Shown here: positions 1 through 64,000 of the stretch, in pieces
Layout: each line of letters opens with the position of its first letter
How positions within the stretch are numbered: the stretch's first letter is position 1
Virus record (IMG/VR): IMGVR_UViG_3300037067_015585
Location: 96,001 to 160,000 of that record
DNA: 64,000 nt
Source of the DNA: a virus
Taxonomy: Duplodnaviria; Caudoviricetes
Direction: 5' to 3' (one strand)
Notes under the pieces: model-generated
The model's database searches: none
Told to the model about the DNA's origin: nothing
Seen by the model: the letters and a program-made list of their open reading frames with translations, nothing else
Program-made: the position numbers and the translations under genes

Positions 1-263
1 TTTACATCTTTAGATTCCTTATAAACTACACGAACCGGCTTTACTGCTTGACGAGATGTTTTGAGTTTTAATGGTGGTGGTATTATTTGCTTATCTTGAC
101 TAATATTAACTAGATACCCCTTTGATCCTACACCGCTCTTATTAACATAACGATCAAAAAATTCTGGTAGCCTTACGCGACGACCCCTACGGATATGTAC
201 AGTATTGCCATCTGGTCCGACTAAGTATAAATCGTGCGGGTGCGGATTCATGTATTCTGGCAT
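1..263 (-). CDS. hypothetical protein (runs off window edge)
   Basis: ATG at 263, open frame MPEYMNPHPHDLYLVGPDG... to position 1, directly downstream of 266..772. Confidence 0.6.
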   Translation of the reverse strand, partial: MPEYMNPHPHDLYLVGPDGNTVHIRRGRRVRLPEFFDRYVNKSGVGSKGYLVNISQDKQIIPPPLKLKTSRQAVKPVRVVYKESKDV

Positions 264-265
264 AA

Positions 266-772
266 TCACTTCCAAACATTGTGCAATTCAGTTTTCAGCT
301 GATCTAATGTTCCATTGTTTCGAATTACTAAAAATGAATCACAAGATTTTTTATATTTTGGTAGTGATACTTTGAATCTATTAGTATAATCACAAAGTAA
401 TGATTCTGTCATTTTAGGATCGCGAGCCAGACACAAACTAATATTAGATTGCACAAATAGCAAAACAACTTTGTGCATTGCAGCCTTCGCATCAACAATT
501 AATGTTAAAAGAGTAGTATATTTAGAATTGCAACTATCTAATACTATGGTTTCGCGTGGTGGAACCTGTTCGATTGCTTCTTTGCATTTTTCAATCGCCA
601 TAGACCAGCACTCTATATTGAATGCACGCTGGCTTTCTACATCGAGTGACGATAAATTTTCAGGAATCCAATCAGATGGTCTAATGATATGCCATTGACC
701 ATCTGATTTAGATAAAAAATCTATTGCTCTTGATTTGCCTGATTTGGGGAGCCCCGCTACTATAAGAAGCAT
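266..772 (-). CDS. P-loop kinase (AAA_33 / polynucleotide-kinase-like)
   Basis: Walker A GLPKSGKS, IVLDSCN Walker-B-like segment, CLARD lid motif. Confidence 0.7.
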   Translation of the reverse strand: MLLIVAGLPKSGKSRAIDFLSKSDGQWHIIRPSDWIPENLSSLDVESQRAFNIECWSMAIEKCKEAIEQVPPRETIVLDSCNSKYTTLLTLIVDAKAAMHKVVLLFVQSNISLCLARDPKMTESLLCDYTNRFKVSLPKYKKSCDSFLVIRNNGTLDQLKTELHNVWK

Positions 773-789
773 TATATTGCCTTATATTG

Positions 790-1380
790 TTATTGTGATG
801 GTATTCCAACATAAAGCGGCACCGGGCTACCATCTATTTCAGTGAACCTCGATCTACTTGGCTTTATTATAGTGCCACTACTAAATTGCTCAATATGATT
901 GCTAATTTGTTCTAAAATCTGCTCAGACATCACATCGACTTTTAATACCTTTTGTGTATCAAAAGTCTTACCAAATACATCTCTGATCATACCTGGCCCA
1001 AGGAACTTATTCAAACTTAATCTAATATCAACTAATACTGGGCTCCCAGTGTCTAAGGCAAAATAATAGATCGCTTTTTTTACACCAACTGCATGTGAAA
1101 TTGCAACTAATCGTCCGGCTTGACTCTTAAGAAAATCAGTAGCAATCAATGATAATGGATCTGATGCACTTGCTAGATCTATAGTATTACCATTCCAATC
1201 ACCCATTGATACTGAAACATCGCCATTGTCACTATGCGATATCAAACAACTAATGCCTACGTTTTGATAATATTTAACGACATAGCATAACATTCCAGTT
1301 ATCAAAGCCACATTTGATAGTGGTTCTGGGTGTGGTAGTATAACTGGGACGAGTTTAGATGTACCAGACTGTGTTCCCAT
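790..1380 (-). CDS. hypothetical protein
   Basis: 196-aa ORF in tightly packed operon; weak ligase-like motifs (VLVDIR, GTIIKP). Confidence 0.6.
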   Translation of the reverse strand: MGTQSGTSKLVPVILPHPEPLSNVALITGMLCYVVKYYQNVGISCLISHSDNGDVSVSMGDWNGNTIDLASASDPLSLIATDFLKSQAGRLVAISHAVGVKKAIYYFALDTGSPVLVDIRLSLNKFLGPGMIRDVFGKTFDTQKVLKVDVMSEQILEQISNHIEQFSSGTIIKPSRSRFTEIDGSPVPLYVGIPSQ

Positions 1381-1666
1381 CTACATGCTGCTGGATATAC
1401 CAGCGTCCTCGTTTGTTGTTGCGAATATCATTTAAATCGAAAATATAAACGCCCTTCTGCATTTCCGCCTCATTCATGGTAAACAATAATCGTGGAGTCC
1501 CTTCGAAGATTATTGACAATTTACCACTCTTAACATCATAATTATTTATTGTGCCAAACCAAGTTCTAAACCAACCAGACCATACAACAAAATCGGCATA
1601 TCGCGGTGTCCAAGTAGCTATTGCCTTATATGTTGCTAATGGTGGTAGTTCTACTTCTCGTGGCAT
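1355..1666 (-). CDS. hypothetical protein
   Basis: 103-aa ORF, TAATG coupling to the upstream gene. Confidence 0.6.
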   Translation of the reverse strand: MPREVELPPLATYKAIATWTPRYADFVVWSGWFRTWFGTINNYDVKSGKLSIIFEGTPRLLFTMNEAEMQKGVYIFDLNDIRNNKRGRWYIQQHVDGNTVWYI

Positions 1667-2175
1667 TATTGTTCTTTCTTAAATCTGGTTAGTTTATGTA
1701 CGAATATGTCGTACCTATACGTAAAACCGTCAGATAAGTCCCATTGAATGAAATGACCATGGCGATAACCACCAAGCACCCTGTCGATAACCGGATCAAT
1801 CGACGTAAAACTGCTTTCTGATATCACTAATGGCGATTTCATCTTTTTACCATTGACGTCAACAGATCCCATTTGATCAGCTATTTTTTCATAAGCATCT
1901 TCGCGTTGCTTTATTATGTTGAGCCCATTAGTTAAAATATCACGAGCAGAACTAGTTTTCGTCTTAGTAGACACCTGAAATGTCTTACTTCGATTATCGG
2001 TATCAGTCCCAGTCATATTGATTGATAGAGTCACATCATCTTGCTTGCAATCGAGATTAAGCTTAGCTAAAACACGCTTGATATCGGAGGCTGTTTTTAT
2101 TGATATAGGCTCAAATCGCTGACGGTTCGATTCCGCTTGCTGTCTCCTGGCCATTTCCCTCTCTAAGCTCTCCAT
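1666..2175 (-). CDS. hypothetical protein
   Basis: 169-aa ORF with GGAGG RBS. Confidence 0.65.
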   Translation of the reverse strand: MESLEREMARRQQAESNRQRFEPISIKTASDIKRVLAKLNLDCKQDDVTLSINMTGTDTDNRSKTFQVSTKTKTSSARDILTNGLNIIKQREDAYEKIADQMGSVDVNGKKMKSPLVISESSFTSIDPVIDRVLGGYRHGHFIQWDLSDGFTYRYDIFVHKLTRFKKEQ

Positions 2176-2629
2176 TTATACCTCCGGAGTTATCTACAAT
2201 TTCATCAGCTATATGAAGATTTATGTCGATTGCTGCAACACGACCGTTGTGTACAAGTCTAAATACGCTGTGATATAAATTCGCAAATCCCCACAGAGCT
2301 ATCGCTTTGACAACGGCATTATCACCAGCATTGAGTGACAGATAATCTCCTGGTAAAAAGGCAGAGAAAAACGAAGATGTCCAAAAACTAGTACACCACC
2401 CGCATGATATTAAATCAGATAGCCATCGGCACGTTATTTTTATGATGCCACGTATCGTCTTATTAGTCGGCCACATGACGTGCGCATATTCTTCGTCCAT
2501 CAACGACATTCTAGCTATGAATTGTCGAAATGGTGCGAATATAACTGATGTTGTAATAAGCTCCGCTGTACGCTCTGCCGCTACTGTACAAATCAACCAT
2601 GAACCAATTATGGATACTATTGTTATCAT
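2111..2629 (-). CDS. membrane protein, DUF1360-like
   Basis: Hydrophobic helices plus LISCGWCTSFW (CxWC) motif. Confidence 0.55.
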   Translation of the reverse strand: MITIVSIIGSWLICTVAAERTAELITTSVIFAPFRQFIARMSLMDEEYAHVMWPTNKTIRGIIKITCRWLSDLISCGWCTSFWTSSFFSAFLPGDYLSLNAGDNAVVKAIALWGFANLYHSVFRLVHNGRVAAIDINLHIADEIVDNSGGINGELREGNGQETASGIEPSAI

Positions 2630-2943
2630 ATAAATGTTTTTCTACAACGTGGGCAAGATTTACGATTTCTAATACCACTACCAGATACTATATGTGTTAG
2701 TGGTGCATTACATAATGGACAATTTTTTAAATCTTTTAATTGTTGCTTTACTTTTATCGCAGTATTATTTTGAGTAGCGACTACAATCTTCGTTGTAGCA
2801 GTTGGGCGTAATACTGGAATCTGCGATGGTTTCGCGATTAATTTAGATTGACGGTTAGCTTGCTGGTTGACTTGCTGATTAACAACCCTACTTTGCATCG
2901 CCCTGGCTGCTTTATTACCACCACCACATGCGCCACATGCCAT
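2626..2943 (-). CDS. small zinc-ribbon protein
   Basis: N-terminal CGAC, C-terminal CPLC...CPRC. Confidence 0.55.
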   Translation of the reverse strand: MACGACGGGNKAARAMQSRVVNQQVNQQANRQSKLIAKPSQIPVLRPTATTKIVVATQNNTAIKVKQQLKDLKNCPLCNAPLTHIVSGSGIRNRKSCPRCRKTFI

Positions 2944-3043
2944 TATGCTCTCGCCTTTCTAACTCCGATGCGTTGGATGTGTACCTTATTTTGTGTTTGT
3001 GGATCTTGTTTTCTTACCTGAATTGCTTGCCCTGGTTGTCTGA

Positions 3044-3745
3044 TTACGACAGGGCCACTTGCTCTCGCAACTCTAACCGGCTTTCTATTTCCACATCCAC
3101 CGCATGCCATGATTCACCGAAGAAAAAGGAGTCTGGATTAACATTATCGGCAAAATCGTTCCAATTGCAGATATAACATGGTGACAACTGCAATGGGACA
3201 ATTATCTCATTCTTCCTATTTTTGGTGTGGCTTATATTGAATGAAACCGGTCCACAATATGCATAATAATCGAAATATAAATGTGGAAACCACAGCCTAC
3301 TCTGCGTCAAATTATTCTTCTTATCCCTAAGAAAGCTTAATGCCGTAGCATCAAACACAATCCAATCACAGCTTGGATGTGGCTTGAAGAATACTATTGG
3401 TTTAATGTCTAAACCTAGTGCTTTTGATACTAGAGAAGCATCATAACTACTCTGGTGATACCAACTCGACATCTTGCAAGTATTAACACCATTAAGAAGA
3501 GAAGTTAAAGTAAAACCCTTCCCTTTTTTAGCTTCAAGATTAAAACGACATCTATTTTTTGTATCAGCAGGAACTACATCTCCTGTGAGATCACGCAAAA
3601 CTGTATCTGATTCTCTGCCCTCAACCCTTCGTCGTCGAAATTCCCTTCCAGACCATTCAGTCAATAGCTTTGCTACTCTACGCTCATGACATTTCGCCGT
3701 CGCCACGTTCGACTTCCCGATCTGACTCGCTGTCTTCGCCATCAT
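3044..3745 (-). CDS. PD-(D/E)xK nuclease, Hjc-like Holliday junction resolvase
   Basis: HERRVAKLL helix, GDVV and LEAKK catalytic motifs; replication-module context. Confidence 0.65.
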   Translation of the reverse strand: MMAKTASQIGKSNVATAKCHERRVAKLLTEWSGREFRRRRVEGRESDTVLRDLTGDVVPADTKNRCRFNLEAKKGKGFTLTSLLNGVNTCKMSSWYHQSSYDASLVSKALGLDIKPIVFFKPHPSCDWIVFDATALSFLRDKKNNLTQSRLWFPHLYFDYYAYCGPVSFNISHTKNRKNEIIVPLQLSPCYICNWNDFADNVNPDSFFFGESWHAVDVEIESRLELREQVALS

Positions 3746-4598
3746 TATTCTCTATAGGGATAGTGAATTGTTTAAATCTGCCACCAAGCCTATTATGCTC
3801 AGTGACAAATCCACCAACCTTATATTTACGAGCCAGGTTGAATAATTCATTCTTATCATAAACCGGCTGTGTATCTAATACTCTCTGAACATACAATTGG
3901 TTCTTGAGTAATTCTGGACATAATGATAAGTCTATCAAAAACATATTCCTGACAAATAATTGTATCCCTACACGTGCAAGAAATTCAGCTCTCTCTTTAC
4001 TCGATTTGGCCATAGCAGTACTCTTAACCGGCCCAATTCCTACATACCCATTTATCATATCAGATTTATCACCGCACAATGCCTTTTGGATTACTGGATC
4101 GTAATCAGTAACTGGCATAAATGTCTCGTGCATAGGCTCGAAGCATTTAACGTGTGACATCCTAAACGCCAATTGCTTATAATCACTATCAGACGAACAT
4201 ACGACTATTGGAGATGGGGCTAAAACCTTACAGGTCGCATATATCAAATCATCTGCTTCCATGCGATCTTTACTAAATTGCCTGCAACCAAGATATGAGA
4301 ACATCGCTTTCGCTGCGATTTGTGTACTAATTAGCTCATCTTTAATATCGACAGCATATTTATCTGGCTTGTCTTTGTAACCAGGAAATATCTTCATTCG
4401 CCACAAGGTCGATCGTTTAGCATCCCAAAAAACATTAATGCTTTCTGGTCTAAAACGATCGATCCAACTACACATAAAACGCAACATTATCGTAAATGGA
4501 TGCTGATGTTGGAATTGTGCAGATGGCTTTCTACTCGCGAAGATAGCACGATACATTAGATTCCTACCATCTACCAATAGCGTGCATTTCTTGCTCAT
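3684..4598 (-). CDS. 5'-3' exonuclease / flap endonuclease (T4 RNase H / Pol I N-domain like)
   Basis: LLVDGRNLMYR, YK, EADDLI, SSDSDYKQL, GDKSDMINGYVGIGP motifs. Confidence 0.9.
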   Translation of the reverse strand: MSKKCTLLVDGRNLMYRAIFASRKPSAQFQHQHPFTIMLRFMCSWIDRFRPESINVFWDAKRSTLWRMKIFPGYKDKPDKYAVDIKDELISTQIAAKAMFSYLGCRQFSKDRMEADDLIYATCKVLAPSPIVVCSSDSDYKQLAFRMSHVKCFEPMHETFMPVTDYDPVIQKALCGDKSDMINGYVGIGPVKSTAMAKSSKERAEFLARVGIQLFVRNMFLIDLSLCPELLKNQLYVQRVLDTQPVYDKNELFNLARKYKVGGFVTEHNRLGGRFKQFTIPIENNDGEDSESDREVERGDGEMS

Positions 4599-4612
4599 TT
4601 TATCCTCGTGGT

Positions 4613-4652
4613 AAAAAACAAGGCGAGAGAGATAATATCTCTCTCGCCTTGT
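4613..4652 (-). terminator. intrinsic terminator after SSB gene
   Basis: Long perfect inverted repeat ACAAGGCGAGAGAGAT...ATCTCTCTCGCCTTGT followed by a U-tract on the minus strand. Confidence 0.8.
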
Positions 4653-4673
4653 GCGGAATTACTAATGCGATCT

Positions 4674-5900
4674 CTAGCCGTTGAGTTCGTCTAATAGACG
4701 ATCAACTTCACTATCAGCATCGCTGCCACCCTCTGATTCGCTAACAGGCGATTCACCAGCCAATTCATCAGTAGCTTCAGATTCGAGTTCTGGTTCTGAT
4801 TCAATCTCAGGTTCATCCTCAATCTCTGCCTCAAGCTCTGGCTCTGGCTTAGCAGCCGGTTTGGTGGCTGGTTTAGCTACAGCGGGCTTAGCGGCAGCAG
4901 GTTTGGCAGCCGGTTTGGTGGCTGGTTTAGCTACAGCGGGCTTAACGGCAGCCGGTTTGGTGGCGGGTTTAGCTACGGGCTTAGCAACTGGCTCCGGAGT
5001 CTCAACTTCTGTGGTCTCGACTTCAATGCTCTCGACAACATCGTCGATCTCAGCATCCTCATCACGATCAAATCCACCAGATGATGCATTTGCCTTAGCC
5101 GAGGCACGGCCACTCAAAGCTGCCGCAACACGCGCGACTTCTTCAAGATCAACAGTCGGCATCTTCTCCCACAAATTGTGTCGCTTAGAGAGAATTGTCT
5201 TGATCCGCTTCAGATCAGCTTTTTTCGTCTCTTTGTCAACAGCAATCGGCCTAGCACCGCCAGTGGTCAAGAACTTCGATTTCTTGTAGCTATTCATTTG
5301 ACCGTCCCTGGTCACTTCAAGCTGAAATTGATATGCTTTGTTTTCGTCAAAGAACACACCAAACGGCATCAGTTCGTCAGGATCGCCACCGTCATCGTCG
5401 CGATACAGGCATTCGAGCCAAGTATCAACGATCGTCTTCGGAGCATTGTACCAAAGAACCTTCCCACGAACTTCTTCTGGGTTTGTCTCAACCGGCGGGA
5501 AATAAATGTTGACAAGATGATATTGACCAGGTAGTAAATCCTTGCCAATTTGGGATCGCTTCTTCTTGCCTTCTTCGCTGCTTCCATCGATCTCTGACAT
5601 TAGATCGAAACCATATTCGCAAATAGCACAATCTTCCTCATTAATAACTCGAGGACAGCCGATGCGTTTATTGTCAATGTAATGCGATCCATTTGGAATC
5701 GCAAACAATTCCATATCACGCTCGCATGTTATTTTACCTTCATTGCAGGCATCTCCAACTGCAAGAGGCGGTAAAACATAAAATCTGAATTTCACGCTTT
5801 GTCCAGCGTCAACTTTCGGTGCACGAAATTCAGTTGGGTCTTTACCCTTCTTCATTTTGGCTCTTACTTGAGACCTAATCTTTTCAATATCATATCCCAT
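4674..5900 (-). CDS. single-stranded DNA-binding protein, T4 gp32-like
   Basis: H...CP...C-x2-C zinc-site pattern, acidic tail ending DRLLDELNG, replication context; contains KPAA repeats. Confidence 0.7.
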   Translation of the reverse strand: MGYDIEKIRSQVRAKMKKGKDPTEFRAPKVDAGQSVKFRFYVLPPLAVGDACNEGKITCERDMELFAIPNGSHYIDNKRIGCPRVINEEDCAICEYGFDLMSEIDGSSEEGKKKRSQIGKDLLPGQYHLVNIYFPPVETNPEEVRGKVLWYNAPKTIVDTWLECLYRDDDGGDPDELMPFGVFFDENKAYQFQLEVTRDGQMNSYKKSKFLTTGGARPIAVDKETKKADLKRIKTILSKRHNLWEKMPTVDLEEVARVAAALSGRASAKANASSGGFDRDEDAEIDDVVESIEVETTEVETPEPVAKPVAKPATKPAAVKPAVAKPATKPAAKPAAAKPAVAKPATKPAAKPEPELEAEIEDEPEIESEPELESEATDELAGESPVSESEGGSDADSEVDRLLDELNG

Positions 5901-5909
5901 GTGATTCTC

Positions 5910-6431
5910 CTAGGTTAATCTACCAGATTGTTCTTTTTCTTGACGTTTAAATCCAGCTAACGACCGACAATGCTCGGATCGTAGTTTGATCGCTTCAACC
6001 ATGTGATATACTTTCCCACAATTCCTCTGCAATATAGCGAGCTCTGCCTCATTTTTTACTAAATCGTTATCACCCTCAATCAGGCCATTTAACTGTTTGT
6101 CTGTTAGTTTTGTGCCTTGAGCCTTAAATTCTGCAACAACCTTACGTACTACAGAATTCCGGCGAGATTTCATCTTCAATTCTTGGATAGCAGTTGCGCA
6201 TCTAAGTTCGCTATAGATAGCGGCCCAATAGATGTATTGTGCAGGAATCTGCTCATGCTGTTCTTCTAGTATGTCAAAATTGATATCTATATCATCAACC
6301 AGATTGATTTCAACGACAGACCCATTTTGTAGTTTGATACTAAACTTAAATAGAGAACTGTCAGCCAACTCAGATGGCACGTGATCTTGGAACCACTTTG
6401 GCATACCATTTTTTGTGTCGTTGTCTTCCAT
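5910..6431 (-). CDS. UvsY-like recombination mediator (putative)
   Basis: Helical/coiled-coil 173 aa next to SSB and near RecA; size and pattern like UvsY. Confidence 0.45.
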   Translation of the reverse strand: MEDNDTKNGMPKWFQDHVPSELADSSLFKFSIKLQNGSVVEINLVDDIDINFDILEEQHEQIPAQYIYWAAIYSELRCATAIQELKMKSRRNSVVRKVVAEFKAQGTKLTDKQLNGLIEGDNDLVKNEAELAILQRNCGKVYHMVEAIKLRSEHCRSLAGFKRQEKEQSGRLT

Positions 6432-6450
6432 AATCGATCAATCAAATACA

Positions 6451-7647
6451 TCAGTTATTATGTTTAAATCTGTCTACATCGAGATAGACACCACATTCTT
6501 TCCAATTACACCAATGGGTGCCAATATTAACGCGCACCGGAAAAATTGGGTCATCGTCAAGCACTCCAGAAAAAGGTCTACACATCATATTAGCTATAGA
6601 GCGGATCGTTGACTTTACAGAATTCTTGTTGCACGCTACTGTTATAGAATCATGCGTCTCAACAAGTAACCTATGATGTGCTTCCCACACTTTCCTGATA
6701 GTAAGCTGCATTGCCTGTGCTATAGACCCCTGCATTGTTGAATTGAAGGCAGATCGCGGCTTTTCAGCGTTGAAAAATTCTCTTCCCAGGATACTCGATA
6801 TTGGGCAACCATTGTCGAGTTTATCTTTTTGTATGATCATCCAATTACGCAGGTCGGGAAACATTTGAAAAAATGGGTGGTCAATATCTATTGAATTGAT
6901 AGCACGCAACAGCATAATTTTACATTCTTTTCTCGGAACATCAACCATCATCTCTGACAGTTTTAAATAAGGGTCGGATTCCAATGACATCTTATTTAAA
7001 TTCTTATCGCCACTTAAAATTGCTGCTATGCGTATATCGGCGGCTCTCCAGTCGAAATTCAGAAGATAATCAGATTGGTTGCCACGTGGGTCTGTAATAA
7101 AATCGGCATTGGTAGTACCTTGCAAATTAAAACCGGTGTTCTTGCTTCTACCACTGACTGTGCGATGAGTCCATTTTGGATATTTATGAAATCCGCCAGC
7201 TATGATCCCATTACGTTCTAAACTTTCGTAGACTACTGACGCATTAGCAAATATTTTTTGCCAATCATATAATCTTTGCTCTTGTAACTCATCGAGTATA
7301 TTATTGATCGTTGATGTCGCTTCTTCCAGGGTCCCCGGTATTTTTGGGAGTGGTCGAACAACATCATAAATGTTCAGCCGTTCTTTTGGTAGCGTAAAAT
7401 GAAAACCTGTCAGAATCGACTTAAAATCGTTAGTGACAATTGTTCTCTCACTAAGCAGTGATTTCTCAATCCATTTGTATAGCTTACTAACAGATTTATC
7501 GATATCATAGATACTCCTGCCAGTACCAGGAAAGAATAATGGGATAATGGCATCACGACCAGATGATCTGATGCCAGCAATCGTCGGCCTAAGCCTTCTA
7601 TCGAACAACGCACAGAAATAATCGACAGATTTGTTAGCCAAGACCAT
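6451..7647 (-). CDS. compact family A DNA polymerase domain
   Basis: SGRSKN..NLQ, motif A DWRAADIR..AILSGD, motif B RKECK, MQGS, motif C HDS. Confidence 0.8.
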   Translation of the reverse strand: MVLANKSVDYFCALFDRRLRPTIAGIRSSGRDAIIPLFFPGTGRSIYDIDKSVSKLYKWIEKSLLSERTIVTNDFKSILTGFHFTLPKERLNIYDVVRPLPKIPGTLEEATSTINNILDELQEQRLYDWQKIFANASVVYESLERNGIIAGGFHKYPKWTHRTVSGRSKNTGFNLQGTTNADFITDPRGNQSDYLLNFDWRAADIRIAAILSGDKNLNKMSLESDPYLKLSEMMVDVPRKECKIMLLRAINSIDIDHPFFQMFPDLRNWMIIQKDKLDNGCPISSILGREFFNAEKPRSAFNSTMQGSIAQAMQLTIRKVWEAHHRLLVETHDSITVACNKNSVKSTIRSIANMMCRPFSGVLDDDPIFPVRVNIGTHWCNWKECGVYLDVDRFKHNN

Positions 7648-7651
7648 TATG

Positions 7652-8056
7652 TTATACGAAATATGTTGGCTTCGGTTTCTCTTTACTACCAGCGCGCAGT
7701 TTATCGACTAAATCTGACTTGTCACTGTCAGTGCGCATATAGCCATATGGGTCATTGTTCTGTAGCTGGTGCAGTGCCATATCTCTTTGCAATGCGGCAG
7801 CGTTTTTCTTCTTATACTCACGCCAGTCACCGCCACGGATTCTAATGTCTATGCTCGTCCCGAGAAACGTTTTATCTGTGTGATTCTTGCCGCACAACGG
7901 ACACTTGGTTTTTTCCTTCAAATCGGCAGCAGTCGGATTCATACTATGTGAAACTTCAAATATGAATTCGAAATGCTCCTCGTCCGTAAGCTCTCTTCCA
8001 AGCATCTTTTCCTTGACGGCTACACAATCATTGCAAGTATAATTATATAACGGCAT
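7652..8056 (-). CDS. FmdB-family zinc-ribbon protein
   Basis: MPLYNYTCNDC...CPLCG signature. Confidence 0.7.
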   Translation of the reverse strand: MPLYNYTCNDCVAVKEKMLGRELTDEEHFEFIFEVSHSMNPTAADLKEKTKCPLCGKNHTDKTFLGTSIDIRIRGGDWREYKKKNAAALQRDMALHQLQNNDPYGYMRTDSDKSDLVDKLRAGSKEKPKPTYFV

Positions 8057-8070
8057 TACAATCTCGCTTA

Positions 8071-8472
8071 TTACTTGGCGTCAGCACCGACAACGACAAC
8101 AGAGTCGCCGGGCACCTTGGCCAAGATATTGTTATATCGTATCAGCAAAACCTGAGATTTGCCATAGAAAGGATAAATACCACTCAGATCACAAATTACT
8201 TGCTTTGGCACAAATTTAACCATGCTGCCGACAACAAATACTGAACTAATGGCATCATCGACAAGTGGACCAAGACCAACAACTATACCGATCGTCGTTT
8301 CTGCGTCCGGTATGATAATGCTGTTTGATTTTTGGGAAGCGATCGGCGTGATTGCTACATAGTCGCCACCAACAATAATCGGAGTTACTTGGTAGCTTCC
8401 AGATTGTGGTTGGACCACTTCGACATTTGATATAAATGATCTACTCAACAAAGCTTCTTCTGTTTTCGTCAT
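8071..8472 (-). CDS. co-chaperonin GroES/Cpn10-like
   Basis: GDYVAI, SIIIPD mobile loop, GIVVGLGP, VGSMVKF, LLIRYNNILA. Confidence 0.7.
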   Translation of the reverse strand: MTKTEEALLSRSFISNVEVVQPQSGSYQVTPIIVGGDYVAITPIASQKSNSIIIPDAETTIGIVVGLGPLVDDAISSVFVVGSMVKFVPKQVICDLSGIYPFYGKSQVLLIRYNNILAKVPGDSVVVVGADAK

Positions 8473-8507
8473 GATTATTCCTGTGGTTTGTGTAAATCTT
8501 AAAATAC

Positions 8508-9938
8508 TTATATACGATCATCAATTTCCATGATCGCCATTTTGTCATAAAACACATTGGTAGTGATTGGAACAAACTTTGGACCATTACGATTTTTAGC
8601 GATCCAAAGCCTAATGGTAGACCCAGCCTTGGGGTTCAACTCGCCTCTTCGATATTCCTCTTCAGTTTGATTCAAACTAACAACATAATCAACTGGCATA
8701 GCCTTACCAAAGCTTTCTGCAGCCTTATCTAAGTCGATATGTACTGGTGCTGCTGGTGCGCCTTGTGGGCCATTATTTGGTTGTTTATCATTCTTTGCAC
8801 CACTCCGATTGGTTTGTGTTGCAGTATAAACCAATACCTTTTCGTTTTTTGCTAGTCCACGTATTTCTGTTGCAGTGCTTTTTTGTCTTGTGTAGTCGCC
8901 TTCACTATTACTATAACTATGTCGGCTTTGCATCAGTTCGAGATAATCAAGAACAACTACTTTCGGCGACCATCCCTTCATCTTGCGAACTGTTGTGATT
9001 ATATTATATATATCATTGACACTACATTCATCTGGTGGCAATTCATAAATAACTAAATCGCCCTTGTTCTTTTCTCTTTCTTTTTGAACGACATTGCGTA
9101 CTTTATCCTGCGTATGACGTATTTCATACTGCTCATCATCAGCTAATGTTGATATATTAGCACGTGAGAATTTATTTATTGGCGTCATCGACATACGAGC
9201 AGCCAACCGTGTTGCCGTTTTAAATGCAGATAATTCAAAAGTTACAAATAAAACATTGTGTCCGTCTTGTAAAGCAGCGTTTGCTACATTAACTAATGTC
9301 AACGTCTTCCCAACGCCAGTCGGTGCAAGAAATATTAACACTTCACCAGGAGATGGACCACCATCATTTAACTTCTCGTCAAGACCAGGAAAACCTGTTT
9401 TTATATGTTCTATAGCGGTATCTTCAAATATTTCGTTTATCTGATCAAAAAACCAGAATCCCTGCTGCCCGACGGTACTGATACTTGAAGCAGAATCAAT
9501 AACCTTTCGTAAAAAATCGTAATCTTTGCGCTCATATGCTGCTGCTGCTTCGTCTGTAAACAGTTGAGCATATGATTTATATTCAACCCATTCACGCAGC
9601 ATCTTACTTAATATTGGAGCTTCTCTTGGGTCGGATGGCTTATCGACAATAGCTAATATATCCTCATAAGGATCATCAACAGTTAATTGTTTAGATAATC
9701 GGTCGTGTAATAATCCGCGTGTGGGTAGGATACCGAATTTTTCGTAATCCTGGCTAAGTGCAGCAATTACAAATTTTACCTCTGGTCTAGTAAACAAATC
9801 GGCAGTAATATACTTCGACATCGAAACAAACAACTCTGGGAAATCAAGAATCAGCGATATAACGCCAGGTTCTGAGTTTGGACCAAACGGCGTTTGTACT
9901 ACCTCTTGCCCTGATTGATCTTGTAAAGCCTGTATCAT
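8508..9938 (-). CDS. replicative helicase, DnaB/T4 gp41-like
   Basis: APTGVGKT, FELS, VVLDYLELM, TATQTNR, AKNRNG. Confidence 0.9.
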   Translation of the reverse strand: MIQALQDQSGQEVVQTPFGPNSEPGVISLILDFPELFVSMSKYITADLFTRPEVKFVIAALSQDYEKFGILPTRGLLHDRLSKQLTVDDPYEDILAIVDKPSDPREAPILSKMLREWVEYKSYAQLFTDEAAAAYERKDYDFLRKVIDSASSISTVGQQGFWFFDQINEIFEDTAIEHIKTGFPGLDEKLNDGGPSPGEVLIFLAPTGVGKTLTLVNVANAALQDGHNVLFVTFELSAFKTATRLAARMSMTPINKFSRANISTLADDEQYEIRHTQDKVRNVVQKEREKNKGDLVIYELPPDECSVNDIYNIITTVRKMKGWSPKVVVLDYLELMQSRHSYSNSEGDYTRQKSTATEIRGLAKNEKVLVYTATQTNRSGAKNDKQPNNGPQGAPAAPVHIDLDKAAESFGKAMPVDYVVSLNQTEEEYRRGELNPKAGSTIRLWIAKNRNGPKFVPITTNVFYDKMAIMEIDDRI

Positions 9939-9999
9939 ATAAAAGCCTTGAGACTTTGTTGTGTTCGGTTTATTTCCCGAACTTCAATACGTCTCATTA

Positions 10000-10317
10000 T
10001 TACGATAATCCCTGATATAATCTTTGTAGAGTGTTTAGCTGATTTTGTAAACTAGCTATACTAGTCCCTAATGCTTCTTTATATCCAATCAGATCTTCTT
10101 CGTAGAATCTGATTGGCAAGGTTTTTTGTCCAGTGATTCTGTCCCCGATAGTTTGCACAGCGTCCGGTTGCTTTAATGATGTTAACAGTGTATACACCAA
10201 CTTTCCGTCAGGTTGATATGCCATATCTTTAACAATATAAGCCTCAACAAATCCTAATGCAGCCGATTCCCTAAGATATACTACTTGGCCAATATCGTAA
10301 GTTGGTGCTTTAGCCAT
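10000..10317 (-). CDS. hypothetical protein
   Basis: 105-aa ORF coupled to recA (TAATG). Confidence 0.6.
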   Translation of the reverse strand: MAKAPTYDIGQVVYLRESAALGFVEAYIVKDMAYQPDGKLVYTLLTSLKQPDAVQTIGDRITGQKTLPIRFYEEDLIGYKEALGTSIASLQNQLNTLQRLYQGLS

Positions 10318-11456
10318 TACTCGACCTCATCAAACGTTTGTTCATCTGCGTCTTGCTCTTCTGTATCTTTGGTAGAGTCATCTGTAGACGAACAGGTTTC
10401 TTGGTCGGATGCCATTATTCGGTATGTCTCGTCAGAAACTAATTTAAATAATTCCTTGTCGGCAATTAATGTTTCAACTAGTTTCTGCTTTCCAACAGCA
10501 ACTTTACGATCTGCAAAATAATAATTAGATCCCTTCAATACGACTACTGATAATGCGAGAGCGGCATCGATCAACGACTGTGTTTTATTAAACCCGTATA
10601 CTCCGCCAACACCGAAATGGATCTCAAGGGCAGCTGATCGAAATGGTGGAGCAACCTTATTTTTAGCAATTTTGATTTTTGTCACCATACCATATGGATG
10701 ATTACCTTCTCGTAGTGTCTCGGCTCTACGAACTTCCATCCTTACTGAAGAATAAAACTTCAATGCCCTTCCGCCAGGAGTAGTTTCTGGATGCATGTAG
10801 CTCGGACCACCCTGCCCAATTTTATCACGAAGCTGATTTATAAATAGTACCGTTGTGCCAGTTTTTAGACATTTACCAGCCAACTTTCGCATGCTCTTTG
10901 ACATCATTCTAGCTTGCGCACCGATCTGTTTATCACCAATATCGCCATCCAATTCCTCTTGTGGAACTAGTGCGGCAACAGAATCGACAACAACCAACCC
11001 AACTATACCAGAATCTGTGAGTGCTTGAACTATGTCTAGAGCTTGCTCGCCACTATCGGGCTGCGATAATAGCCACTTCTTAACATCGACACCAATATTA
11101 GTAGCCCAATCGTAATCGAGAGCATGCTCAGCATCAACATATGCAACGACCATACCCTGCTGCTGATAACTTGAAACAATTTGCAATGCTAGAGTAGTCT
11201 TACCACTAGATTCAGTACCATATGCTTCTATAATTCTTCCCTCAGGAAGACCGCGACAACCAAGGGCGATATCCAAACTCGGCAACCCTGTTGAGGTTGA
11301 CTTTGTTGGTTTTATTGCTGTTTCGCCACCCCAATGAATTGAATCGCCAAATTTCTTTTCCAAATCGGCTATCATATCATCGAAGCTAATCTTTTCTCCC
11401 GTTTCGTCCGCCGTTGTCTGTGCCGCCGATTTTGTCGATGTTTTCTTTTTTGCCAT
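10317..11456 (-). CDS. recA: recombinase RecA
   Basis: GTESSGKTT, DAEHALD, VVDSVAALVP, FINQLR, GGRALKFYSS, KNKVAPPF. Confidence 0.95.
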   Translation of the reverse strand: MAKKKTSTKSAAQTTADETGEKISFDDMIADLEKKFGDSIHWGGETAIKPTKSTSTGLPSLDIALGCRGLPEGRIIEAYGTESSGKTTLALQIVSSYQQQGMVVAYVDAEHALDYDWATNIGVDVKKWLLSQPDSGEQALDIVQALTDSGIVGLVVVDSVAALVPQEELDGDIGDKQIGAQARMMSKSMRKLAGKCLKTGTTVLFINQLRDKIGQGGPSYMHPETTPGGRALKFYSSVRMEVRRAETLREGNHPYGMVTKIKIAKNKVAPPFRSAALEIHFGVGGVYGFNKTQSLIDAALALSVVVLKGSNYYFADRKVAVGKQKLVETLIADKELFKLVSDETYRIMASDQETCSSTDDSTKDTEEQDADEQTFDEVE

Positions 11457-11748
11457 TCTTTGGGCCTTTGTGGTAACAAATGTTCGTTAAACAATCTATA
11501 ATTTCTTGGCGATCGTGCGTAGCCGCTTTTTTGATATCACTTAATGGAATACGTATTAAAGTTTCATCTTTAGCTAGAAGAGCATCCCCATCGATCAATC
11601 CCACAACACTCCACCTGCCGTGAGGGCTGGTTGAATATCCCGGCCTTGCTGATAACCATCTAACACGCTTGACAGTCAATAATTCTACCTGATCAAGCTG
11701 CTGAATTATCGGCCTAGGTTCGTCTGGTACGTAATTAGAATTATCCAT
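11386..11748 (-). CDS. hypothetical protein
   Basis: 120-aa ORF upstream of recA. Confidence 0.55.
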   Translation of the reverse strand: MDNSNYVPDEPRPIIQQLDQVELLTVKRVRWLSARPGYSTSPHGRWSVVGLIDGDALLAKDETLIRIPLSDIKKAATHDRQEIIDCLTNICYHKGPKNGKKENIDKIGGTDNGGRNGRKD

Positions 11749-11784
11749 TCATCATCCGAGCAAAGATTTTTTCAGGAGAATGCC

Positions 11785-12234
11785 ATGAACAGCAATGAAA
11801 AACTGCTAACCGAAGCAATCCAAACATATCTACAACACAAGGTGCAGCTTGGAGTGCCAGATCCACCTGAAGATTTGGCTGATGTTGATTCTAAGTCATT
11901 ACAATACTTGCATGAGCAAATCAATGATTTGTTCGAGCTAAAATCGATTGATCTTGTGTGCCATGAGGGTGTGTGTAGAGCCTTCAGGAAAGTTCACAGC
12001 TATAAATATATTACAGATCCTCTTTTCCAAAAGACCTTGATGCAGGAAATGCATAGTCAAGGCGTGCTCGGCACTGAACAAGAAAAAGTAATTGGAATAT
12101 TAGATACGATTAAAGAAGAAGTCAGCGAAGGCGATGGATGGAATGAACAAGATGCTGGCTATCATCCCGATCTAAAGGGAATAATCGCTGTCAGTAAGCC
12201 TGGACAATCGCCCGGTAGCACAGAAAGCGAATAA
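11785..12234 (+). CDS. hypothetical protein
   Basis: AGGAG RBS, 149 aa. Confidence 0.65.
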   Translation: MNSNEKLLTEAIQTYLQHKVQLGVPDPPEDLADVDSKSLQYLHEQINDLFELKSIDLVCHEGVCRAFRKVHSYKYITDPLFQKTLMQEMHSQGVLGTEQEKVIGILDTIKEEVSEGDGWNEQDAGYHPDLKGIIAVSKPGQSPGSTESE

Positions 12235-12482
12235 TGAAATTATTATTGCTAAGCGAAGGCGATCTTATAAAGGCACTAGCGCGTGCTTGTGGTTCACAAT
12301 ATGGACGTAAGCCGCTATTGCAGATGAGCACTATTGATACTAAGCCCGAAAACGGAGGAGATTCTGGCTCTAGAGCCACCGGTTTCACTTCTCAATCTAG
12401 TGGCACACCAATGAAACCGAGGCATAGAAGATTCTTGGGTGTATCGACAAGACAATTTAGTCTATCGCCACCTGGTCTTTAG
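12234..12482 (+). CDS. hypothetical protein
   Basis: TAATG coupling; N-terminus MKLLLLSEG. Confidence 0.5.
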   Translation: MKLLLLSEGDLIKALARACGSQYGRKPLLQMSTIDTKPENGGDSGSRATGFTSQSSGTPMKPRHRRFLGVSTRQFSLSPPGL

Positions 12483-12660
12483 AATTTGCTGCCTTTTTAA
12501 GATCTTGTATTATCTCTCGATCAATCTCATCACGTATAATACTCGGATCTGCAATAGCAGCATTCATCATTCTTTGTATTATTTCGCGATCGATTCTATT
12601 ACGCATAATATTTAGATCTGAAATAGTAGCGCCAGCAATATCGTATTCTTGTGTTTCCAT
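12457..12660 (-). CDS. hypothetical protein
   Basis: AGGAG RBS; internal IDREIIQ duplication. Confidence 0.5.
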   Translation of the reverse strand: METQEYDIAGATISDLNIMRNRIDREIIQRMMNAAIADPSIIRDEIDREIIQDLKKAANSKDQVAID

Positions 12661-12674
12661 CTATAATCTCCTAG

Positions 12675-13466
12675 CTAAACCATACAAGAGCCATCACATT
12701 TCGGACAAACAATAGTCTCTGTCGGGCTCTTTGAAATAATTCCTTCACCTTTGCACATAGGACAACGACGAACATCATATCCGTCCTTGAAAGAATGTGC
12801 TGTTCCTGATTCGTCGGCAACAGAAGCATTAGCCTGTTGCTTGAATCTGCGTTGTAATTCAGCGTCGGTCATAGCTTTAGAAATTCTAACCCTTGTAGTA
12901 CCAAGGCCATCTTGTCTAATAGCTGGAATCGCCATTGGTGTGCCATGTCTGCCTTCGGCAAGTTCCATTTTTACTAGACCTTCTCTGGAACCTTCTGGGA
13001 GCTTGCTACTAAGATCGTTTGGATCATAAGCGCTGTGTCTTTCAACACCAGTACCATTAATAGATCCTGATAACCCAGAAACACGTCTTTGCATAACATT
13101 ATCGACCTCAGAAGCCGATAACACGCCATCTTCTCTACCCCCATGCAGTTCACTTACAACCTGCTCCTTGATGACTGTTTTTTGCGTTTGTGCTTCTGCT
13201 CTTGGTGCTGCTACTATAGATAGGCTTCCTTGAGGCACTACAGTCATCCCAAGTTTAGCTGCTTGAGCTAAAAATTCCTGCATTTGCGCATCTCGCTCCG
13301 ACTTCCATTTTAGATATGCAGCTTTGGCCTTTTTAGGGGTTATATCATCTGCATGCTCTGCACAAACTTTCACGGTAATCTTTTGATCGTCGATAGTGAC
13401 AACTAGTTCAGTGTCGAGATCTTTAGTAGAACCACATATAATACAATTGTCGTTTTGCATGGCCAC
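12675..13466 (-). CDS. hypothetical protein with zinc fingers
   Basis: N-terminal CIIC...CAEH and C-terminal DnaJ-like CPMCKGEG...CPKCDGS. Confidence 0.65.
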   Translation of the reverse strand: MAMQNDNCIICGSTKDLDTELVVTIDDQKITVKVCAEHADDITPKKAKAAYLKWKSERDAQMQEFLAQAAKLGMTVVPQGSLSIVAAPRAEAQTQKTVIKEQVVSELHGGREDGVLSASEVDNVMQRRVSGLSGSINGTGVERHSAYDPNDLSSKLPEGSREGLVKMELAEGRHGTPMAIPAIRQDGLGTTRVRISKAMTDAELQRRFKQQANASVADESGTAHSFKDGYDVRRCPMCKGEGIISKSPTETIVCPKCDGSCMV

Positions 13467-13520
13467 CTTCGTATTTTAATGTCGTACCTCAAATACAGCA
13501 ACTCGCACCAATTATATACT

Positions 13521-13916
13521 ATGACAAAAATCAACATTATTGCAGTAGACCTTGGTGATCCGATAGAAAAAATTATTGCCGAGGATGTACGACAATTAAG
13601 TGAAGAAACTATAGCAAATATCAAAATGGCTGCTAATGAGAAAATGATCGGACCGGTTAGGACTGATCCTGAAACGTTAGCTACAGAGGCTGCTTATCAA
13701 TTATTGCTGGCAGAAATATCGAAAGATCCAGTAGAAATCGACAGGCTTATCGCAGCCGCAAGCCCTGCCGTAACAAATCCATCATCGTTAATGATGCGTA
13801 TGAAGGGATTATTAAAAGCAAAGGGTAATGATTATTATATTAAAAGAAGTACGCGAGGTGGTAAGCCTGTTTATAGGTTGATACCATACAATTTAGAAGC
13901 TACTCGTGAAGAGTAG
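13521..13916 (+). CDS. hypothetical protein (possible winged helix)
   Basis: Likely ATG at 13521; helix-helix-wing-like C-terminus. Confidence 0.55.
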   Translation: MTKINIIAVDLGDPIEKIIAEDVRQLSEETIANIKMAANEKMIGPVRTDPETLATEAAYQLLLAEISKDPVEIDRLIAAASPAVTNPSSLMMRMKGLLKAKGNDYYIKRSTRGGKPVYRLIPYNLEATREE

Positions 13917-14619
13917 TTGATTGAATACGTTTTATAAGCTTGGCTAGAATTGCAATTTGATGTTTGAAATCTGCACGCCTTGATTTATCTGCCAAATTTA
14001 ATGGTGACGGATGATATGCGGCAAATATCTTAACGCCGAATTCTTCACTTTTCGTTATTTTCCCCAACGATTCTGAATATCTAATGCCTGGACATAGCGC
14101 CTCGAACGCCGACGCACCAAGAGTTATTACTAACAATGGATTTATTAGCCCAATCTCCATCATCAGAAAAGGTTTACATTTCTGAGTTTGTTGGTAATTT
14201 GGCTTTGCATTATCTTTCACGAAGCACTTAATAGTATTCGTTATATAGAATAAAGATCTATCAATACCATTATTAGCTAATTCGTCGTCGAAGTTCTTAC
14301 CAGACGCACCAATAAATGGAGTTCCTTTAGTTATTTCGTCCCATCCTGGCCCTTGCCCGCAAACAAAAAACCTTGTCGGATTCATATTAGATAATACATG
14401 TGGATCGCGACAAATACCATTCCTCTCTGCGTCCTTTCTACCAAGTTCGCAACACGTACAAGCACTACAACACAAGCTCATCTGCTTCAGCATCCTTAGT
14501 TTGCGTTCGAAAGGACTTTCGTTTTTACCCATAATTCCAACATCCCAATTGCAAATAATTTCACGTTCCCTAAAAGAATAATTAGGGCCAGCTTCCCAAT
14601 TAAAAATTTCTAAATCCAT
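13900..14619 (-). CDS. uracil-DNA glycosylase, family 4 (Fe-S)
   Basis: C-x2-C, GQGPG, PFIGASG, TNTIKC, LGASA, YHPSP. Confidence 0.9.
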   Translation of the reverse strand: MDLEIFNWEAGPNYSFREREIICNWDVGIMGKNESPFERKLRMLKQMSLCCSACTCCELGRKDAERNGICRDPHVLSNMNPTRFFVCGQGPGWDEITKGTPFIGASGKNFDDELANNGIDRSLFYITNTIKCFVKDNAKPNYQQTQKCKPFLMMEIGLINPLLVITLGASAFEALCPGIRYSESLGKITKSEEFGVKIFAAYHPSPLNLADKSRRADFKHQIAILAKLIKRIQSTTLHE

Positions 14620-14655
14620 AGGTAAATAATACTAAAGTGAATTATAGGACATATT

Positions 14656-15141
14656 ATGCTGACTACCGACAAACGCGGGATTATTTGTGATCGCTGTAAT
14701 ATGAATGTAGTCGAAAAGTTTACGTACTATTCATTCGATGCAAAGGAAGTGTCTGTCGTCAACAATTCGATGTCGTTTATAAATTCAGAATCTTCTGCTT
14801 ATTCTTTCGATATTTGTCAACGATGCATGGAGGAAATGAAGGCGATCATTATAAAATGCTATAAGCCGAGCAGAATTATTAATAATAGATCGTGCCCGCA
14901 AGGAGTTTTTTGCGACCTTAGCGGCATTCATATGATTGGTACATTTACATGCTATTATATATGTGTTTCGATAGTTATTGTAAATATCGATATGAATCCA
15001 TCAGCGAACATCAAAGATGATAAATACTTAGAGTTGTGGGTATCGACTGACGCTTTCACACAATTGAAAAACAGAGCAATAGAAATCAAAACCAATAAGG
15101 ATAATAAAACATGGTCAGCACAAGCGATACAAACAAAATAA
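14656..15141 (+). CDS. Cys-rich hypothetical protein
   Basis: CDRC...CQRC pairs; AGGA RBS. Confidence 0.6.
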   Translation: MLTTDKRGIICDRCNMNVVEKFTYYSFDAKEVSVVNNSMSFINSESSAYSFDICQRCMEEMKAIIIKCYKPSRIINNRSCPQGVFCDLSGIHMIGTFTCYYICVSIVIVNIDMNPSANIKDDKYLELWVSTDAFTQLKNRAIEIKTNKDNKTWSAQAIQTK

Positions 15142-15560
15142 TATTGCCACAACCAGAAAATTCAACGCAATATCAGCTTGTCACTTTTATGGTCGCTATC
15201 CCTACACAAACCCCAACTACAACATCAGAAACACAAGGAAGACCTTTTGAGTTCGTTGAAGATAAGCCGTCAAAATTTTCTGTAATGTGCCCATTCTGTT
15301 GTGCTGGCTTATATGTCGATGTGCATGATATCACAGAAAAATATGGATACAAATTCATATCATGTTCAGAATGCAATGCTGGAAAGCCAGAACCAGTGAA
15401 AAAAATACCAGCGATGCCAGATCCGTTTGTAAACCCATTTAGCAGCAAGCAACTTAATCGTTGCGAATTAGACGAGACTGTGACGCCAATCGATAGCATA
15501 CAAGACGATGGCTCACTAACCGTCGCACAGAAAATGTCGAGAGTAGCATGCACGGAGTGA
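15111..15560 (+). CDS. zinc-ribbon hypothetical protein
   Basis: CPFC...CSEC. Confidence 0.55.
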   Translation: MVSTSDTNKIILPQPENSTQYQLVTFMVAIPTQTPTTTSETQGRPFEFVEDKPSKFSVMCPFCCAGLYVDVHDITEKYGYKFISCSECNAGKPEPVKKIPAMPDPFVNPFSSKQLNRCELDETVTPIDSIQDDGSLTVAQKMSRVACTE

Positions 15561-16465
15561 TATTAGGTAGTGGAATCGTTGGTCTACTTGCTAAAGAGAT
15601 TTTGGGTAGTCAATGGCAAGTCATCCCATTCACACGCTCTCGTTTTTATAGCTTCCGCCCAGCGTTGGCTGATAATTTCATCATTAGAGATGAACGAATA
15701 GATGATTTGATTGCACATTTGGGTGGTAAAATATCATTTATATATAAAACATCATATTCGCTTGGCGGAAGTTTGTTGCCGCCAGACGATCTTATTATTA
15801 CTACGTGGTTGAATAAAGTATTCGGCATAGAAGTCCCAAATCAAGCCTTACCATGTATCAAATCGAGAGGTAATCACTTCATATATGATATTAAAGTAAA
15901 TCAACTATATCGTCAATTACAAAGCAAATACAACCAAAGTCTAGTAAACGATAGTAAAAGAGGCATGGTGTCAGAGATAGGAGATCATTATTTGGTCTGG
16001 GGAGGCCAAAGAATAGACTTCGATCATATGATTAGTACTGTCCAACTATCAAAATTGTTTGAATTAACTAAGCTACCGCACGACAAATTATCAACGGCAC
16101 AAATCTGGTATTATCATGTTGAAACAAACAGCCTAAACTTTGAAGGTGCTAATCAGGTGTTAGTAGCAGATGATATAATAGATTTTTTCAAGGTGAGTAA
16201 TATTGCTGAAAATCGCTACCTATTTTATTTTTCTCATGACATACCAATACCAGGTCCATATTTTATGCAGTTCATGCAGCAATTTGATTTGATTGATGGG
16301 ACAACAATTGCTGGTGCTATCCCAAAAGGACAAAGACCAAATCTAAATGCAATTGAAAAGCTTGGTATCGAGTGTATAGGTGCGATGGCTGAACACGATT
16401 ATTTCATGGATCTAGGTAGCTGTCTAGTGAAATTATTACGTCGCAAAACTGCGTTGACTACATAG
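15548..16465 (+). CDS. FAD/NAD-binding Rossmann-fold oxidoreductase-like protein
   Basis: N-terminal VILGSGIVGL, DHMISTV, C-terminal IGAMAEH..MD. Confidence 0.55.
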   Translation: MHGVILGSGIVGLLAKEILGSQWQVIPFTRSRFYSFRPALADNFIIRDERIDDLIAHLGGKISFIYKTSYSLGGSLLPPDDLIITTWLNKVFGIEVPNQALPCIKSRGNHFIYDIKVNQLYRQLQSKYNQSLVNDSKRGMVSEIGDHYLVWGGQRIDFDHMISTVQLSKLFELTKLPHDKLSTAQIWYYHVETNSLNFEGANQVLVADDIIDFFKVSNIAENRYLFYFSHDIPIPGPYFMQFMQQFDLIDGTTIAGAIPKGQRPNLNAIEKLGIECIGAMAEHDYFMDLGSCLVKLLRRKTALTT

Positions 16466-16473
16466 ACTAGACA

Positions 16474-18057
16474 TTACAATTCCGCGTCAACTGTCCAATG
16501 CCATCGTGCAAGATTGCCAACCGTCAACACACCACTTGCACCATTGATTTGTGAAGCTCTTTGGCCAGAATAATCAGTGCCAGTTGCCGAGCGATCACCT
16601 ATCCACGTCATAGAAGTATTGACTTCTGCAAAACAATTTACTACACCATCGATCGAATAAATTGTTGGTTTGGTTGCTATTCTTTTCGTGGTCTTATACG
16701 TCATTGTTGGACACGATAATATATTAGTTGTTCCTGACGAACCGTTAAAGATCTGACTAAACTCTGCGCCAATTGATGTGCTTGTACCAGGTTTTACATC
16801 TAAATCATAGCTCTTCTCATAGTATCTCTGACATAATGCGAGTTCCTCGGCTGTTGGTCTTGGACTTCGAACACAGGAACCACCAATATGACAATCGGCG
16901 TTAAATATTGTTATTTCCATTCCTTGTACTACTGGTGATTCAGTCCAGAAAAAAACAATCAGGTTATTGCAAGAACTACTTATTGCAGATTTCAAAACAA
17001 CCGGCACATTAGTTCCAGGAGCAACATAGCCAACACCAGCCACAGTTATATTACTACTAAGAAAGAAATTGTTTGCTGCATATACAAAACTAGTCCAATC
17101 CTTGACAATATCACTAGTCACTGCGTCTGCAACACCAGTCCATTCAAGTATAGCATATCGCATATTTGAAGTAGACGTATTAGTTATCGACGCTTGTAGC
17201 GTAACAATCTGATTACGCAATGAAAAAGAATTGAATCCTTCGACTATCTGCAATAATCCCATTCTTTGAGCTGTTGTATTGGATTGTATCATCATTCCGC
17301 CGAACGGCCCTGGTAATGATGATGTTCCAGTATCAGGGTTCCATCTCATCGTCTGTATTGGGTTCGATTGCGTCAGTGATATCCATCGATCTAGACAATA
17401 GGAATCGTCTGCAGAAGTAAATGGCCTCGTGCCTGTGTTATTATTGCGTTGAAAGAAATCAAATCCACCATTTATTATTACGTTTCCACCGATTGATCCA
17501 CTATCTAAGCCTATAGGTCCTGTTGCACCGATAGCTCCAGTTACACCAATTACACCAGTAGCGCCAATATACCCAGTTGAACCTGTAGCTCCATTAACAC
17601 CATCTAAGCCTGATGCACCCAAGCCAGTGGCCCCGATTCCAGACGCACCTTGAACACCTGTTGCACCAGAAGCACCAGAGGCACCGCTAAAACCTGTAGC
17701 ACCGTTTGTTCCTGTAGATCCGGTCAAACCACTAGCACCTTGTGTGCCAGTAGCACCAGTAGCACCCGTAAGACCGCCAGATGGACCTGTAGCACCTCTG
17801 ATACCTGTAGCTCCTGTTGCTCCCGTGGGCCCTCCTGATGGTCCCGTTGCACCAGAAGCACCGGCACGGCCAGTGGGGCCAGTGGTGCCTTGTGTGCCAG
17901 AAAATACTCCTTCCGAACCGTCTTGAAATCGACAATGGACAGATACAGTAGATCCAGATGTAACAAACCACTCATAAACAGTATTATCTGGTGGATTGTC
18001 AAATTCTGATTCTGGTGGATTTGATAGCTGGATAACTCTGAGTTCTTTGAATTTCAT
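16474..18057 (-). CDS. collagen-like tail/head fibre protein
   Basis: G-A-T/G-A-S triplets followed by phage fibre domain motifs [29 protein letters not shown]. Confidence 0.8.
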
Positions 18058-18117
18058 AATACACCAATTAACAAGTGATGTCTGTCTTTATTATGTTTGG
18101 CTGTATAAAATTACAAT

Positions 18118-21100
18118 CTATCTTGCATTAAACAACCAATATACATCAGTTGGTGTAACTACATCGGAGGCATTGCCACTTGATGCCCATATTTCAAAAT
18201 AATCATTCTTAACAACATTATTTAGATATATCGGTATTGCAAATGGGTAAGGTTGAGATGCCGTAGCAGTTCTGACAGAAAATGGGCTAATTATATTACC
18301 GGAGCCATTTTTCATCACTCCTATATTTATCGTTCTATTGGCTTGATTTACTGAAATATTACCAGTCAGCCATATGGTCGCATCTTTCTTGTGATCGCTC
18401 TGATATGTTATTCTATTATTTGTAATTGACACCTTACAAGTATAAAATGATGGAGTCACTACAACCGAAGCAGTGGTTGTTAATCCACTTATATTACATG
18501 TCACGGCGACCCAACCCTCTCCATCAGTCGTAAATTCTATTGTCCATTCTTTAGATGCAGTTATCTGTGTAACAGTACAAGCAGTGACATTACTTAAGTT
18601 ATTAATGGCCGTCTGAAAATTAGCTGCGGTTATACTATATGCGAGAGCTGCAGTTGTCTGGTCACCAACGGTAACTGTAAATGTCCCAGCAGTCGCAGCA
18701 CTATCAAAATTTATGTCTACCTTACTATTAAAGCCGTTAAGCTTATAGTAGGTGTTCGCTGCTGTCATTGTTGTTGTTATTGTGCTGTCTGTAGTATTAT
18801 TCTTGGCGTGTGGTGTATTGTCGGGATATCCAACATTTCCTATGATTTCGATGTTTGCATCTCTACCAGATGCCAACGTAAAGTCGAATCCACTAAGAAG
18901 AGTCCCAGTATTATTATATGTGCAGTTGTAAATATTAGTATCATCACCAGTTAAGTAATTTGTCCCGTCATATATAATTCCAGTTTGACCTGATGTTGTG
19001 TGCTCGAATACGATATGAGCAATATAAAACTCGCTTGTCGATCCAGTTTTTGTCAGTCCAATACCAGTAGTACAGTCAATAAAATTGCCGACCTCTATAT
19101 CTTGGCTAATTGTCGTTAAGCCTGTAGTCGTATTATTAATTGACACACCAACACTACATTTTTCAATATAGAAGTTAAATAAGAAAAATCCAACACCAAT
19201 CAGATCTGCTATTCCAATCTTAAAATTGTTTATCGTTAAATCTGTAAATTCTGAATATATGCCAGATGTTGTATCATATGTGATACAATTCTCACCAGCA
19301 GCTGTGCCATAGTTAGATAATGTCGATCCATCGAAATCTAACCTAAAGAAATCGCAACTACTCTGCAAGTTAAACATCGGCTTTCCTGTCAAGCCGGTTG
19401 CAGCTTGTAAAACTGTCCCTTCGCCTGGGCCTCTTATAATAAGATGATGTGATGAGTTATTAATTGTGATGGTGTCTGCTACTTGGTGTGTTCCGCAATC
19501 CAATAATATTTCTTTATCTGATGCTGCACTAGCATTAAACCAATCTACTGCTGCTTTTAAAGTCGCATAATCGCCTTTAGTCCCAACGACAATTCTGTTT
19601 GCGAAACTGCCTGGTCCTGTCGCTCCGGTTAAGCCTGTAGCACCTGTCGCTCCGGTTAAGCCTGTAGCACCTGTCGCTCCGGTTAAGCCTGTAGCACCTG
19701 TCGCTCCGGTTAAGCCTGTCGAACCAGTTGATCCTGTTAAACCGGTAGCACCGTTGATAGCCAATCCAGTGGCACCAGTAGCACCCATTGGGCCAGTAGA
19801 GCCAAATGTTGATGCTAAAGTTTCTAGTGCATCTTTTACTGTAGTTCCACTAACAGTCGAATCGTTTGCAACGTGACTTGCTGGTCTAAATATAAGTGCT
19901 GTTCCAGTTACAGAGCCACTAGCAATAAATGCTAAAGCTCCAAGAAGCGTAATCTTGCTGCCGCATACTACATTGCCATATGCGACACATCCGTTTATTA
20001 AATTCGGGTTTGTCGATGTACTACTACTGGCTGAGATATCAACAGATGGACCGCCGCCAGAATTTAACATCTGCGAATCTACCAACACAACAGTTCCGCC
20101 TGTTGTTATGATAATCGGGTCTGATGCACGAGATCCAGAAACCAACATTGAGTTTAATATTATCGATCCGGCCGTCTGGTTAATAGCTGGTGCATTCCCA
20201 GATGACGCAATTGTAGCAAGAAAAGATTGATACTTGCCAGATGAGTTCATTGTTAGTGGTGTAACGCCACTTGCTGTTCCTGCTATGTGAAAATTCCAGG
20301 CTTGTATAATTGCAGTACCAGCGACTATGACAGCACATGATGCAAAGCCGTCTTCCAGCATACAGTTTGCATTTATTGTAAATGTTTTGCTTGTGCCTGT
20401 CAATGTAAAATATCGCAAACTAACAACATTACCAGAAGTTATAGTCACATTACCAGATATTGGCAATCTATTCGCACCATAGCCTTCTAATGACACACCT
20501 GCTGGTAATGTCACATCTTCATTATATGATGAGGCGCAATAAGCTATTTTTATTAAACAACCATCGTCTGCAATAGCAGTAGCCGCACCAATTGATAAGA
20601 ATGGTCTATCTATAGATCCGTCTGGTGTATATGTGTCTGTTCTATTCTTATCAACATATAAAACTTTTGTTATTTGTGGTATGAATTCTGGTCCAATTGG
20701 TCCTGTCGCACCAGTTAAACCAGTGGTACCGGTTAAGCCTGTTGCACCACTAATACCAGTAGCACCAGTTAAGCCGATATCGCCCTGTAAACCAGTGGCA
20801 CCAGATGCACCTAATCCCGTTAAGCCAGTTGATCCAGTTAATCCCGTAGAGCCAGTTAATCCCGTAGAGCCAGTTGAGCCGGTCAATCCAGTAGCACCTG
20901 TGGCACCAGATGCTCCACTTATACCAGTAGAACCAGTGAGACCTGTTGCACCAGTAGCACCTGTCGGCGCAATAATATTGAATGTCGTATCAACATATGA
21001 TCCTCTTGTAGTACCTTGATATATAAATGTGACTGTCCTAGAGCCACTACCAGCTGTCGTATATGCAAGTACTCTTACTATTAGCCTATCAGTTGCAAGA

Positions 21101-22776
21101 ATCGCAGTATCGGTTGCAACTGTATTTTCTATTACGAATGTATTGGCGTTGCCAGAATTCCTGCCAGTAATTTCTGGGGTAGAAGACGACAACAATATTT
21201 GGTTAGTCGTTAAACCGTCAGCGGAGCGTGTCAAAACCTGATATTGTGCAAAGCAATTAACATTGTTAGCAAAAAAAGTTCCAGTAAATTTCCATACACC
21301 AGCGGGGACAATTAAACTATTTGGTATAACTACATCAGTTATAAAACCACCAAAAGGCACACCATTAGGATCAGCATTAGTAAGTCCAGTTATAGCAGCT
21401 TGTATTTCTGAACCAGATGCTGGCTTTATATTAAGTCTCTCGCCTTTAACAGTCAAAGTCGATGATACATTGCTTTCGTCGACTAGCGCATTATCAGTGG
21501 TTTGACACAATGTTATAGTTAAATCAGCAACAGATTCGATTGATACTATCTTATTGTTGTTGACTGTACCAGAGATCGTTAATCTTTGATGTGGTTGCCA
21601 CAAGTCAGTAATAAAACTGCCAGTTGTGCGCGTTATTGTCTTTGATGCAGAAACATACGACAATATGGCAGTTGTTGTAGGTTGGCTAAATGATTCGCCA
21701 GATGCCGCATCAAAATAAACACGCAATCCAGATGACACACCCTGTATACCAGTGGCACCGATTAGACCAGTGGCACCAGTGAACCCAGTAGCACCGTCAA
21801 TTTCAGCACCAGTAGCACCTGTTGGACCGGTAGCACCAGCAGTACCTGCTTGACCTGTAGCACCAGTAGCACCAGCAATACCAGCAACACCCGTTGCACC
21901 AGACGCACCGCTACCAATACCAGTTGCACCAACTAAACCGCTTGCACCTTGTATTCCAGTTGCACCATCAATACCGATACCTGTTGCACCAATTAATCCT
22001 GTCGCACCGATGCCTGTTGAGCCAGCTGGACCTGTGGCACCAGTAAGACCTGTTAGCCCTACATCACCAGATGCACCGCTAATACCAGAAGCGCCATTAA
22101 CCCCTGTAGATCCATTAATTCCATTTATACCAGAAGAACCATCAATTCCTATAGGACCAGTAGTACCAATATCGCCCCGAACACCAGTAGCACCAGTTAA
22201 GCCAGATGCACCTTGAACTCCAACAACACCGGTGGCACCGCCGATACCTTGGATGCCGGTTGCACCGCCAGCTCCTGTTACTCCAGTTGCACCTTGGACA
22301 CCTGTGGCACCAGTGAATCCAGTAGCACCGTCAATTTCAGCACCAGTAGCACCTGTTGGACCGGTAGCACCAGCAGAGCCAGTTGCACCAGGTGTACCAC
22401 TACCAACACCTGTTGCACCAGCTAAACCACTTGCACCCTGTATTCCAGTCGCACCCGTAGCACCAGCGGCACCAGCACCAGTGGCACCGGATACGCCAGA
22501 AGTAAACCATTCAATATAACTCTGTAGCTTATCGCCCTTTTGAATATTAGTTAAGATATTAAGGTATTCATCGGGAATATTAAGATCTAGTTCTTGAGTA
22601 TCTTCGTTGAATTTAGTTTCGAACTCATAGGTCGAATCGTCACAAATAGCGATTCGGCCTATCAAATTATGCAGAATAATATCTGATGCTTTGCTTGGTA
22701 TTGTAGATGACGAATCAGATGGATTAACAATCCTACATCCTCGCCCATGCGGAAGTGGAATATTGTAGTTACTCAT
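18118..22776 (-). CDS. long collagen-like fibre protein with beta-rich (beta-helix-like) domains
   Basis: Three GXT/GXS collagen blocks separated by beta-rich domains ([21 protein letters not shown]...IIRGPG). Confidence 0.8.
19616..19719. repeat. 27-bp tandem repeat (3 full copies plus a partial)
   Basis: Unit CCTGTCGCTCCGGTTAAGCCTGTAGCA; minus strand encodes GLTGATGAT collagen repeats. Confidence 0.9.
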
Positions 22777-23200
22777 TTATGCTCTGCGCAATTTCTTGTA
22801 TGTCTTCTGCTATACGAATCGCTTGTCCGTACGTCTTTACGCCTTGCTGCCATGTACGCTGTGTACTCTCAATCTTAGCTGGTGTTCCGGCGTTATGTGA
22901 TATGAAATTAGAGATAGATGACATTAGACGTTCAGATATTTCTTGCTCGGCACCAGCACCAGCAAATGGTCCAATAAATATATAATCTTCCATAATTGTA
23001 GCAGCACTAGCTTTGCCGCCTACAATTTTACATAATATTACTCTATTTCCGCCTGAGAGTTGCACACTTAATCCGACCTTATTAAAATCTTCTTCGAGTG
23101 AAAATAGGGTGTCGAAATATACTACATCATTGACTTTACGTAATAATGCATTAGCCCTGATTTTAGTTATACTACAAGTCATATCTGCACCTGCATGCAT
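22769..23200 (-). CDS. hypothetical protein
   Basis: 143-aa ORF overlapping the start of the fibre gene. Confidence 0.55.
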
Positions 23201-23309
23201 TATTTTTGCATTGTTTTAGAAACCAACAATTAAAGTTTTATCCGACTATATATATCTAGAATAATAGAAAACTCTAATTGGTGCAGCCGATAGTCAGAAA
23301 GACTAAGAA

Positions 23310-26117
23310 TTATTCGGCGTCAGATTGTAATTTTTGCCAGGCTGTTTTAGTCCAGAGTGGTTCAATAATAGTCCCTCTCTGCAGGACAAAACTATTGCGA
23401 TCCTTATCGTAATCAACTCTTATCCTAATACCCTTATCAACCTGAAAATTTTTCTTATGTTGATTTCTAATATCTTGTTCCCAAACTAATATCAAGCATT
23501 CTTTTTTGCCATCTGATACAATCATCCGAAGCATATCAGAGCCTCTCTTAGTCTTAGCTTCAGTGACTGATACTATGACACCCTCTAGACATTCATTTAT
23601 TTTAGATTTATCGACAGTGTGATCGCCACTCGTCCGGTATAAATCAATTGGTGAATGCCAGTGGTACCCGAGAAATTCTTTTTCGAATCTTAAAGTCTGG
23701 CTGAATGAATAATCTTCTGGATATAGTGATGATATATTATCATACGTAGCCTTAACAGTAGGACGAAAATTTAATATCTTCGCTGGTATCTTCCTTTTAG
23801 GATAATGCTTCTTATGCTCAGCAGCCTGCCGATCAATTTCTGCTTTGATTGTTTCTTCTGTCCAATTAGCCTTCTTCATAAGGCATCGTATGTGGTAGTT
23901 CTTCAGAATCTTAATTGGATAGCTAAATTCTTTTAATTTTGGTTTAGTTTCTAGTTGCTTCGCTTTATCCTCGGCGATCTCCTTTTGTGCTTGCTCGTCA
24001 GCATTTTTAAATTCAAAATCTTCAACAGATCCAACACCATGCTCATGGAGGTACCACATCCACGTAGCTCTTTTATTTGGATGTAGCTTTTCGAATGCAC
24101 CAAGCTTAATGAGGCGTTCGAAAAGAATTTTACTTTTACCTTTCTTTGCAATGAAGTCGCTTATATCTGTGTATTCGTTTCCACCAACTTTATCGACAAA
24201 TACAGCTGCTGCTTTCTCCCCTACCTTCTTTAAACTCGTCAACCCAAGTGTTATGTATTTTTCCACACCATGTCCAGCATGTGCTGATGGGTGTAGTGTA
24301 AGTTTCGAAATATCGATTGCACCAAATGTGATGCCTTCACCACGTGCCGCAGCCATATAACGCTCTAATGCTTTTTGATCGCATGTGCCCATTACGCTAG
24401 CCCACCATTCTTCTGCATAATGTGCTTTAAGCCATAGACAGCGATAAGCCCACAAACAATAGCAAATTGCATGGCTAGCATTAAATGCATACCGGCCAAA
24501 CGTCTCCATCTTATCCCAATATTCGAGCGCCTTAGAATTACCTATTTTAGCACTTGCACCAGTAATCCAATGCTCTCTAACAGGTTTTAATTTTTCCTTC
24601 CATTTCTTCGCCACAGCTTTTCTTGCATCTTGTGATTCTGGACCAGTAAATCCAGCGATGCTTTGCCAAATAGAAGTCAGCTGCTCTTGGAAAACTATAA
24701 CACCACTAGTTGGCTCAAGGATTTTTACTATATCCTCATGCTCACCCTTCGCCCAGCTATTACTAGCGTCATCTCGGTTTTTTACATAATCTGGTATACT
24801 CTGCATCGGCCCAGGGTGGCCCATAGCGTTAAAAATTAGCAAGTCGTGGAAACTCTTGACGCCGTTTGATAACGTTCTCTTCGCAAGATCGGTATCAAAT
24901 TGAAAGATGCTATCGGTTAAAGTGTCATTTGCTAATTTTAATGCGGCTGCATCATCTAATGATATTGCAGTTTTAATACCGTCTTTCCAGTAATACCCGG
25001 CAATTTTATCAATTTGATCTGATTCATCCCAGCCTTGTAATTGATCACCAAATGACACGTCGTGATTTTCCCTGATCATTTCACAACATGTTTTAATATA
25101 TGACAGATTCTTCAGACCAAGCATATCCCATTTTAAATAGCCGAACTTTGATAATTGAGTGCTACGTCCCTCCGTCCAAACACTAACCCACTGACCAGTT
25201 TTGGAATCAAGTTGCATTGGCACATTGCCAAATAAATCGCGATCTGCGATAATAATGCCACCAGCATGCTTACCAGCGTGTTTGAGGCGACCAACTAATC
25301 GAACAGCTACGTCGATAACATGTTGATGTTGCTCTGGGTTCTCATCGATGAATTTTCTTATTTCAGGATGATCCCTCATTATCATTGCGATCGTTGGTGT
25401 ATCAGTATCGCCGCCATTACATTTGGGACATTGCAACCCCTTATGCCTAACTCCACATTCATGTTCTGGGCCATCGCCATCTCTTACACGCCCCTTGCAT
25501 GTGCCATATCCACCCTCACGCATTTCATTAACGTCGTCTGGTAGAAGCTTCGTTAATTCGATCGCTCTATTTCTGGCACCGCCATGTTGACTACCACCTT
25601 CGAGCTTAACTAAATCAAGTGCAGTGTAAGCATCGGCGATAGCTTGTTTAAATAAAAATGCTTGCCAAGTTCCAACACTAGCAACATTCTTTATACCATA
25701 ACGCTTTGCAGCATAATCTTTAATTTGATTTCTAGCTTCAGGAAGACAGTCAATATCAATATCTGGTTTGTCGTCATCCTGACGTATATCTACTGGTAAT
25801 TTACCAGTTTGCTTTAAAACTTCTTGAATGTCATCATACTTTGCACTAAGCATTAGTGGCCCATCACGATGCGCTATTGGGTCAACGTCAGCATCACCAG
25901 TAAAACGCTTTAGTAGCCACGGTAATAAAAGTTGATTGACATTTTTGTCATACTTTCGGCCACTATCCATCAAATCTTCATAATACCTTTGTGCACCCTG
26001 CATTCGAACTTGGTCTATTTCAAAATCTAATCGCTTAGTATAGATCTCTGGCAGATTTAGTCTTTTAATCTGACCATATGCTAATTTTTCAATAGTGTCG
26101 AAACTATACTTTCCCAT
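23310..26117 (-). CDS. dnaE: DNA polymerase III alpha, C-terminal (catalytic) part of split DnaE
   Basis: PDIDID, HAGGII, KWDMLGL, IFQF, GVIVFQEQ, YAFNASHA, HhH region, EKEFLGY, OB fold; no PHP domain. Confidence 0.9.
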   Translation of the reverse strand: MGKYSFDTIEKLAYGQIKRLNLPEIYTKRLDFEIDQVRMQGAQRYYEDLMDSGRKYDKNVNQLLLPWLLKRFTGDADVDPIAHRDGPLMLSAKYDDIQEVLKQTGKLPVDIRQDDDKPDIDIDCLPEARNQIKDYAAKRYGIKNVASVGTWQAFLFKQAIADAYTALDLVKLEGGSQHGGARNRAIELTKLLPDDVNEMREGGYGTCKGRVRDGDGPEHECGVRHKGLQCPKCNGGDTDTPTIAMIMRDHPEIRKFIDENPEQHQHVIDVAVRLVGRLKHAGKHAGGIIIADRDLFGNVPMQLDSKTGQWVSVWTEGRSTQLSKFGYLKWDMLGLKNLSYIKTCCEMIRENHDVSFGDQLQGWDESDQIDKIAGYYWKDGIKTAISLDDAAALKLANDTLTDSIFQFDTDLAKRTLSNGVKSFHDLLIFNAMGHPGPMQSIPDYVKNRDDASNSWAKGEHEDIVKILEPTSGVIVFQEQLTSIWQSIAGFTGPESQDARKAVAKKWKEKLKPVREHWITGASAKIGNSKALEYWDKMETFGRYAFNASHAICYCLWAYRCLWLKAHYAEEWWASVMGTCDQKALERYMAAARGEGITFGAIDISKLTLHPSAHAGHGVEKYITLGLTSLKKVGEKAAAVFVDKVGGNEYTDISDFIAKKGKSKILFERLIKLGAFEKLHPNKRATWMWYLHEHGVGSVEDFEFKNADEQAQKEIAEDKAKQLETKPKLKEFSYPIKILKNYHIRCLMKKANWTEETIKAEIDRQAAEHKKHYPKRKIPAKILNFRPTVKATYDNISSLYPEDYSFSQTLRFEKEFLGYHWHSPIDLYRTSGDHTVDKSKINECLEGVIVSVTEAKTKRGSDMLRMIVSDGKKECLILVWEQDIRNQHKKNFQVDKGIRIRVDYDKDRNSFVLQRGTIIEPLWTKTAWQKLQSDAE

Positions 26118-26130
26118 AATGCCTTCTCAA

Positions 26131-26592
26131 TTACAATGCAATCGTGCCGCTATCGCTAGCGATACCAGTATTCACCACTGTCTTAGCTATGTCCATGGTC
26201 TGTTGCAATTGCTCTTTTGAACCGACTTGAACAATAAGATTTTCAAATAGTGATGCCTTTTCACGCAAGCGGCGGATAAGTTCCATGTTTTTCTTCGGAT
26301 TTATCTTAAAGCTTGTATCATCGCGTTCTAAAAGCTGCGAAACATAAGCTGACGCGAAAAGCTCAATTGACATTTTCCTGAATACTGTAGTTGCCTTAAT
26401 AGCCATCAACCCAAGCATAGCTGCCTTTATGTCGCATTGTGGTCCTGTGCTATTACCAACAGGCTCGCCTATTACTCTGATCGATATGCGGTTATAATCA
26501 TCGACATATTGTAATCTAGCCGCACACGCACCTTGTTGTGTCGGTTTACCATTGTCGATATTGAACCCGCAAGCAAATATTGAAATTTTCAT
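26131..26592 (-). CDS. RNase HI-fold protein, probably catalytically inactive
   Basis: RNase HI-like pattern (GACAARL, STGPQCDIKAAMLGL, SAYV, KNMELIRRL) with acidic catalytic residues replaced. Confidence 0.55.
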   Translation of the reverse strand: MKISIFACGFNIDNGKPTQQGACAARLQYVDDYNRISIRVIGEPVGNSTGPQCDIKAAMLGLMAIKATTVFRKMSIELFASAYVSQLLERDDTSFKINPKKNMELIRRLREKASLFENLIVQVGSKEQLQQTMDIAKTVVNTGIASDSGTIAL

Positions 26593-27023
26593 TATAATTT
26601 CTTTCCTTTTCCATCATAAAGCTGTGGATATTCTTGCTTTGTAATCTCACGCAAGCCGCTAATAGCTATACCCAACACCTTAAAGAATACAGAGCAACGA
26701 TCTCGTGGACCAAGCGTTTTAACAACTTCCATGCAATCATTTATGCCATGTAGACAGATTATGGACTCTGGTGTTAACGCTTGCAATCTGTCCATTATAC
26801 CAAGGACCGCAGCCTCTAAGGTAATTGATGCTAATTTGTATATGTTTTCAGTTTGAAATTCATCACCAGGAGGCAGTTGTCCAATAATATCAATTAGATG
26901 GCTACATAACGATCCAAGAAGCGGACATGGCTCTCCAAGTAGCAATAAATAATCACCCATTGCGGCGTGTAATGATCGCGTAGCTTCAAAAAATAATTCT
27001 TTTTCAGTTGGCATATTAATCAA
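26592..27023 (-). CDS. hypothetical helical protein
   Basis: ORF coupled to both neighbours. Confidence 0.55.
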   Translation of the reverse strand: MINMPTEKELFFEATRSLHAAMGDYLLLLGEPCPLLGSLCSHLIDIIGQLPPGDEFQTENIYKLASITLEAAVLGIMDRLQALTPESIICLHGINDCMEVVKTLGPRDRCSVFFKVLGIAISGLREITKQEYPQLYDGKGKKL

Positions 27024-28446
27024 TTTTGGTCTTTAACATATATCCACCACGTGAACTTGCTAAGAAACGATCGAAAGAAAGCCCCCATCTGATTGAATTC
27101 ACAGTGTGAATACCAAGCAAGTAGCACACAAACGATCCGGCACAACTGCCACGTGGGCCAAATGGCCAACCCTGCCGCCTACCCCATTGAATGATGTCTC
27201 TTGTGATTAGAAAATAGCTAGAAAATCCCTTGTCGATAAACCTACTAAGTTCAATTTCTGCTTGTTCGGAATAAGTAACATCACGACCATCACAAGGCCA
27301 CTTTGTCGTATCCTTATCCCAACCACGTTTCCTTAATTCGTCATAAACAATCTCTCTAAGCTTCTCATTCGCATTCACGCCTGGCTCTATCATAGACCAC
27401 TGCGGAATCTTGGGCGACGTATCTGGTGCAAGCTTTTCACATCGCTCCGCTACCAATAGAGTATTGTCGCAAATTTCTTCGAATTTTGAATCATCAACAG
27501 ATTTTGAATATCCACAATTCTTAAATGTTGCCCACAACTCAGCACGAGTCTTAAAATATTGCTCATCACTTTGCGATGCAAACATGTCTTTATTATAAAT
27601 ATTAGTATTTTGCCCGATCGCCATCATTACTCTCTGTATATATGAATCAGCTTGTGTTAAATAATGACAATCGTTAGCAATAACTGCTTTTATACCGCAT
27701 TCGTCAGCTATATTTATTAATTTTTTGAATACTTTGACGTCATGTAAACCTATATCTCCATCCTTACGCACTGTATCAGATCTTTCTGGTGGTAAACATG
27801 GCATCTGCACTTCTATGAAGAAATCCTCACCGAATACCTCCTTAAATCTTTTGACATATTGTGTTGCAGTCAAATCACATTCAGCGCGCGGATGAGGTTT
27901 TCTTTCCTTAAATAAGTTGTCAACATCTAGTCGTATTTCATATGCAGTTGGGCCATTAATACAACCAGATAATATTATCAATCCCTCTTTATGCTCGCAC
28001 AATTTCTCAAACCATATTCGCGGATTACGATAGAAAGATTCATGTGCTAACGTCGTCAATTTTATAAGATTCGAAACTCCAACGGCGTTCTTACAAAGGA
28101 CGGTTAAATGTCTATTGCGTGTTATGCGAAAATGTAAATCTTTATCTAGACTACCTAATTTGACTTTATTTTTTTCAAACTCTTTCCTTTTTAATTCATA
28201 GTCATTGTAATAAATCTCCGCACCCGCTATATATTTCAATCCTCGCTTTTTGAAGGCGAAATACATGTCCGGAAGTGACGCCATGTGCCCATGCTCTGTA
28301 GCAGCCATTGCCTGAAAACCATGTTGTATACAGGCATCAGCATATTGTTCTGCCGAAGGAACGCCATCTAAAGAGCTAAATAGACTATGAACATGTAAAT
28401 GTACAAAATCTTTAGGACCGGTATATTGAGATGGTTCAACTTCCAT
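27016..28446 (-). CDS. dnaE: DNA polymerase III alpha, N-terminal part (PHP domain plus start of palm) of split DnaE
   Basis: FVHLHVHSLFSSLDG, TEHG, HLTVL, SGCING, NDCHY, GPRGSCAGSFVCYLLGI, FDRFL. Confidence 0.9.
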   Translation of the reverse strand: MEVEPSQYTGPKDFVHLHVHSLFSSLDGVPSAEQYADACIQHGFQAMAATEHGHMASLPDMYFAFKKRGLKYIAGAEIYYNDYELKRKEFEKNKVKLGSLDKDLHFRITRNRHLTVLCKNAVGVSNLIKLTTLAHESFYRNPRIWFEKLCEHKEGLIILSGCINGPTAYEIRLDVDNLFKERKPHPRAECDLTATQYVKRFKEVFGEDFFIEVQMPCLPPERSDTVRKDGDIGLHDVKVFKKLINIADECGIKAVIANDCHYLTQADSYIQRVMMAIGQNTNIYNKDMFASQSDEQYFKTRAELWATFKNCGYSKSVDDSKFEEICDNTLLVAERCEKLAPDTSPKIPQWSMIEPGVNANEKLREIVYDELRKRGWDKDTTKWPCDGRDVTYSEQAEIELSRFIDKGFSSYFLITRDIIQWGRRQGWPFGPRGSCAGSFVCYLLGIHTVNSIRWGLSFDRFLASSRGGYMLKTKID

Positions 28447-28455
28447 AATTTTCCG

Positions 28456-29526
28456 TTAAGATGCTGACGCAGCAATTAAACATCCCTCTGCTACAGCGAA
28501 TAGTGGGTCTTTGCATCGTTTCACTTTACTAACGTCAAATGGTGGCTTTTCTTCTTGGAATAATTGAGCCACCAAATCTTCAAATCCAGTTGGACACGAT
28601 GTTCCACCAGCCATAAATACATCAATTGGCTTATCGATACGAGCGCTAGTCTCGTGCTCGATAAATCCTTGTACGATTCCGCGAATGACGTTTTGGATTA
28701 AAATGCGATAATGAAGAACGATGTCGAGTTCTAATCTAGTTGAATAAGTCTGCGTCAAGTCAATCTTTTCTTTTAATCTACAAACAGTCGTCGGTGTTTC
28801 TGCAGACTTTTTGTGTGGCATATTAGAATCGTAGCCATGTCGCTTAGCAACTTCGGCATCTATCCAGTCACCAGCACCAACCCAACTAAACGAATAGATC
28901 TCGTTGCCCCAAAGGACATAACTGACAGTTACAGTACCAGCACCCCAAGAAATACCAATACCTGTCGCATCTGGAGTCTCTTTAAGAACAATAGCATGCG
29001 ATTCTTTAATCGAAGTAGTCTTGATTTTTGATTCTGTTTGATAACCAGAAATGATCAAATTCAAGACTTGTTGGTGATAATCGATATTCATCGATTGATT
29101 TAGTGCTTTCGCTGTTGTGCAATAGCATAAATTGATTTCTGGATCAAATGCACCGGCATCATGCTCTGCCATAGATAACAAGCCTTGCACAATACTCGAT
29201 AGCACCATCAAAGCAGCCTCATCTGGTGCTACTCCTCCCTCAGCCATAGGACGCAATAACGTATCATTGTGTGCATATGCAAGTTCTTCAGCATCCTTGC
29301 CAAGTACGTAGATACCATCTTTACCATCTAGACGAATCCATTTGGCCGCACGTTTTGTTCCGTCAGATCGCATCTTGTCCGGATCATCAAGCATATTTTC
29401 CACAAACTTGCTTGGTCGTGGAATTAGATAATATCCATTGATTTCTCTCAGGAATACTAATTTTTTATTATGCCGAAACGACATAACTATATTCTTAGTA
29501 CCAATATCGATACCGATTGCGTTCAT
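28456..29526 (-). CDS. actin-like ATPase (MreB/ParM/MamK superfamily)
   Basis: Start at 29526 after AGGAG; phosphate-1 GIDIGT, ESHA, phosphate-2 SWGAGTV, AGGTS, DPLFAVAEG. Confidence 0.8.
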   Translation of the reverse strand: MNAIGIDIGTKNIVMSFRHNKKLVFLREINGYYLIPRPSKFVENMLDDPDKMRSDGTKRAAKWIRLDGKDGIYVLGKDAEELAYAHNDTLLRPMAEGGVAPDEAALMVLSSIVQGLLSMAEHDAGAFDPEINLCYCTTAKALNQSMNIDYHQQVLNLIISGYQTESKIKTTSIKESHAIVLKETPDATGIGISWGAGTVTVSYVLWGNEIYSFSWVGAGDWIDAEVAKRHGYDSNMPHKKSAETPTTVCRLKEKIDLTQTYSTRLELDIVLHYRILIQNVIRGIVQGFIEHETSARIDKPIDVFMAGGTSCPTGFEDLVAQLFQEEKPPFDVSKVKRCKDPLFAVAEGCLIAASAS

Positions 29527-29599
29527 TGATGTTCTCCTGATTGGGCAGTTATCACCAAGTCCAAATACTAAATCAGATTCCTCTAACTCCTCATTTTCA

Positions 29600-29929
29600 C
29601 TATCCATCTCGTTTTTTGGTAACTCTTGTACCAAATCCACCTTTGGGCATTGGTGGCCGTCCGAGTAGTGGAGCGAGAGTTTCTGGGGGAAGATCTGGCG
29701 CACTGAGAAATGGAGTGGGAACAGACTGCTCTGCGGCATTAATAGCTCGCGTTGCAGTTCTTTGCTCTCCGGCATGTGTTCCGGAGGCAGTTTGCGCAGA
29801 CGATCTTTCCACGTTGCGATTAACAATTGATTTCCCAGAGAGTTCTCTATATATCACAAGCACTAGCACTAATGAGATCAATGAAACAATCAAAGCTACC
29901 AGTGCAATCAAAAGTGCTGCAATGTCCAT
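29600..29929 (-). CDS. single-pass membrane protein
   Basis: N-terminal hydrophobic helix followed by Pro-rich tail. Confidence 0.6.
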   Translation of the reverse strand: MDIAALLIALVALIVSLISLVLVLVIYRELSGKSIVNRNVERSSAQTASGTHAGEQRTATRAINAAEQSVPTPFLSAPDLPPETLAPLLGRPPMPKGGFGTRVTKKRDG

Positions 29930-29934
29930 AGTAC

Positions 29935-31440
29935 CTACTTATTGGGCTCAGTGTCTTCGACACTGCTAGTTATATATTCATAACGTAGTAAACTAATATT
30001 CCATTTCTTTAGAGGACCAATCAACATGTCGTAACCCCTATTTATGCGAGCCAGATAATTTTTAGTATCTTTGTTGTTAGGCCAGTACTTCCCACGATTA
30101 TATTGCGGCACCAGTGTCGTATGACTATGACCATCAGGAGCAAGTTTAGCATCGCACCCAAATAAAGTAATCGATTTTGCACCGATGAAAGCAGCTATAT
30201 GAATAGCAGTATGGACTGTTGAAGCATGATGGAAGAATGGTTGATCTTTATTATTCAAGCAGCCACTACCATCTTGTGATCCAAGTTCAAATGTTGTGCA
30301 ATCGGAGAACTTTGGTGGTGGCTCTATAGATGTCACGCCAGCAGCAGTTTTCAATTTTTTTGGTATCAATAATTGATTTGGTTGATATTTCTTTGAGTCT
30401 AAAACAGTCTCTGCTGGCTTAAGATCGTGAAAAACGACATAATTACAATCGAATACCAATGCGTTGTAGTTCACTCCGATCACAACATCAAAATCATCTA
30501 AAATGCCTTTTGTCACATGATCTAGTGAAGGTCCTGCACCAAGCACAGCAACGCGAGCATTGGCATGCTTGTTTTTTAATAGCTCGATTCCACGTAAATC
30601 TGGAAGAAAATTATCTAAAAACCACTGGAACGGTCTTTTTTGGATTCTGTCACGTATTGCCAGACGTTCAGATATATCTCCAAATTTTATATCCCCCGGT
30701 TTTTTCCGAATCGCCTGGTAAAACAATTTTTTGTAATCATCAAACCACACTTCAGCTATGCGTGCCTTATTACTCTCTAAAGTCGTTGTATCAAACTCAT
30801 AGTTGAATTTGTTTTTAAACCAATGCGCAACCACAGAGTCACGAATTACTTCTACAGATCCACCAGCAAGCCAAGTACGTAATGAAAATTCGATATTTTC
30901 GCATCCCCATTTATACATCCCTATATCAAAGCCGCCAATTTCATCCCACCATCGTTTTGTAAAAGCAAAGCAGTGCCCTGCTAATGCTGGCATGTTATCA
31001 GTGCCGTCATCTGATATCCAATTAAAGTCCAGATTCCAACGCCATCCGGTTTTAGCATATGCCGCTGTTGTTTCTGTCCAAGTTGGCGCATCTAAACCTC
31101 TAGTAAGCGGAACGGCAACGCAATTATACTTATCTGTCAATCGTTCTATAATCGGTGGCAACCAATTGGGTGCAACCTTAATATGCGGATCAATAGAAAC
31201 TACGATTGGAGATTTTACATATGATGTACCAGTATTTCGTGATCTGATTAGACCTTCCCTTGTCGCATTGCGTACAATTGTAGTGTTTGGTCTATTAATT
31301 TGCACTGGGATTTTGCTACAATCATCAACGATCACGAAACCATCAATTAAACCTGGCTGTGTATTTTCTATAATTGTATCTATCGTTTTTTCGGTATATT
31401 CTTCATTTAACACAGACATCACAATTGTCGCTGTCAACAT
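29935..31440 (-). CDS. ppGalNAc-transferase (GT27/GT2)-like glycosyltransferase fused to DUF115/MAF-like domain
   Basis: VDDCS, GLIRSRNTG, DPH, AGHCFA, GGFDIGMYKWGCENIEFSLRTWLAGGS, VAHWF; C-domain LGAGPSL...IGVN...LFGCD. Confidence 0.8.
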   Translation of the reverse strand: MLTATIVMSVLNEEYTEKTIDTIIENTQPGLIDGFVIVDDCSKIPVQINRPNTTIVRNATREGLIRSRNTGTSYVKSPIVVSIDPHIKVAPNWLPPIIERLTDKYNCVAVPLTRGLDAPTWTETTAAYAKTGWRWNLDFNWISDDGTDNMPALAGHCFAFTKRWWDEIGGFDIGMYKWGCENIEFSLRTWLAGGSVEVIRDSVVAHWFKNKFNYEFDTTTLESNKARIAEVWFDDYKKLFYQAIRKKPGDIKFGDISERLAIRDRIQKRPFQWFLDNFLPDLRGIELLKNKHANARVAVLGAGPSLDHVTKGILDDFDVVIGVNYNALVFDCNYVVFHDLKPAETVLDSKKYQPNQLLIPKKLKTAAGVTSIEPPPKFSDCTTFELGSQDGSGCLNNKDQPFFHHASTVHTAIHIAAFIGAKSITLFGCDAKLAPDGHSHTTLVPQYNRGKYWPNNKDTKNYLARINRGYDMLIGPLKKWNISLLRYEYITSSVEDTEPNK

Positions 31441-31448
31441 TTTACTTC

Positions 31449-32093
31449 CTAAACAGGGTTTAACATCGTATCACCAACAATCTTAAATTCAACACCGCGA
31501 TTCTTGATTTCGCCGATTGCGGTATTCATTACTACACGTTGATTATCTGAAATACTTCCTGGTCTTCGAGTATTGTAGAAATAATGCCGCCCTGTGCTAT
31601 TGAAACAACAGCCATATAACACAATCTTAGAAGCACCCATAATGTATGCTAATTGTACAGCACAACAGCTTATTGTTCCGCCGAACATCAAATAATTCAT
31701 ATCTTTCTTTAATCTATCGGGTTTGAACCATCTATACATGAAAGTGATATGTGGCTCGACTGGTTTTGGTAATTCTATACTATTTTGTTTAGGTGTTGAA
31801 ACGGCTGCGCGTACTATGTGTGGAAACAATTCATCAGGATAAAGAATTCTATCTTGCGCAGCAGTTATTTTTGCTATTACTCTAATTTTAGAACAGTCGA
31901 TTCTAAACCAATCAAAAAGTGATGATCTAGAATCACCGCACATGAAATAGTCTAGTTTCTCGCCTAGCTTCGCAGCACCATTCACACCAATAGAAATATC
32001 ACATTTATTGTGTGTAAAATCGACTGCTGTTGGTCCCGATCCAACAATAGCAATTGCTGCGCCTTTGTGAACGTCATATAACGATTTTATCAT
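31449..32093 (-). CDS. DUF115/MAF-like (GT29/42-like fold) protein
   Basis: IVGSGPT, IGVNG, AVQLAYIMGASKIVLYGC, HYFY. Confidence 0.6.
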   Translation of the reverse strand: MIKSLYDVHKGAAIAIVGSGPTAVDFTHNKCDISIGVNGAAKLGEKLDYFMCGDSRSSLFDWFRIDCSKIRVIAKITAAQDRILYPDELFPHIVRAAVSTPKQNSIELPKPVEPHITFMYRWFKPDRLKKDMNYLMFGGTISCCAVQLAYIMGASKIVLYGCCFNSTGRHYFYNTRRPGSISDNQRVVMNTAIGEIKNRGVEFKIVGDTMLNPV

Positions 32094-33094
32094 AGTTTAT
32101 CTTGATAAATTCTTTTGCAATGTGTACTAATACGGCGTAATGAAGTTAATACTAAATCAACAATTCTATTCATATCGAATTGTTCTAAGGCGATCGTCCT
32201 AACCAAATTACGATCTATCCCCTGCGCAATATTTATTGCATCGATGAAATTTTTTAATACTGGTTCATCACGTTTTAACCCAGACGGAATACTATCGACC
32301 ATAAAACCAGTAATCCCATGTAGTACGTATGGTGCACCAGTTCGAACTCCAATAGTCGGACATCCAGCTAGAAGAATCTCTTGAAGTGCTTTTGGCCCGT
32401 GATCATCACTAGCTAGATAAGCACAAGCACGTGATTTACGAGCAGCATCATAAAGCTCTTCTCGTTTATATTTACCATATTTAATTCTTATATTTCTTGG
32501 AAACGCTTCTGCTAAATATTCTGGAAGTTGTGGATGATGGCCATTTTTATCATAAATAAGCAAATCGTACTTAACCGGTAGTGGTCCATGTGGACATGGG
32601 TTAATTGGATAAGGCCATATTACGACACTAGATTTATTCGCTGGTCCTCGACTTTTATAGATTAAATCGCGGTACCATTCGCTATGACAAAACATCATTT
32701 GGCAATTAGCGGCATCCAAAAGAGCGCATTCTTTTTTGTCGATCCTAGGTTCACCTGAATATATAAAGAGCGTATTCGGGCCTTGTATGAACGGTCTACC
32801 AGCTAGATCGCATTCTATTGCATAATCACAATCAGTCCAACACCAAAACCACGGTATTGTGCCGCTTTTAGATGGTTTTGATTTAATTGATAACCAACTG
32901 AGACCACCATCAATCATTTTTCGAAATTCTTTTTGAAGAGCATATATACCATTATTAGGACCGAAGCCATTTGGCGAATCTATTTGTCTAATTAATTCGA
33001 TCGGAATTACGTCTTTATCGTCAGCTGGTAATTCTATAGCATACGATCGATCTCCAATACCTTCGATCGATAGATTTTCGTGTTCTCTAGACAT
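32090..33094 (-). CDS. GT-B (GT4-like) glycosyltransferase
   Basis: HSEW, DHGPKALQEILLAGCPTI, HGITGF. Confidence 0.65.
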   Translation of the reverse strand: MSREHENLSIEGIGDRSYAIELPADDKDVIPIELIRQIDSPNGFGPNNGIYALQKEFRKMIDGGLSWLSIKSKPSKSGTIPWFWCWTDCDYAIECDLAGRPFIQGPNTLFIYSGEPRIDKKECALLDAANCQMMFCHSEWYRDLIYKSRGPANKSSVVIWPYPINPCPHGPLPVKYDLLIYDKNGHHPQLPEYLAEAFPRNIRIKYGKYKREELYDAARKSRACAYLASDDHGPKALQEILLAGCPTIGVRTGAPYVLHGITGFMVDSIPSGLKRDEPVLKNFIDAINIAQGIDRNLVRTIALEQFDMNRIVDLVLTSLRRISTHCKRIYQDKL

Positions 33095-33096
33095 TT

Positions 33097-33822
33097 CTAA
33101 GTACTAAAAATATTGAATATCTTCTCTGTTTCTTTGTCCATCTTTGGTGTTAATATGTCGATATGGCCTGGCTCCGTAATTGGAGTATCAGTATACCATA
33201 TTGTGTCGTCCGGATGAACACTACGAGCAGAACAATGATTTGCACGTGTACTTCCCCATCTCATAACAAAAGATGATGGACGTTTTGTATCTGGTCGCCC
33301 AGGATTAGATAATTGGCTTAACTTTTTTATTATTTCTTGATCATAATCACAACGTGTAGAAGTCCCCCAATATCCAATCTGCTCCGCAAAATCTTTGCGA
33401 ATAGCTATAGCCGCATGAAATCTGCCTATAGAAGGTTCCTGCACCAATTCTCCAGTATATAAGCTAAACACGTTCTTAGGATGTGACCAGCCACTTGATT
33501 TAAGTGCTTCTGCGTGTGCACTTAAATGCCATCGCAAATAAATGTCATCATCATCCCATGCACAATAGGCATCAGCACCCCATTCATTAGCACGCTCAAC
33601 TAAAAATGCGTATTTAGAAGTTAAACTTGGAAATTTTGATGTAGAATAAACATGCCAATTTTCACCGCTTTGCTCGGTGATCTGTTTGGCATCGTCTAAA
33701 ACTAAAAATCTTGACTTATCAGCCTGATAATCCTGTGCAAAAAAACACGCTAGCGCATTAGAGACTAATCGTGGGCGACCATATGTAGGACAAAGACAAG
33801 CTATTTTCATGGCTAATTCCAT
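33097..33822 (-). CDS. GT2 glycosyltransferase
   Basis: CLCPTYGR, QDY, VLDD, WDDDDIY. Confidence 0.8.
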   Translation of the reverse strand: MELAMKIACLCPTYGRPRLVSNALACFFAQDYQADKSRFLVLDDAKQITEQSGENWHVYSTSKFPSLTSKYAFLVERANEWGADAYCAWDDDDIYLRWHLSAHAEALKSSGWSHPKNVFSLYTGELVQEPSIGRFHAAIAIRKDFAEQIGYWGTSTRCDYDQEIIKKLSQLSNPGRPDTKRPSSFVMRWGSTRANHCSARSVHPDDTIWYTDTPITEPGHIDILTPKMDKETEKIFNIFST

Positions 33823-35453
33823 AATCCGAATGAAGGTGACATCTTTTTATCTCTTTCATTCTGAATACAACTTAATAAAGTGTAGCCCCATTGTTCGTTT
33901 GAATGCTCGATAACAAACCATTTAGAATTTTTGTTTATATATCGTTTAATAGCATCAAACATACCTGCGCCACCATCTTCGCCTATGTTGCCAAATGCAC
34001 CGGTAGAACGAATTAAAATATAATGGTGTACTCTATTAGCAAATCTTGATAGTTCTGCGTACAATCGGCTTGCATTATGAACAGTATGAAGTACTAACAT
34101 ATCGGTTCCATCAATATCTATAATATCTAATGAATCAGACACTATAGATCTATAATTAACATCTCTAACAGTTTGTTTCAATACTTGGTGAACTTGATCT
34201 GGTTCAGTGGTATAGATAGTAAGCACTTTCGGTTTACCAGATAATAACACCACATCCCACTCCTTACGCTTAACCATCGCAGTTATGCGATTGCATCTTG
34301 AAGCGATATCTCGGAAGTGATCCATATGTTTTTCCATATCACGCGGTTGTGATTTCGTCTGGTTATATATCTGCTCTAGTGTCTGGCCAACAACTGGTTG
34401 TGTATATTTATGCCCAATCGGGTCTGTTATTAAATAATCCCAATCCTTTTGGCTTATACCGTGTCCTTTCTTACCATTTTCATCAATAGACGACTCACAA
34501 AATTCTTGGTATATATCGTCTATTGATAAGTTCAATTCTTGATGGCCAACTACATAATTGCGAATTCTATCATAATATATGCATGGATATTTAACACCAT
34601 TTACTCGGTCAAAGCGATGCATCCAACCAAGGAATGGCAAGAGCAAACAGCGATGCCCAGCCTGTCGATACTTTATATGGATATAGCCTTCTTCGCCACC
34701 AAAACCATTAAAATTCTTGTTAAATCCAAGCCAAGCATCCTTATTACAACTAAATAAACCAAGTCCTTGTGCGGGAATCTCAAAAGGCGGATCGTCTCCA
34801 TCTCTTGCTAATATTTTAAATCCTGCGTCTAATAGTCGTTTGCTACATCCGGCATAATTAATATGCGGAAAAGGCGAACCGCATGTACAATTGTCGCCAA
34901 GTAAATCAAAACTTAAAAGATCATGGTATGCTGCTTTGCTCTTATTATCTTGGACTGTAAAATGTTGTCCGCATTTGCATGACCATGCTCCGCCCCATGT
35001 CCCCCACATACCATCGTTCCATACTAAATCAAAATGTGTATGGAAATTGTGCGTATCATCGCTTATGAGTGGACCAGTTAATAAATCTTTGTTGTTTGGA
35101 TTATGATCGTACCATTCTAGTAGTCTGTTGATTGCGTTAGGAACAAGCAAAACGTGACAGTCAACACACATAACGGCTTTACCAGCTGCTTCTCGAAACA
35201 CAAGATCTCTTGGGGCTGACGTGCCATGTGTATCATCATATTTAATATATCTCCCATTACTAACACTACTAGTTATAAAATCTTTAATAACATTGCGCTC
35301 TCTACCTTCTTCTTTCTTAATAATTGGCTTATTGTCTACGACAAGAAATTCTATATCTGGCGAATTATGGTAGAGCTGTAACGCTTGTATTGTGAAATAT
35401 ACACCATCGAAATCATCATAATGAGCCATACCTATAGTTAGTTTCTTCGTCAT
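33813..35453 (-). CDS. GT2 glycosyltransferase with degenerate methyltransferase-like C-domain
   Basis: VVDN, DCHV, GFGGEEGY, WMHRF; C-terminal TDMLVLHTVH...ELSRF segment. Confidence 0.7.
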   Translation of the reverse strand: MTKKLTIGMAHYDDFDGVYFTIQALQLYHNSPDIEFLVVDNKPIIKKEEGRERNVIKDFITSSVSNGRYIKYDDTHGTSAPRDLVFREAAGKAVMCVDCHVLLVPNAINRLLEWYDHNPNNKDLLTGPLISDDTHNFHTHFDLVWNDGMWGTWGGAWSCKCGQHFTVQDNKSKAAYHDLLSFDLLGDNCTCGSPFPHINYAGCSKRLLDAGFKILARDGDDPPFEIPAQGLGLFSCNKDAWLGFNKNFNGFGGEEGYIHIKYRQAGHRCLLLPFLGWMHRFDRVNGVKYPCIYYDRIRNYVVGHQELNLSIDDIYQEFCESSIDENGKKGHGISQKDWDYLITDPIGHKYTQPVVGQTLEQIYNQTKSQPRDMEKHMDHFRDIASRCNRITAMVKRKEWDVVLLSGKPKVLTIYTTEPDQVHQVLKQTVRDVNYRSIVSDSLDIIDIDGTDMLVLHTVHNASRLYAELSRFANRVHHYILIRSTGAFGNIGEDGGAGMFDAIKRYINKNSKWFVIEHSNEQWGYTLLSCIQNERDKKMSPSFGLWN

Positions 35454-35520
35454 AGTTTTATATACTCCATCTATCCGATCACGCTTTTGTTATGCAGTTT
35501 GATAACGCGATTAGAGACTA

Positions 35521-38500
35521 CTAAGGAATAGTCCACAAGCTTGGACCAATATATTCATAGCCATCAGCTTCCAATTCTGAGACAGCTTCTCGTAGAGACT
35601 GTCCAATGGTGTCACCTGCTGTAGTCACTCTAACTACCCAGTAATAAGTCCAGTGACCTGGGTTAGTACCACGCCATGCGTTGGCTGCAGCAAAAGTATC
35701 AAATGCTGCTACTTGGTCACAGAACTGATGAAATTGTCCATAATAATCTGTCCAATCATATAGCCGACAACCAACATATAATGTAGCGTATGGATCGACA
35801 AAAATCTTGAGTTTAGATAATAATGTTGAGTCGATGTACTCTAGCGACACCTCGTAAGTGATATTATATGTAATTCCAAGTAATTTAACTTGTCGTTCTG
35901 TATATTTCGATTTAACAATATGCGTCAGGCGTTCGTTTTGTTCATTCTCACCTTCTAAGTCAGCCGACTTACCAAAACCTTGTGCAAACGGACATCCGTC
36001 TAACCAATCAGCATTATGATAATAACCGGTCGCGATAGTTGATGCGATAGTATTGTCTACACTTGTTTTAACACACTCAACTTTATATACTGCTACTTCT
36101 ACCTTGGTTATGCAGAATGAAAATGAAACAGCTACACATTCATAATCTGGATAACTATTTGATATCCAGAAGCATAAGTAATCTCCACCAAGTGTTTCAA
36201 ATGTTACACTAGGACAAACTTCATTTTGCTCGGCTTGTGCTATTGACGTATATTTCGTGCGATCGGCCGGTAGATCACTTACTGTGTTCGATTTGTCGGC
36301 CGTACTCGAACCGGTCTGTACTCTGAAAATACCACCACCAGGAGCATATCGACCATATAATTTTGGACTACTAAATACTGTAATACCATCTACATATTGA
36401 ACCGTATACTTGCCACATGGGGCTGATGCACCAAGCTCGAATATAGCCGATCGATTATTAGCGGTATTGTTTGCTGCCAGATATGCAGTATAAGCAGCAT
36501 TCGTTGGTGTAGCCATCCATGCTTCATAGAGTGGTAAAAGCTCGCTTTGATCATCTTCAACGGTTAAATCATCTAAACAGTCGTCACATGGTGAAGGTGC
36601 GGCTGTGGTAGGTGCTGGTGTAGTCGGTTCTGGCGTAGTTTCTGGTGGATTTCCTTTTCGCCGTGTCGTTGGAAGTGTTGCAGGATATGATGGGAAAGGT
36701 GCTGGTGTTGTTGTAGTAGTTGTTGTGGTTGACGATCCAAGTGGCGGCAATGTAGTCGTTGTTGTAGATGGCGACGGTGTTGTCGGTGCTGGTGTAGTCG
36801 TTGTTGTAGTTGGTGCTCCGACACATGGTGATATTGTGTATCCCAAACAACAATTAACACCAGTAGTGTTTATAACCATCATAAACAATAGTGACACATC
36901 ACTTTGTCCAGAATATGTAAACGATATGTCTGATCCGATTGTTGAATGTTGTAAACCACCAATAACGCCGCTATCTGAACACTTTACTGACCATAATACA
37001 TTGCAAGTACTAGGATATCTGCATGTATATTTATTGATCAATTTAGCTTCATCGCAGATCGTATTAAATTTACTACTAAATGTGATAGTTACTTTAACAG
37101 TATCAGTTGTCGTTTTTGGTATGTTGACTGTCGTATCATAATACCGCACAGAACCATTCGCAACACAATCGAATGGAATGCATTTTTTAATAGTCAAATC
37201 TGGTGTCAGATCTATTTCTATACTAGTATCTAAATGGCTGGGACAATCACACGGACAACATTGTCTAGCGCGTCCGCCGCCACCACCACCAGGCTCTGAT
37301 ACAACAATTGGCTCAACTACTAATACAGGGCAAGAACCAGTAACATCATTTACATTAGAACAGAAAAAGAAATCTTCTTGGCAACATCTCTGTCCGGGAT
37401 ATTGAGGTTCAATGATAGTCCATGGATATCGCGAATCAACATTTTTACTAGAATTAGCTTGTCTCCATTTTACGACAGATGATTGTGTATAACTCTCCCA
37501 GTCAAACTGATTGTATGTATGTTGTGTCCAGCACGCTCCAACTGGCGTCCATTCAGCAAATTGTAGCGTAGGTGCTGTCGTAGCAATTTTTGTATCCTCT
37601 TTATATTGATACCTCGTAATGTTTTTGCAAGTATTGATGGTAGCTTGGACAGCAGCAAACGATAAATCACTGATATTACTGATAGTACTAACGTTACTTA
37701 ACACGCAATTACGCAAAATGGCGAGTTTTGATACGCAGCTTTTTTTAAACAAAGTATCAGAGTAATAGTAAATATTCGACTTTAAACTGTTATATCGCAG
37801 TGAAATAATTGCCTTTGTAGCGGCAACAGTACTATCTATCAAATCGTTTTTTACTACCGTGAAAAATCCAGAACCATCTGGACCTTGCATACCGGTGCGA
37901 CCAATTTCACTGGCTTTGTAATACCATCTTCCAGACCAATTAGATATCAATACTCCCGATAATCTCGATGTTGCGCGATCATAATTCAAAAACGAATCGC
38001 TACTAATATCAAAATCTGCGTGTTCTATGGTATATTGGTCGCCATTAATTGATTGTAATATCGTAAGTGAGCTTTTATTAGAATTGCCCTTAAACAACCT
38101 AAATGATATTGGTGTACCTATTGTTGATAGTACTATAGCATCAACAATTAATGAAGTACTGTCAATTTTTGCAGCATATCTATGTTCATCGGCTCCTGCA
38201 GCCCCGTTAATCCCTGTCGCACCTTGCGGTCCCGTTATTCCTTGTGCGCCGGGGCACCTCAATTGTGCTAATAATGCTAATAGTCTCGATCTATTGACTT
38301 CTATCCTTAGGTCGCTTTCAGATTCAGGCTCGAATGTTATAGTGTGATTTGTTGATTGAAATAAGTAATAATATCCACTAGTGTGTGGATATATCTTGAG
38401 ATAATCAAAGTTTAAGCCGTTCTTTACTTGTGTTGTTATGGCATTTAAACGAGCAAAGACGGCCGGAGGCATCAAACCATCTGATGTCTCAGTAACAACA

Positions 38501-38634
38501 GGCACTGCATCGAACACGCCAATACGAGACCAGATATTCAATTTACTATTGTACTGCCATTTGCTGCCGTCACCATCTATCACAATGGTGCCATCTGCAA
38601 CATTCGTACCATCGGTTAGTAAATTATAAGCCAA
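35521..38634 (-). CDS. large Cys/Thr-rich putative virion protein with mucin-like linker
   Basis: TTG start after AAGGAG; short collagen segment, Cys clusters, TTTTTTPAPTTPSPSTTTTT stretch; paralog of 38736..40685. Confidence 0.7.
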   Translation of the reverse strand: MAYNLLTDGTNVADGTIVIDGDGSKWQYNSKLNIWSRIGVFDAVPVVTETSDGLMPPAVFARLNAITTQVKNGLNFDYLKIYPHTSGYYYLFQSTNHTITFEPESESDLRIEVNRSRLLALLAQLRCPGAQGITGPQGATGINGAAGADEHRYAAKIDSTSLIVDAIVLSTIGTPISFRLFKGNSNKSSLTILQSINGDQYTIEHADFDISSDSFLNYDRATSRLSGVLISNWSGRWYYKASEIGRTGMQGPDGSGFFTVVKNDLIDSTVAATKAIISLRYNSLKSNIYYYSDTLFKKSCVSKLAILRNCVLSNVSTISNISDLSFAAVQATINTCKNITRYQYKEDTKIATTAPTLQFAEWTPVGACWTQHTYNQFDWESYTQSSVVKWRQANSSKNVDSRYPWTIIEPQYPGQRCCQEDFFFCSNVNDVTGSCPVLVVEPIVVSEPGGGGGGRARQCCPCDCPSHLDTSIEIDLTPDLTIKKCIPFDCVANGSVRYYDTTVNIPKTTTDTVKVTITFSSKFNTICDEAKLINKYTCRYPSTCNVLWSVKCSDSGVIGGLQHSTIGSDISFTYSGQSDVSLLFMMVINTTGVNCCLGYTISPCVGAPTTTTTTPAPTTPSPSTTTTTLPPLGSSTTTTTTTTPAPFPSYPATLPTTRRKGNPPETTPEPTTPAPTTAAPSPCDDCLDDLTVEDDQSELLPLYEAWMATPTNAAYTAYLAANNTANNRSAIFELGASAPCGKYTVQYVDGITVFSSPKLYGRYAPGGGIFRVQTGSSTADKSNTVSDLPADRTKYTSIAQAEQNEVCPSVTFETLGGDYLCFWISNSYPDYECVAVSFSFCITKVEVAVYKVECVKTSVDNTIASTIATGYYHNADWLDGCPFAQGFGKSADLEGENEQNERLTHIVKSKYTERQVKLLGITYNITYEVSLEYIDSTLLSKLKIFVDPYATLYVGCRLYDWTDYYGQFHQFCDQVAAFDTFAAANAWRGTNPGHWTYYWVVRVTTAGDTIGQSLREAVSELEADGYEYIGPSLWTIP

Positions 38635-38735
38635 TACAAACTCCTTTAATTGCTGTCATATATTTGCAATGCAGTCGAAGTATTAGGTACGGTTTCGTTG
38701 TGATTATATTTCATACTATTCGCGTTGTATGAGCA

Positions 38736-40685
38736 CTATGGATATACTGGGAAAGGTGTAGTTGGTGGCAATGTGGTTGTTGTTGTAGTCGTTGTTGGCT
38801 TGGCTGTTGTCGTCGGCGCTGGTGTTGTGGTTGTGGTTGTGGTTGTGGTTGTGGTTGTTGTGGTCGTCAATGTGCTTCCGACACACGGCGATATTGTATA
38901 TCCAAGACAGCAATTGGCACCAGTATAATTTATTATCATTGCAAATGATAACGACACATCGCTTGGGCCGGAATATGTAAACGATATATCTGATCCGATT
39001 GTTGAATATATCTTGCCTCCCACTACGCCACTATCAGAACACGCCACTGACCATGATACCGGACAAACATCTGGGTAGTTGGGACACGAAGCGCTGCTGA
39101 TTGATTTAGCTTCATCACAAATTGTATTGAATTTACTACTAAATATAATAGCAACTGCAGCTAGGCCAGTAGCAGTTTGGGGGATATTAACTGTTGCATC
39201 GTAATGTTGTACTACTCCATTCACTACACAATCGAATGGGGTGCATTTTTTGATGGTTAAATCTGATGTCAGATCTATTTCAATGCTCGTATCTAAACGA
39301 CTTGGGCAATCACATGGGCAACATATATTATCGCCTGGGCTACCTTCGTTCGCCAATATGTTAATCGGTTCAACTACGAGTACTGGACAAGCCCCAGTAA
39401 CATCATTCACATTAGAACAGAAAAAGAAGTCTTCTTGGCAACACAACTGACCTGGATTTTGCGGTTCAATGATGTTCCAAGGATAGCTTGGGCTCGTAGC
39501 GGTGCTGTTATTTGCTTGCCGCCATGGTACCAGAGCACCAACATTGGTGAAATCAGTCCAAGAAAATTGCCCTTGTTCTAGATACCTTTGTCTTAAACAT
39601 GTACCGACTGGCGTCCATTCTGCAAAAGAAAGATCTGGTATATCGGAAGTTATGTTATTAATAACTGTAGATATGTCATATCTTGTGATATTTTTACAAC
39701 TATTGATAGTCTCTTGCAATGATGCAAAAGAGCTAGCACTAGATGCGACTGGAGTTGCAGAACATTTTTTACTTATAGCTAACTTCGATACACAATTAGT
39801 GCTAAATAAAGTATCTGTAAGATAATTAATTGTATTAGCGCTATCACCCTTCCTCAACAAAACAATAGCGTCGTCTGATGTTAAATTCGAATCATTAACT
39901 GTATCTGGTATGACTTTTATAAAATTGCTACCAGCCGATCCGATAACACCCTTCTTACCAATTTGCAAAGCCTTATAAAACCATGCTTTCGAACCCCATT
40001 GAGTGCTTGTTATATATCCAATAAGTTGTCCGTCAGAATACTCCAATAATGTTGCTGTTGAATCTATCGTGATTGAAGATTGTATGACCTCGAATGTCGA
40101 ACCAATTATCTTTATTATTATCGCAGGTACGATTGATGTGCCAGAAAAAATTCTAAGTAATATTGGAGTGCCCAATGAGTTATCTATGGTAGCATTTATT
40201 AATAATCGTGAGTCGGATATTGTAGCGGTATGTTTCAACTCGTTAGCACCTGCCGCCCCATTAATTCCAGTGGCACCTTGCGTACCTGTTATACCCTGCG
40301 GACCTGGACATCTCAATTGTGCTAATAATGCTAGTAGTCTCGGCCTGTTGACCTCAATTCTTAAATTGCTTTCAGACTCCGGTTCGAATGTGATAGTATG
40401 GTTGGTTGATTGAAATAAGTAATAATATCCACTGGTGTGGGGGTATATCTTGAGATAATCGAAATTCAGACCATTCTTTACTTGTGTTGTTATGGCGTTT
40501 AAACGAGTAAAAACGGCCGGAGGCATCAAGCCGTCTGATGTCTCAGTAACAACAGATGAACTCATTGTTTTGCCAACTCTAGACCATGAATTCACCTGCG
40601 CATCATATCGCCAAATCGTACCGTAGGTATCTAACACCTCCATACCATCTACTGCAGTTTTCGGAAGTCGTGAGATGTTAGACAT
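38736..40685 (-). CDS. Cys/Thr-rich putative virion protein, paralog of 35521..38634
   Basis: Near-identical blocks (VVTETSDGLMPPAVF...LLALLAQLRCPG; CCQEDFFFCSNVNDVTG); poly-Thr C-terminus partly encoded by (GTGGTT)n on the plus strand. Confidence 0.7.
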   Translation of the reverse strand: MSNISRLPKTAVDGMEVLDTYGTIWRYDAQVNSWSRVGKTMSSSVVTETSDGLMPPAVFTRLNAITTQVKNGLNFDYLKIYPHTSGYYYLFQSTNHTITFEPESESNLRIEVNRPRLLALLAQLRCPGPQGITGTQGATGINGAAGANELKHTATISDSRLLINATIDNSLGTPILLRIFSGTSIVPAIIIKIIGSTFEVIQSSITIDSTATLLEYSDGQLIGYITSTQWGSKAWFYKALQIGKKGVIGSAGSNFIKVIPDTVNDSNLTSDDAIVLLRKGDSANTINYLTDTLFSTNCVSKLAISKKCSATPVASSASSFASLQETINSCKNITRYDISTVINNITSDIPDLSFAEWTPVGTCLRQRYLEQGQFSWTDFTNVGALVPWRQANNSTATSPSYPWNIIEPQNPGQLCCQEDFFFCSNVNDVTGACPVLVVEPINILANEGSPGDNICCPCDCPSRLDTSIEIDLTSDLTIKKCTPFDCVVNGVVQHYDATVNIPQTATGLAAVAIIFSSKFNTICDEAKSISSASCPNYPDVCPVSWSVACSDSGVVGGKIYSTIGSDISFTYSGPSDVSLSFAMIINYTGANCCLGYTISPCVGSTLTTTTTTTTTTTTTTTPAPTTTAKPTTTTTTTTLPPTTPFPVYP

Positions 40686-40687
40686 AT

Positions 40688-40909
40688 TTAATCGTCAGAC
40701 GATATTGTATTCAGCAATTCACTTGGATCGTAGTCGATCAATGGAACAACTCGATCCACTCCACCATCACGCTCGGACTCTGCGGCACATCGTACACATA
40801 GAACTGTATCAGGAATGACCTTCAACCGCTCCTTTGGTATTTTTCGTCCGCACTGCTCGCAAACTACAGATATGTCTTGTTTGTCTTTTTCTGGTTGCTT
40901 ATCTTTCAT
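40688..40909 (-). CDS. TraR/DksA C4-type zinc-finger protein
   Basis: Start at 40909 after AAGGAG; CEQCGRKIPKERLKVIPDTVLCVRC. Confidence 0.8.
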   Translation of the reverse strand: MKDKQPEKDKQDISVVCEQCGRKIPKERLKVIPDTVLCVRCAAESERDGGVDRVVPLIDYDPSELLNTISSDD

Positions 40910-40997
40910 GTTGCTCCTTTTGGTGCGATAATAGTTGGCAAAATTAAAACTAAATACATTGGTACGGTACCTCTTGCAAGCATTCAAATTTAATTAT

Positions 40998-41636
40998 ATG
41001 GATATTTGCATTACCAGTTTTGAAAATAAATTATCTACTGTATTGTTGTTGAACGAGTCGATGACAAGGGGTGGAATAATACATACTATAAATAAGCAAC
41101 GTAGGCTAAAACATCTAGATCCAGTAATTCATAATAGTACTATAGATATAGCTGCAAGCATACAAGCTAAACAGATGGCACGTGTAAAGCAATTAGGACA
41201 TAATCTAAAGGGTGTGAAATATCCAAATCTTGGTGATAGAATGCGAGTTTCTGAGCATGCTTATTCTAGGGCTGGTGAAGTATTATATTCTGGATCAGAC
41301 GATTCTAATGCAGCAGTGCAAGCTTGGATGAATTCGCCGAAGCATCGTGCGGCAATATTACATCCAGATGTTAAAGAAATTGGTGCGTCGGTCCAATATT
41401 CGGACGATGGCACACCTTATGCTTGCGCTGTCGTGTGCATACCGCCGCAAGAACACCAAAAAAAGCGAGACTCAGACGAAGTAGTTGCCGATGTTGCTGA
41501 TCGAGTATGGCAACTTGCAAAAAAACACGGCAAAAGTATTGGAAAGAAAGCACTATCCAAGATTGCAAAATCAGATCGGATGAAAGATATTATTAATTCC
41601 CCAATAATTCAAAAAATTATAGCGGCGTTGAAATAG
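40998..41636 (+). CDS. CAP (SCP/YkwD-like) domain protein
   Basis: INKQR, LGH, AGEVL, AWMNSPKHRAAIL, EIGAS. Confidence 0.8.
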   Translation: MDICITSFENKLSTVLLLNESMTRGGIIHTINKQRRLKHLDPVIHNSTIDIAASIQAKQMARVKQLGHNLKGVKYPNLGDRMRVSEHAYSRAGEVLYSGSDDSNAAVQAWMNSPKHRAAILHPDVKEIGASVQYSDDGTPYACAVVCIPPQEHQKKRDSDEVVADVADRVWQLAKKHGKSIGKKALSKIAKSDRMKDIINSPIIQKIIAALK

Positions 41637-41643
41637 TGCAAGT

Positions 41644-42027
41644 TCAGTATGATGAAATCGCATCGCCGGGATCGATAAACTTCGCCATCTCTTCTGTCGT
41701 TGCATGTTTGTCGCAAAACAATTTATAAAGAAAACGACCTGGTTCATTCTTGGTCGATCCAGTCATTGTAGCTTGTTCATTACAACCTTCAACTTGGCAT
41801 TTTTCTTTTGGCCATTCTTGTGTTATTTTACTAAACTGAATGCCCTGTATTAGATATTCTCTCCAATGTTCTCTAGCTTCATCTGGTGTTGCATGTCCAG
41901 TGCAGCCTTCGGCACATAAGCCGACTGGCCACACAACATTATCATTCTTACAAGTGTAGTGAAATAAGCCTGATTGTTTACCGTCTTTCAAAAGCTCTCG
42001 TGGTTGGTAGTAATTCATTTTAATCAA
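41644..42027 (-). CDS. hypothetical Cys/His-rich protein
   Basis: CQVEGC...CDKH motif. Confidence 0.55.
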   Translation of the reverse strand: MIKMNYYQPRELLKDGKQSGLFHYTCKNDNVVWPVGLCAEGCTGHATPDEAREHWREYLIQGIQFSKITQEWPKEKCQVEGCNEQATMTGSTKNEPGRFLYKLFCDKHATTEEMAKFIDPGDAISSY

Positions 42028-43798
42028 GCTCTATTGAGCGTTCAATTTCAATTGGTTGAAGTTTTGGTCGCTTCGGTCTCACTACGCTTTTATATGTAGA
42101 TGGATGCGATTCCCCATATTCAACGGAATCTTTGAACCACGATGGTATCATTGTCCTAGCATCACGTAAAAAAGAAGTAAAGACCTCATCTAAAACATAT
42201 GTGTGCGCCCAATCATTTTCACTTCGAATCGATCGACCAGATGATTGGATGAGCTTTAGTGCAGTCAACCACAAATAATATCTGCGATCTAGTTCTAATC
42301 TGCGAGCCAATTGTTTGTTGTCAACGAAGTTTGGCCACGGCACTTTGCAAATTATTTGAAGTCTGCTTAAATCGCCATAAAGATCAAGCCCTTCATGCAT
42401 AGCTGGTGCGACGATAACGCTATTATCGCTTTCGCCATGCACTTTTAACATTGCCTCTTTTGTCGGAAAATTACGCTGGTATAAAAAACGACAACTATGT
42501 CGCGATTTTGCCATCAACAAATTAGCAATCGCAAAATTGTGTGTGTGGATGATACCACGATCGTGCTTATATTTGTCGAGTATCTCATCTGTTCTCGCAA
42601 CAATTTTTGGCCCCCACTCATTCATTCTACCATTACCACCAGTTATCCTACCAGCACTATGCATGTATATTGGGCGATTTTTTACGGGGAATCGGTTCTT
42701 CATCCTGTATGCAGCCACCTGGCTTCTTGGTATGCCTAATGAAGAACAAAATATATCAACTTCAAGAATCGTGGCACTCATCAATAACACGTTCTTGCCG
42801 TAATCAAATAACAGTTTGTGTGCCTTCGAATGGACATAAATCGGTTTTAATGTAACTGTTCTAAATCCATTATCAGCCTTGAATTCTGCAACCCACTCTT
42901 CCTCGTTTTGGATAGCTTCATAAAATGATTCTAGTCTTATTGCCAATCTGTGGTAGTCGTCAGCAATTCTTAAGTCTTCCGGTTCTCCCGCCTCTTCTGC
43001 TTCTTCTGCTATCTGCCGAACTTTTGATACTAAATCGTTTTCGATAAATGAGATGCAATAATCTCTTGGTAATTCAAGCTCTTTCAATGTATAGCCGAGT
43101 TTGCATAATCGCTTGTCATTCAACGTAATAGAGATATAATCAAGCAATTGCGGTTCTGAATTATGGCTTTCATCAACGATCAAAAGATCTCTTGGGCCAA
43201 ACCGATTTGGTATTGCCATTTGATATAAAAAGCTGCTATAATTCATCACAACCGTTTTGGCCATAACAGCTTTGGCCATTTGTTTATAATAAGGACACAG
43301 GCTTGTTGCACAGTTGTTTATGAAATTCCCTTTTTCATTATTGGGGAAGCATAATTCACTCCGGCGTGTTTTGTTTTTGCGCCGGCAATATCCATTATCA
43401 CAAGTCGGAGGTGTAGTAAGAAATTTGTCTAAATCTTTCTGCAACAAACCTTTTCTTCCAACTGCGCCAGCACCAAAGTTCTTGTAAAAATCACAATAAT
43501 AGGCCGATCTACCCTTCAAATCGACAATTTCACCACTACCAAAATCCTTCATTAATTGCGACTGAAGAATTTTCTGTACGGTAAGGTAATAACTATTTGT
43601 AAAAAACTTGGCAACGGCCATTCCGATTGCAGATTTTCCACTCCCAGTTGGGCCTTCGATGACAACGAACCGTTTCCCTGATTCGAACGATTTAAGGATA
43701 AACTCAATGCATTCACACTGACCTTCTCTAAAATCATCGAACGGAAAACACTCTGGTATCCTATCAAGATCAAATGGCATTGTTCCTAGATCTTTCAA
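42020..43798 (-). CDS. DinG/XPD-like SF2 helicase (Fe-S)
   Basis: Q motif, GPTGSGKS, LKGRSAYYC, CPYY, DESH, SAT, QSSGRSIR. Confidence 0.9.
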   Translation of the reverse strand: MKDLGTMPFDLDRIPECFPFDDFREGQCECIEFILKSFESGKRFVVIEGPTGSGKSAIGMAVAKFFTNSYYLTVQKILQSQLMKDFGSGEIVDLKGRSAYYCDFYKNFGAGAVGRKGLLQKDLDKFLTTPPTCDNGYCRRKNKTRRSELCFPNNEKGNFINNCATSLCPYYKQMAKAVMAKTVVMNYSSFLYQMAIPNRFGPRDLLIVDESHNSEPQLLDYISITLNDKRLCKLGYTLKELELPRDYCISFIENDLVSKVRQIAEEAEEAGEPEDLRIADDYHRLAIRLESFYEAIQNEEEWVAEFKADNGFRTVTLKPIYVHSKAHKLLFDYGKNVLLMSATILEVDIFCSSLGIPRSQVAAYRMKNRFPVKNRPIYMHSAGRITGGNGRMNEWGPKIVARTDEILDKYKHDRGIIHTHNFAIANLLMAKSRHSCRFLYQRNFPTKEAMLKVHGESDNSVIVAPAMHEGLDLYGDLSRLQIICKVPWPNFVDNKQLARRLELDRRYYLWLTALKLIQSSGRSIRSENDWAHTYVLDEVFTSFLRDARTMIPSWFKDSVEYGESHPSTYKSVVRPKRPKLQPIEIERSIELD

Positions 43799-43842
43799 AG
43801 TAGAACTTGACTCTAAATAGATATATCTAAAATACTGGTTAT

Positions 43843-46005
43843 TTAAATTATTACCAAAATTTCATCACGTAACATCATATCGAGCTTCGACTTCTTCGAT
43901 AGTCGCTGAAATATTCTAATAACATTGTCACGTATATTTACTGGTATCTTTTTGAATGGCATATTCAAAAGATCGTTCTCCAATATTCTACCTCGTCCTT
44001 GACCTCTTGAATTCGATTGAATAAAGCGGATTGCATCGGTATCGAAATTTATACACCACCAGATATCTATCAGATCGTTTTTATCATTAGGTCTTATGAT
44101 ATAATTTTCATTTGTGCAGCCAGCACCAGCATATATGTCATCGACAACCCCACAACATGGTGGGTGCTCTTCTGATACCAGTCTACTCATAAGAATACAC
44201 CCATTGTATAGAGTCAACGCCTTCTTTTTGGGCCTCAAATGTGTATTAGTTATAATGCGATATGTCCTGTCGATCGTTGGATTTAATTCATTTGCTCCGC
44301 TCCATGGCTCTTGCACTAGATTAGCAATATCACCAAGTTTTACGTAATCCTTACTTCTGCATTCATGCGGTCCATAGTGCCAATCGCCAGTCTCTAGTAT
44401 ATTCTTATATGGCACCTCATGTAGCGGAAATTCGCCATTTAGTATTTTGGGCCAATCACTACACTCCCAACTATAATCTTCTAAATGTGGTGCAAAGCCT
44501 ACATCTCTGCCATCCTCTTGTAATGGATTACTATTAGCATCTATAAGTCCTTTATTAGAGTATCCGATATTATTTATTTTTATGAATTTTGTTATTGATA
44601 TTTCACGTTTTGTGAAAAATAATAAATATGTCGGGAATGTCGTCCCGGCAAAATGATCAAATGCATATGTTGGCAATTCAACGACAAGTTCTAAAAAGGC
44701 CATCGACGAAAGCAGCTTTCTGGCATTTTTGAGTTGTTCGTTAGTGACAACACCCTTATCAACGACGGTTGCAAATCTACCAGTATCGCTTAATTGATCT
44801 ATACATTTTTCTATAAATAACACCTGGCTAAGAACACTTTTCTTTTGTTTCTCGCCATTCATAGCTGTTTTATATTGTTTGAGAATTTCTACATCGCTTA
44901 TTTTCACACCAAAAGGTACATTGGTATAAATAACATCCATATATTGTTTACCACTACAATTGGGAGTCTCCCATGGACCATTAAGCGAATCTTGTTTTTT
45001 CTTATCTATACCATCTAATGTCTTGCCAGTTTTAGGGTGACGATACATAATAAATGCTTGACTAGCCGATTTAAATGCTCTCAGCCCATCAATTTCATAA
45101 TAATGTATAAGTGATGGTGTACAGTCGTCAGATATATCAAGCGATTGAAGTAAAAAACTACCGGTTCCACCACATGGATCGCATATGTGATCGCCTGGTT
45201 TAGCCTTGTAATATGAGCACATAAATCTTCTTATTAAAGGTGGTGTATAATATTGTCCCTGTTCTTTGTTAGCGCTATGATTTTGCCAAGCATTATGTAT
45301 ATAATGCACAATTTCACTATTACTCGCAACATCATAATTATTAATATATTCGACTACAGTATCAAGCCTGTTATCTGGATATCTGGCAATCTCACCATAT
45401 TGAGCGCCAGATGCATTAAATTCAATTCTAGCGTTACTCCAAATATTATGGAGATCTAACGATGTAAATGCTATATGTTCTCTCTCAGCATACCATTTAC
45501 ATAATAATATCTTAGCTAATTCATCATAAATCAGATCATACGACTGACCACTCCACAATTTATTCCGCAACGTTGCTAAAAAACGTGGAATATCGGAGAT
45601 TTTTTGTAAATGTTTACCGCTCCCAGTCATATCTGGCAAATAAATAGGTTTCCCATCCCAGCCATTCTTTTCAACGGCTTCAAAATATTTACCGATATCA
45701 TCATAATCAAAGTCGTCTGGTAAAACTAAAAGACACGAGCCATATCTATTAGGTATGGCTGATAGATAACCAGGGGCTTGGTATCTATCACCATCCTTTG
45801 TGTTGCTCTCAAATTTAACCTCGCACACAAATGCACCATGTGGTGTCATTATTATTAAGTCAGCTCTACCAACAATACCCGCTTTCTTCTCACACGTCAT
45901 TTCTCCACATTTTAATTCTGCTATAGGTTTATTAACATATTTATAGCCATATTCTCTAGTAATATATGGGGCGATCACTTCTCTGACAATTTCTACTTCA
46001 TTCAT
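43843..46005 (-). CDS. Type IIG-like restriction-modification enzyme (nuclease + N6-adenine MTase + partial specificity domain)
   Basis: RADLII..CEVK; GQYYTP; DPCGGTGSF; motif IV NVPF; C-terminal VKLGDI...LLNMPF TRD-like segment. Confidence 0.75.
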   Translation of the reverse strand: MNEVEIVREVIAPYITREYGYKYVNKPIAELKCGEMTCEKKAGIVGRADLIIMTPHGAFVCEVKFESNTKDGDRYQAPGYLSAIPNRYGSCLLVLPDDFDYDDIGKYFEAVEKNGWDGKPIYLPDMTGSGKHLQKISDIPRFLATLRNKLWSGQSYDLIYDELAKILLCKWYAEREHIAFTSLDLHNIWSNARIEFNASGAQYGEIARYPDNRLDTVVEYINNYDVASNSEIVHYIHNAWQNHSANKEQGQYYTPPLIRRFMCSYYKAKPGDHICDPCGGTGSFLLQSLDISDDCTPSLIHYYEIDGLRAFKSASQAFIMYRHPKTGKTLDGIDKKKQDSLNGPWETPNCSGKQYMDVIYTNVPFGVKISDVEILKQYKTAMNGEKQKKSVLSQVLFIEKCIDQLSDTGRFATVVDKGVVTNEQLKNARKLLSSMAFLELVVELPTYAFDHFAGTTFPTYLLFFTKREISITKFIKINNIGYSNKGLIDANSNPLQEDGRDVGFAPHLEDYSWECSDWPKILNGEFPLHEVPYKNILETGDWHYGPHECRSKDYVKLGDIANLVQEPWSGANELNPTIDRTYRIITNTHLRPKKKALTLYNGCILMSRLVSEEHPPCCGVVDDIYAGAGCTNENYIIRPNDKNDLIDIWWCINFDTDAIRFIQSNSRGQGRGRILENDLLNMPFKKIPVNIRDNVIRIFQRLSKKSKLDMMLRDEILVII

Positions 46006-46055
46006 TTTATCATCCTATGATTTGTTAGTTACAAGATGATAAAATACCATACAAA

Positions 46056-46307
46056 TTATTTTCTAGCCATATCAGCTTCTACAGCTTTGTTCCATTTAAT
46101 CCACAAATCTTTCATTGATTCTAAGTATTTCAATGGCAGTTCAATATCAGCGTTCTTCTCAAATTCAGAGAAATCGTTGTATTTAATTAGTTTTTTGATA
46201 TTGACGTCATGAAATGAATGAATCCATTCGCAAAACCTGATCCAAGTGGACCTATCGGTGTTTGGATCAACATCGTCAAGCACACGATCTAAACTTTCAG
46301 TAAGCAT
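46056..46307 (-). CDS. hypothetical protein
   Basis: GGAGG RBS; N-terminus MLTES. Confidence 0.6.
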   Translation of the reverse strand: MLTESLDRVLDDVDPNTDRSTWIRFCEWIHSFHDVNIKKLIKYNDFSEFEKNADIELPLKYLESMKDLWIKWNKAVEADMARK

Positions 46308-46343
46308 AGTGCACCTCCAACCTAATTACTAAAAAGATTTGAC

Positions 46344-47447
46344 ATGTCAAAGATAGCGATTCTTGCTGACGTCCATCTTGGATATTCAGGACGCATTAAT
46401 GATATTTTATGGGCTTTGCGAGTCGTCAGAAATTATTGCCGCGAGCACGGTATTAGTGTAATTGTTGTGCTTGGTGATCTTTTCCATGATAGACAACATC
46501 TATCTATAGAAATATTATGCGCTGCTTATGACTTCTTTAAAGAAGCAAAAGAAGATTATGGCCAAGAATGGGTTGCATTTCCAGGCAACCATGATATGTT
46601 TCTTAAGCATAGTTGGAAGGTCAATAGTTTAAGACCGCTCGGCGAGCTATTGACAATCGTTGATACCGTTAAAATATTGGAAATTGATGGAAAGAGATAT
46701 TGGATATTGCCATTTGTTTATTCAGAATCAGCGTATATGGAAATTCTGAAGAGAGTAGAAAAACAAGCAAGTAAGGAAGATGTATTATTAACACATATCG
46801 GCGTTAACAATGCTGTACAGAATATATGTTTTCTACTTCAGAAATGGTCGATGGTATCATTTATTCAAAGCAAATTCGACCGAGTGTATGCTGGGCATTT
46901 CCATTTGTGTCAACAGGTATCGACGAATTTGTGGTATCCTGGAAGTCTAATACCATTCAAGTATGACGAGGGAGATTGTGATCACGGCTTTTTCGTCTAT
47001 GATCAAGATTCAAACGAACACGAGTTTATAAATGTCTTATCTGAAGGACGATTACTAGAACCAGACACAATTGCACCCCCGCAATTTCATACTTTCGACG
47101 TAGAGTTGCTTAATGATAAAACTGAAGCCGAAGTATCTGGTAATATTATTAGGGTTGCAACAACTAGAGATTATACACCGAACGAAAGCCAGGATATTCG
47201 TGATCGTCTAATGGCGATGGGCGCTAGAAAGATAACGTTTATTAATTTATCTGATGATGAGACACCAAATGCCAAATTAATAGAGGTCGAACCAATTAAG
47301 ATAGAAGATTTGTTCACCAAGTGGTTTGATCAAGATGAACGCGGTACAAAAGGATTGCGACGTAATCTAGCAATAAGACTAAACCATGAAATCATCGATG
47401 AAGGTAATGAATTATATGCTAAACGCTCGGACCCGGATGCGATCTAA
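46344..47447 (+). CDS. Mre11/SbcD (T4 gp47-like) metallophosphoesterase nuclease
   Basis: ADVHLG, GDLFH, GNHD, GHFH, YPGS motifs. Confidence 0.9.
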   Translation: MSKIAILADVHLGYSGRINDILWALRVVRNYCREHGISVIVVLGDLFHDRQHLSIEILCAAYDFFKEAKEDYGQEWVAFPGNHDMFLKHSWKVNSLRPLGELLTIVDTVKILEIDGKRYWILPFVYSESAYMEILKRVEKQASKEDVLLTHIGVNNAVQNICFLLQKWSMVSFIQSKFDRVYAGHFHLCQQVSTNLWYPGSLIPFKYDEGDCDHGFFVYDQDSNEHEFINVLSEGRLLEPDTIAPPQFHTFDVELLNDKTEAEVSGNIIRVATTRDYTPNESQDIRDRLMAMGARKITFINLSDDETPNAKLIEVEPIKIEDLFTKWFDQDERGTKGLRRNLAIRLNHEIIDEGNELYAKRSDPDAI

Positions 47448-47649
47448 AGCAGATACTAAATGTTTCACGTTCGGTACGGTTTGTATGGGCACTATCAAAG
47501 TCCCGGCACGTTTTATTGTGAAGATAGAAGAACAAACATTCTATGATGTAATAAAGGTAGAATTAATTGATGGTACTATCTTATTCATAAAATCGATTTC
47601 AGATATTGAAATAAAGAAGAAACGCAAAATATCATGGCGTCATTGTTGA
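47437..47649 (+). CDS. small hypothetical protein
   Basis: ATG overlapping the end of the gp47-like gene. Confidence 0.4.
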   Translation: MRSKADTKCFTFGTVCMGTIKVPARFIVKIEEQTFYDVIKVELIDGTILFIKSISDIEIKKKRKISWRHC

Positions 47650-48045
47650 TTTGCCAGCTCTTTCAACTTCACTGGTAACTATCTTTTCAATCTCGTCCAT
47701 ATTATAACAGAATTCGTGTAAACAAGCGGATTCACCAGACATATGTTCTTCATTCAATCGTTCTACTTGTCCTAGTGGTATATTCTTGTTGTGTCTATGC
47801 TTACACATAAGTGTGTGCGTGTGCCCAAATAACTTACATGTATATGGTCTCACTGGATAGATAGCACACGTTCTTGGTGAACCGATCGATCCAAGCAGAA
47901 ATGGGCAATCAGCCTCTTGGGCTTTCGGCGTAATATTATTATTCTTCTCGATATAAGTTTTAATAGCTTTATATTCATCAACCGAGCACATCACAATACC
48001 GCAGCAATGGCCACACTGCTCACACTTCATCTTTGGTAGCTTCAT
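47632..48045 (-). CDS. YkgJ-family CxxCxxCC Zn/Fe-chelating protein
   Basis: CEQCGHCC, CPFL, CAIYPVRPYTCKLF. Confidence 0.8.
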   Translation of the reverse strand: MKLPKMKCEQCGHCCGIVMCSVDEYKAIKTYIEKNNNITPKAQEADCPFLLGSIGSPRTCAIYPVRPYTCKLFGHTHTLMCKHRHNKNIPLGQVERLNEEHMSGESACLHEFCYNMDEIEKIVTSEVERAGKSTMTP

Positions 48046-49187
48046 TATTTCTCTATTTTTATATCTGGATAGAATTTTTTGTTGAACATTAAATCTGTCC
48101 GTTCTGGCTTCGGCTCATACCATCCTTTTTTCCCATAGATGTCGAGTATCGATTCAAAGAATTCCTCGTACATCCCAGCAACTCTTTCCATAGAAAAATT
48201 GTTGAGTGCCCATTGTCTACATGCATGCGGATCGATTTTATTGATGTTCTTTGCAGCCCACACAAACTGTTCAAATGTATGACAACGATAGCCAGTAATG
48301 CCATGTAGATTATTCTCTGTAAACGCACCCCAATCCGTCGTAATCGTCGGTGTTCCAGAGAACAAACATTCGATTTGAACGCCACCGAAAGGTTCGTTAT
48401 ATTGACTTGCCAGAAAAGCACCCTTAGCACGAGACATAAGCTTTTTGCGCGTTTCGACATCGGCATATCCAACAAACTCAACGTGCCCATCATCATCAAG
48501 CTTGTAATCGTCATCTCTTTGTCCGGCGACAATCAATTTAGCGCCGATTGCTTTAGTAACCTGTTCTGCTATGTGTATGCCTTTACCAACATAAACTCGA
48601 CCGCAGAATAGAAAGTAATCGTCTTTATCGGCAGAAAATTCAAAATCGGCTGGGTCAAAATAATTTGGAATTACGCAATCATACCAATTTTGCATACACG
48701 TTCCGACAGAATTGAGACCGTAATACGCATGATAAATAGCATATGATTCGAATATTTTAAATCTAGCCCAATGTCCACCAGCATAACCAATACCTGGCTC
48801 GACACATATCATATCTTGGTGTGCATCACAAATTGCGCGATGACCTGCGCCCCAGAATGGCAAAATGAAATCATTCTTCTGTTTGCGCTTACCAATCTCT
48901 TCTATTGCGTTCTTATAGAATGTTTGGTATGCATGATCATTGGTATCGAACTTAAAGAAATGCTTACGCCAGTCGTGATCTCCGTAAGTTTTCTTCCAAT
49001 CATCATTTGATAAAACAGTTACATGCTCTGTGCATTGCAGATCTGAATCCTCGTGGCCATAATGAATTACCGTATGGCCACGATCTGTCATCATTTTTGC
49101 AAATTTCACAACCTTTTGTGTATATGCACAAGCAACATATTCTCTTGATGAAACGGTATGTGGCAATCCAAGAATATGAAATCTGAT
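48045..49187 (-). CDS. GT4 glycosyltransferase
   Basis: [29 protein letters not shown]; probable start at ATC 49187 after AAGGAG. Confidence 0.85.
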
Positions 49188-49228
49188 AATTATGCTCCTT
49201 ATTTAAGTCATTTTAAATACTGATTTTG

Positions 49229-50827
49229 TCAATATCGTTTCAATGTTTGTAAGAAATGTTTGATGTCACCAGTTGGCATTTCTACTCTACGGAACAAATC
49301 TGGTCGTAAGACGCTTAATATTGTGTAAATTGCTTCTTCTGTCCCAATGCATCCGTTCTTTATAGCAAGATCAATTTCAGGATAAAACAAGTTAGTTATT
49401 TGCTGGATCTGCTGTTTCGTACCGCCAAATAAAGTTGCGCGGCACACATAATACGGATTTCTTGTGCATCGCTCAATCATTTGTCCTATATTATAGCCAT
49501 GAATTTCGGAATTCGTATAGTACGGATATGACGTCATAAAGAATTTGTCTTTTGGTATACGTGTAAAATAATAGTCATCTAATGGCCCTTCAACATGGAA
49601 ACTATTATAAACACCAGAATCAAGCCAATAGAAATAACTACTGTTATTCATTTTACTGGCTTCGTTAAGCATGTGCTGCTTCATTAGCGTCATAGCGATG
49701 TAATAACGAGATCCAATAACGCTATCCTTCATCCAACCAGATTGGTTAATCCAATTATGTGTTGATATTATGTTTTGGATACCATCGAAGTAGCTACATT
49801 TTTCAATATCGGCGATACTAAATGGGATGAGCGTTAAATCGCGATTTCCACGAATCTTTTCAATTAAATCGAAGTATTTCTCATCACAATATAATATCAT
49901 TCGGTGTCTTGTATCTAAAAGCTTCTTGACACCCTCTAAATAGTGAGTCTCGAAAGCTCTATCATCCCTATTCAAATCGACCATCATTGACACAATAGTA
50001 ATATCATGGGGATGGCGACAATTTTTATCAAGCCAACGATAATTGAGCTGTGGATAAATCCTGTCGTGTCTTAATTCGACCGGTATGAAATCATATGGTG
50101 TTTTAGAATCATCTGGTCTTCTGCCAGCAATGGCACTGCAATGATCGCCAAGGTGTACGACATATTGTCCATTTAAGAAAACCGCTTTATATCCAAGTGC
50201 TAAAAACTTCCTGTCAATATTCCATTCATTATGCCACTTCTCGACACGACCAAGCCATATCAAGTCATCGCGGCGTTTCAAATTAGGGCTACCAACCCAT
50301 CCATACCAATGTAAATGGTAATCAGTAATAGTAAATGCTTTTTTGTCATAATAAGTAACTGTCGTTCCGTCATCAGCTTTAAATTCCTTTAGTTTCTTAT
50401 CATAACTGTCGATTCCTTCGTTTTCAAATGTTCTCCATGAAATATCGATGACGCCGACATTTCGAAACTTCTGTAATATCTTCTTAGAATCATTTAGATA
50501 TCCTGATTTTAGGAATTTCCAATCATCCTCAAGATAGAAGATATATTCAGTATCGCAATATGACACCATAAAATCCATTGCCCACCACTGGCTTCGATTG
50601 CGTGGGAAACAGATAATATCACACCAGTCGCCGTATACAAACTTAAGATGTTCGAAGACATCTTCAACACCGCTATCATCGACTATGACCATCTTAGTTT
50701 GATAGTCTCTTGTTTCTTTGAACGACTGCATCGTCTCGGCTAAAACCTCAAGTCTATTACAACTCAAGACGAATGTAGTTGTATCTGAATCTGGTTGCTC
50801 TATTGTGTGGAATTTTACTTTATTCAT
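49229..50827 (-). CDS. GT2-like domain fused to HtrL/WlaTC-like glycosyltransferase domain
   Basis: VDDS, YLEDDW; second domain ITIVSMMVDL...YFYWLDSG...GTEE. Confidence 0.7.
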   Translation of the reverse strand: MNKVKFHTIEQPDSDTTTFVLSCNRLEVLAETMQSFKETRDYQTKMVIVDDSGVEDVFEHLKFVYGDWCDIICFPRNRSQWWAMDFMVSYCDTEYIFYLEDDWKFLKSGYLNDSKKILQKFRNVGVIDISWRTFENEGIDSYDKKLKEFKADDGTTVTYYDKKAFTITDYHLHWYGWVGSPNLKRRDDLIWLGRVEKWHNEWNIDRKFLALGYKAVFLNGQYVVHLGDHCSAIAGRRPDDSKTPYDFIPVELRHDRIYPQLNYRWLDKNCRHPHDITIVSMMVDLNRDDRAFETHYLEGVKKLLDTRHRMILYCDEKYFDLIEKIRGNRDLTLIPFSIADIEKCSYFDGIQNIISTHNWINQSGWMKDSVIGSRYYIAMTLMKQHMLNEASKMNNSSYFYWLDSGVYNSFHVEGPLDDYYFTRIPKDKFFMTSYPYYTNSEIHGYNIGQMIERCTRNPYYVCRATLFGGTKQQIQQITNLFYPEIDLAIKNGCIGTEEAIYTILSVLRPDLFRRVEMPTGDIKHFLQTLKRY

Positions 50828-51150
50828 TTTATTTCTTCGTTCTTTAGTATTATGAATCCCTTTAAACAATTATACGGATTATCGTCAGATTTTTCAAATG
50901 TTGCTGCTATAGCACCCCAGCCCTTTTTAGGACCATCGTCATATACGCCACATATACCATTCAACAAACCCAGAACGCCAACATGGAAACCACCATTCTG
51001 GGCTGAAGATTGGCAAGTTGGATGGTCTGAGAAAGCTTTATTGCATGGAATACGATTTGCAATTAATGCTGCTACACATGGTTTGTCGAGTGCGACTAAA
51101 CCATTCATATAGTCAACAATGCGCTCAGCTAAAACGAGATCTACTGCCAT
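50824..51150 (-). CDS. hypothetical protein
   Basis: AAGGA RBS; VGVLGLLNGICG. Confidence 0.6.
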   Translation of the reverse strand: MAVDLVLAERIVDYMNGLVALDKPCVAALIANRIPCNKAFSDHPTCQSSAQNGGFHVGVLGLLNGICGVYDDGPKKGWGAIAATFEKSDDNPYNCLKGFIILKNEEIK

Positions 51151-51214
51151 GATTATTCCTTATTTAGATGTTTTATATACCATCTAAATAAGGAAATATG
51201 ACATTTAGAAGAGA

Positions 51215-51466
51215 CTAGAATCCAGAATGGCCACGCTCCGGCCTATCACTAATAGCAGCCTTATAATGGTCTTTTGCCATATCAAAATAGTGCAGTGGAA
51301 TATTGACATCCTCTTCAATCTTTTCTGCCATATTTCTAAGAAATGCTGCTGCACTTCGCAACGCTTGTCGTCTTGACATTCGTCCAAACCCATTGACGTT
51401 GACGAATGATTCATCAACGTCTTCAGAAATCATGTGAGATATTTGTTTTATGCTTGGTTGAGACAT
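51215..51466 (-). CDS. hypothetical protein, tandem paralog
   Basis: Aligns with 51474..51737 over most of its length. Confidence 0.7.
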   Translation of the reverse strand: MSQPSIKQISHMISEDVDESFVNVNGFGRMSRRQALRSAAAFLRNMAEKIEEDVNIPLHYFDMAKDHYKAAISDRPERGHSGF

Positions 51467-51473
51467 ATTTTAC

Positions 51474-51737
51474 TCAAATGTCTATTTTATAATTACCAGT
51501 ATTGTTAGTACGTTCTGTATTACTAACAGCCGATAAATAATGATTTTTTGCTAAATCGAAAAAATGTGGTGGAACATTATCACCATCTTCAATTTTATCA
51601 GCAATCTGTCTAAGGTACGTGACAGCACTACGTAATGCTTGTTTCTTAGTCATATTGCCGAAACCGCTAACATTTACATGCTCATTAATATTCTCAGAAA
51701 TCATACGAGATATTTGATCTATACTTGGTTGAGTCAT
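51474..51737 (-). CDS. hypothetical protein, tandem paralog
   Basis: MTQPSIDQISRMISE...QALRSA...FDLAKNHY mirrors 51215..51466. Confidence 0.7.
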   Translation of the reverse strand: MTQPSIDQISRMISENINEHVNVSGFGNMTKKQALRSAVTYLRQIADKIEDGDNVPPHFFDLAKNHYLSAVSNTERTNNTGNYKIDI

Positions 51738-51773
51738 TTTATATCCAATCAGTTTTACAATATATCTTTGCTG

Positions 51774-52136
51774 TTATTGCTGATTGAAAACAATTATGCC
51801 ATAATCATTATCTGAGATCGAATAATAAGCACGTCGTATACCTCTAAGCCGCATAGTCGTCTGACAATTGATACATGGGTGTGCGTTTCCAAGTTCTCCA
51901 TTACGCAACACTCTTACAACGAAAACTTCTGAGCTATGGTTTAATTTCCGGACTAATCTTGCCTCGGCGTGTGATCCAGCATTTTGCTGTCTACATGGTA
52001 TATTGCTAGCTGATACGACAGTACCATCTCTGCGTATACCAACAGCCCCAAGACGGTGACGCCTGGCAGCATCACATGAATCACCTTTCATAGCAACTTG
52101 TTTTGCTATACGAAAATATTTATCGATTTTAGACAT
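51774..52136 (-). CDS. cytidine/dCMP deaminase-fold protein
   Basis: HAE and PCINC zinc motifs. Confidence 0.8.
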   Translation of the reverse strand: MSKIDKYFRIAKQVAMKGDSCDAARRHRLGAVGIRRDGTVVSASNIPCRQQNAGSHAEARLVRKLNHSSEVFVVRVLRNGELGNAHPCINCQTTMRLRGIRRAYYSISDNDYGIIVFNQQ

Positions 52137-52140
52137 TTTA

Positions 52141-52692
52141 TTATAGCGGCTTCTTAATCACCCAAGAAGGCCAATCAACAGGAATATCATTTGTTAATAT
52201 GAGTGGTAGATTATTTTCTTTAATGAATCTATTAACATCAGGTTCTACATTCGACCACGTTTTGTATGTGTAGTCGTGTCCACATAAATATCCACCAGCT
52301 TTAATTTTGGGCCACCACGCGATAATATCGTCGTATGCTTTTGTGTGGTCTGCGTCTATATAAACAACATCTAGTACATCGTCGTCAAACCTTGCTGCCG
52401 CGACCACAGATGATTCTCTTACAACTAATACATTGTTAAATGGTGTAAATTTTTCTAACGTATACAAATAGTTGGCTAAATGATCTGATTTAGCTGCACC
52501 ATCATTTTCTTGCCATGTTGTTCCGGGATGCTCACACCATGAGTCTATCAAATAGAGCCTATATGGTTTATTTTCTAGTAGTATGATCTCCGAAAAGCCT
52601 CCGCGAAATACGCCAACCTCCACAAATATTCCGTTATGTGGCAATGTTCTTACAAGACTAGTTCGATTTGTCAGATCAAGTTCTGTTTTCAT
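52141..52692 (-). CDS. class I SAM methyltransferase (Methyltransf_24-like)
   Basis: VEVGVFRG, LIDSW, YIDADH, GGYLCGHDY. Confidence 0.85.
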   Translation of the reverse strand: MKTELDLTNRTSLVRTLPHNGIFVEVGVFRGGFSEIILLENKPYRLYLIDSWCEHPGTTWQENDGAAKSDHLANYLYTLEKFTPFNNVLVVRESSVVAAARFDDDVLDVVYIDADHTKAYDDIIAWWPKIKAGGYLCGHDYTYKTWSNVEPDVNRFIKENNLPLILTNDIPVDWPSWVIKKPL

Positions 52693-52710
52693 GATGTTAT
52701 ATTTACCAAT

Positions 52711-52747
52711 AAAAATGCCCCAGTGGAATTTTCCGATCCACCGGGGC
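52711..52747 (-). terminator. intrinsic terminator closing the protein+ncRNA unit
   Basis: Minus strand GCCCCGGTGGA...TCCACTGGGGC followed by ATTTTT. Confidence 0.75.
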
Positions 52748-52778
52748 GATTGTAATGGGGTCGTTAAAACCCAATTGT

Positions 52779-52950
52779 GTACCGAATTACACGAACCAAC
52801 TTTTCCGTTTAACTCCAGTTTTTAGTTTAAGTCCCATGTGTAATGCGATTATACAACGACCGCTTAATTTTTCTGCCCGAGAGCGGTCGGCCTGAATTGC
52901 ACAGGCATCCATGGTTGTTTTTTCTGGAGACTCGATTTGGTCCTCGGTAC
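52779..52950 (-). ncRNA. permuted tRNA-like (YrlA/Y-RNA-like) module 2
   Basis: Nested stems GTACCGAG/TTCGGTAC, GACCAA/TTGGTT, CTCCAG/CTGGAG, CCATG/CATGG enclosing T-arm GCCTG-TGCAATT-CAGGC, closed acceptor CGACCGCT/AGCGGTCG, D-arm GTA-TAATCGCAT-TAC. Confidence 0.65.
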
Positions 52951-52955
52951 GATGC

Positions 52956-53120
52956 TGAAATTGTAGCGGCAATCTAAATCTTTTCGAGTGAAACTGCCTC
53001 TGCCGTTGGGCTACCCCCGCGTGTTTTCTTTAAAAGTGCGGGGATCAGGAGTCGAACCTAAACTGTCATTTCAACTCTGGTCTAAACATGAGTTTGAGAT
53101 TGAAACTACGCTACAATTCA
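52956..53120 (-). ncRNA. permuted tRNA-like (YrlA/Y-RNA-like) module 1
   Basis: Outer stem TGAATTGTAGCG/CGCTACAATTTCA leading to T-arm TTAGG-TTCGACT-CCTGA, acceptor TCCCCGC/GCGGGGG closed by a loop, then TA-GCC-CAACGGCAGA-GGC D-arm. Confidence 0.75.
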
Positions 53121-53168
53121 CTCTGGCGGCTAGTTAATCTATAACCTTATAAACCGCCCGAATGATTC

Positions 53169-53906
53169 CTAGTTATCGAAAACATAGCTAAGGAATTTCT
53201 TAGCTATTGAAATGTTCTTCACATCGATGCTATTCGCTTCACCTCGTGCCGTCTGCACTGCTTCTTGAAGCTTGATGATTCGGGCAAGTATTGCACGGCG
53301 ATCAGAATCAAGGATACCACCAGAAAACTTGGTGGTTGACCAATATCCAACCGCGACATCTTCCATCCAGGTTTCAACCTGTGCTGGGTGTTTGTCCGTA
53401 GCATCGTATTTCACGTTATTACGTGGAATCTTCTTGGTGCGAATAGTTTCGGCTGATTCGTTCGCATAGCAATCAGTCGCGTCATCGTGATGCCACGATT
53501 CAGAAGGATCAAGCGTCGGAAGCTTCGAGACGAACGTGTGCAAATCGACGAGTTGCTTCTCAAGGAACAAAAGATGAGTTGCCGGAACGTGTTCAATAAC
53601 TACGTTGCCGTCAACGACAACATCTGCGAATGCTTCGGTATTCGCAACGTCTTGAGTAGCAACGATATCAATTACATCCGTTAAAATCGCCTTGGCTTTT
53701 TCAATCGACTCTGAAACACGCAATTGTACCTTCTTCGACTCAGAAGGTAATTTTTCAGCATCGTCGTCCTTGATCGGACGATATGTTCTTGCGATTCCGT
53801 CGAGTAGTGCGGTTTTCTGATGAAGCTTGTGCAATTCGGTCAGACCGGATATTGCACGCGCCTTTTTGCCTTTTGCGAGCGCGATAATTTGATGCAATTT
53901 GGCCAT
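53169..53906 (-). CDS. uncharacterised helical/coiled-coil protein (from memory DUF7873-like; unverified)
   Basis: AGGAGG RBS, 245 aa, MAKLHQIIA...PATHLLFLEKQL...LPTLDP...HPAQV. Confidence 0.75.
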   Translation of the reverse strand: MAKLHQIIALAKGKKARAISGLTELHKLHQKTALLDGIARTYRPIKDDDAEKLPSESKKVQLRVSESIEKAKAILTDVIDIVATQDVANTEAFADVVVDGNVVIEHVPATHLLFLEKQLVDLHTFVSKLPTLDPSESWHHDDATDCYANESAETIRTKKIPRNNVKYDATDKHPAQVETWMEDVAVGYWSTTKFSGGILDSDRRAILARIIKLQEAVQTARGEANSIDVKNISIAKKFLSYVFDN

Positions 53907-53949
53907 TTGGCCCTCCTAATGTTAATTTGAAACTGATAGCGTTCGTTTA

Positions 53950-54222
53950 TTAATGCTGATAAGACGTTGGTGGTGCATCAGATCGAGGACCACCAGGACG
54001 AATTTCCGGCTCTACAACTGAAATACCTGCATCGACTATTTCTAATTGAATCGTGTCGATCCAACGACCGTCAACAACCTTGCCCTCTTTATCGACAGGT
54101 GGTGAAACAAGCCATTGGATACAACCGTTAATATATTCCGTTTTACCGGTAATAATACCAACAAGTCCAGTGACACGGCACTTGACACGCACACCCATCT
54201 TCAATTTGAGATCTGGCATCAT
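53950..54222 (-). CDS. small hypothetical protein (SH3-like beta barrel)
   Basis: GVRVKCRVTGLVGIITG..EYINGC...P pattern. Confidence 0.65.
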   Translation of the reverse strand: MMPDLKLKMGVRVKCRVTGLVGIITGKTEYINGCIQWLVSPPVDKEGKVVDGRWIDTIQLEIVDAGISVVEPEIRPGGPRSDAPPTSYQH

Positions 54223-54233
54223 ACTTCTTTCTT

Positions 54234-54282
54234 AAAAAGAAAATAATTCCACGTACGCCGGAGACTATTCGGCGTACGTGGA
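54234..54282 (-). terminator. intrinsic terminator after CAP gene
   Basis: TCCACGTACGCCG...CGGCGTACGTGGA inverted repeat followed by a U-rich tract on the minus strand. Confidence 0.7.
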
Positions 54283-54312
54283 TTGTGCGTGTAAGAGGAG
54301 TTCAATACACGC

Positions 54313-54801
54313 TTAATTGGTAAACTGCTGGCACCAATATATCACCCCACCTTCAGTCGGATATGCTGCGAGCCCGACTTTGGTGTAGTTGGGATTGAGG
54401 ATATTGGCACGATGACCGCTACTATTCATCCAGGCTTCCATAACCGAGTCAACGTCTGGTTGCCCCATTGCGATGTTCTCGGCATGGTGCCCAGCTTGAT
54501 GAATCAAGCTGAATGTTTTTGCCATCCAACCGCAATGTTGTCTTGCAGTACGGTGCAGTTGCTTGTCAAGAATCAAAGCTTTCAAGCCATATTTCTCTCT
54601 GATAGCATTGAGAGCTTTTAATAACTTGTGTTCACGTTCGTAGACTGGTGCATCATCAATCGGAGCATCTAGTGATGCAGTTGTAGTCTCCGATCCTCTG
54701 TGGCGAAAAATGCCACGGCCACCATGGCCAGCGTTTGCCGTGGAAGCGGCCACGGAAGCAATTAGCAAGCCTAACACACATGCATACAGCTTCATAGTCA
54801 T
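54313..54801 (-). CDS. secreted CAP (SCP) domain protein
   Basis: Signal peptide ending ANA; LNAIREKYGL, HCGWMA, AENIAMG, WMNSSGHRANIL, YWCQQF. Confidence 0.85.
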   Translation of the reverse strand: MTMKLYACVLGLLIASVAASTANAGHGGRGIFRHRGSETTTASLDAPIDDAPVYEREHKLLKALNAIREKYGLKALILDKQLHRTARQHCGWMAKTFSLIHQAGHHAENIAMGQPDVDSVMEAWMNSSGHRANILNPNYTKVGLAAYPTEGGVIYWCQQFTN

Positions 54802-54854
54802 ACTCCTTTGGTAAAGGTTAGAAAGAAAGAATATTCTAAGAGGCGATGTGCCTA

Positions 54855-55313
54855 TTAGTCTGTTTGAGGGTTATATTGTTGTTTGTATGCGGGCTTATCG
54901 GACGAGCCGTAGCCCTTATTTCCGCGTTCGGTCTCATCAAGTGACTGAACTTCAACTATGGATAATTCAGGAACCGTTATTACTAACCCCTGAATTATGT
55001 TGTCTCCCTCGTTAATAATGTGCGTATTCTTGCTGAGGTTTACGAGGCAGACTCCCCATTCTCCACGATAGTCGCTATCAATTACACCAGCTAAGCGGTG
55101 AATATTTTTCTTTGCACCCATACCAGATCTGTCGAACAGAACGACACAATAACCTTCATCAATGCTGGCAGATAATCCAGTTTTGAAAAGGTGGCTCTCT
55201 CCTGGTACAAGTTCATATCTCTCTGTACTAGCAATATCAAATCCAGCGGCAAAATCTGTCGCCTTTGTCGGAATTTTCGCCCGGTCCGATAATTTCATGA
55301 ATTTGATTTGCAT
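54855..55313 (-). CDS. dut: trimeric dUTPase
   Basis: AAGFDI, RSG, GVIDSDYRGE, Q, RGNKGYGSS motifs. Confidence 0.95.
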   Translation of the reverse strand: MQIKFMKLSDRAKIPTKATDFAAGFDIASTERYELVPGESHLFKTGLSASIDEGYCVVLFDRSGMGAKKNIHRLAGVIDSDYRGEWGVCLVNLSKNTHIINEGDNIIQGLVITVPELSIVEVQSLDETERGNKGYGSSDKPAYKQQYNPQTD

Positions 55314-55395
55314 AATAACTGAAATACATCAGTGATTGGCTGCATCATTAGAATCTAATTGCATCAGCTTGTCAAGTAGTATCTAATGGTATTTC

Positions 55396-55617
55396 AGAAG
55401 TGACGGCTTTCAGTGAGGTTGGTATTAGCAGTGGTATCAGTAGGTGACGGCGGATAAAGTGATGAGCACGCTGGACCTGAATTGACAGGGCAACTTGAAA
55501 CATCAGAAACGAATAGTTGGTAAGATTAAGACCTAAGTGTGATGCGACGAAGACGGCTCTGATACGTCGCAGATAAAATCCGAATAATTGACACAAAAGT
55601 CCGCTTTGCCGTCTTCT
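55396..55617 (+). ncRNA. candidate structured RNA with RNase P-like motifs
   Basis: Terminal pairing GACGGC/GCCGTC, internal stems, AGATAAAAT and ACAAAAGTCCGCTT near the 3' end; GTATTT motif just upstream. Confidence 0.3.
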
Positions 55618-55624
55618 TTTAATT

Positions 55625-55804
55625 ATGATTAGATCTTGTGAAGATTGTGGTGATAAGATACCAGAAGAACGATTAGAGTTCTTACCTGATACACATTATT
55701 GTGTAAAATGCTCAGTTAATCACCCATTACCAACACCAGATCCTGATGTTCTCTGCGCTAAATCTGCTGGATCAGCCAGAAATGGTTTTGGGAAGAGTGA
55801 GTAG
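55625..55804 (+). CDS. TraR/DksA C4-type zinc-finger protein (missed by ORF track, 59 aa)
   Basis: MIRSCEDCGDKIPEERLEFLPDTHYCVKC... Confidence 0.75.
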   Translation: MIRSCEDCGDKIPEERLEFLPDTHYCVKCSVNHPLPTPDPDVLCAKSAGSARNGFGKSE

Positions 55805-56269
55805 GATTTCTTTGAATTCTGGTATTGGACAGCGGTTTCTTCCAGTATTAACCCATTGGCATGTTAATACTATGTTATTCTGTAAATAACCTTTACTCGA
55901 TTCGATTCTATCAATGCTCGCTGAGCAGACATTACAATATTCAGTCTTTAATCCTGTAACATAACATTTCCCTAATTGCTTTGTCCAAAGATCTAATAAG
56001 AATTCAATTGTGAGATCATTCTCTTTTAATTTATAGTGTCTTTCTTGTCTTGATTTACTACAATGTCTTGTAGAATTCAGACATTGTAGTAACCATGCTC
56101 TAGTTGTCATCACTCTTGGTCGTATTCTATATTTTGTCTTATAATGTTTACCGTGAATTTCTTGACATTTTCTGCAAGTTCTACTTAAATAATCACCACA
56201 CGATCTACAGAAATTCTCTTCATTTAATTCTTTAGATACTTGGCAGATTTTGCAAATTCTAGTATTCAT
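55772..56269 (-). CDS. HNH-like (beta-beta-alpha-Me) endonuclease
   Basis: CKIC/CRKC N-terminal zinc; KCYVTG...SIDRIESSKGY..NNIVLTCQWVN. Confidence 0.75.
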   Translation of the reverse strand: MNTRICKICQVSKELNEENFCRSCGDYLSRTCRKCQEIHGKHYKTKYRIRPRVMTTRAWLLQCLNSTRHCSKSRQERHYKLKENDLTIEFLLDLWTKQLGKCYVTGLKTEYCNVCSASIDRIESSKGYLQNNIVLTCQWVNTGRNRCPIPEFKEILLTLPKTISG

Positions 56270-56333
56270 GTATCTATCTACGAAACGAGATTTTCGATAA
56301 GTAAATAGACGTATTTGAGCAAATGACCTATTA

Positions 56334-56510
56334 GATCGCAGCCATACAAGGTCGTCTCCATTGAACTACGGCTAGTATGGTTAGATTAACTGTCACACTG
56401 CAACTCTGCAACTCGGAAACTCATTTTACTGCAACTCGGAAACTCATTCTCACACTTGATCGCAGCCATACAAGGTCGTCTCCATTGAACTACGGCTAGT
56501 ATGGTTAGAT
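56334..56510. repeat. two 53-bp direct repeats flanking two 20-bp direct repeats
   Basis: 53-mers at 56334..56386 and 56458..56510; CTGCAACTCGGAAACTCATT at 56406..56425 and 56429..56448. Confidence 0.9.
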
Positions 56511-56537
56511 CGCTTCGAGACACATCACTTTAAGTAA

Positions 56538-56998
56538 GTCATCATAGCGTACTGATCACACGCTATGATGACGAACTTTTCTTTGAAGTTATGGCACGTA
56601 TCTTACGTGCATGCGTGTTTTTATCAGGAATGTTCTGTAATAGAACCTAATTATCGTGGTTCTCGTGAAGATAGAGCCGAGTGTTGAGTCGCAAGGCGTC
56701 AAAAGTACAAATTGCGATGATTTCAACCAGATTGGCGACGGGAAAAGCGGGGCCGGTAAATCCGGAACAGGACCCGCTAGCGGAGCGTAAGAAGCTATTA
56801 AAAATACCAGGCAACCTCAAACCCTATGACCTGGACCGAGCGGGGATATGAAAGCTTCCATGAACTCCAATTTTCACGTTACTGAGTACTGATAAAAAAG
56901 CGTGAGATGATTTGGCCCATATCCCTGCCGGGAAAAGGGTCCTGGTCTATTTAGTACTTAGTATATAATTAAAATTAAATTTTCACTAGGACCAGGAC
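56538..56998. other. hairpin-dense non-coding region
   Basis: Perfect 13-bp IR GTCATCATAGCGT/ACGCTATGATGAC, GCACGTA/TACGTGC, GCGGGGATATG/CATATCCCTGC, GTCCTGGTC/GACCAGGAC. Confidence 0.6.
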
Positions 56999-57023
56999 AT
57001 GTAAGTGGAAGAAGAAACTTCTA

Positions 57024-58886
57024 ATGAAAATTGCTAAGGTTATAGATCAGTTTGGATGGGCATATTATTTTCTTGATAAAGAACAACAAAGATATTCAAA
57101 ACATGAATTAGTCATTCAGAAATATAATAATATTGATTTAACTGGACTAAATGCTATCTATATTCATGGTCCAGATATTTGTCCTGAAGCACGCGATATT
57201 TGTTTACAAGCCAAAAAATTAGACATAACGGTTATTGGCGGTCATGCTGGTCCCACTAAAAATATGCCAGTATTTCCATACCTCGATCTTGCTGTCGGCA
57301 TTTCTCCACAAACATTTGATTTCTGTAAAGAACATTACGACTGCCCAACTGTCTTTTTACCAGAGGGTGTTGATACTGAATTTTTCAAACCTGTAAAGAG
57401 ACAACTAATGTCAACTTGGACAGGTGGTCGTGGTCAATGGCATGTCGATAACGAAAAATTACCAATACCGTCACTAATAAAAAGAAACAATAAATATGTA
57501 GTTAGTCCTGTTGTTGGCTGGGCTGGAAGAAAACACGAAGTTAAGCGGATGCACCTATTAGACCAGCTTAATTATCGTGTCGAAATACAATCACAACATG
57601 GTGACAAGTTCTTTGTTGAAAAATCGCACGACCACATGTTGCGATTTTATAATCATATTGATATTCTCGTCATGACAAGTTTATGTGAGTGTATGCCGAG
57701 AGTTGTATTAGAAGCTTGCTCGTGTGGTATTCCAGTTGTATGCACTGATGTCGGTTCTATAAGAATGATTCTAGATCCAGAATGGATTGTTCCAGTCAAT
57801 CCAGAGCATACAGTCGTAGAAGAGATGAATAAAAAGCTGTGCAGACTTGAAGATGTAGGTCTACGACAGATAGTTGGGTATGACAATAGATGTAGAGCTG
57901 AAAAAACATTGAGCTGGAAGGTTTTATCGCCATATTGGGATCAAGCCTTCGTGGCTGGGGTTACAAGAAATGTTGAAAGCATCAATATGATTAATAGACA
58001 TTTTGGAATGGCGGAGAACAAACAGCCATTCCAATCTACAATGAATATTGTTCAGAAATCACAACCGAATAGACCTGGAGTTCGTTCAGCTAGAAGTGAG
58101 GTTAAAAGTGAAATAGAAAAACGACCCGTTTTAGATCTATCGCAACAAATAACAGCATTCGTTATAAGCGCTGGTGAGAATCCGAATTATCAAGCATGTA
58201 TAGAAGCCTTAAGTAACCAGACTGTTAAAGTTACTGTTGATATTATTAAAGACTATAGCCCGATGTCTGCTGCCTTCCAACAAATGCTCATCAGGTGCAA
58301 AACACCATATTATATCGAAGTTGATGAAGATATGATATTGAATACTGACGCAATAGAGACGATGTATAAATATGTCGTCACAGAAGAAAAACGAGATCCA
58401 AAAGTAGCAATGTGCGCTTTTCGTCTTTTAGACATACATATTAATTTCGCTATCTTTGGAATTAAGATATATAGATCTGATATTTTTAAGAGCTACCCAT
58501 ACAATCTGAAAAGCATGTCTTGTGAAGTTGAGCAGCTTGATAGAATTAAAGCAGATGGATATTGCTATTTATCACCATTAACTATTGTTGGAAAGCACTC
58601 TCCATTATGGACTAATGAGCTCATATTTGAGCGATACCTGAATTTGATGGAGAAATATAAAGAATTTAAATATGAGTGGATGGAAGAACTCCCAAGGAAG
58701 TTATTTGAAATCTTCCAGAAAGATCCGACAGAGTTGAACTTATACGCATTACTTGGTGCACATACAAGTATTGCCAATGCTAGAAAATTACAACTCGGGG
58801 AGAAGGATTTTACTAAAAAGCGGCCGGAATATAAAAAATTACAAACTCTATTTGAACACCCAATTGTAATGATAAAAGCACCATGA
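57024..58886 (+). CDS. GT4 glycosyltransferase fused to GT-A-like domain
   Basis: GVDTEFFKP, ECMPRVVLEACSCGIPVVCTDVG; second domain EVDEDM. Confidence 0.8.
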   Translation: MKIAKVIDQFGWAYYFLDKEQQRYSKHELVIQKYNNIDLTGLNAIYIHGPDICPEARDICLQAKKLDITVIGGHAGPTKNMPVFPYLDLAVGISPQTFDFCKEHYDCPTVFLPEGVDTEFFKPVKRQLMSTWTGGRGQWHVDNEKLPIPSLIKRNNKYVVSPVVGWAGRKHEVKRMHLLDQLNYRVEIQSQHGDKFFVEKSHDHMLRFYNHIDILVMTSLCECMPRVVLEACSCGIPVVCTDVGSIRMILDPEWIVPVNPEHTVVEEMNKKLCRLEDVGLRQIVGYDNRCRAEKTLSWKVLSPYWDQAFVAGVTRNVESINMINRHFGMAENKQPFQSTMNIVQKSQPNRPGVRSARSEVKSEIEKRPVLDLSQQITAFVISAGENPNYQACIEALSNQTVKVTVDIIKDYSPMSAAFQQMLIRCKTPYYIEVDEDMILNTDAIETMYKYVVTEEKRDPKVAMCAFRLLDIHINFAIFGIKIYRSDIFKSYPYNLKSMSCEVEQLDRIKADGYCYLSPLTIVGKHSPLWTNELIFERYLNLMEKYKEFKYEWMEELPRKLFEIFQKDPTELNLYALLGAHTSIANARKLQLGEKDFTKKRPEYKKLQTLFEHPIVMIKAP

Positions 58887-59998
58887 TAGACATTCATTGG
58901 GTACATCCAAATAGAATAAGATGTAGTACACAAGAATATTTTAATCTATCTTGGCAGTTTTCAATCCTCGATGGCGATTGGGACCATGATGTCATTCCTA
59001 TAGAAGATATGCTGATATATGCTTGCCATCGCGAATTGTTTGTCGATAAGAAGCCATGGATAGGAAATTCTTTACGCAAACACGCCAGAATACAACTATC
59101 ACAGGGTATACCACAATGGGATCATCGTACGCTAGATGACTTTGAGAAGCGTGAGGCAGAACTCAGAAACCTATACAATAGCATCGCGCAATATGGAGTT
59201 CGTAGCCAAAGAGAACTGTTATCTGATATGCCATGCTGCAATCTTGATGGTAAGTTCAGCGACGAAATAACCGTTGGTATTGGTAGACATGGAAATTTGA
59301 TATTATTTAATGGCTACAATCGCATTTGTATTGCAAAGATTCTAAAACTTGACAAAATTCCAGTCAGAATTATTAGAGTACACAAGATATGGGATGAATT
59401 TTATAAGCAAACATTGTCTGGATGCGCAAGTATTTGGGGAGAAGGCGTTTGCTATCATCAGATCGATCACATATCATTCGACTTACTTGTAAATAACTGG
59501 TCCAGTGGTAGAGCAGATTTAATAAAGAAGAATATAAATCGACAATATAAAACAGTTCTAGATATCGGATCTTTATTCGGTTATTTTTGTACTCAATTGG
59601 AAGATACTGGATTTTGTTGTACGGCTGTCGAAAATCACAAACCCTTTTTAGAAATATTATTAAAAATCAAAGAAGCCGGATATTTCAATTTCGACGTTAT
59701 AGAACAATCGGTTTTTGATTTGAATGATCCAAAATTTGATGTTGTATTGGCTTTTAATATCTTTCATCATTTCCTAAAGACGCAAGCTGTTTACGAGGCT
59801 TTTAAAGCATTTCTAAAAAGACTCAAGACCAGAGAAATGTTTGTGCAACTACACGACAAGAACGAAAGGCAGATGGATGGTGCCTACAAAAACTATGATA
59901 ACGGCGAGTTTTTACGTTTTATTAGCAGCAACGTCGGGCTTACTAATGTTCACGAATTAGATGAAGAAAACGGTAGGAAGATATTCAAACTAACATGA
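58883..59998 (+). CDS. ParB/Srx-like domain fused to class I SAM methyltransferase
   Basis: LYNSIAQYG...ITV...LFNGYNRICIAKIL..IPVRI; VLDIGSLFGYF, FDVVLAFNIFHH. Confidence 0.65.
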   Translation: MIDIHWVHPNRIRCSTQEYFNLSWQFSILDGDWDHDVIPIEDMLIYACHRELFVDKKPWIGNSLRKHARIQLSQGIPQWDHRTLDDFEKREAELRNLYNSIAQYGVRSQRELLSDMPCCNLDGKFSDEITVGIGRHGNLILFNGYNRICIAKILKLDKIPVRIIRVHKIWDEFYKQTLSGCASIWGEGVCYHQIDHISFDLLVNNWSSGRADLIKKNINRQYKTVLDIGSLFGYFCTQLEDTGFCCTAVENHKPFLEILLKIKEAGYFNFDVIEQSVFDLNDPKFDVVLAFNIFHHFLKTQAVYEAFKAFLKRLKTREMFVQLHDKNERQMDGAYKNYDNGEFLRFISSNVGLTNVHELDEENGRKIFKLT

Positions 59999-60879
59999 AC
60001 AATAAACCATATACACTAACTTTATTTTCTCCTAGCAAGCCTGATGGTCCAGATAAGATTTTTAGTTCTGCGGATATGATTAGTTATGAATTGTGGGCAG
60101 AATTTACTAATCTGCCGCACATAACGATGCAATATATGTCAGCAGCAGACGACACCAGCATAATACCAGCATGCGATTTTGCATTAATCCATTGTTATTT
60201 CAATTATCCAATTTTTAAACGTCTGCCGGAAATCAGGGTGAATACTCGCCATAAAATCATATTAGTGATGGAGTTCAAATATGGTGGTCTCAATGCGGAT
60301 TTGATAGATCGTTCATTTACATTTTTAGCTTGTCCGGATGCTGAGCATATACGATTACCATATTACAAACCATTGCTTGATAACTCGGCATTAAAAACTC
60401 CTGGTACTATATTATTAGATCATCAGTGGAGTGGTACAGAGGCGATTGAAGATATATGTCATTCACTTTACGAATGGTTCAAACCACCATACAATCGTCC
60501 TATGGCACAATTGCGCCGACCGGCAGTTGAAGCTATTGAAATTCCAATATGGATTCATTCAATCCCATTAACTAATTATTACGATTATTTAGTACAAACA
60601 AAATCGTATGAAACCTTCATCGTAACGCATCGCGGCAGCTATGAACACAGTATTATTGATATGGCTGCTAGAGGGACGCGAGTGCTGGTACCAATAAAGG
60701 ATGGTCGCACTTTCTGTCATCCATCAATTATTGAAGATCTGAACTTGGAAACCTTTTCAAATCGAGAAGAATTATTCACATTATTAGAACAACCACATCT
60801 GACATATCAACAGATGAAATTTACTGATATGTCAGATGTGGTTGCAAAAATTGACGCATATTGCCAGACGGTCAAATAA
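59995..60879 (+). CDS. putative GT-B-like protein
   Basis: Operon context; GSYEHSIIDMAARG resembles an E-x7-E-like motif. Confidence 0.45.
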   Translation: MNNKPYTLTLFSPSKPDGPDKIFSSADMISYELWAEFTNLPHITMQYMSAADDTSIIPACDFALIHCYFNYPIFKRLPEIRVNTRHKIILVMEFKYGGLNADLIDRSFTFLACPDAEHIRLPYYKPLLDNSALKTPGTILLDHQWSGTEAIEDICHSLYEWFKPPYNRPMAQLRRPAVEAIEIPIWIHSIPLTNYYDYLVQTKSYETFIVTHRGSYEHSIIDMAARGTRVLVPIKDGRTFCHPSIIEDLNLETFSNREELFTLLEQPHLTYQQMKFTDMSDVVAKIDAYCQTVK

Positions 60880-60890
60880 TCGAGGTACAA

Positions 60891-61550
60891 ATGGACGCAG
60901 TTCTAGAATATAACGCAAAGCAAGTAATCGTCTGCGATTGTGACCCAGTAGATTGTGTGCAAAGTTGGCTTTTAGCTGGTAACTGGTATGAATTAGACTT
61001 ACTACAAATGCTCGACAAATTACAGATTTGTGGTAATTATCTGGATATTGGCGCTTACGTCGGTACATTTTCATTATTTTCTTCATTATTTTGTCCATCA
61101 GATAATATCTATGCAATTGAGCCGCAACTAGACATCTATAGTAAATTGGTGCGTAACATCGAAGCGAACAATATTAATAAATGTAAAACATTCAATATTG
61201 CTATATCGGATTATAATGGTCGAGGCCAGATGACGCACAGCGACACGAATCATGGAGGTTCAAGATTGGTTGCTGGTGTAGAAGTCGAAGTAGCCACTCT
61301 TGATTCACTACAAATCCCGAACATAAAAGTCGTTAAGATTGACGTAGAAAACGGTGAATTAGATGTCTTACGTGGCGGACAAAACACTATTTCTAATGCC
61401 AATCATCTGTTTATAGAAGTGTGGCCAGAAAGTACATGTCAACGTTACAATGTGCCATACGTAGGAAAACAGGTAGCAGATCTTTTGGCTAGTATGGGGT
61501 TTTCACATCAGTGTGAATTATCAGGTGACAACCACTATTGGAAGAAATGA
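60891..61550 (+). CDS. FkbM-family methyltransferase
   Basis: LDIGAYVG, AIEP, TLDS, KIDVENGELDVLRG, FIEV. Confidence 0.9.
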   Translation: MDAVLEYNAKQVIVCDCDPVDCVQSWLLAGNWYELDLLQMLDKLQICGNYLDIGAYVGTFSLFSSLFCPSDNIYAIEPQLDIYSKLVRNIEANNINKCKTFNIAISDYNGRGQMTHSDTNHGGSRLVAGVEVEVATLDSLQIPNIKVVKIDVENGELDVLRGGQNTISNANHLFIEVWPESTCQRYNVPYVGKQVADLLASMGFSHQCELSGDNHYWKK

Positions 61551-62179
61551 TGATATATAGCTTTGCTGGTTGTGTTATGGAAGGGGCTAGATTTTTACAG
61601 CCTTTTCTACCGGGCAGCGAAACCAGTACACGAGGGATGTCAACTGAAGGTGTACTACGGCTATTAAATGGAGAAACGCTATCAATTGATGAAGATCAAT
61701 TGCAACAAATACTGAACAATAATCCAAATTCGCCAAAAGGGACGTATTTTGGAATTACTAAAATTACTGGTATTATTTGGACACCAGTGTCAGATGCAAT
61801 ATATCTAACACCACTAGCACGATGTCAAGACAAAACGACATATCCTTTTCATGATGGTGCATTAAATAGTATACTAGGCACAACTGGTGCAAGTTTGTCT
61901 TTTGCGGCTATAAAAGCACTATGGGCACAATTGTATAAAGAGACAACCAAAATAAGCAGACGCGCAGTTGTGTATTATCCGACAGATCATTTACATAGTG
62001 GTGCCTGGAAAGAACGAATTGAAAGATTGCAACGATTAGCAAGGGATCTATTCAATGATTGGCAATATTATACAGTAAGACCAGAGTTAGCTGAACCTAA
62101 TGGTTATTGGGCACATTATTCGCAATCAGCCAGAGAAGAGCTATGGGAACAAATTGGCGAAGGATTTAAGATAAACTAA
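61547..62179 (+). CDS. hypothetical protein
   Basis: ATGA coupling to the FkbM-family gene. Confidence 0.55.
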   Translation: MMIYSFAGCVMEGARFLQPFLPGSETSTRGMSTEGVLRLLNGETLSIDEDQLQQILNNNPNSPKGTYFGITKITGIIWTPVSDAIYLTPLARCQDKTTYPFHDGALNSILGTTGASLSFAAIKALWAQLYKETTKISRRAVVYYPTDHLHSGAWKERIERLQRLARDLFNDWQYYTVRPELAEPNGYWAHYSQSAREELWEQIGEGFKIN

Positions 62180-63543
62180 CCACGCCAATCTTCTTCTGGT
62201 TCATCTTCTTCTGGCCTATATTCATCAGGTTCATATTCACCAATATCAAATTCTTCTGGTTCAACCATTAAATCATTTAATAGTTGTTTGGCGTTTTCTG
62301 GATCATCAACAACCGCAGCGATAATCTTCTGTAAATCGTCTGGTGGCTGCTTTGAGAGGGCTACATAGAGATCTGATAGAGACAATTCACGCGGCTTGAT
62401 TTTCAAGAATCTACGCCACATCTCTGGGCCGACCTGCATTAAATATGGCTCGTGCTTGATATCATCAGCATGTTTTAGAACTGTCTTAGTAGTCGGCTCA
62501 TCAAGATCTGCTAATCCGTGATGGCTAAGTAATTCAGCAACACCTTTATTCATTTCTTGTGCTAATACTGGGAAAACAATACCGCGAGCTTGAACAGTGG
62601 GTTCACCGCCTTCCTCTTCAGGATATTCGACCTTTGCAGAGCCCACAGCCATAGCACCCAAATTCGCAAACATCGCTGGAATATCAATCAACCAATACAT
62701 TCCATGCGACCCAGAAGATATCTGATCATACAATCTGAGCAATCGTGGATCTATTGCCTCTATTTCTTTATCAATAGCATGATGCATAGATAGCATAGCG
62801 TGAATTGCCGATCCATGAGTCATAGCGTTCAAAGTCAAGCGCTTGTTGATATGCTTACGAGTCATATCGTCAATTTCTTCCTGGCCTTCTTCTTCAGCAC
62901 CAAGATCCTCGTCGGCCTCATTCTCTTCAACGTCGCCAGTCAGACGACCATTCAACATCTCCTCTGGAATATGCCAAATCTTACATGTAATTGTCTTGGC
63001 TAGTTCTACCAATTCATCTTCATGTGTCGCTTCGATACGCATGATTTGCTGAACAACGCGCATCATATTCCCCATATTTGCGCCAGAAGCCTTAGAACGC
63101 TGATCAGTGTGTTCCCACGATTTGCGTGACAAGTCATCGCCAGACATAGCGAAAATTGGATGTTTTCCTAATGTATGCTCGCGATTTTGACGCAAGCCAC
63201 GCCAAAAATCTTGGGTACCAGGCTCTACTTCATCCTCGTAGGCTTCCGTCATAAGTTGTGCAAGTAGATTTGGTGCAGTATAGTTTTTAGGCTGTGGTAA
63301 TTGCTTTGGCCTAGGAGGATTCCAGGGTTTGTGCTCTGGGGGCTGCTTGGGCTTTGGTATTGTGCCTGGTTTAACAGGCGTAGTAGTCTGATTTTTAGGC
63401 TGTGGTAATTGCTTTGGCCTAGGAGGATTCCAGGGTTTGTGCTCTGGGGGCTGCTTGGGCCTTACTGGGGTCTTGACAGGGGGTGCAACTGGCGATGCAG
63501 TACCTTCTAAGATCTTCGATAGTGTTTTGTCGAAATATACCAT
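62176..63543 (-). CDS. hypothetical phage protein with Pro-rich duplicated N-terminus
   Basis: 455 aa; KILEG/LMTEA motifs, KRLTLNAMTHGSA core, acidic tail. Confidence 0.7.
   Translation of the reverse strand: MVYFDKTLSKILEGTASPVAPPVKTPVRPKQPPEHKPWNPPRPKQLPQPKNQTTTPVKPGTIPKPKQPPEHKPWNPPRPKQLPQPKNYTAPNLLAQLMTEAYEDEVEPGTQDFWRGLRQNREHTLGKHPIFAMSGDDLSRKSWEHTDQRSKASGANMGNMMRVVQQIMRIEATHEDELVELAKTITCKIWHIPEEMLNGRLTGDVEENEADEDLGAEEEGQEEIDDMTRKHINKRLTLNAMTHGSAIHAMLSMHHAIDKEIEAIDPRLLRLYDQISSGSHGMYWLIDIPAMFANLGAMAVGSAKVEYPEEEGGEPTVQARGIVFPVLAQEMNKGVAELLSHHGLADLDEPTTKTVLKHADDIKHEPYLMQVGPEMWRRFLKIKPRELSLSDLYVALSKQPPDDLQKIIAAVVDDPENAKQLLNDLMVEPEEFDIGEYEPDEYRPEEDEPEEDWRG
63284..63460. repeat. 69-bp perfect direct repeat (2 copies, period 108)
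   Basis: 63284..63352 equals 63392..63460; encodes PKQPPEHKPWNPPRPKQLPQPK. Confidence 0.9.
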
Positions 63544-63591
63544 GGATGTTCCTAGCTAGAGACAAATTTCCCATAAAAAGATTTGCACATA

Positions 63592-64000
63592 ATGCTACTC
63601 AGCAATTTGTACTTATTAGAAGCACTTGATCCTGTCGCTAACGCTTTCGCGAAATTTGGTAAGAATGCTGTAAACATTGCCAAGAAGGTACATGACAATC
63701 ACCCCAATCTAGATTACGAAGAGCTTGCTAAGCAGTTATTGCAACAGGCTATAGAGACTGATCCAGACCCAAAGAAGAAGAGCGTAGGATGGATATTGAA
63801 GCAAGTTGGAAATAAAGCAATCATTCTACCAGACGACGCACATGCAATAAACGAGCTGTTGAGGCGGTTTGTCGAACAGAAGAGAGTTGGTCGATTGCCA
63901 GAACCAGATCTTAATAAACATACGGTCGATAGCGCGAGAGATATGCTTGATCAGCTTGGTGATGTCGAGAGCAAACGACAAGGCGGTTTGGGCTTCGATC
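63592..64000 (+). CDS. hypothetical phage protein (runs off window edge)
   Basis: MLLSNLYLLEALDP...TDPDPKKKSVGWILKQ...DLNKH open to the end of the window. Confidence 0.65.
   Translation, partial: MLLSNLYLLEALDPVANAFAKFGKNAVNIAKKVHDNHPNLDYEELAKQLLQQAIETDPDPKKKSVGWILKQVGNKAIILPDDAHAINELLRRFVEQKRVGRLPEPDLNKHTVDSARDMLDQLGDVESKRQGGLGFD

Follow-up and report, generated by a model that had tools for sequence, protein, structure and literature searches.

Linked elbow positions 18 and 55 in a permuted tRNA-like module of a DUF7873-associated phage RNA

The window analysed here is a stretch of 64,000 nt from a tailed-phage record of IMG/VR, and all features of the RNA described below, as well as the DUF7873 gene preceding it, are found on its minus strand. 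The gene encoding the DUF7873 protein (PF25283; 53169-53906, 245 aa, Pfam E 5.8e-95) and a SAM-methyltransferase gene (52141-52692) are separated by a gap of 476 nt in which no long ORF was found. This gap is occupied by a complete non-coding RNA of approximately 450 nt (52709-53160), located directly downstream of the DUF7873 gene. Its folding was far stronger than that of shuffled sequence (z = -4.65), and a covarying consensus fold was obtained from six phage homologues. From 5′ to 3′ the RNA comprises a 5′ hairpin (GGGCGG...CCGCC, 53125-53160), two modules referred to as module 1 and module 2, a small hairpin, and a strong intrinsic terminator (GCCCCGGUGGA...UCCACUGGGGC with a U run behind it, 52709-52747) that is kept in all six phage homologues.

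In the RNAalifold consensus module 1 extends from 52957 to 53119, within which the covariance model described below matches 52989-53074 at 39 bits. Its outer stem is formed by GAAUUGUAGCG (53109-53119) and CGCUACAAUUUC (52957-52968), and encloses a T arm (53045-53061, T-loop UUCGACU), a capped acceptor hairpin (53014-53044) and a D arm (52996-53011) whose D-loop, AACGGCAG, carries G18 and G19. A first reading made from the letters alone, here called the sequence-only reading, had described this module as canonical, with a GG D-loop and a UUCGA T-loop, and rightly so. Module 2, together with its long basal stem, covers 52779-52950. One side of this stem is GUACCGAGGACCAA (52937-52950), which has UUGGUUC (52793-52799) and UCGGUAC (52779-52785) as its pairing partners, and the stem encloses two conserved segments, AAAUCGAG (52931-52938) and UUAAACGGA (52804-52812). 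The long outer stems of both modules are recovered by RNAalifold from the six phage homologues, and several pairs of the module 2 structure are altered on both sides.

Both modules are circularly permuted with respect to tRNA, following the order T arm, acceptor 3′ strand, cap loop, acceptor 5′ strand, two linker bases and D arm, so that module 2 lacks the linear cloverleaf order of a canonical tRNA. The open stem of both modules stands at the position of the anticodon arm. Scanning of the window with ARAGORN (0 genes) and with Rfam at gathering thresholds returned nothing. An escape of module 2 from tRNA scanners had been anticipated from its unusual elbow. Both modules are indeed missed, but the cause is their permutation and not the elbow: once un-permuted, their halves having been rejoined in silico around an artificial anticodon loop, both were called as tRNA by ARAGORN, including the one with C18/G55.

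The tRNA-like core of module 2 is located at 52834-52914 (covariance model 66.7 bits, E 2.4e-15). It is closed by a stem in which CCAUG (52910-52914) pairs with CAUGG (52834-52838), followed by the variable region GAU with U48 at 52907, and by the T arm GCCUG-UGCAAUU-CAGGC (52890-52906), which has a 5-bp stem. The T-loop UGCAAUU (52895-52901) reads U54 (52901), G55 (52900), C56 (52899), A57 (52898), A58 (52897), U59 and U60. The acceptor-like hairpin CGACCGC...GCGGUCG (52857-52889) has a cap loop of 19 nt and is connected through the linker bases U8 (52856) and U9 (52855) to the D arm GUAU-AAUCGCA-UUAC (52840-52854). Its D-loop AAUCGCA (52844-52850) consists of A14 (52850), A15 (52849), U16 (52848), C18 (52847), G19 (52846), C20 (52845) and A21 (52844). 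From the alignment alone RNAalifold recovered the T, acceptor and D arms of module 2, with compensatory changes in 15 of the 16 pairs. Within the phage clade the cap loops of this hairpin and of its equivalents in L001-L006 are long (19-23 nt) and keep their sequence (UCUYG(CG)GGCAGA...). Among the bacterial members, many have N-CCA at the start of the cap loop in both modules, resembling a relic of a tRNA 3′ end.

The sequence-only reading had placed C18 and G19 in this D-loop and G55 and C56 in the T-loop UGCAAUU, and had listed U8, A14, A15, U48, U54, A58 and the G19:C56 pair as kept; the minus-strand sequence confirmed both statements. Judged by sequence, four of the five canonical tertiary pairs of tRNA would thus be retained in module 2, with 15:48 covarying among homologues, and 18:55 would be replaced by a C:G combination. 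In the 7-nt T-loop, bases one to five were numbered 54-58. In the D-loop, the 3′-terminal N20-A21 served as anchor, with 18 and 19 directly in front of it; where a D-loop exceeded 7 nt, position 18 was fixed by its distance from the 3′ end. Homologues with 7-nt D-loops have AAAGGCA or AAUGGCA. With this numbering, which is the natural one, the invariant G falls on G19 of the GG loops, and the variable base preceding it becomes 18. A numbering as C17 G18 C19 was rejected on account of this alignment and of the pairing of the same G with the invariant C56. An antiparallel kissing interaction consisting of G19:C56 and C20:G55 was rejected as well, since position 20 is freely C, U or A among the sequences with G55.

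Homologues of the RNA were gathered by searching with the neighbouring DUF7873 protein. This protein has relatives in phages and in more than 500 bacterial contigs, and in most cases the same RNA lies downstream. Thirteen IMG/VR phage loci were collected in this way, together with 80 bacterial genome loci (of more than 570 matches) and 80 metagenome loci (of more than 500 matches). The bacterial carriers include Streptomyces, Nocardia, Kitasatospora, Dactylosporangium, Ktedonobacterales, Polyangiales, Deinococcales and Armatimonadota. With a covariance model trained on 73 module 2 sequences, one or two modules were detected 3′ of the DUF7873 gene in most loci. Among 174 loci, two modules were found in 112 and one in 38, many of the others being incomplete contigs or lying beyond the cap set on the alignment. 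The RNA of the window shows all features by which DUF7873-associated RNAs can be recognized, namely a location directly 3′ of the gene, two permuted modules approximately 150 nt apart, and a terminator. A blastn search of the phage collection with this RNA gave no match among named phages, and in the literature no paper was found that ties tRNA-like or Y RNAs to Streptomyces or to DUF7873.

Several loci depart from this arrangement. A Ktedonobacterales contig (L048:3619-4422) harbors two full two-module RNAs in tandem, and therefore four modules; the first copy has A18/G55 in both heads, and the second has G18/U55 and C18/U55. In three Herpetosiphon loci (L022, L023 and L024) the gene after DUF7873 encodes an ADP-ribosylglycohydrolase, and the 2 kb searched contain no tRNA-like module; L057 has its two modules downstream of DUF7873 but on the opposite strand.

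The DUF7873-associated RNA is absent from Rfam, and its nearest relative is YrlA (Y RNA-like A, RF02553), a tRNA mimic that Ro60/Rsr binds in bacteria and phages (Chen et al. 2014, PMC4201824; Wang et al. 2018, 10.1101/312249). YrlA shows the same permutation on an open stem, and both RNAs have a tRNA-type elbow, the U8:A14 pair and the Levitt pair. In the crystal structure of YrlA (PDB 6cu1) the permuted design makes use of the tRNA elbow, with G74 intercalated, G75 paired with C40 and the Levitt pair present (10.1101/312249). The two RNAs are distinct in other respects. The RNA of the window consists of two modules in approximately 450 nt and follows DUF7873 rather than Ro60, and its module 2 has G55 and C18 in place of U55 and G18. 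With the YrlA model no match to the window RNA was found at E <= 10, and the bacterial homologues of module 2 scored 29.6-40.8 bits, below the gathering threshold of 69 bits. A TROVE gene was absent from three of the five carrier genomes checked (Streptomyces, Nocardia and Ktedonobacterales).

The 234-kb phage record to which the window belongs does encode a Ro60 (TROVE) protein. Its ORF (G000:231.5-232.3 kb) is not adjacent to the DUF7873-linked RNA (at approximately 148.8 kb), from which it is about 83 kb away. Just upstream of this Ro60 gene two YrlA-like permuted mimics are located on the minus strand (L183 and L184; G000:232773-232843 and G000:232980-233049), which match Rfam YrlA at a sub-threshold 31-33 bits. 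Both have the T-loop UCCGAGU, and thus C55, together with a canonical G18 G19 D-loop; at the equivalent RNAs related phages have UUCGA. A fifth covariance-model match in the record (L186, G000:202348-202419) was discarded as an artefact at the junction of two tandem tRNA-Met genes, in a region that also comprises a tRNA-Thr gene. In another IMG/VR phage (L016:1-2950) the Ro60 and DUF7873 systems adjoin, as a TROVE/Ro60-vWA gene, a YrlA-like RNA, the DUF7873 gene and a single permuted module follow one another in this order, ahead of a cluster of seven tRNA genes.

For the DUF7873 protein, PADLOC, NCBIfam, a sequence search of the PDB and a literature search gave no indication of a function. 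Its AlphaFold model (pLDDT 89) consists of long helices and a β-sheet. Fold matches to this model were unconvincing (best Foldseek E 7e-3 with TM 0.09), and VIA-align scored highest against a designed helical protein (Z 8.3), no better than the background level of helical bundles. A putative partnership between the protein and the RNA, and a putative function of the RNA, are suggested by gene order.

The contacts that would hold the two arms of module 2 together are strongly conserved. G19:C56 is present in all 73 seed sequences, and U8:A14 in all 73 of the seed and in 139 of the 143 sequences of a larger set. The Levitt pair is A15:U48 in 131 sequences and G15:C48 in 12, with no mismatches, and the parser did not select on this pair. 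A rare double change to A19:U56 (T-loop UUUGA with U56, D-loop with G18 A19) was observed in two cases, L290:2212-2308 and L201 (G006:181841-181911), the latter being a YrlA-like RNA from a related phage.

Positions 18 and 55 vary, and they do so together. In approximately 200 pooled module 2 homologues we counted G18/U55 about 134 times, C18/U55 in 35 cases, A18/G55 in 18 and C18/G55 in 10, and neither G18/G55 nor A18/U55 was encountered. The 141 loci placed on the tree of the DUF7873 protein comprise 90 G/U, 27 C/U, 15 A/G and 9 C/G sequences, with U/U, G/G and A/U all at zero; the tenth C18/G55 sequence, L102, could not be placed and was left off the tree. A replicate of 57 further loci gave 43 G/U, 8 C/U, 3 A/G, 0 C/G, 2 U/U, and again 0 G/G and 0 A/U. 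Hence G18 occurs only with U55 and A18 only with G55, and C18 occurs with either. Module 1 independently obeys the same rule, in that all five of its G55 cases have A18, compared to about 103 sequences with G18/U55. The canonical G18/U55 combination accounts for approximately 90% of module 1 and 65% of module 2 sequences. C18 is accompanied by A57 in 37 of 37 sequences, and G18 by A57 or G57 about equally.

Fisher tests on the pooled counts gave p = 1.9e-16 for G18 against position 55 and p = 7.7e-19 for A18 against position 55, both ignoring kinship. For this reason, a control was added in which an independent binary trait was simulated on the DUF7873 tree, retaining simulations with 15-35 positive tips. 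In none of 4,955 simulations did the trait avoid all G18 tips, and in none of 4,955 did it capture all A18 tips. By parsimony, position 55 must have changed at least 14 times, and 24-25 changes are needed for position 18. A sign test on well-supported branches had only five independent contrasts and is underpowered; it was not significant by itself (p >= 0.125). The tree is a FastTree phylogeny of one 245-aa protein that is probably moving horizontally. Many transitions from G/U to A/G are found on it, with a G/G or A/U intermediate seen in none, and these transitions are true double switches.

Covariation of 18 and 55 across homologues, which the sequence-only reading had put forward as one way to check its proposal, was thus found as a strong linkage. 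Its view that the fold is under selection rather than decaying is supported by the interdependence of 18 and 55 in both modules over approximately 200 homologues and by the retention of 19:56, 8:14 and 15:48. Comparison of the sequences shows that the L-shaped fold, with its tRNA-like corner, is under selection, because 18 and 55 are linked, 19:56 and 8:14 are near-invariant and 15:48 covaries cleanly. Linkage of 18 and 55 is, by itself, no proof of Watson-Crick pairing between them.

Two groups of T-loops are relevant for the interpretation of these combinations: (i) the canonical tRNA elbow, defined by G18-psi55, G19-C56, T54-A58 and a purine at 57; and (ii) the more general T-loop motif, which also occurs in RNase P and in T-box stem I. 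Module 2 shares with the former G19:C56, U54:A58, A57, U8:A14, A15:U48 and tRNA-like arm lengths. It differs from canonical tRNA by C18, G55 and a capped acceptor stem, and has neither an anticodon loop nor a free CCA end. Outside tRNA, T-loops of the type UGNRA, the best being (UGHAA)UU, have been described in FMN and cobalamin riboswitches by a large phylogenetic and mutational study, in which the intercalator between positions 4 and 5 is almost always an A that forms a hydrogen bond with the sugar edge of G2 (10.1101/2022.12.26.521914). The sole active non-A intercalator in that riboswitch screen was a C, combined with a tRNA-like UUAAA loop (10.1101/2022.12.26.521914). The UGCAA plus UU of module 2, closed by the 5-bp stem GCCUG/CAGGC, fits (UGHAA)UU exactly. 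Relatives with A18/G55 reproduce the classic combination of G2 and an intercalating A; in the window the predicted intercalator is C18, as opposed to the A18 of 18 relatives with G55. The receptor of module 2 would also differ from that of riboswitch T-loops, being a tRNA-type D-loop that makes the G19:C56 contact as well. By analogy, then, G18/U55 would represent the tRNA solution and A18/G55 the general T-loop solution, and C18/U55 would mirror the exception of the riboswitch screen. C18/G55 is the least explained combination and falls outside the known T-loop rule, because no C intercalator with UGNRA loops was recovered in that screen; it could have a geometry of its own, possibly the C:G pair of the sequence-only reading. 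A further group of T-loops starts with C54 (CUCNU.. or CGCAU..), often without A58 (L036, L124, L128, L139, L219, L238, L240, L241, L250 and L277, several of them cyanobacterial). These may match the CGNRA-type T-loops described for riboswitches, or may adopt another loop geometry.

On the DUF7873 tree the window groups with L001-L004, all of which have C18/G55. The sister of this clade, phage L005, has C18/U55 and a D-loop one base longer. The C18/G55 state arose at least three times, in the clade of the window, in L152, and in L131/L137/L142, whose sister L130 has A18/G55. C18/U55 is fixed throughout the whole Nocardia and Dactylosporangium clades, and therefore C18 is not a damaged state awaiting compensation; as it is common and stable with U55, C18 does not need G55. 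Most likely, the C18/G55 of the window originated through a change from U55 to G55 on an established, permissive C18 background, an order of events (C18 first, G55 second) to which one sister taxon points.

The preferred explanation, which we consider probable, is that module 2 switches between alternative combinations of T-loop and intercalator, with C18 as a permissive state, inside a genuine tRNA-shaped domain. The sequences, the secondary structure and the statistics on 18/55, 15/48 and 19/56 are direct results of the analysis, and we infer the three-dimensional contacts, the order of the changes and the expression of the RNA. Module 2 would be a domain with T arm, D arm, Levitt pair and elbow within a two-headed, YrlA-like mimic RNA. 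In the phage lineage its T-loop would have left the tRNA type (UUCRA, in which G18 intercalates and touches U55) for the general type of riboswitches and RNase P (UGNAA-UU). The change in the elbow would then be one among several interchangeable structural solutions kept by selection on the L-shape, rather than a mutation compensated through Watson-Crick complementarity.

The compensatory swap to C:G, as proposed by the sequence-only reading, is supported in part: the two positions are linked, but a change of both partners towards complementarity is not supported. A true Watson-Crick pair C18:G55 replacing G18-psi55, the result of a classical double change and giving a distinct elbow, would be in line with the complementarity of the two bases, with the recurrence of C18/G55 in at least three lineages and with the reciprocal G18/C55 in the Ro60-adjacent YrlA-like RNAs of the same phage. 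Moreover, a special geometry may be needed, given that UGNRA loops did not accept C as intercalator in the riboswitch screen. Nevertheless we regard such a pair as unlikely, as 35 sequences, that of the sister phage among them, stably combine C18 with U55, and G55 is combined with A18, which is not a Watson-Crick case, more often than with C18 (18 versus 10). In the tRNA elbow, the 18:55 and 19:56 contacts are parallel in register with purine 57 intercalated between them, and in T-loops the Watson-Crick face of nucleotide 55 is normally engaged in the U-turn contact. A plain cis Watson-Crick C18:G55 pair would be improbable on both grounds. Chance coincidence in a relaxed or decaying module 2 elbow finds some footing in its greater variability (approximately 35% non-canonical combinations compared to 10% in module 1). 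It is extremely improbable in view of the retained G19:C56, U8:A14 and U54:A58 contacts and the covariation of the Levitt pair without mismatches, and it is contradicted by the counts, which lack G/G and A/U among approximately 200 sequences and which none of the 4,955 simulations matched.

The loss of U55 could also be driven by recognition, in that it would change how the RNA is read by TruB, other tRNA enzymes, a nuclease or its own partner, and the two heads might serve different clients. An escape from TruB, likewise expected by the sequence-only reading, would be trivially true as chemistry, since G55 cannot be pseudouridylated. U55 is missing from three of the four permuted modules of this phage, related phages having U55 in their YrlA-like RNAs, and Chen et al. 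(2014) detected psi55 in YrlA RNA in vivo (PMC4201824). The sequence-only reading had likewise proposed two functionally distinct elbows, and the elbow of module 1 is in fact much more constrained than that of module 2. On the other hand, close relatives differ in the elbow of module 2: DUF7873 proteins that are nearly the same accompany C/U in L030 and A/G in L028, or A/G in L130 and C/G in L131, which argues for interchangeable structures and not for different clients. As the two C55 RNAs are paralogues, and probably the outcome of one event, the absence of U55 from three of four modules may be a coincidence, and a recognition-driven origin appears very unlikely to us. A related and distinctly unlikely idea is that C18/G55 constitutes a third type of contact between T-loop and D-loop, either a C:G pair or a C intercalator on UGNAA, that might alter which proteins read the RNA, U55 having been removed from three of the four mimic modules in order to escape or redirect a host T-loop enzyme.

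T-loops belong to the most widely reused building blocks of RNA, and those of the UUCRA/G18 type and those of the UGNAA type with an intercalating A have so far been handled as separate classes. Under the switching of T-loop and intercalator that we favour, the family of DUF7873-associated RNAs would be a case in which both classes interconvert repeatedly at one homologous natural site, with C18 apparently acting as a bridge. The family provides strong comparative evidence for tRNA-like folding of the heads of these RNAs, and offers naturally occurring variants from which the sequence rules of the tRNA elbow can be read.
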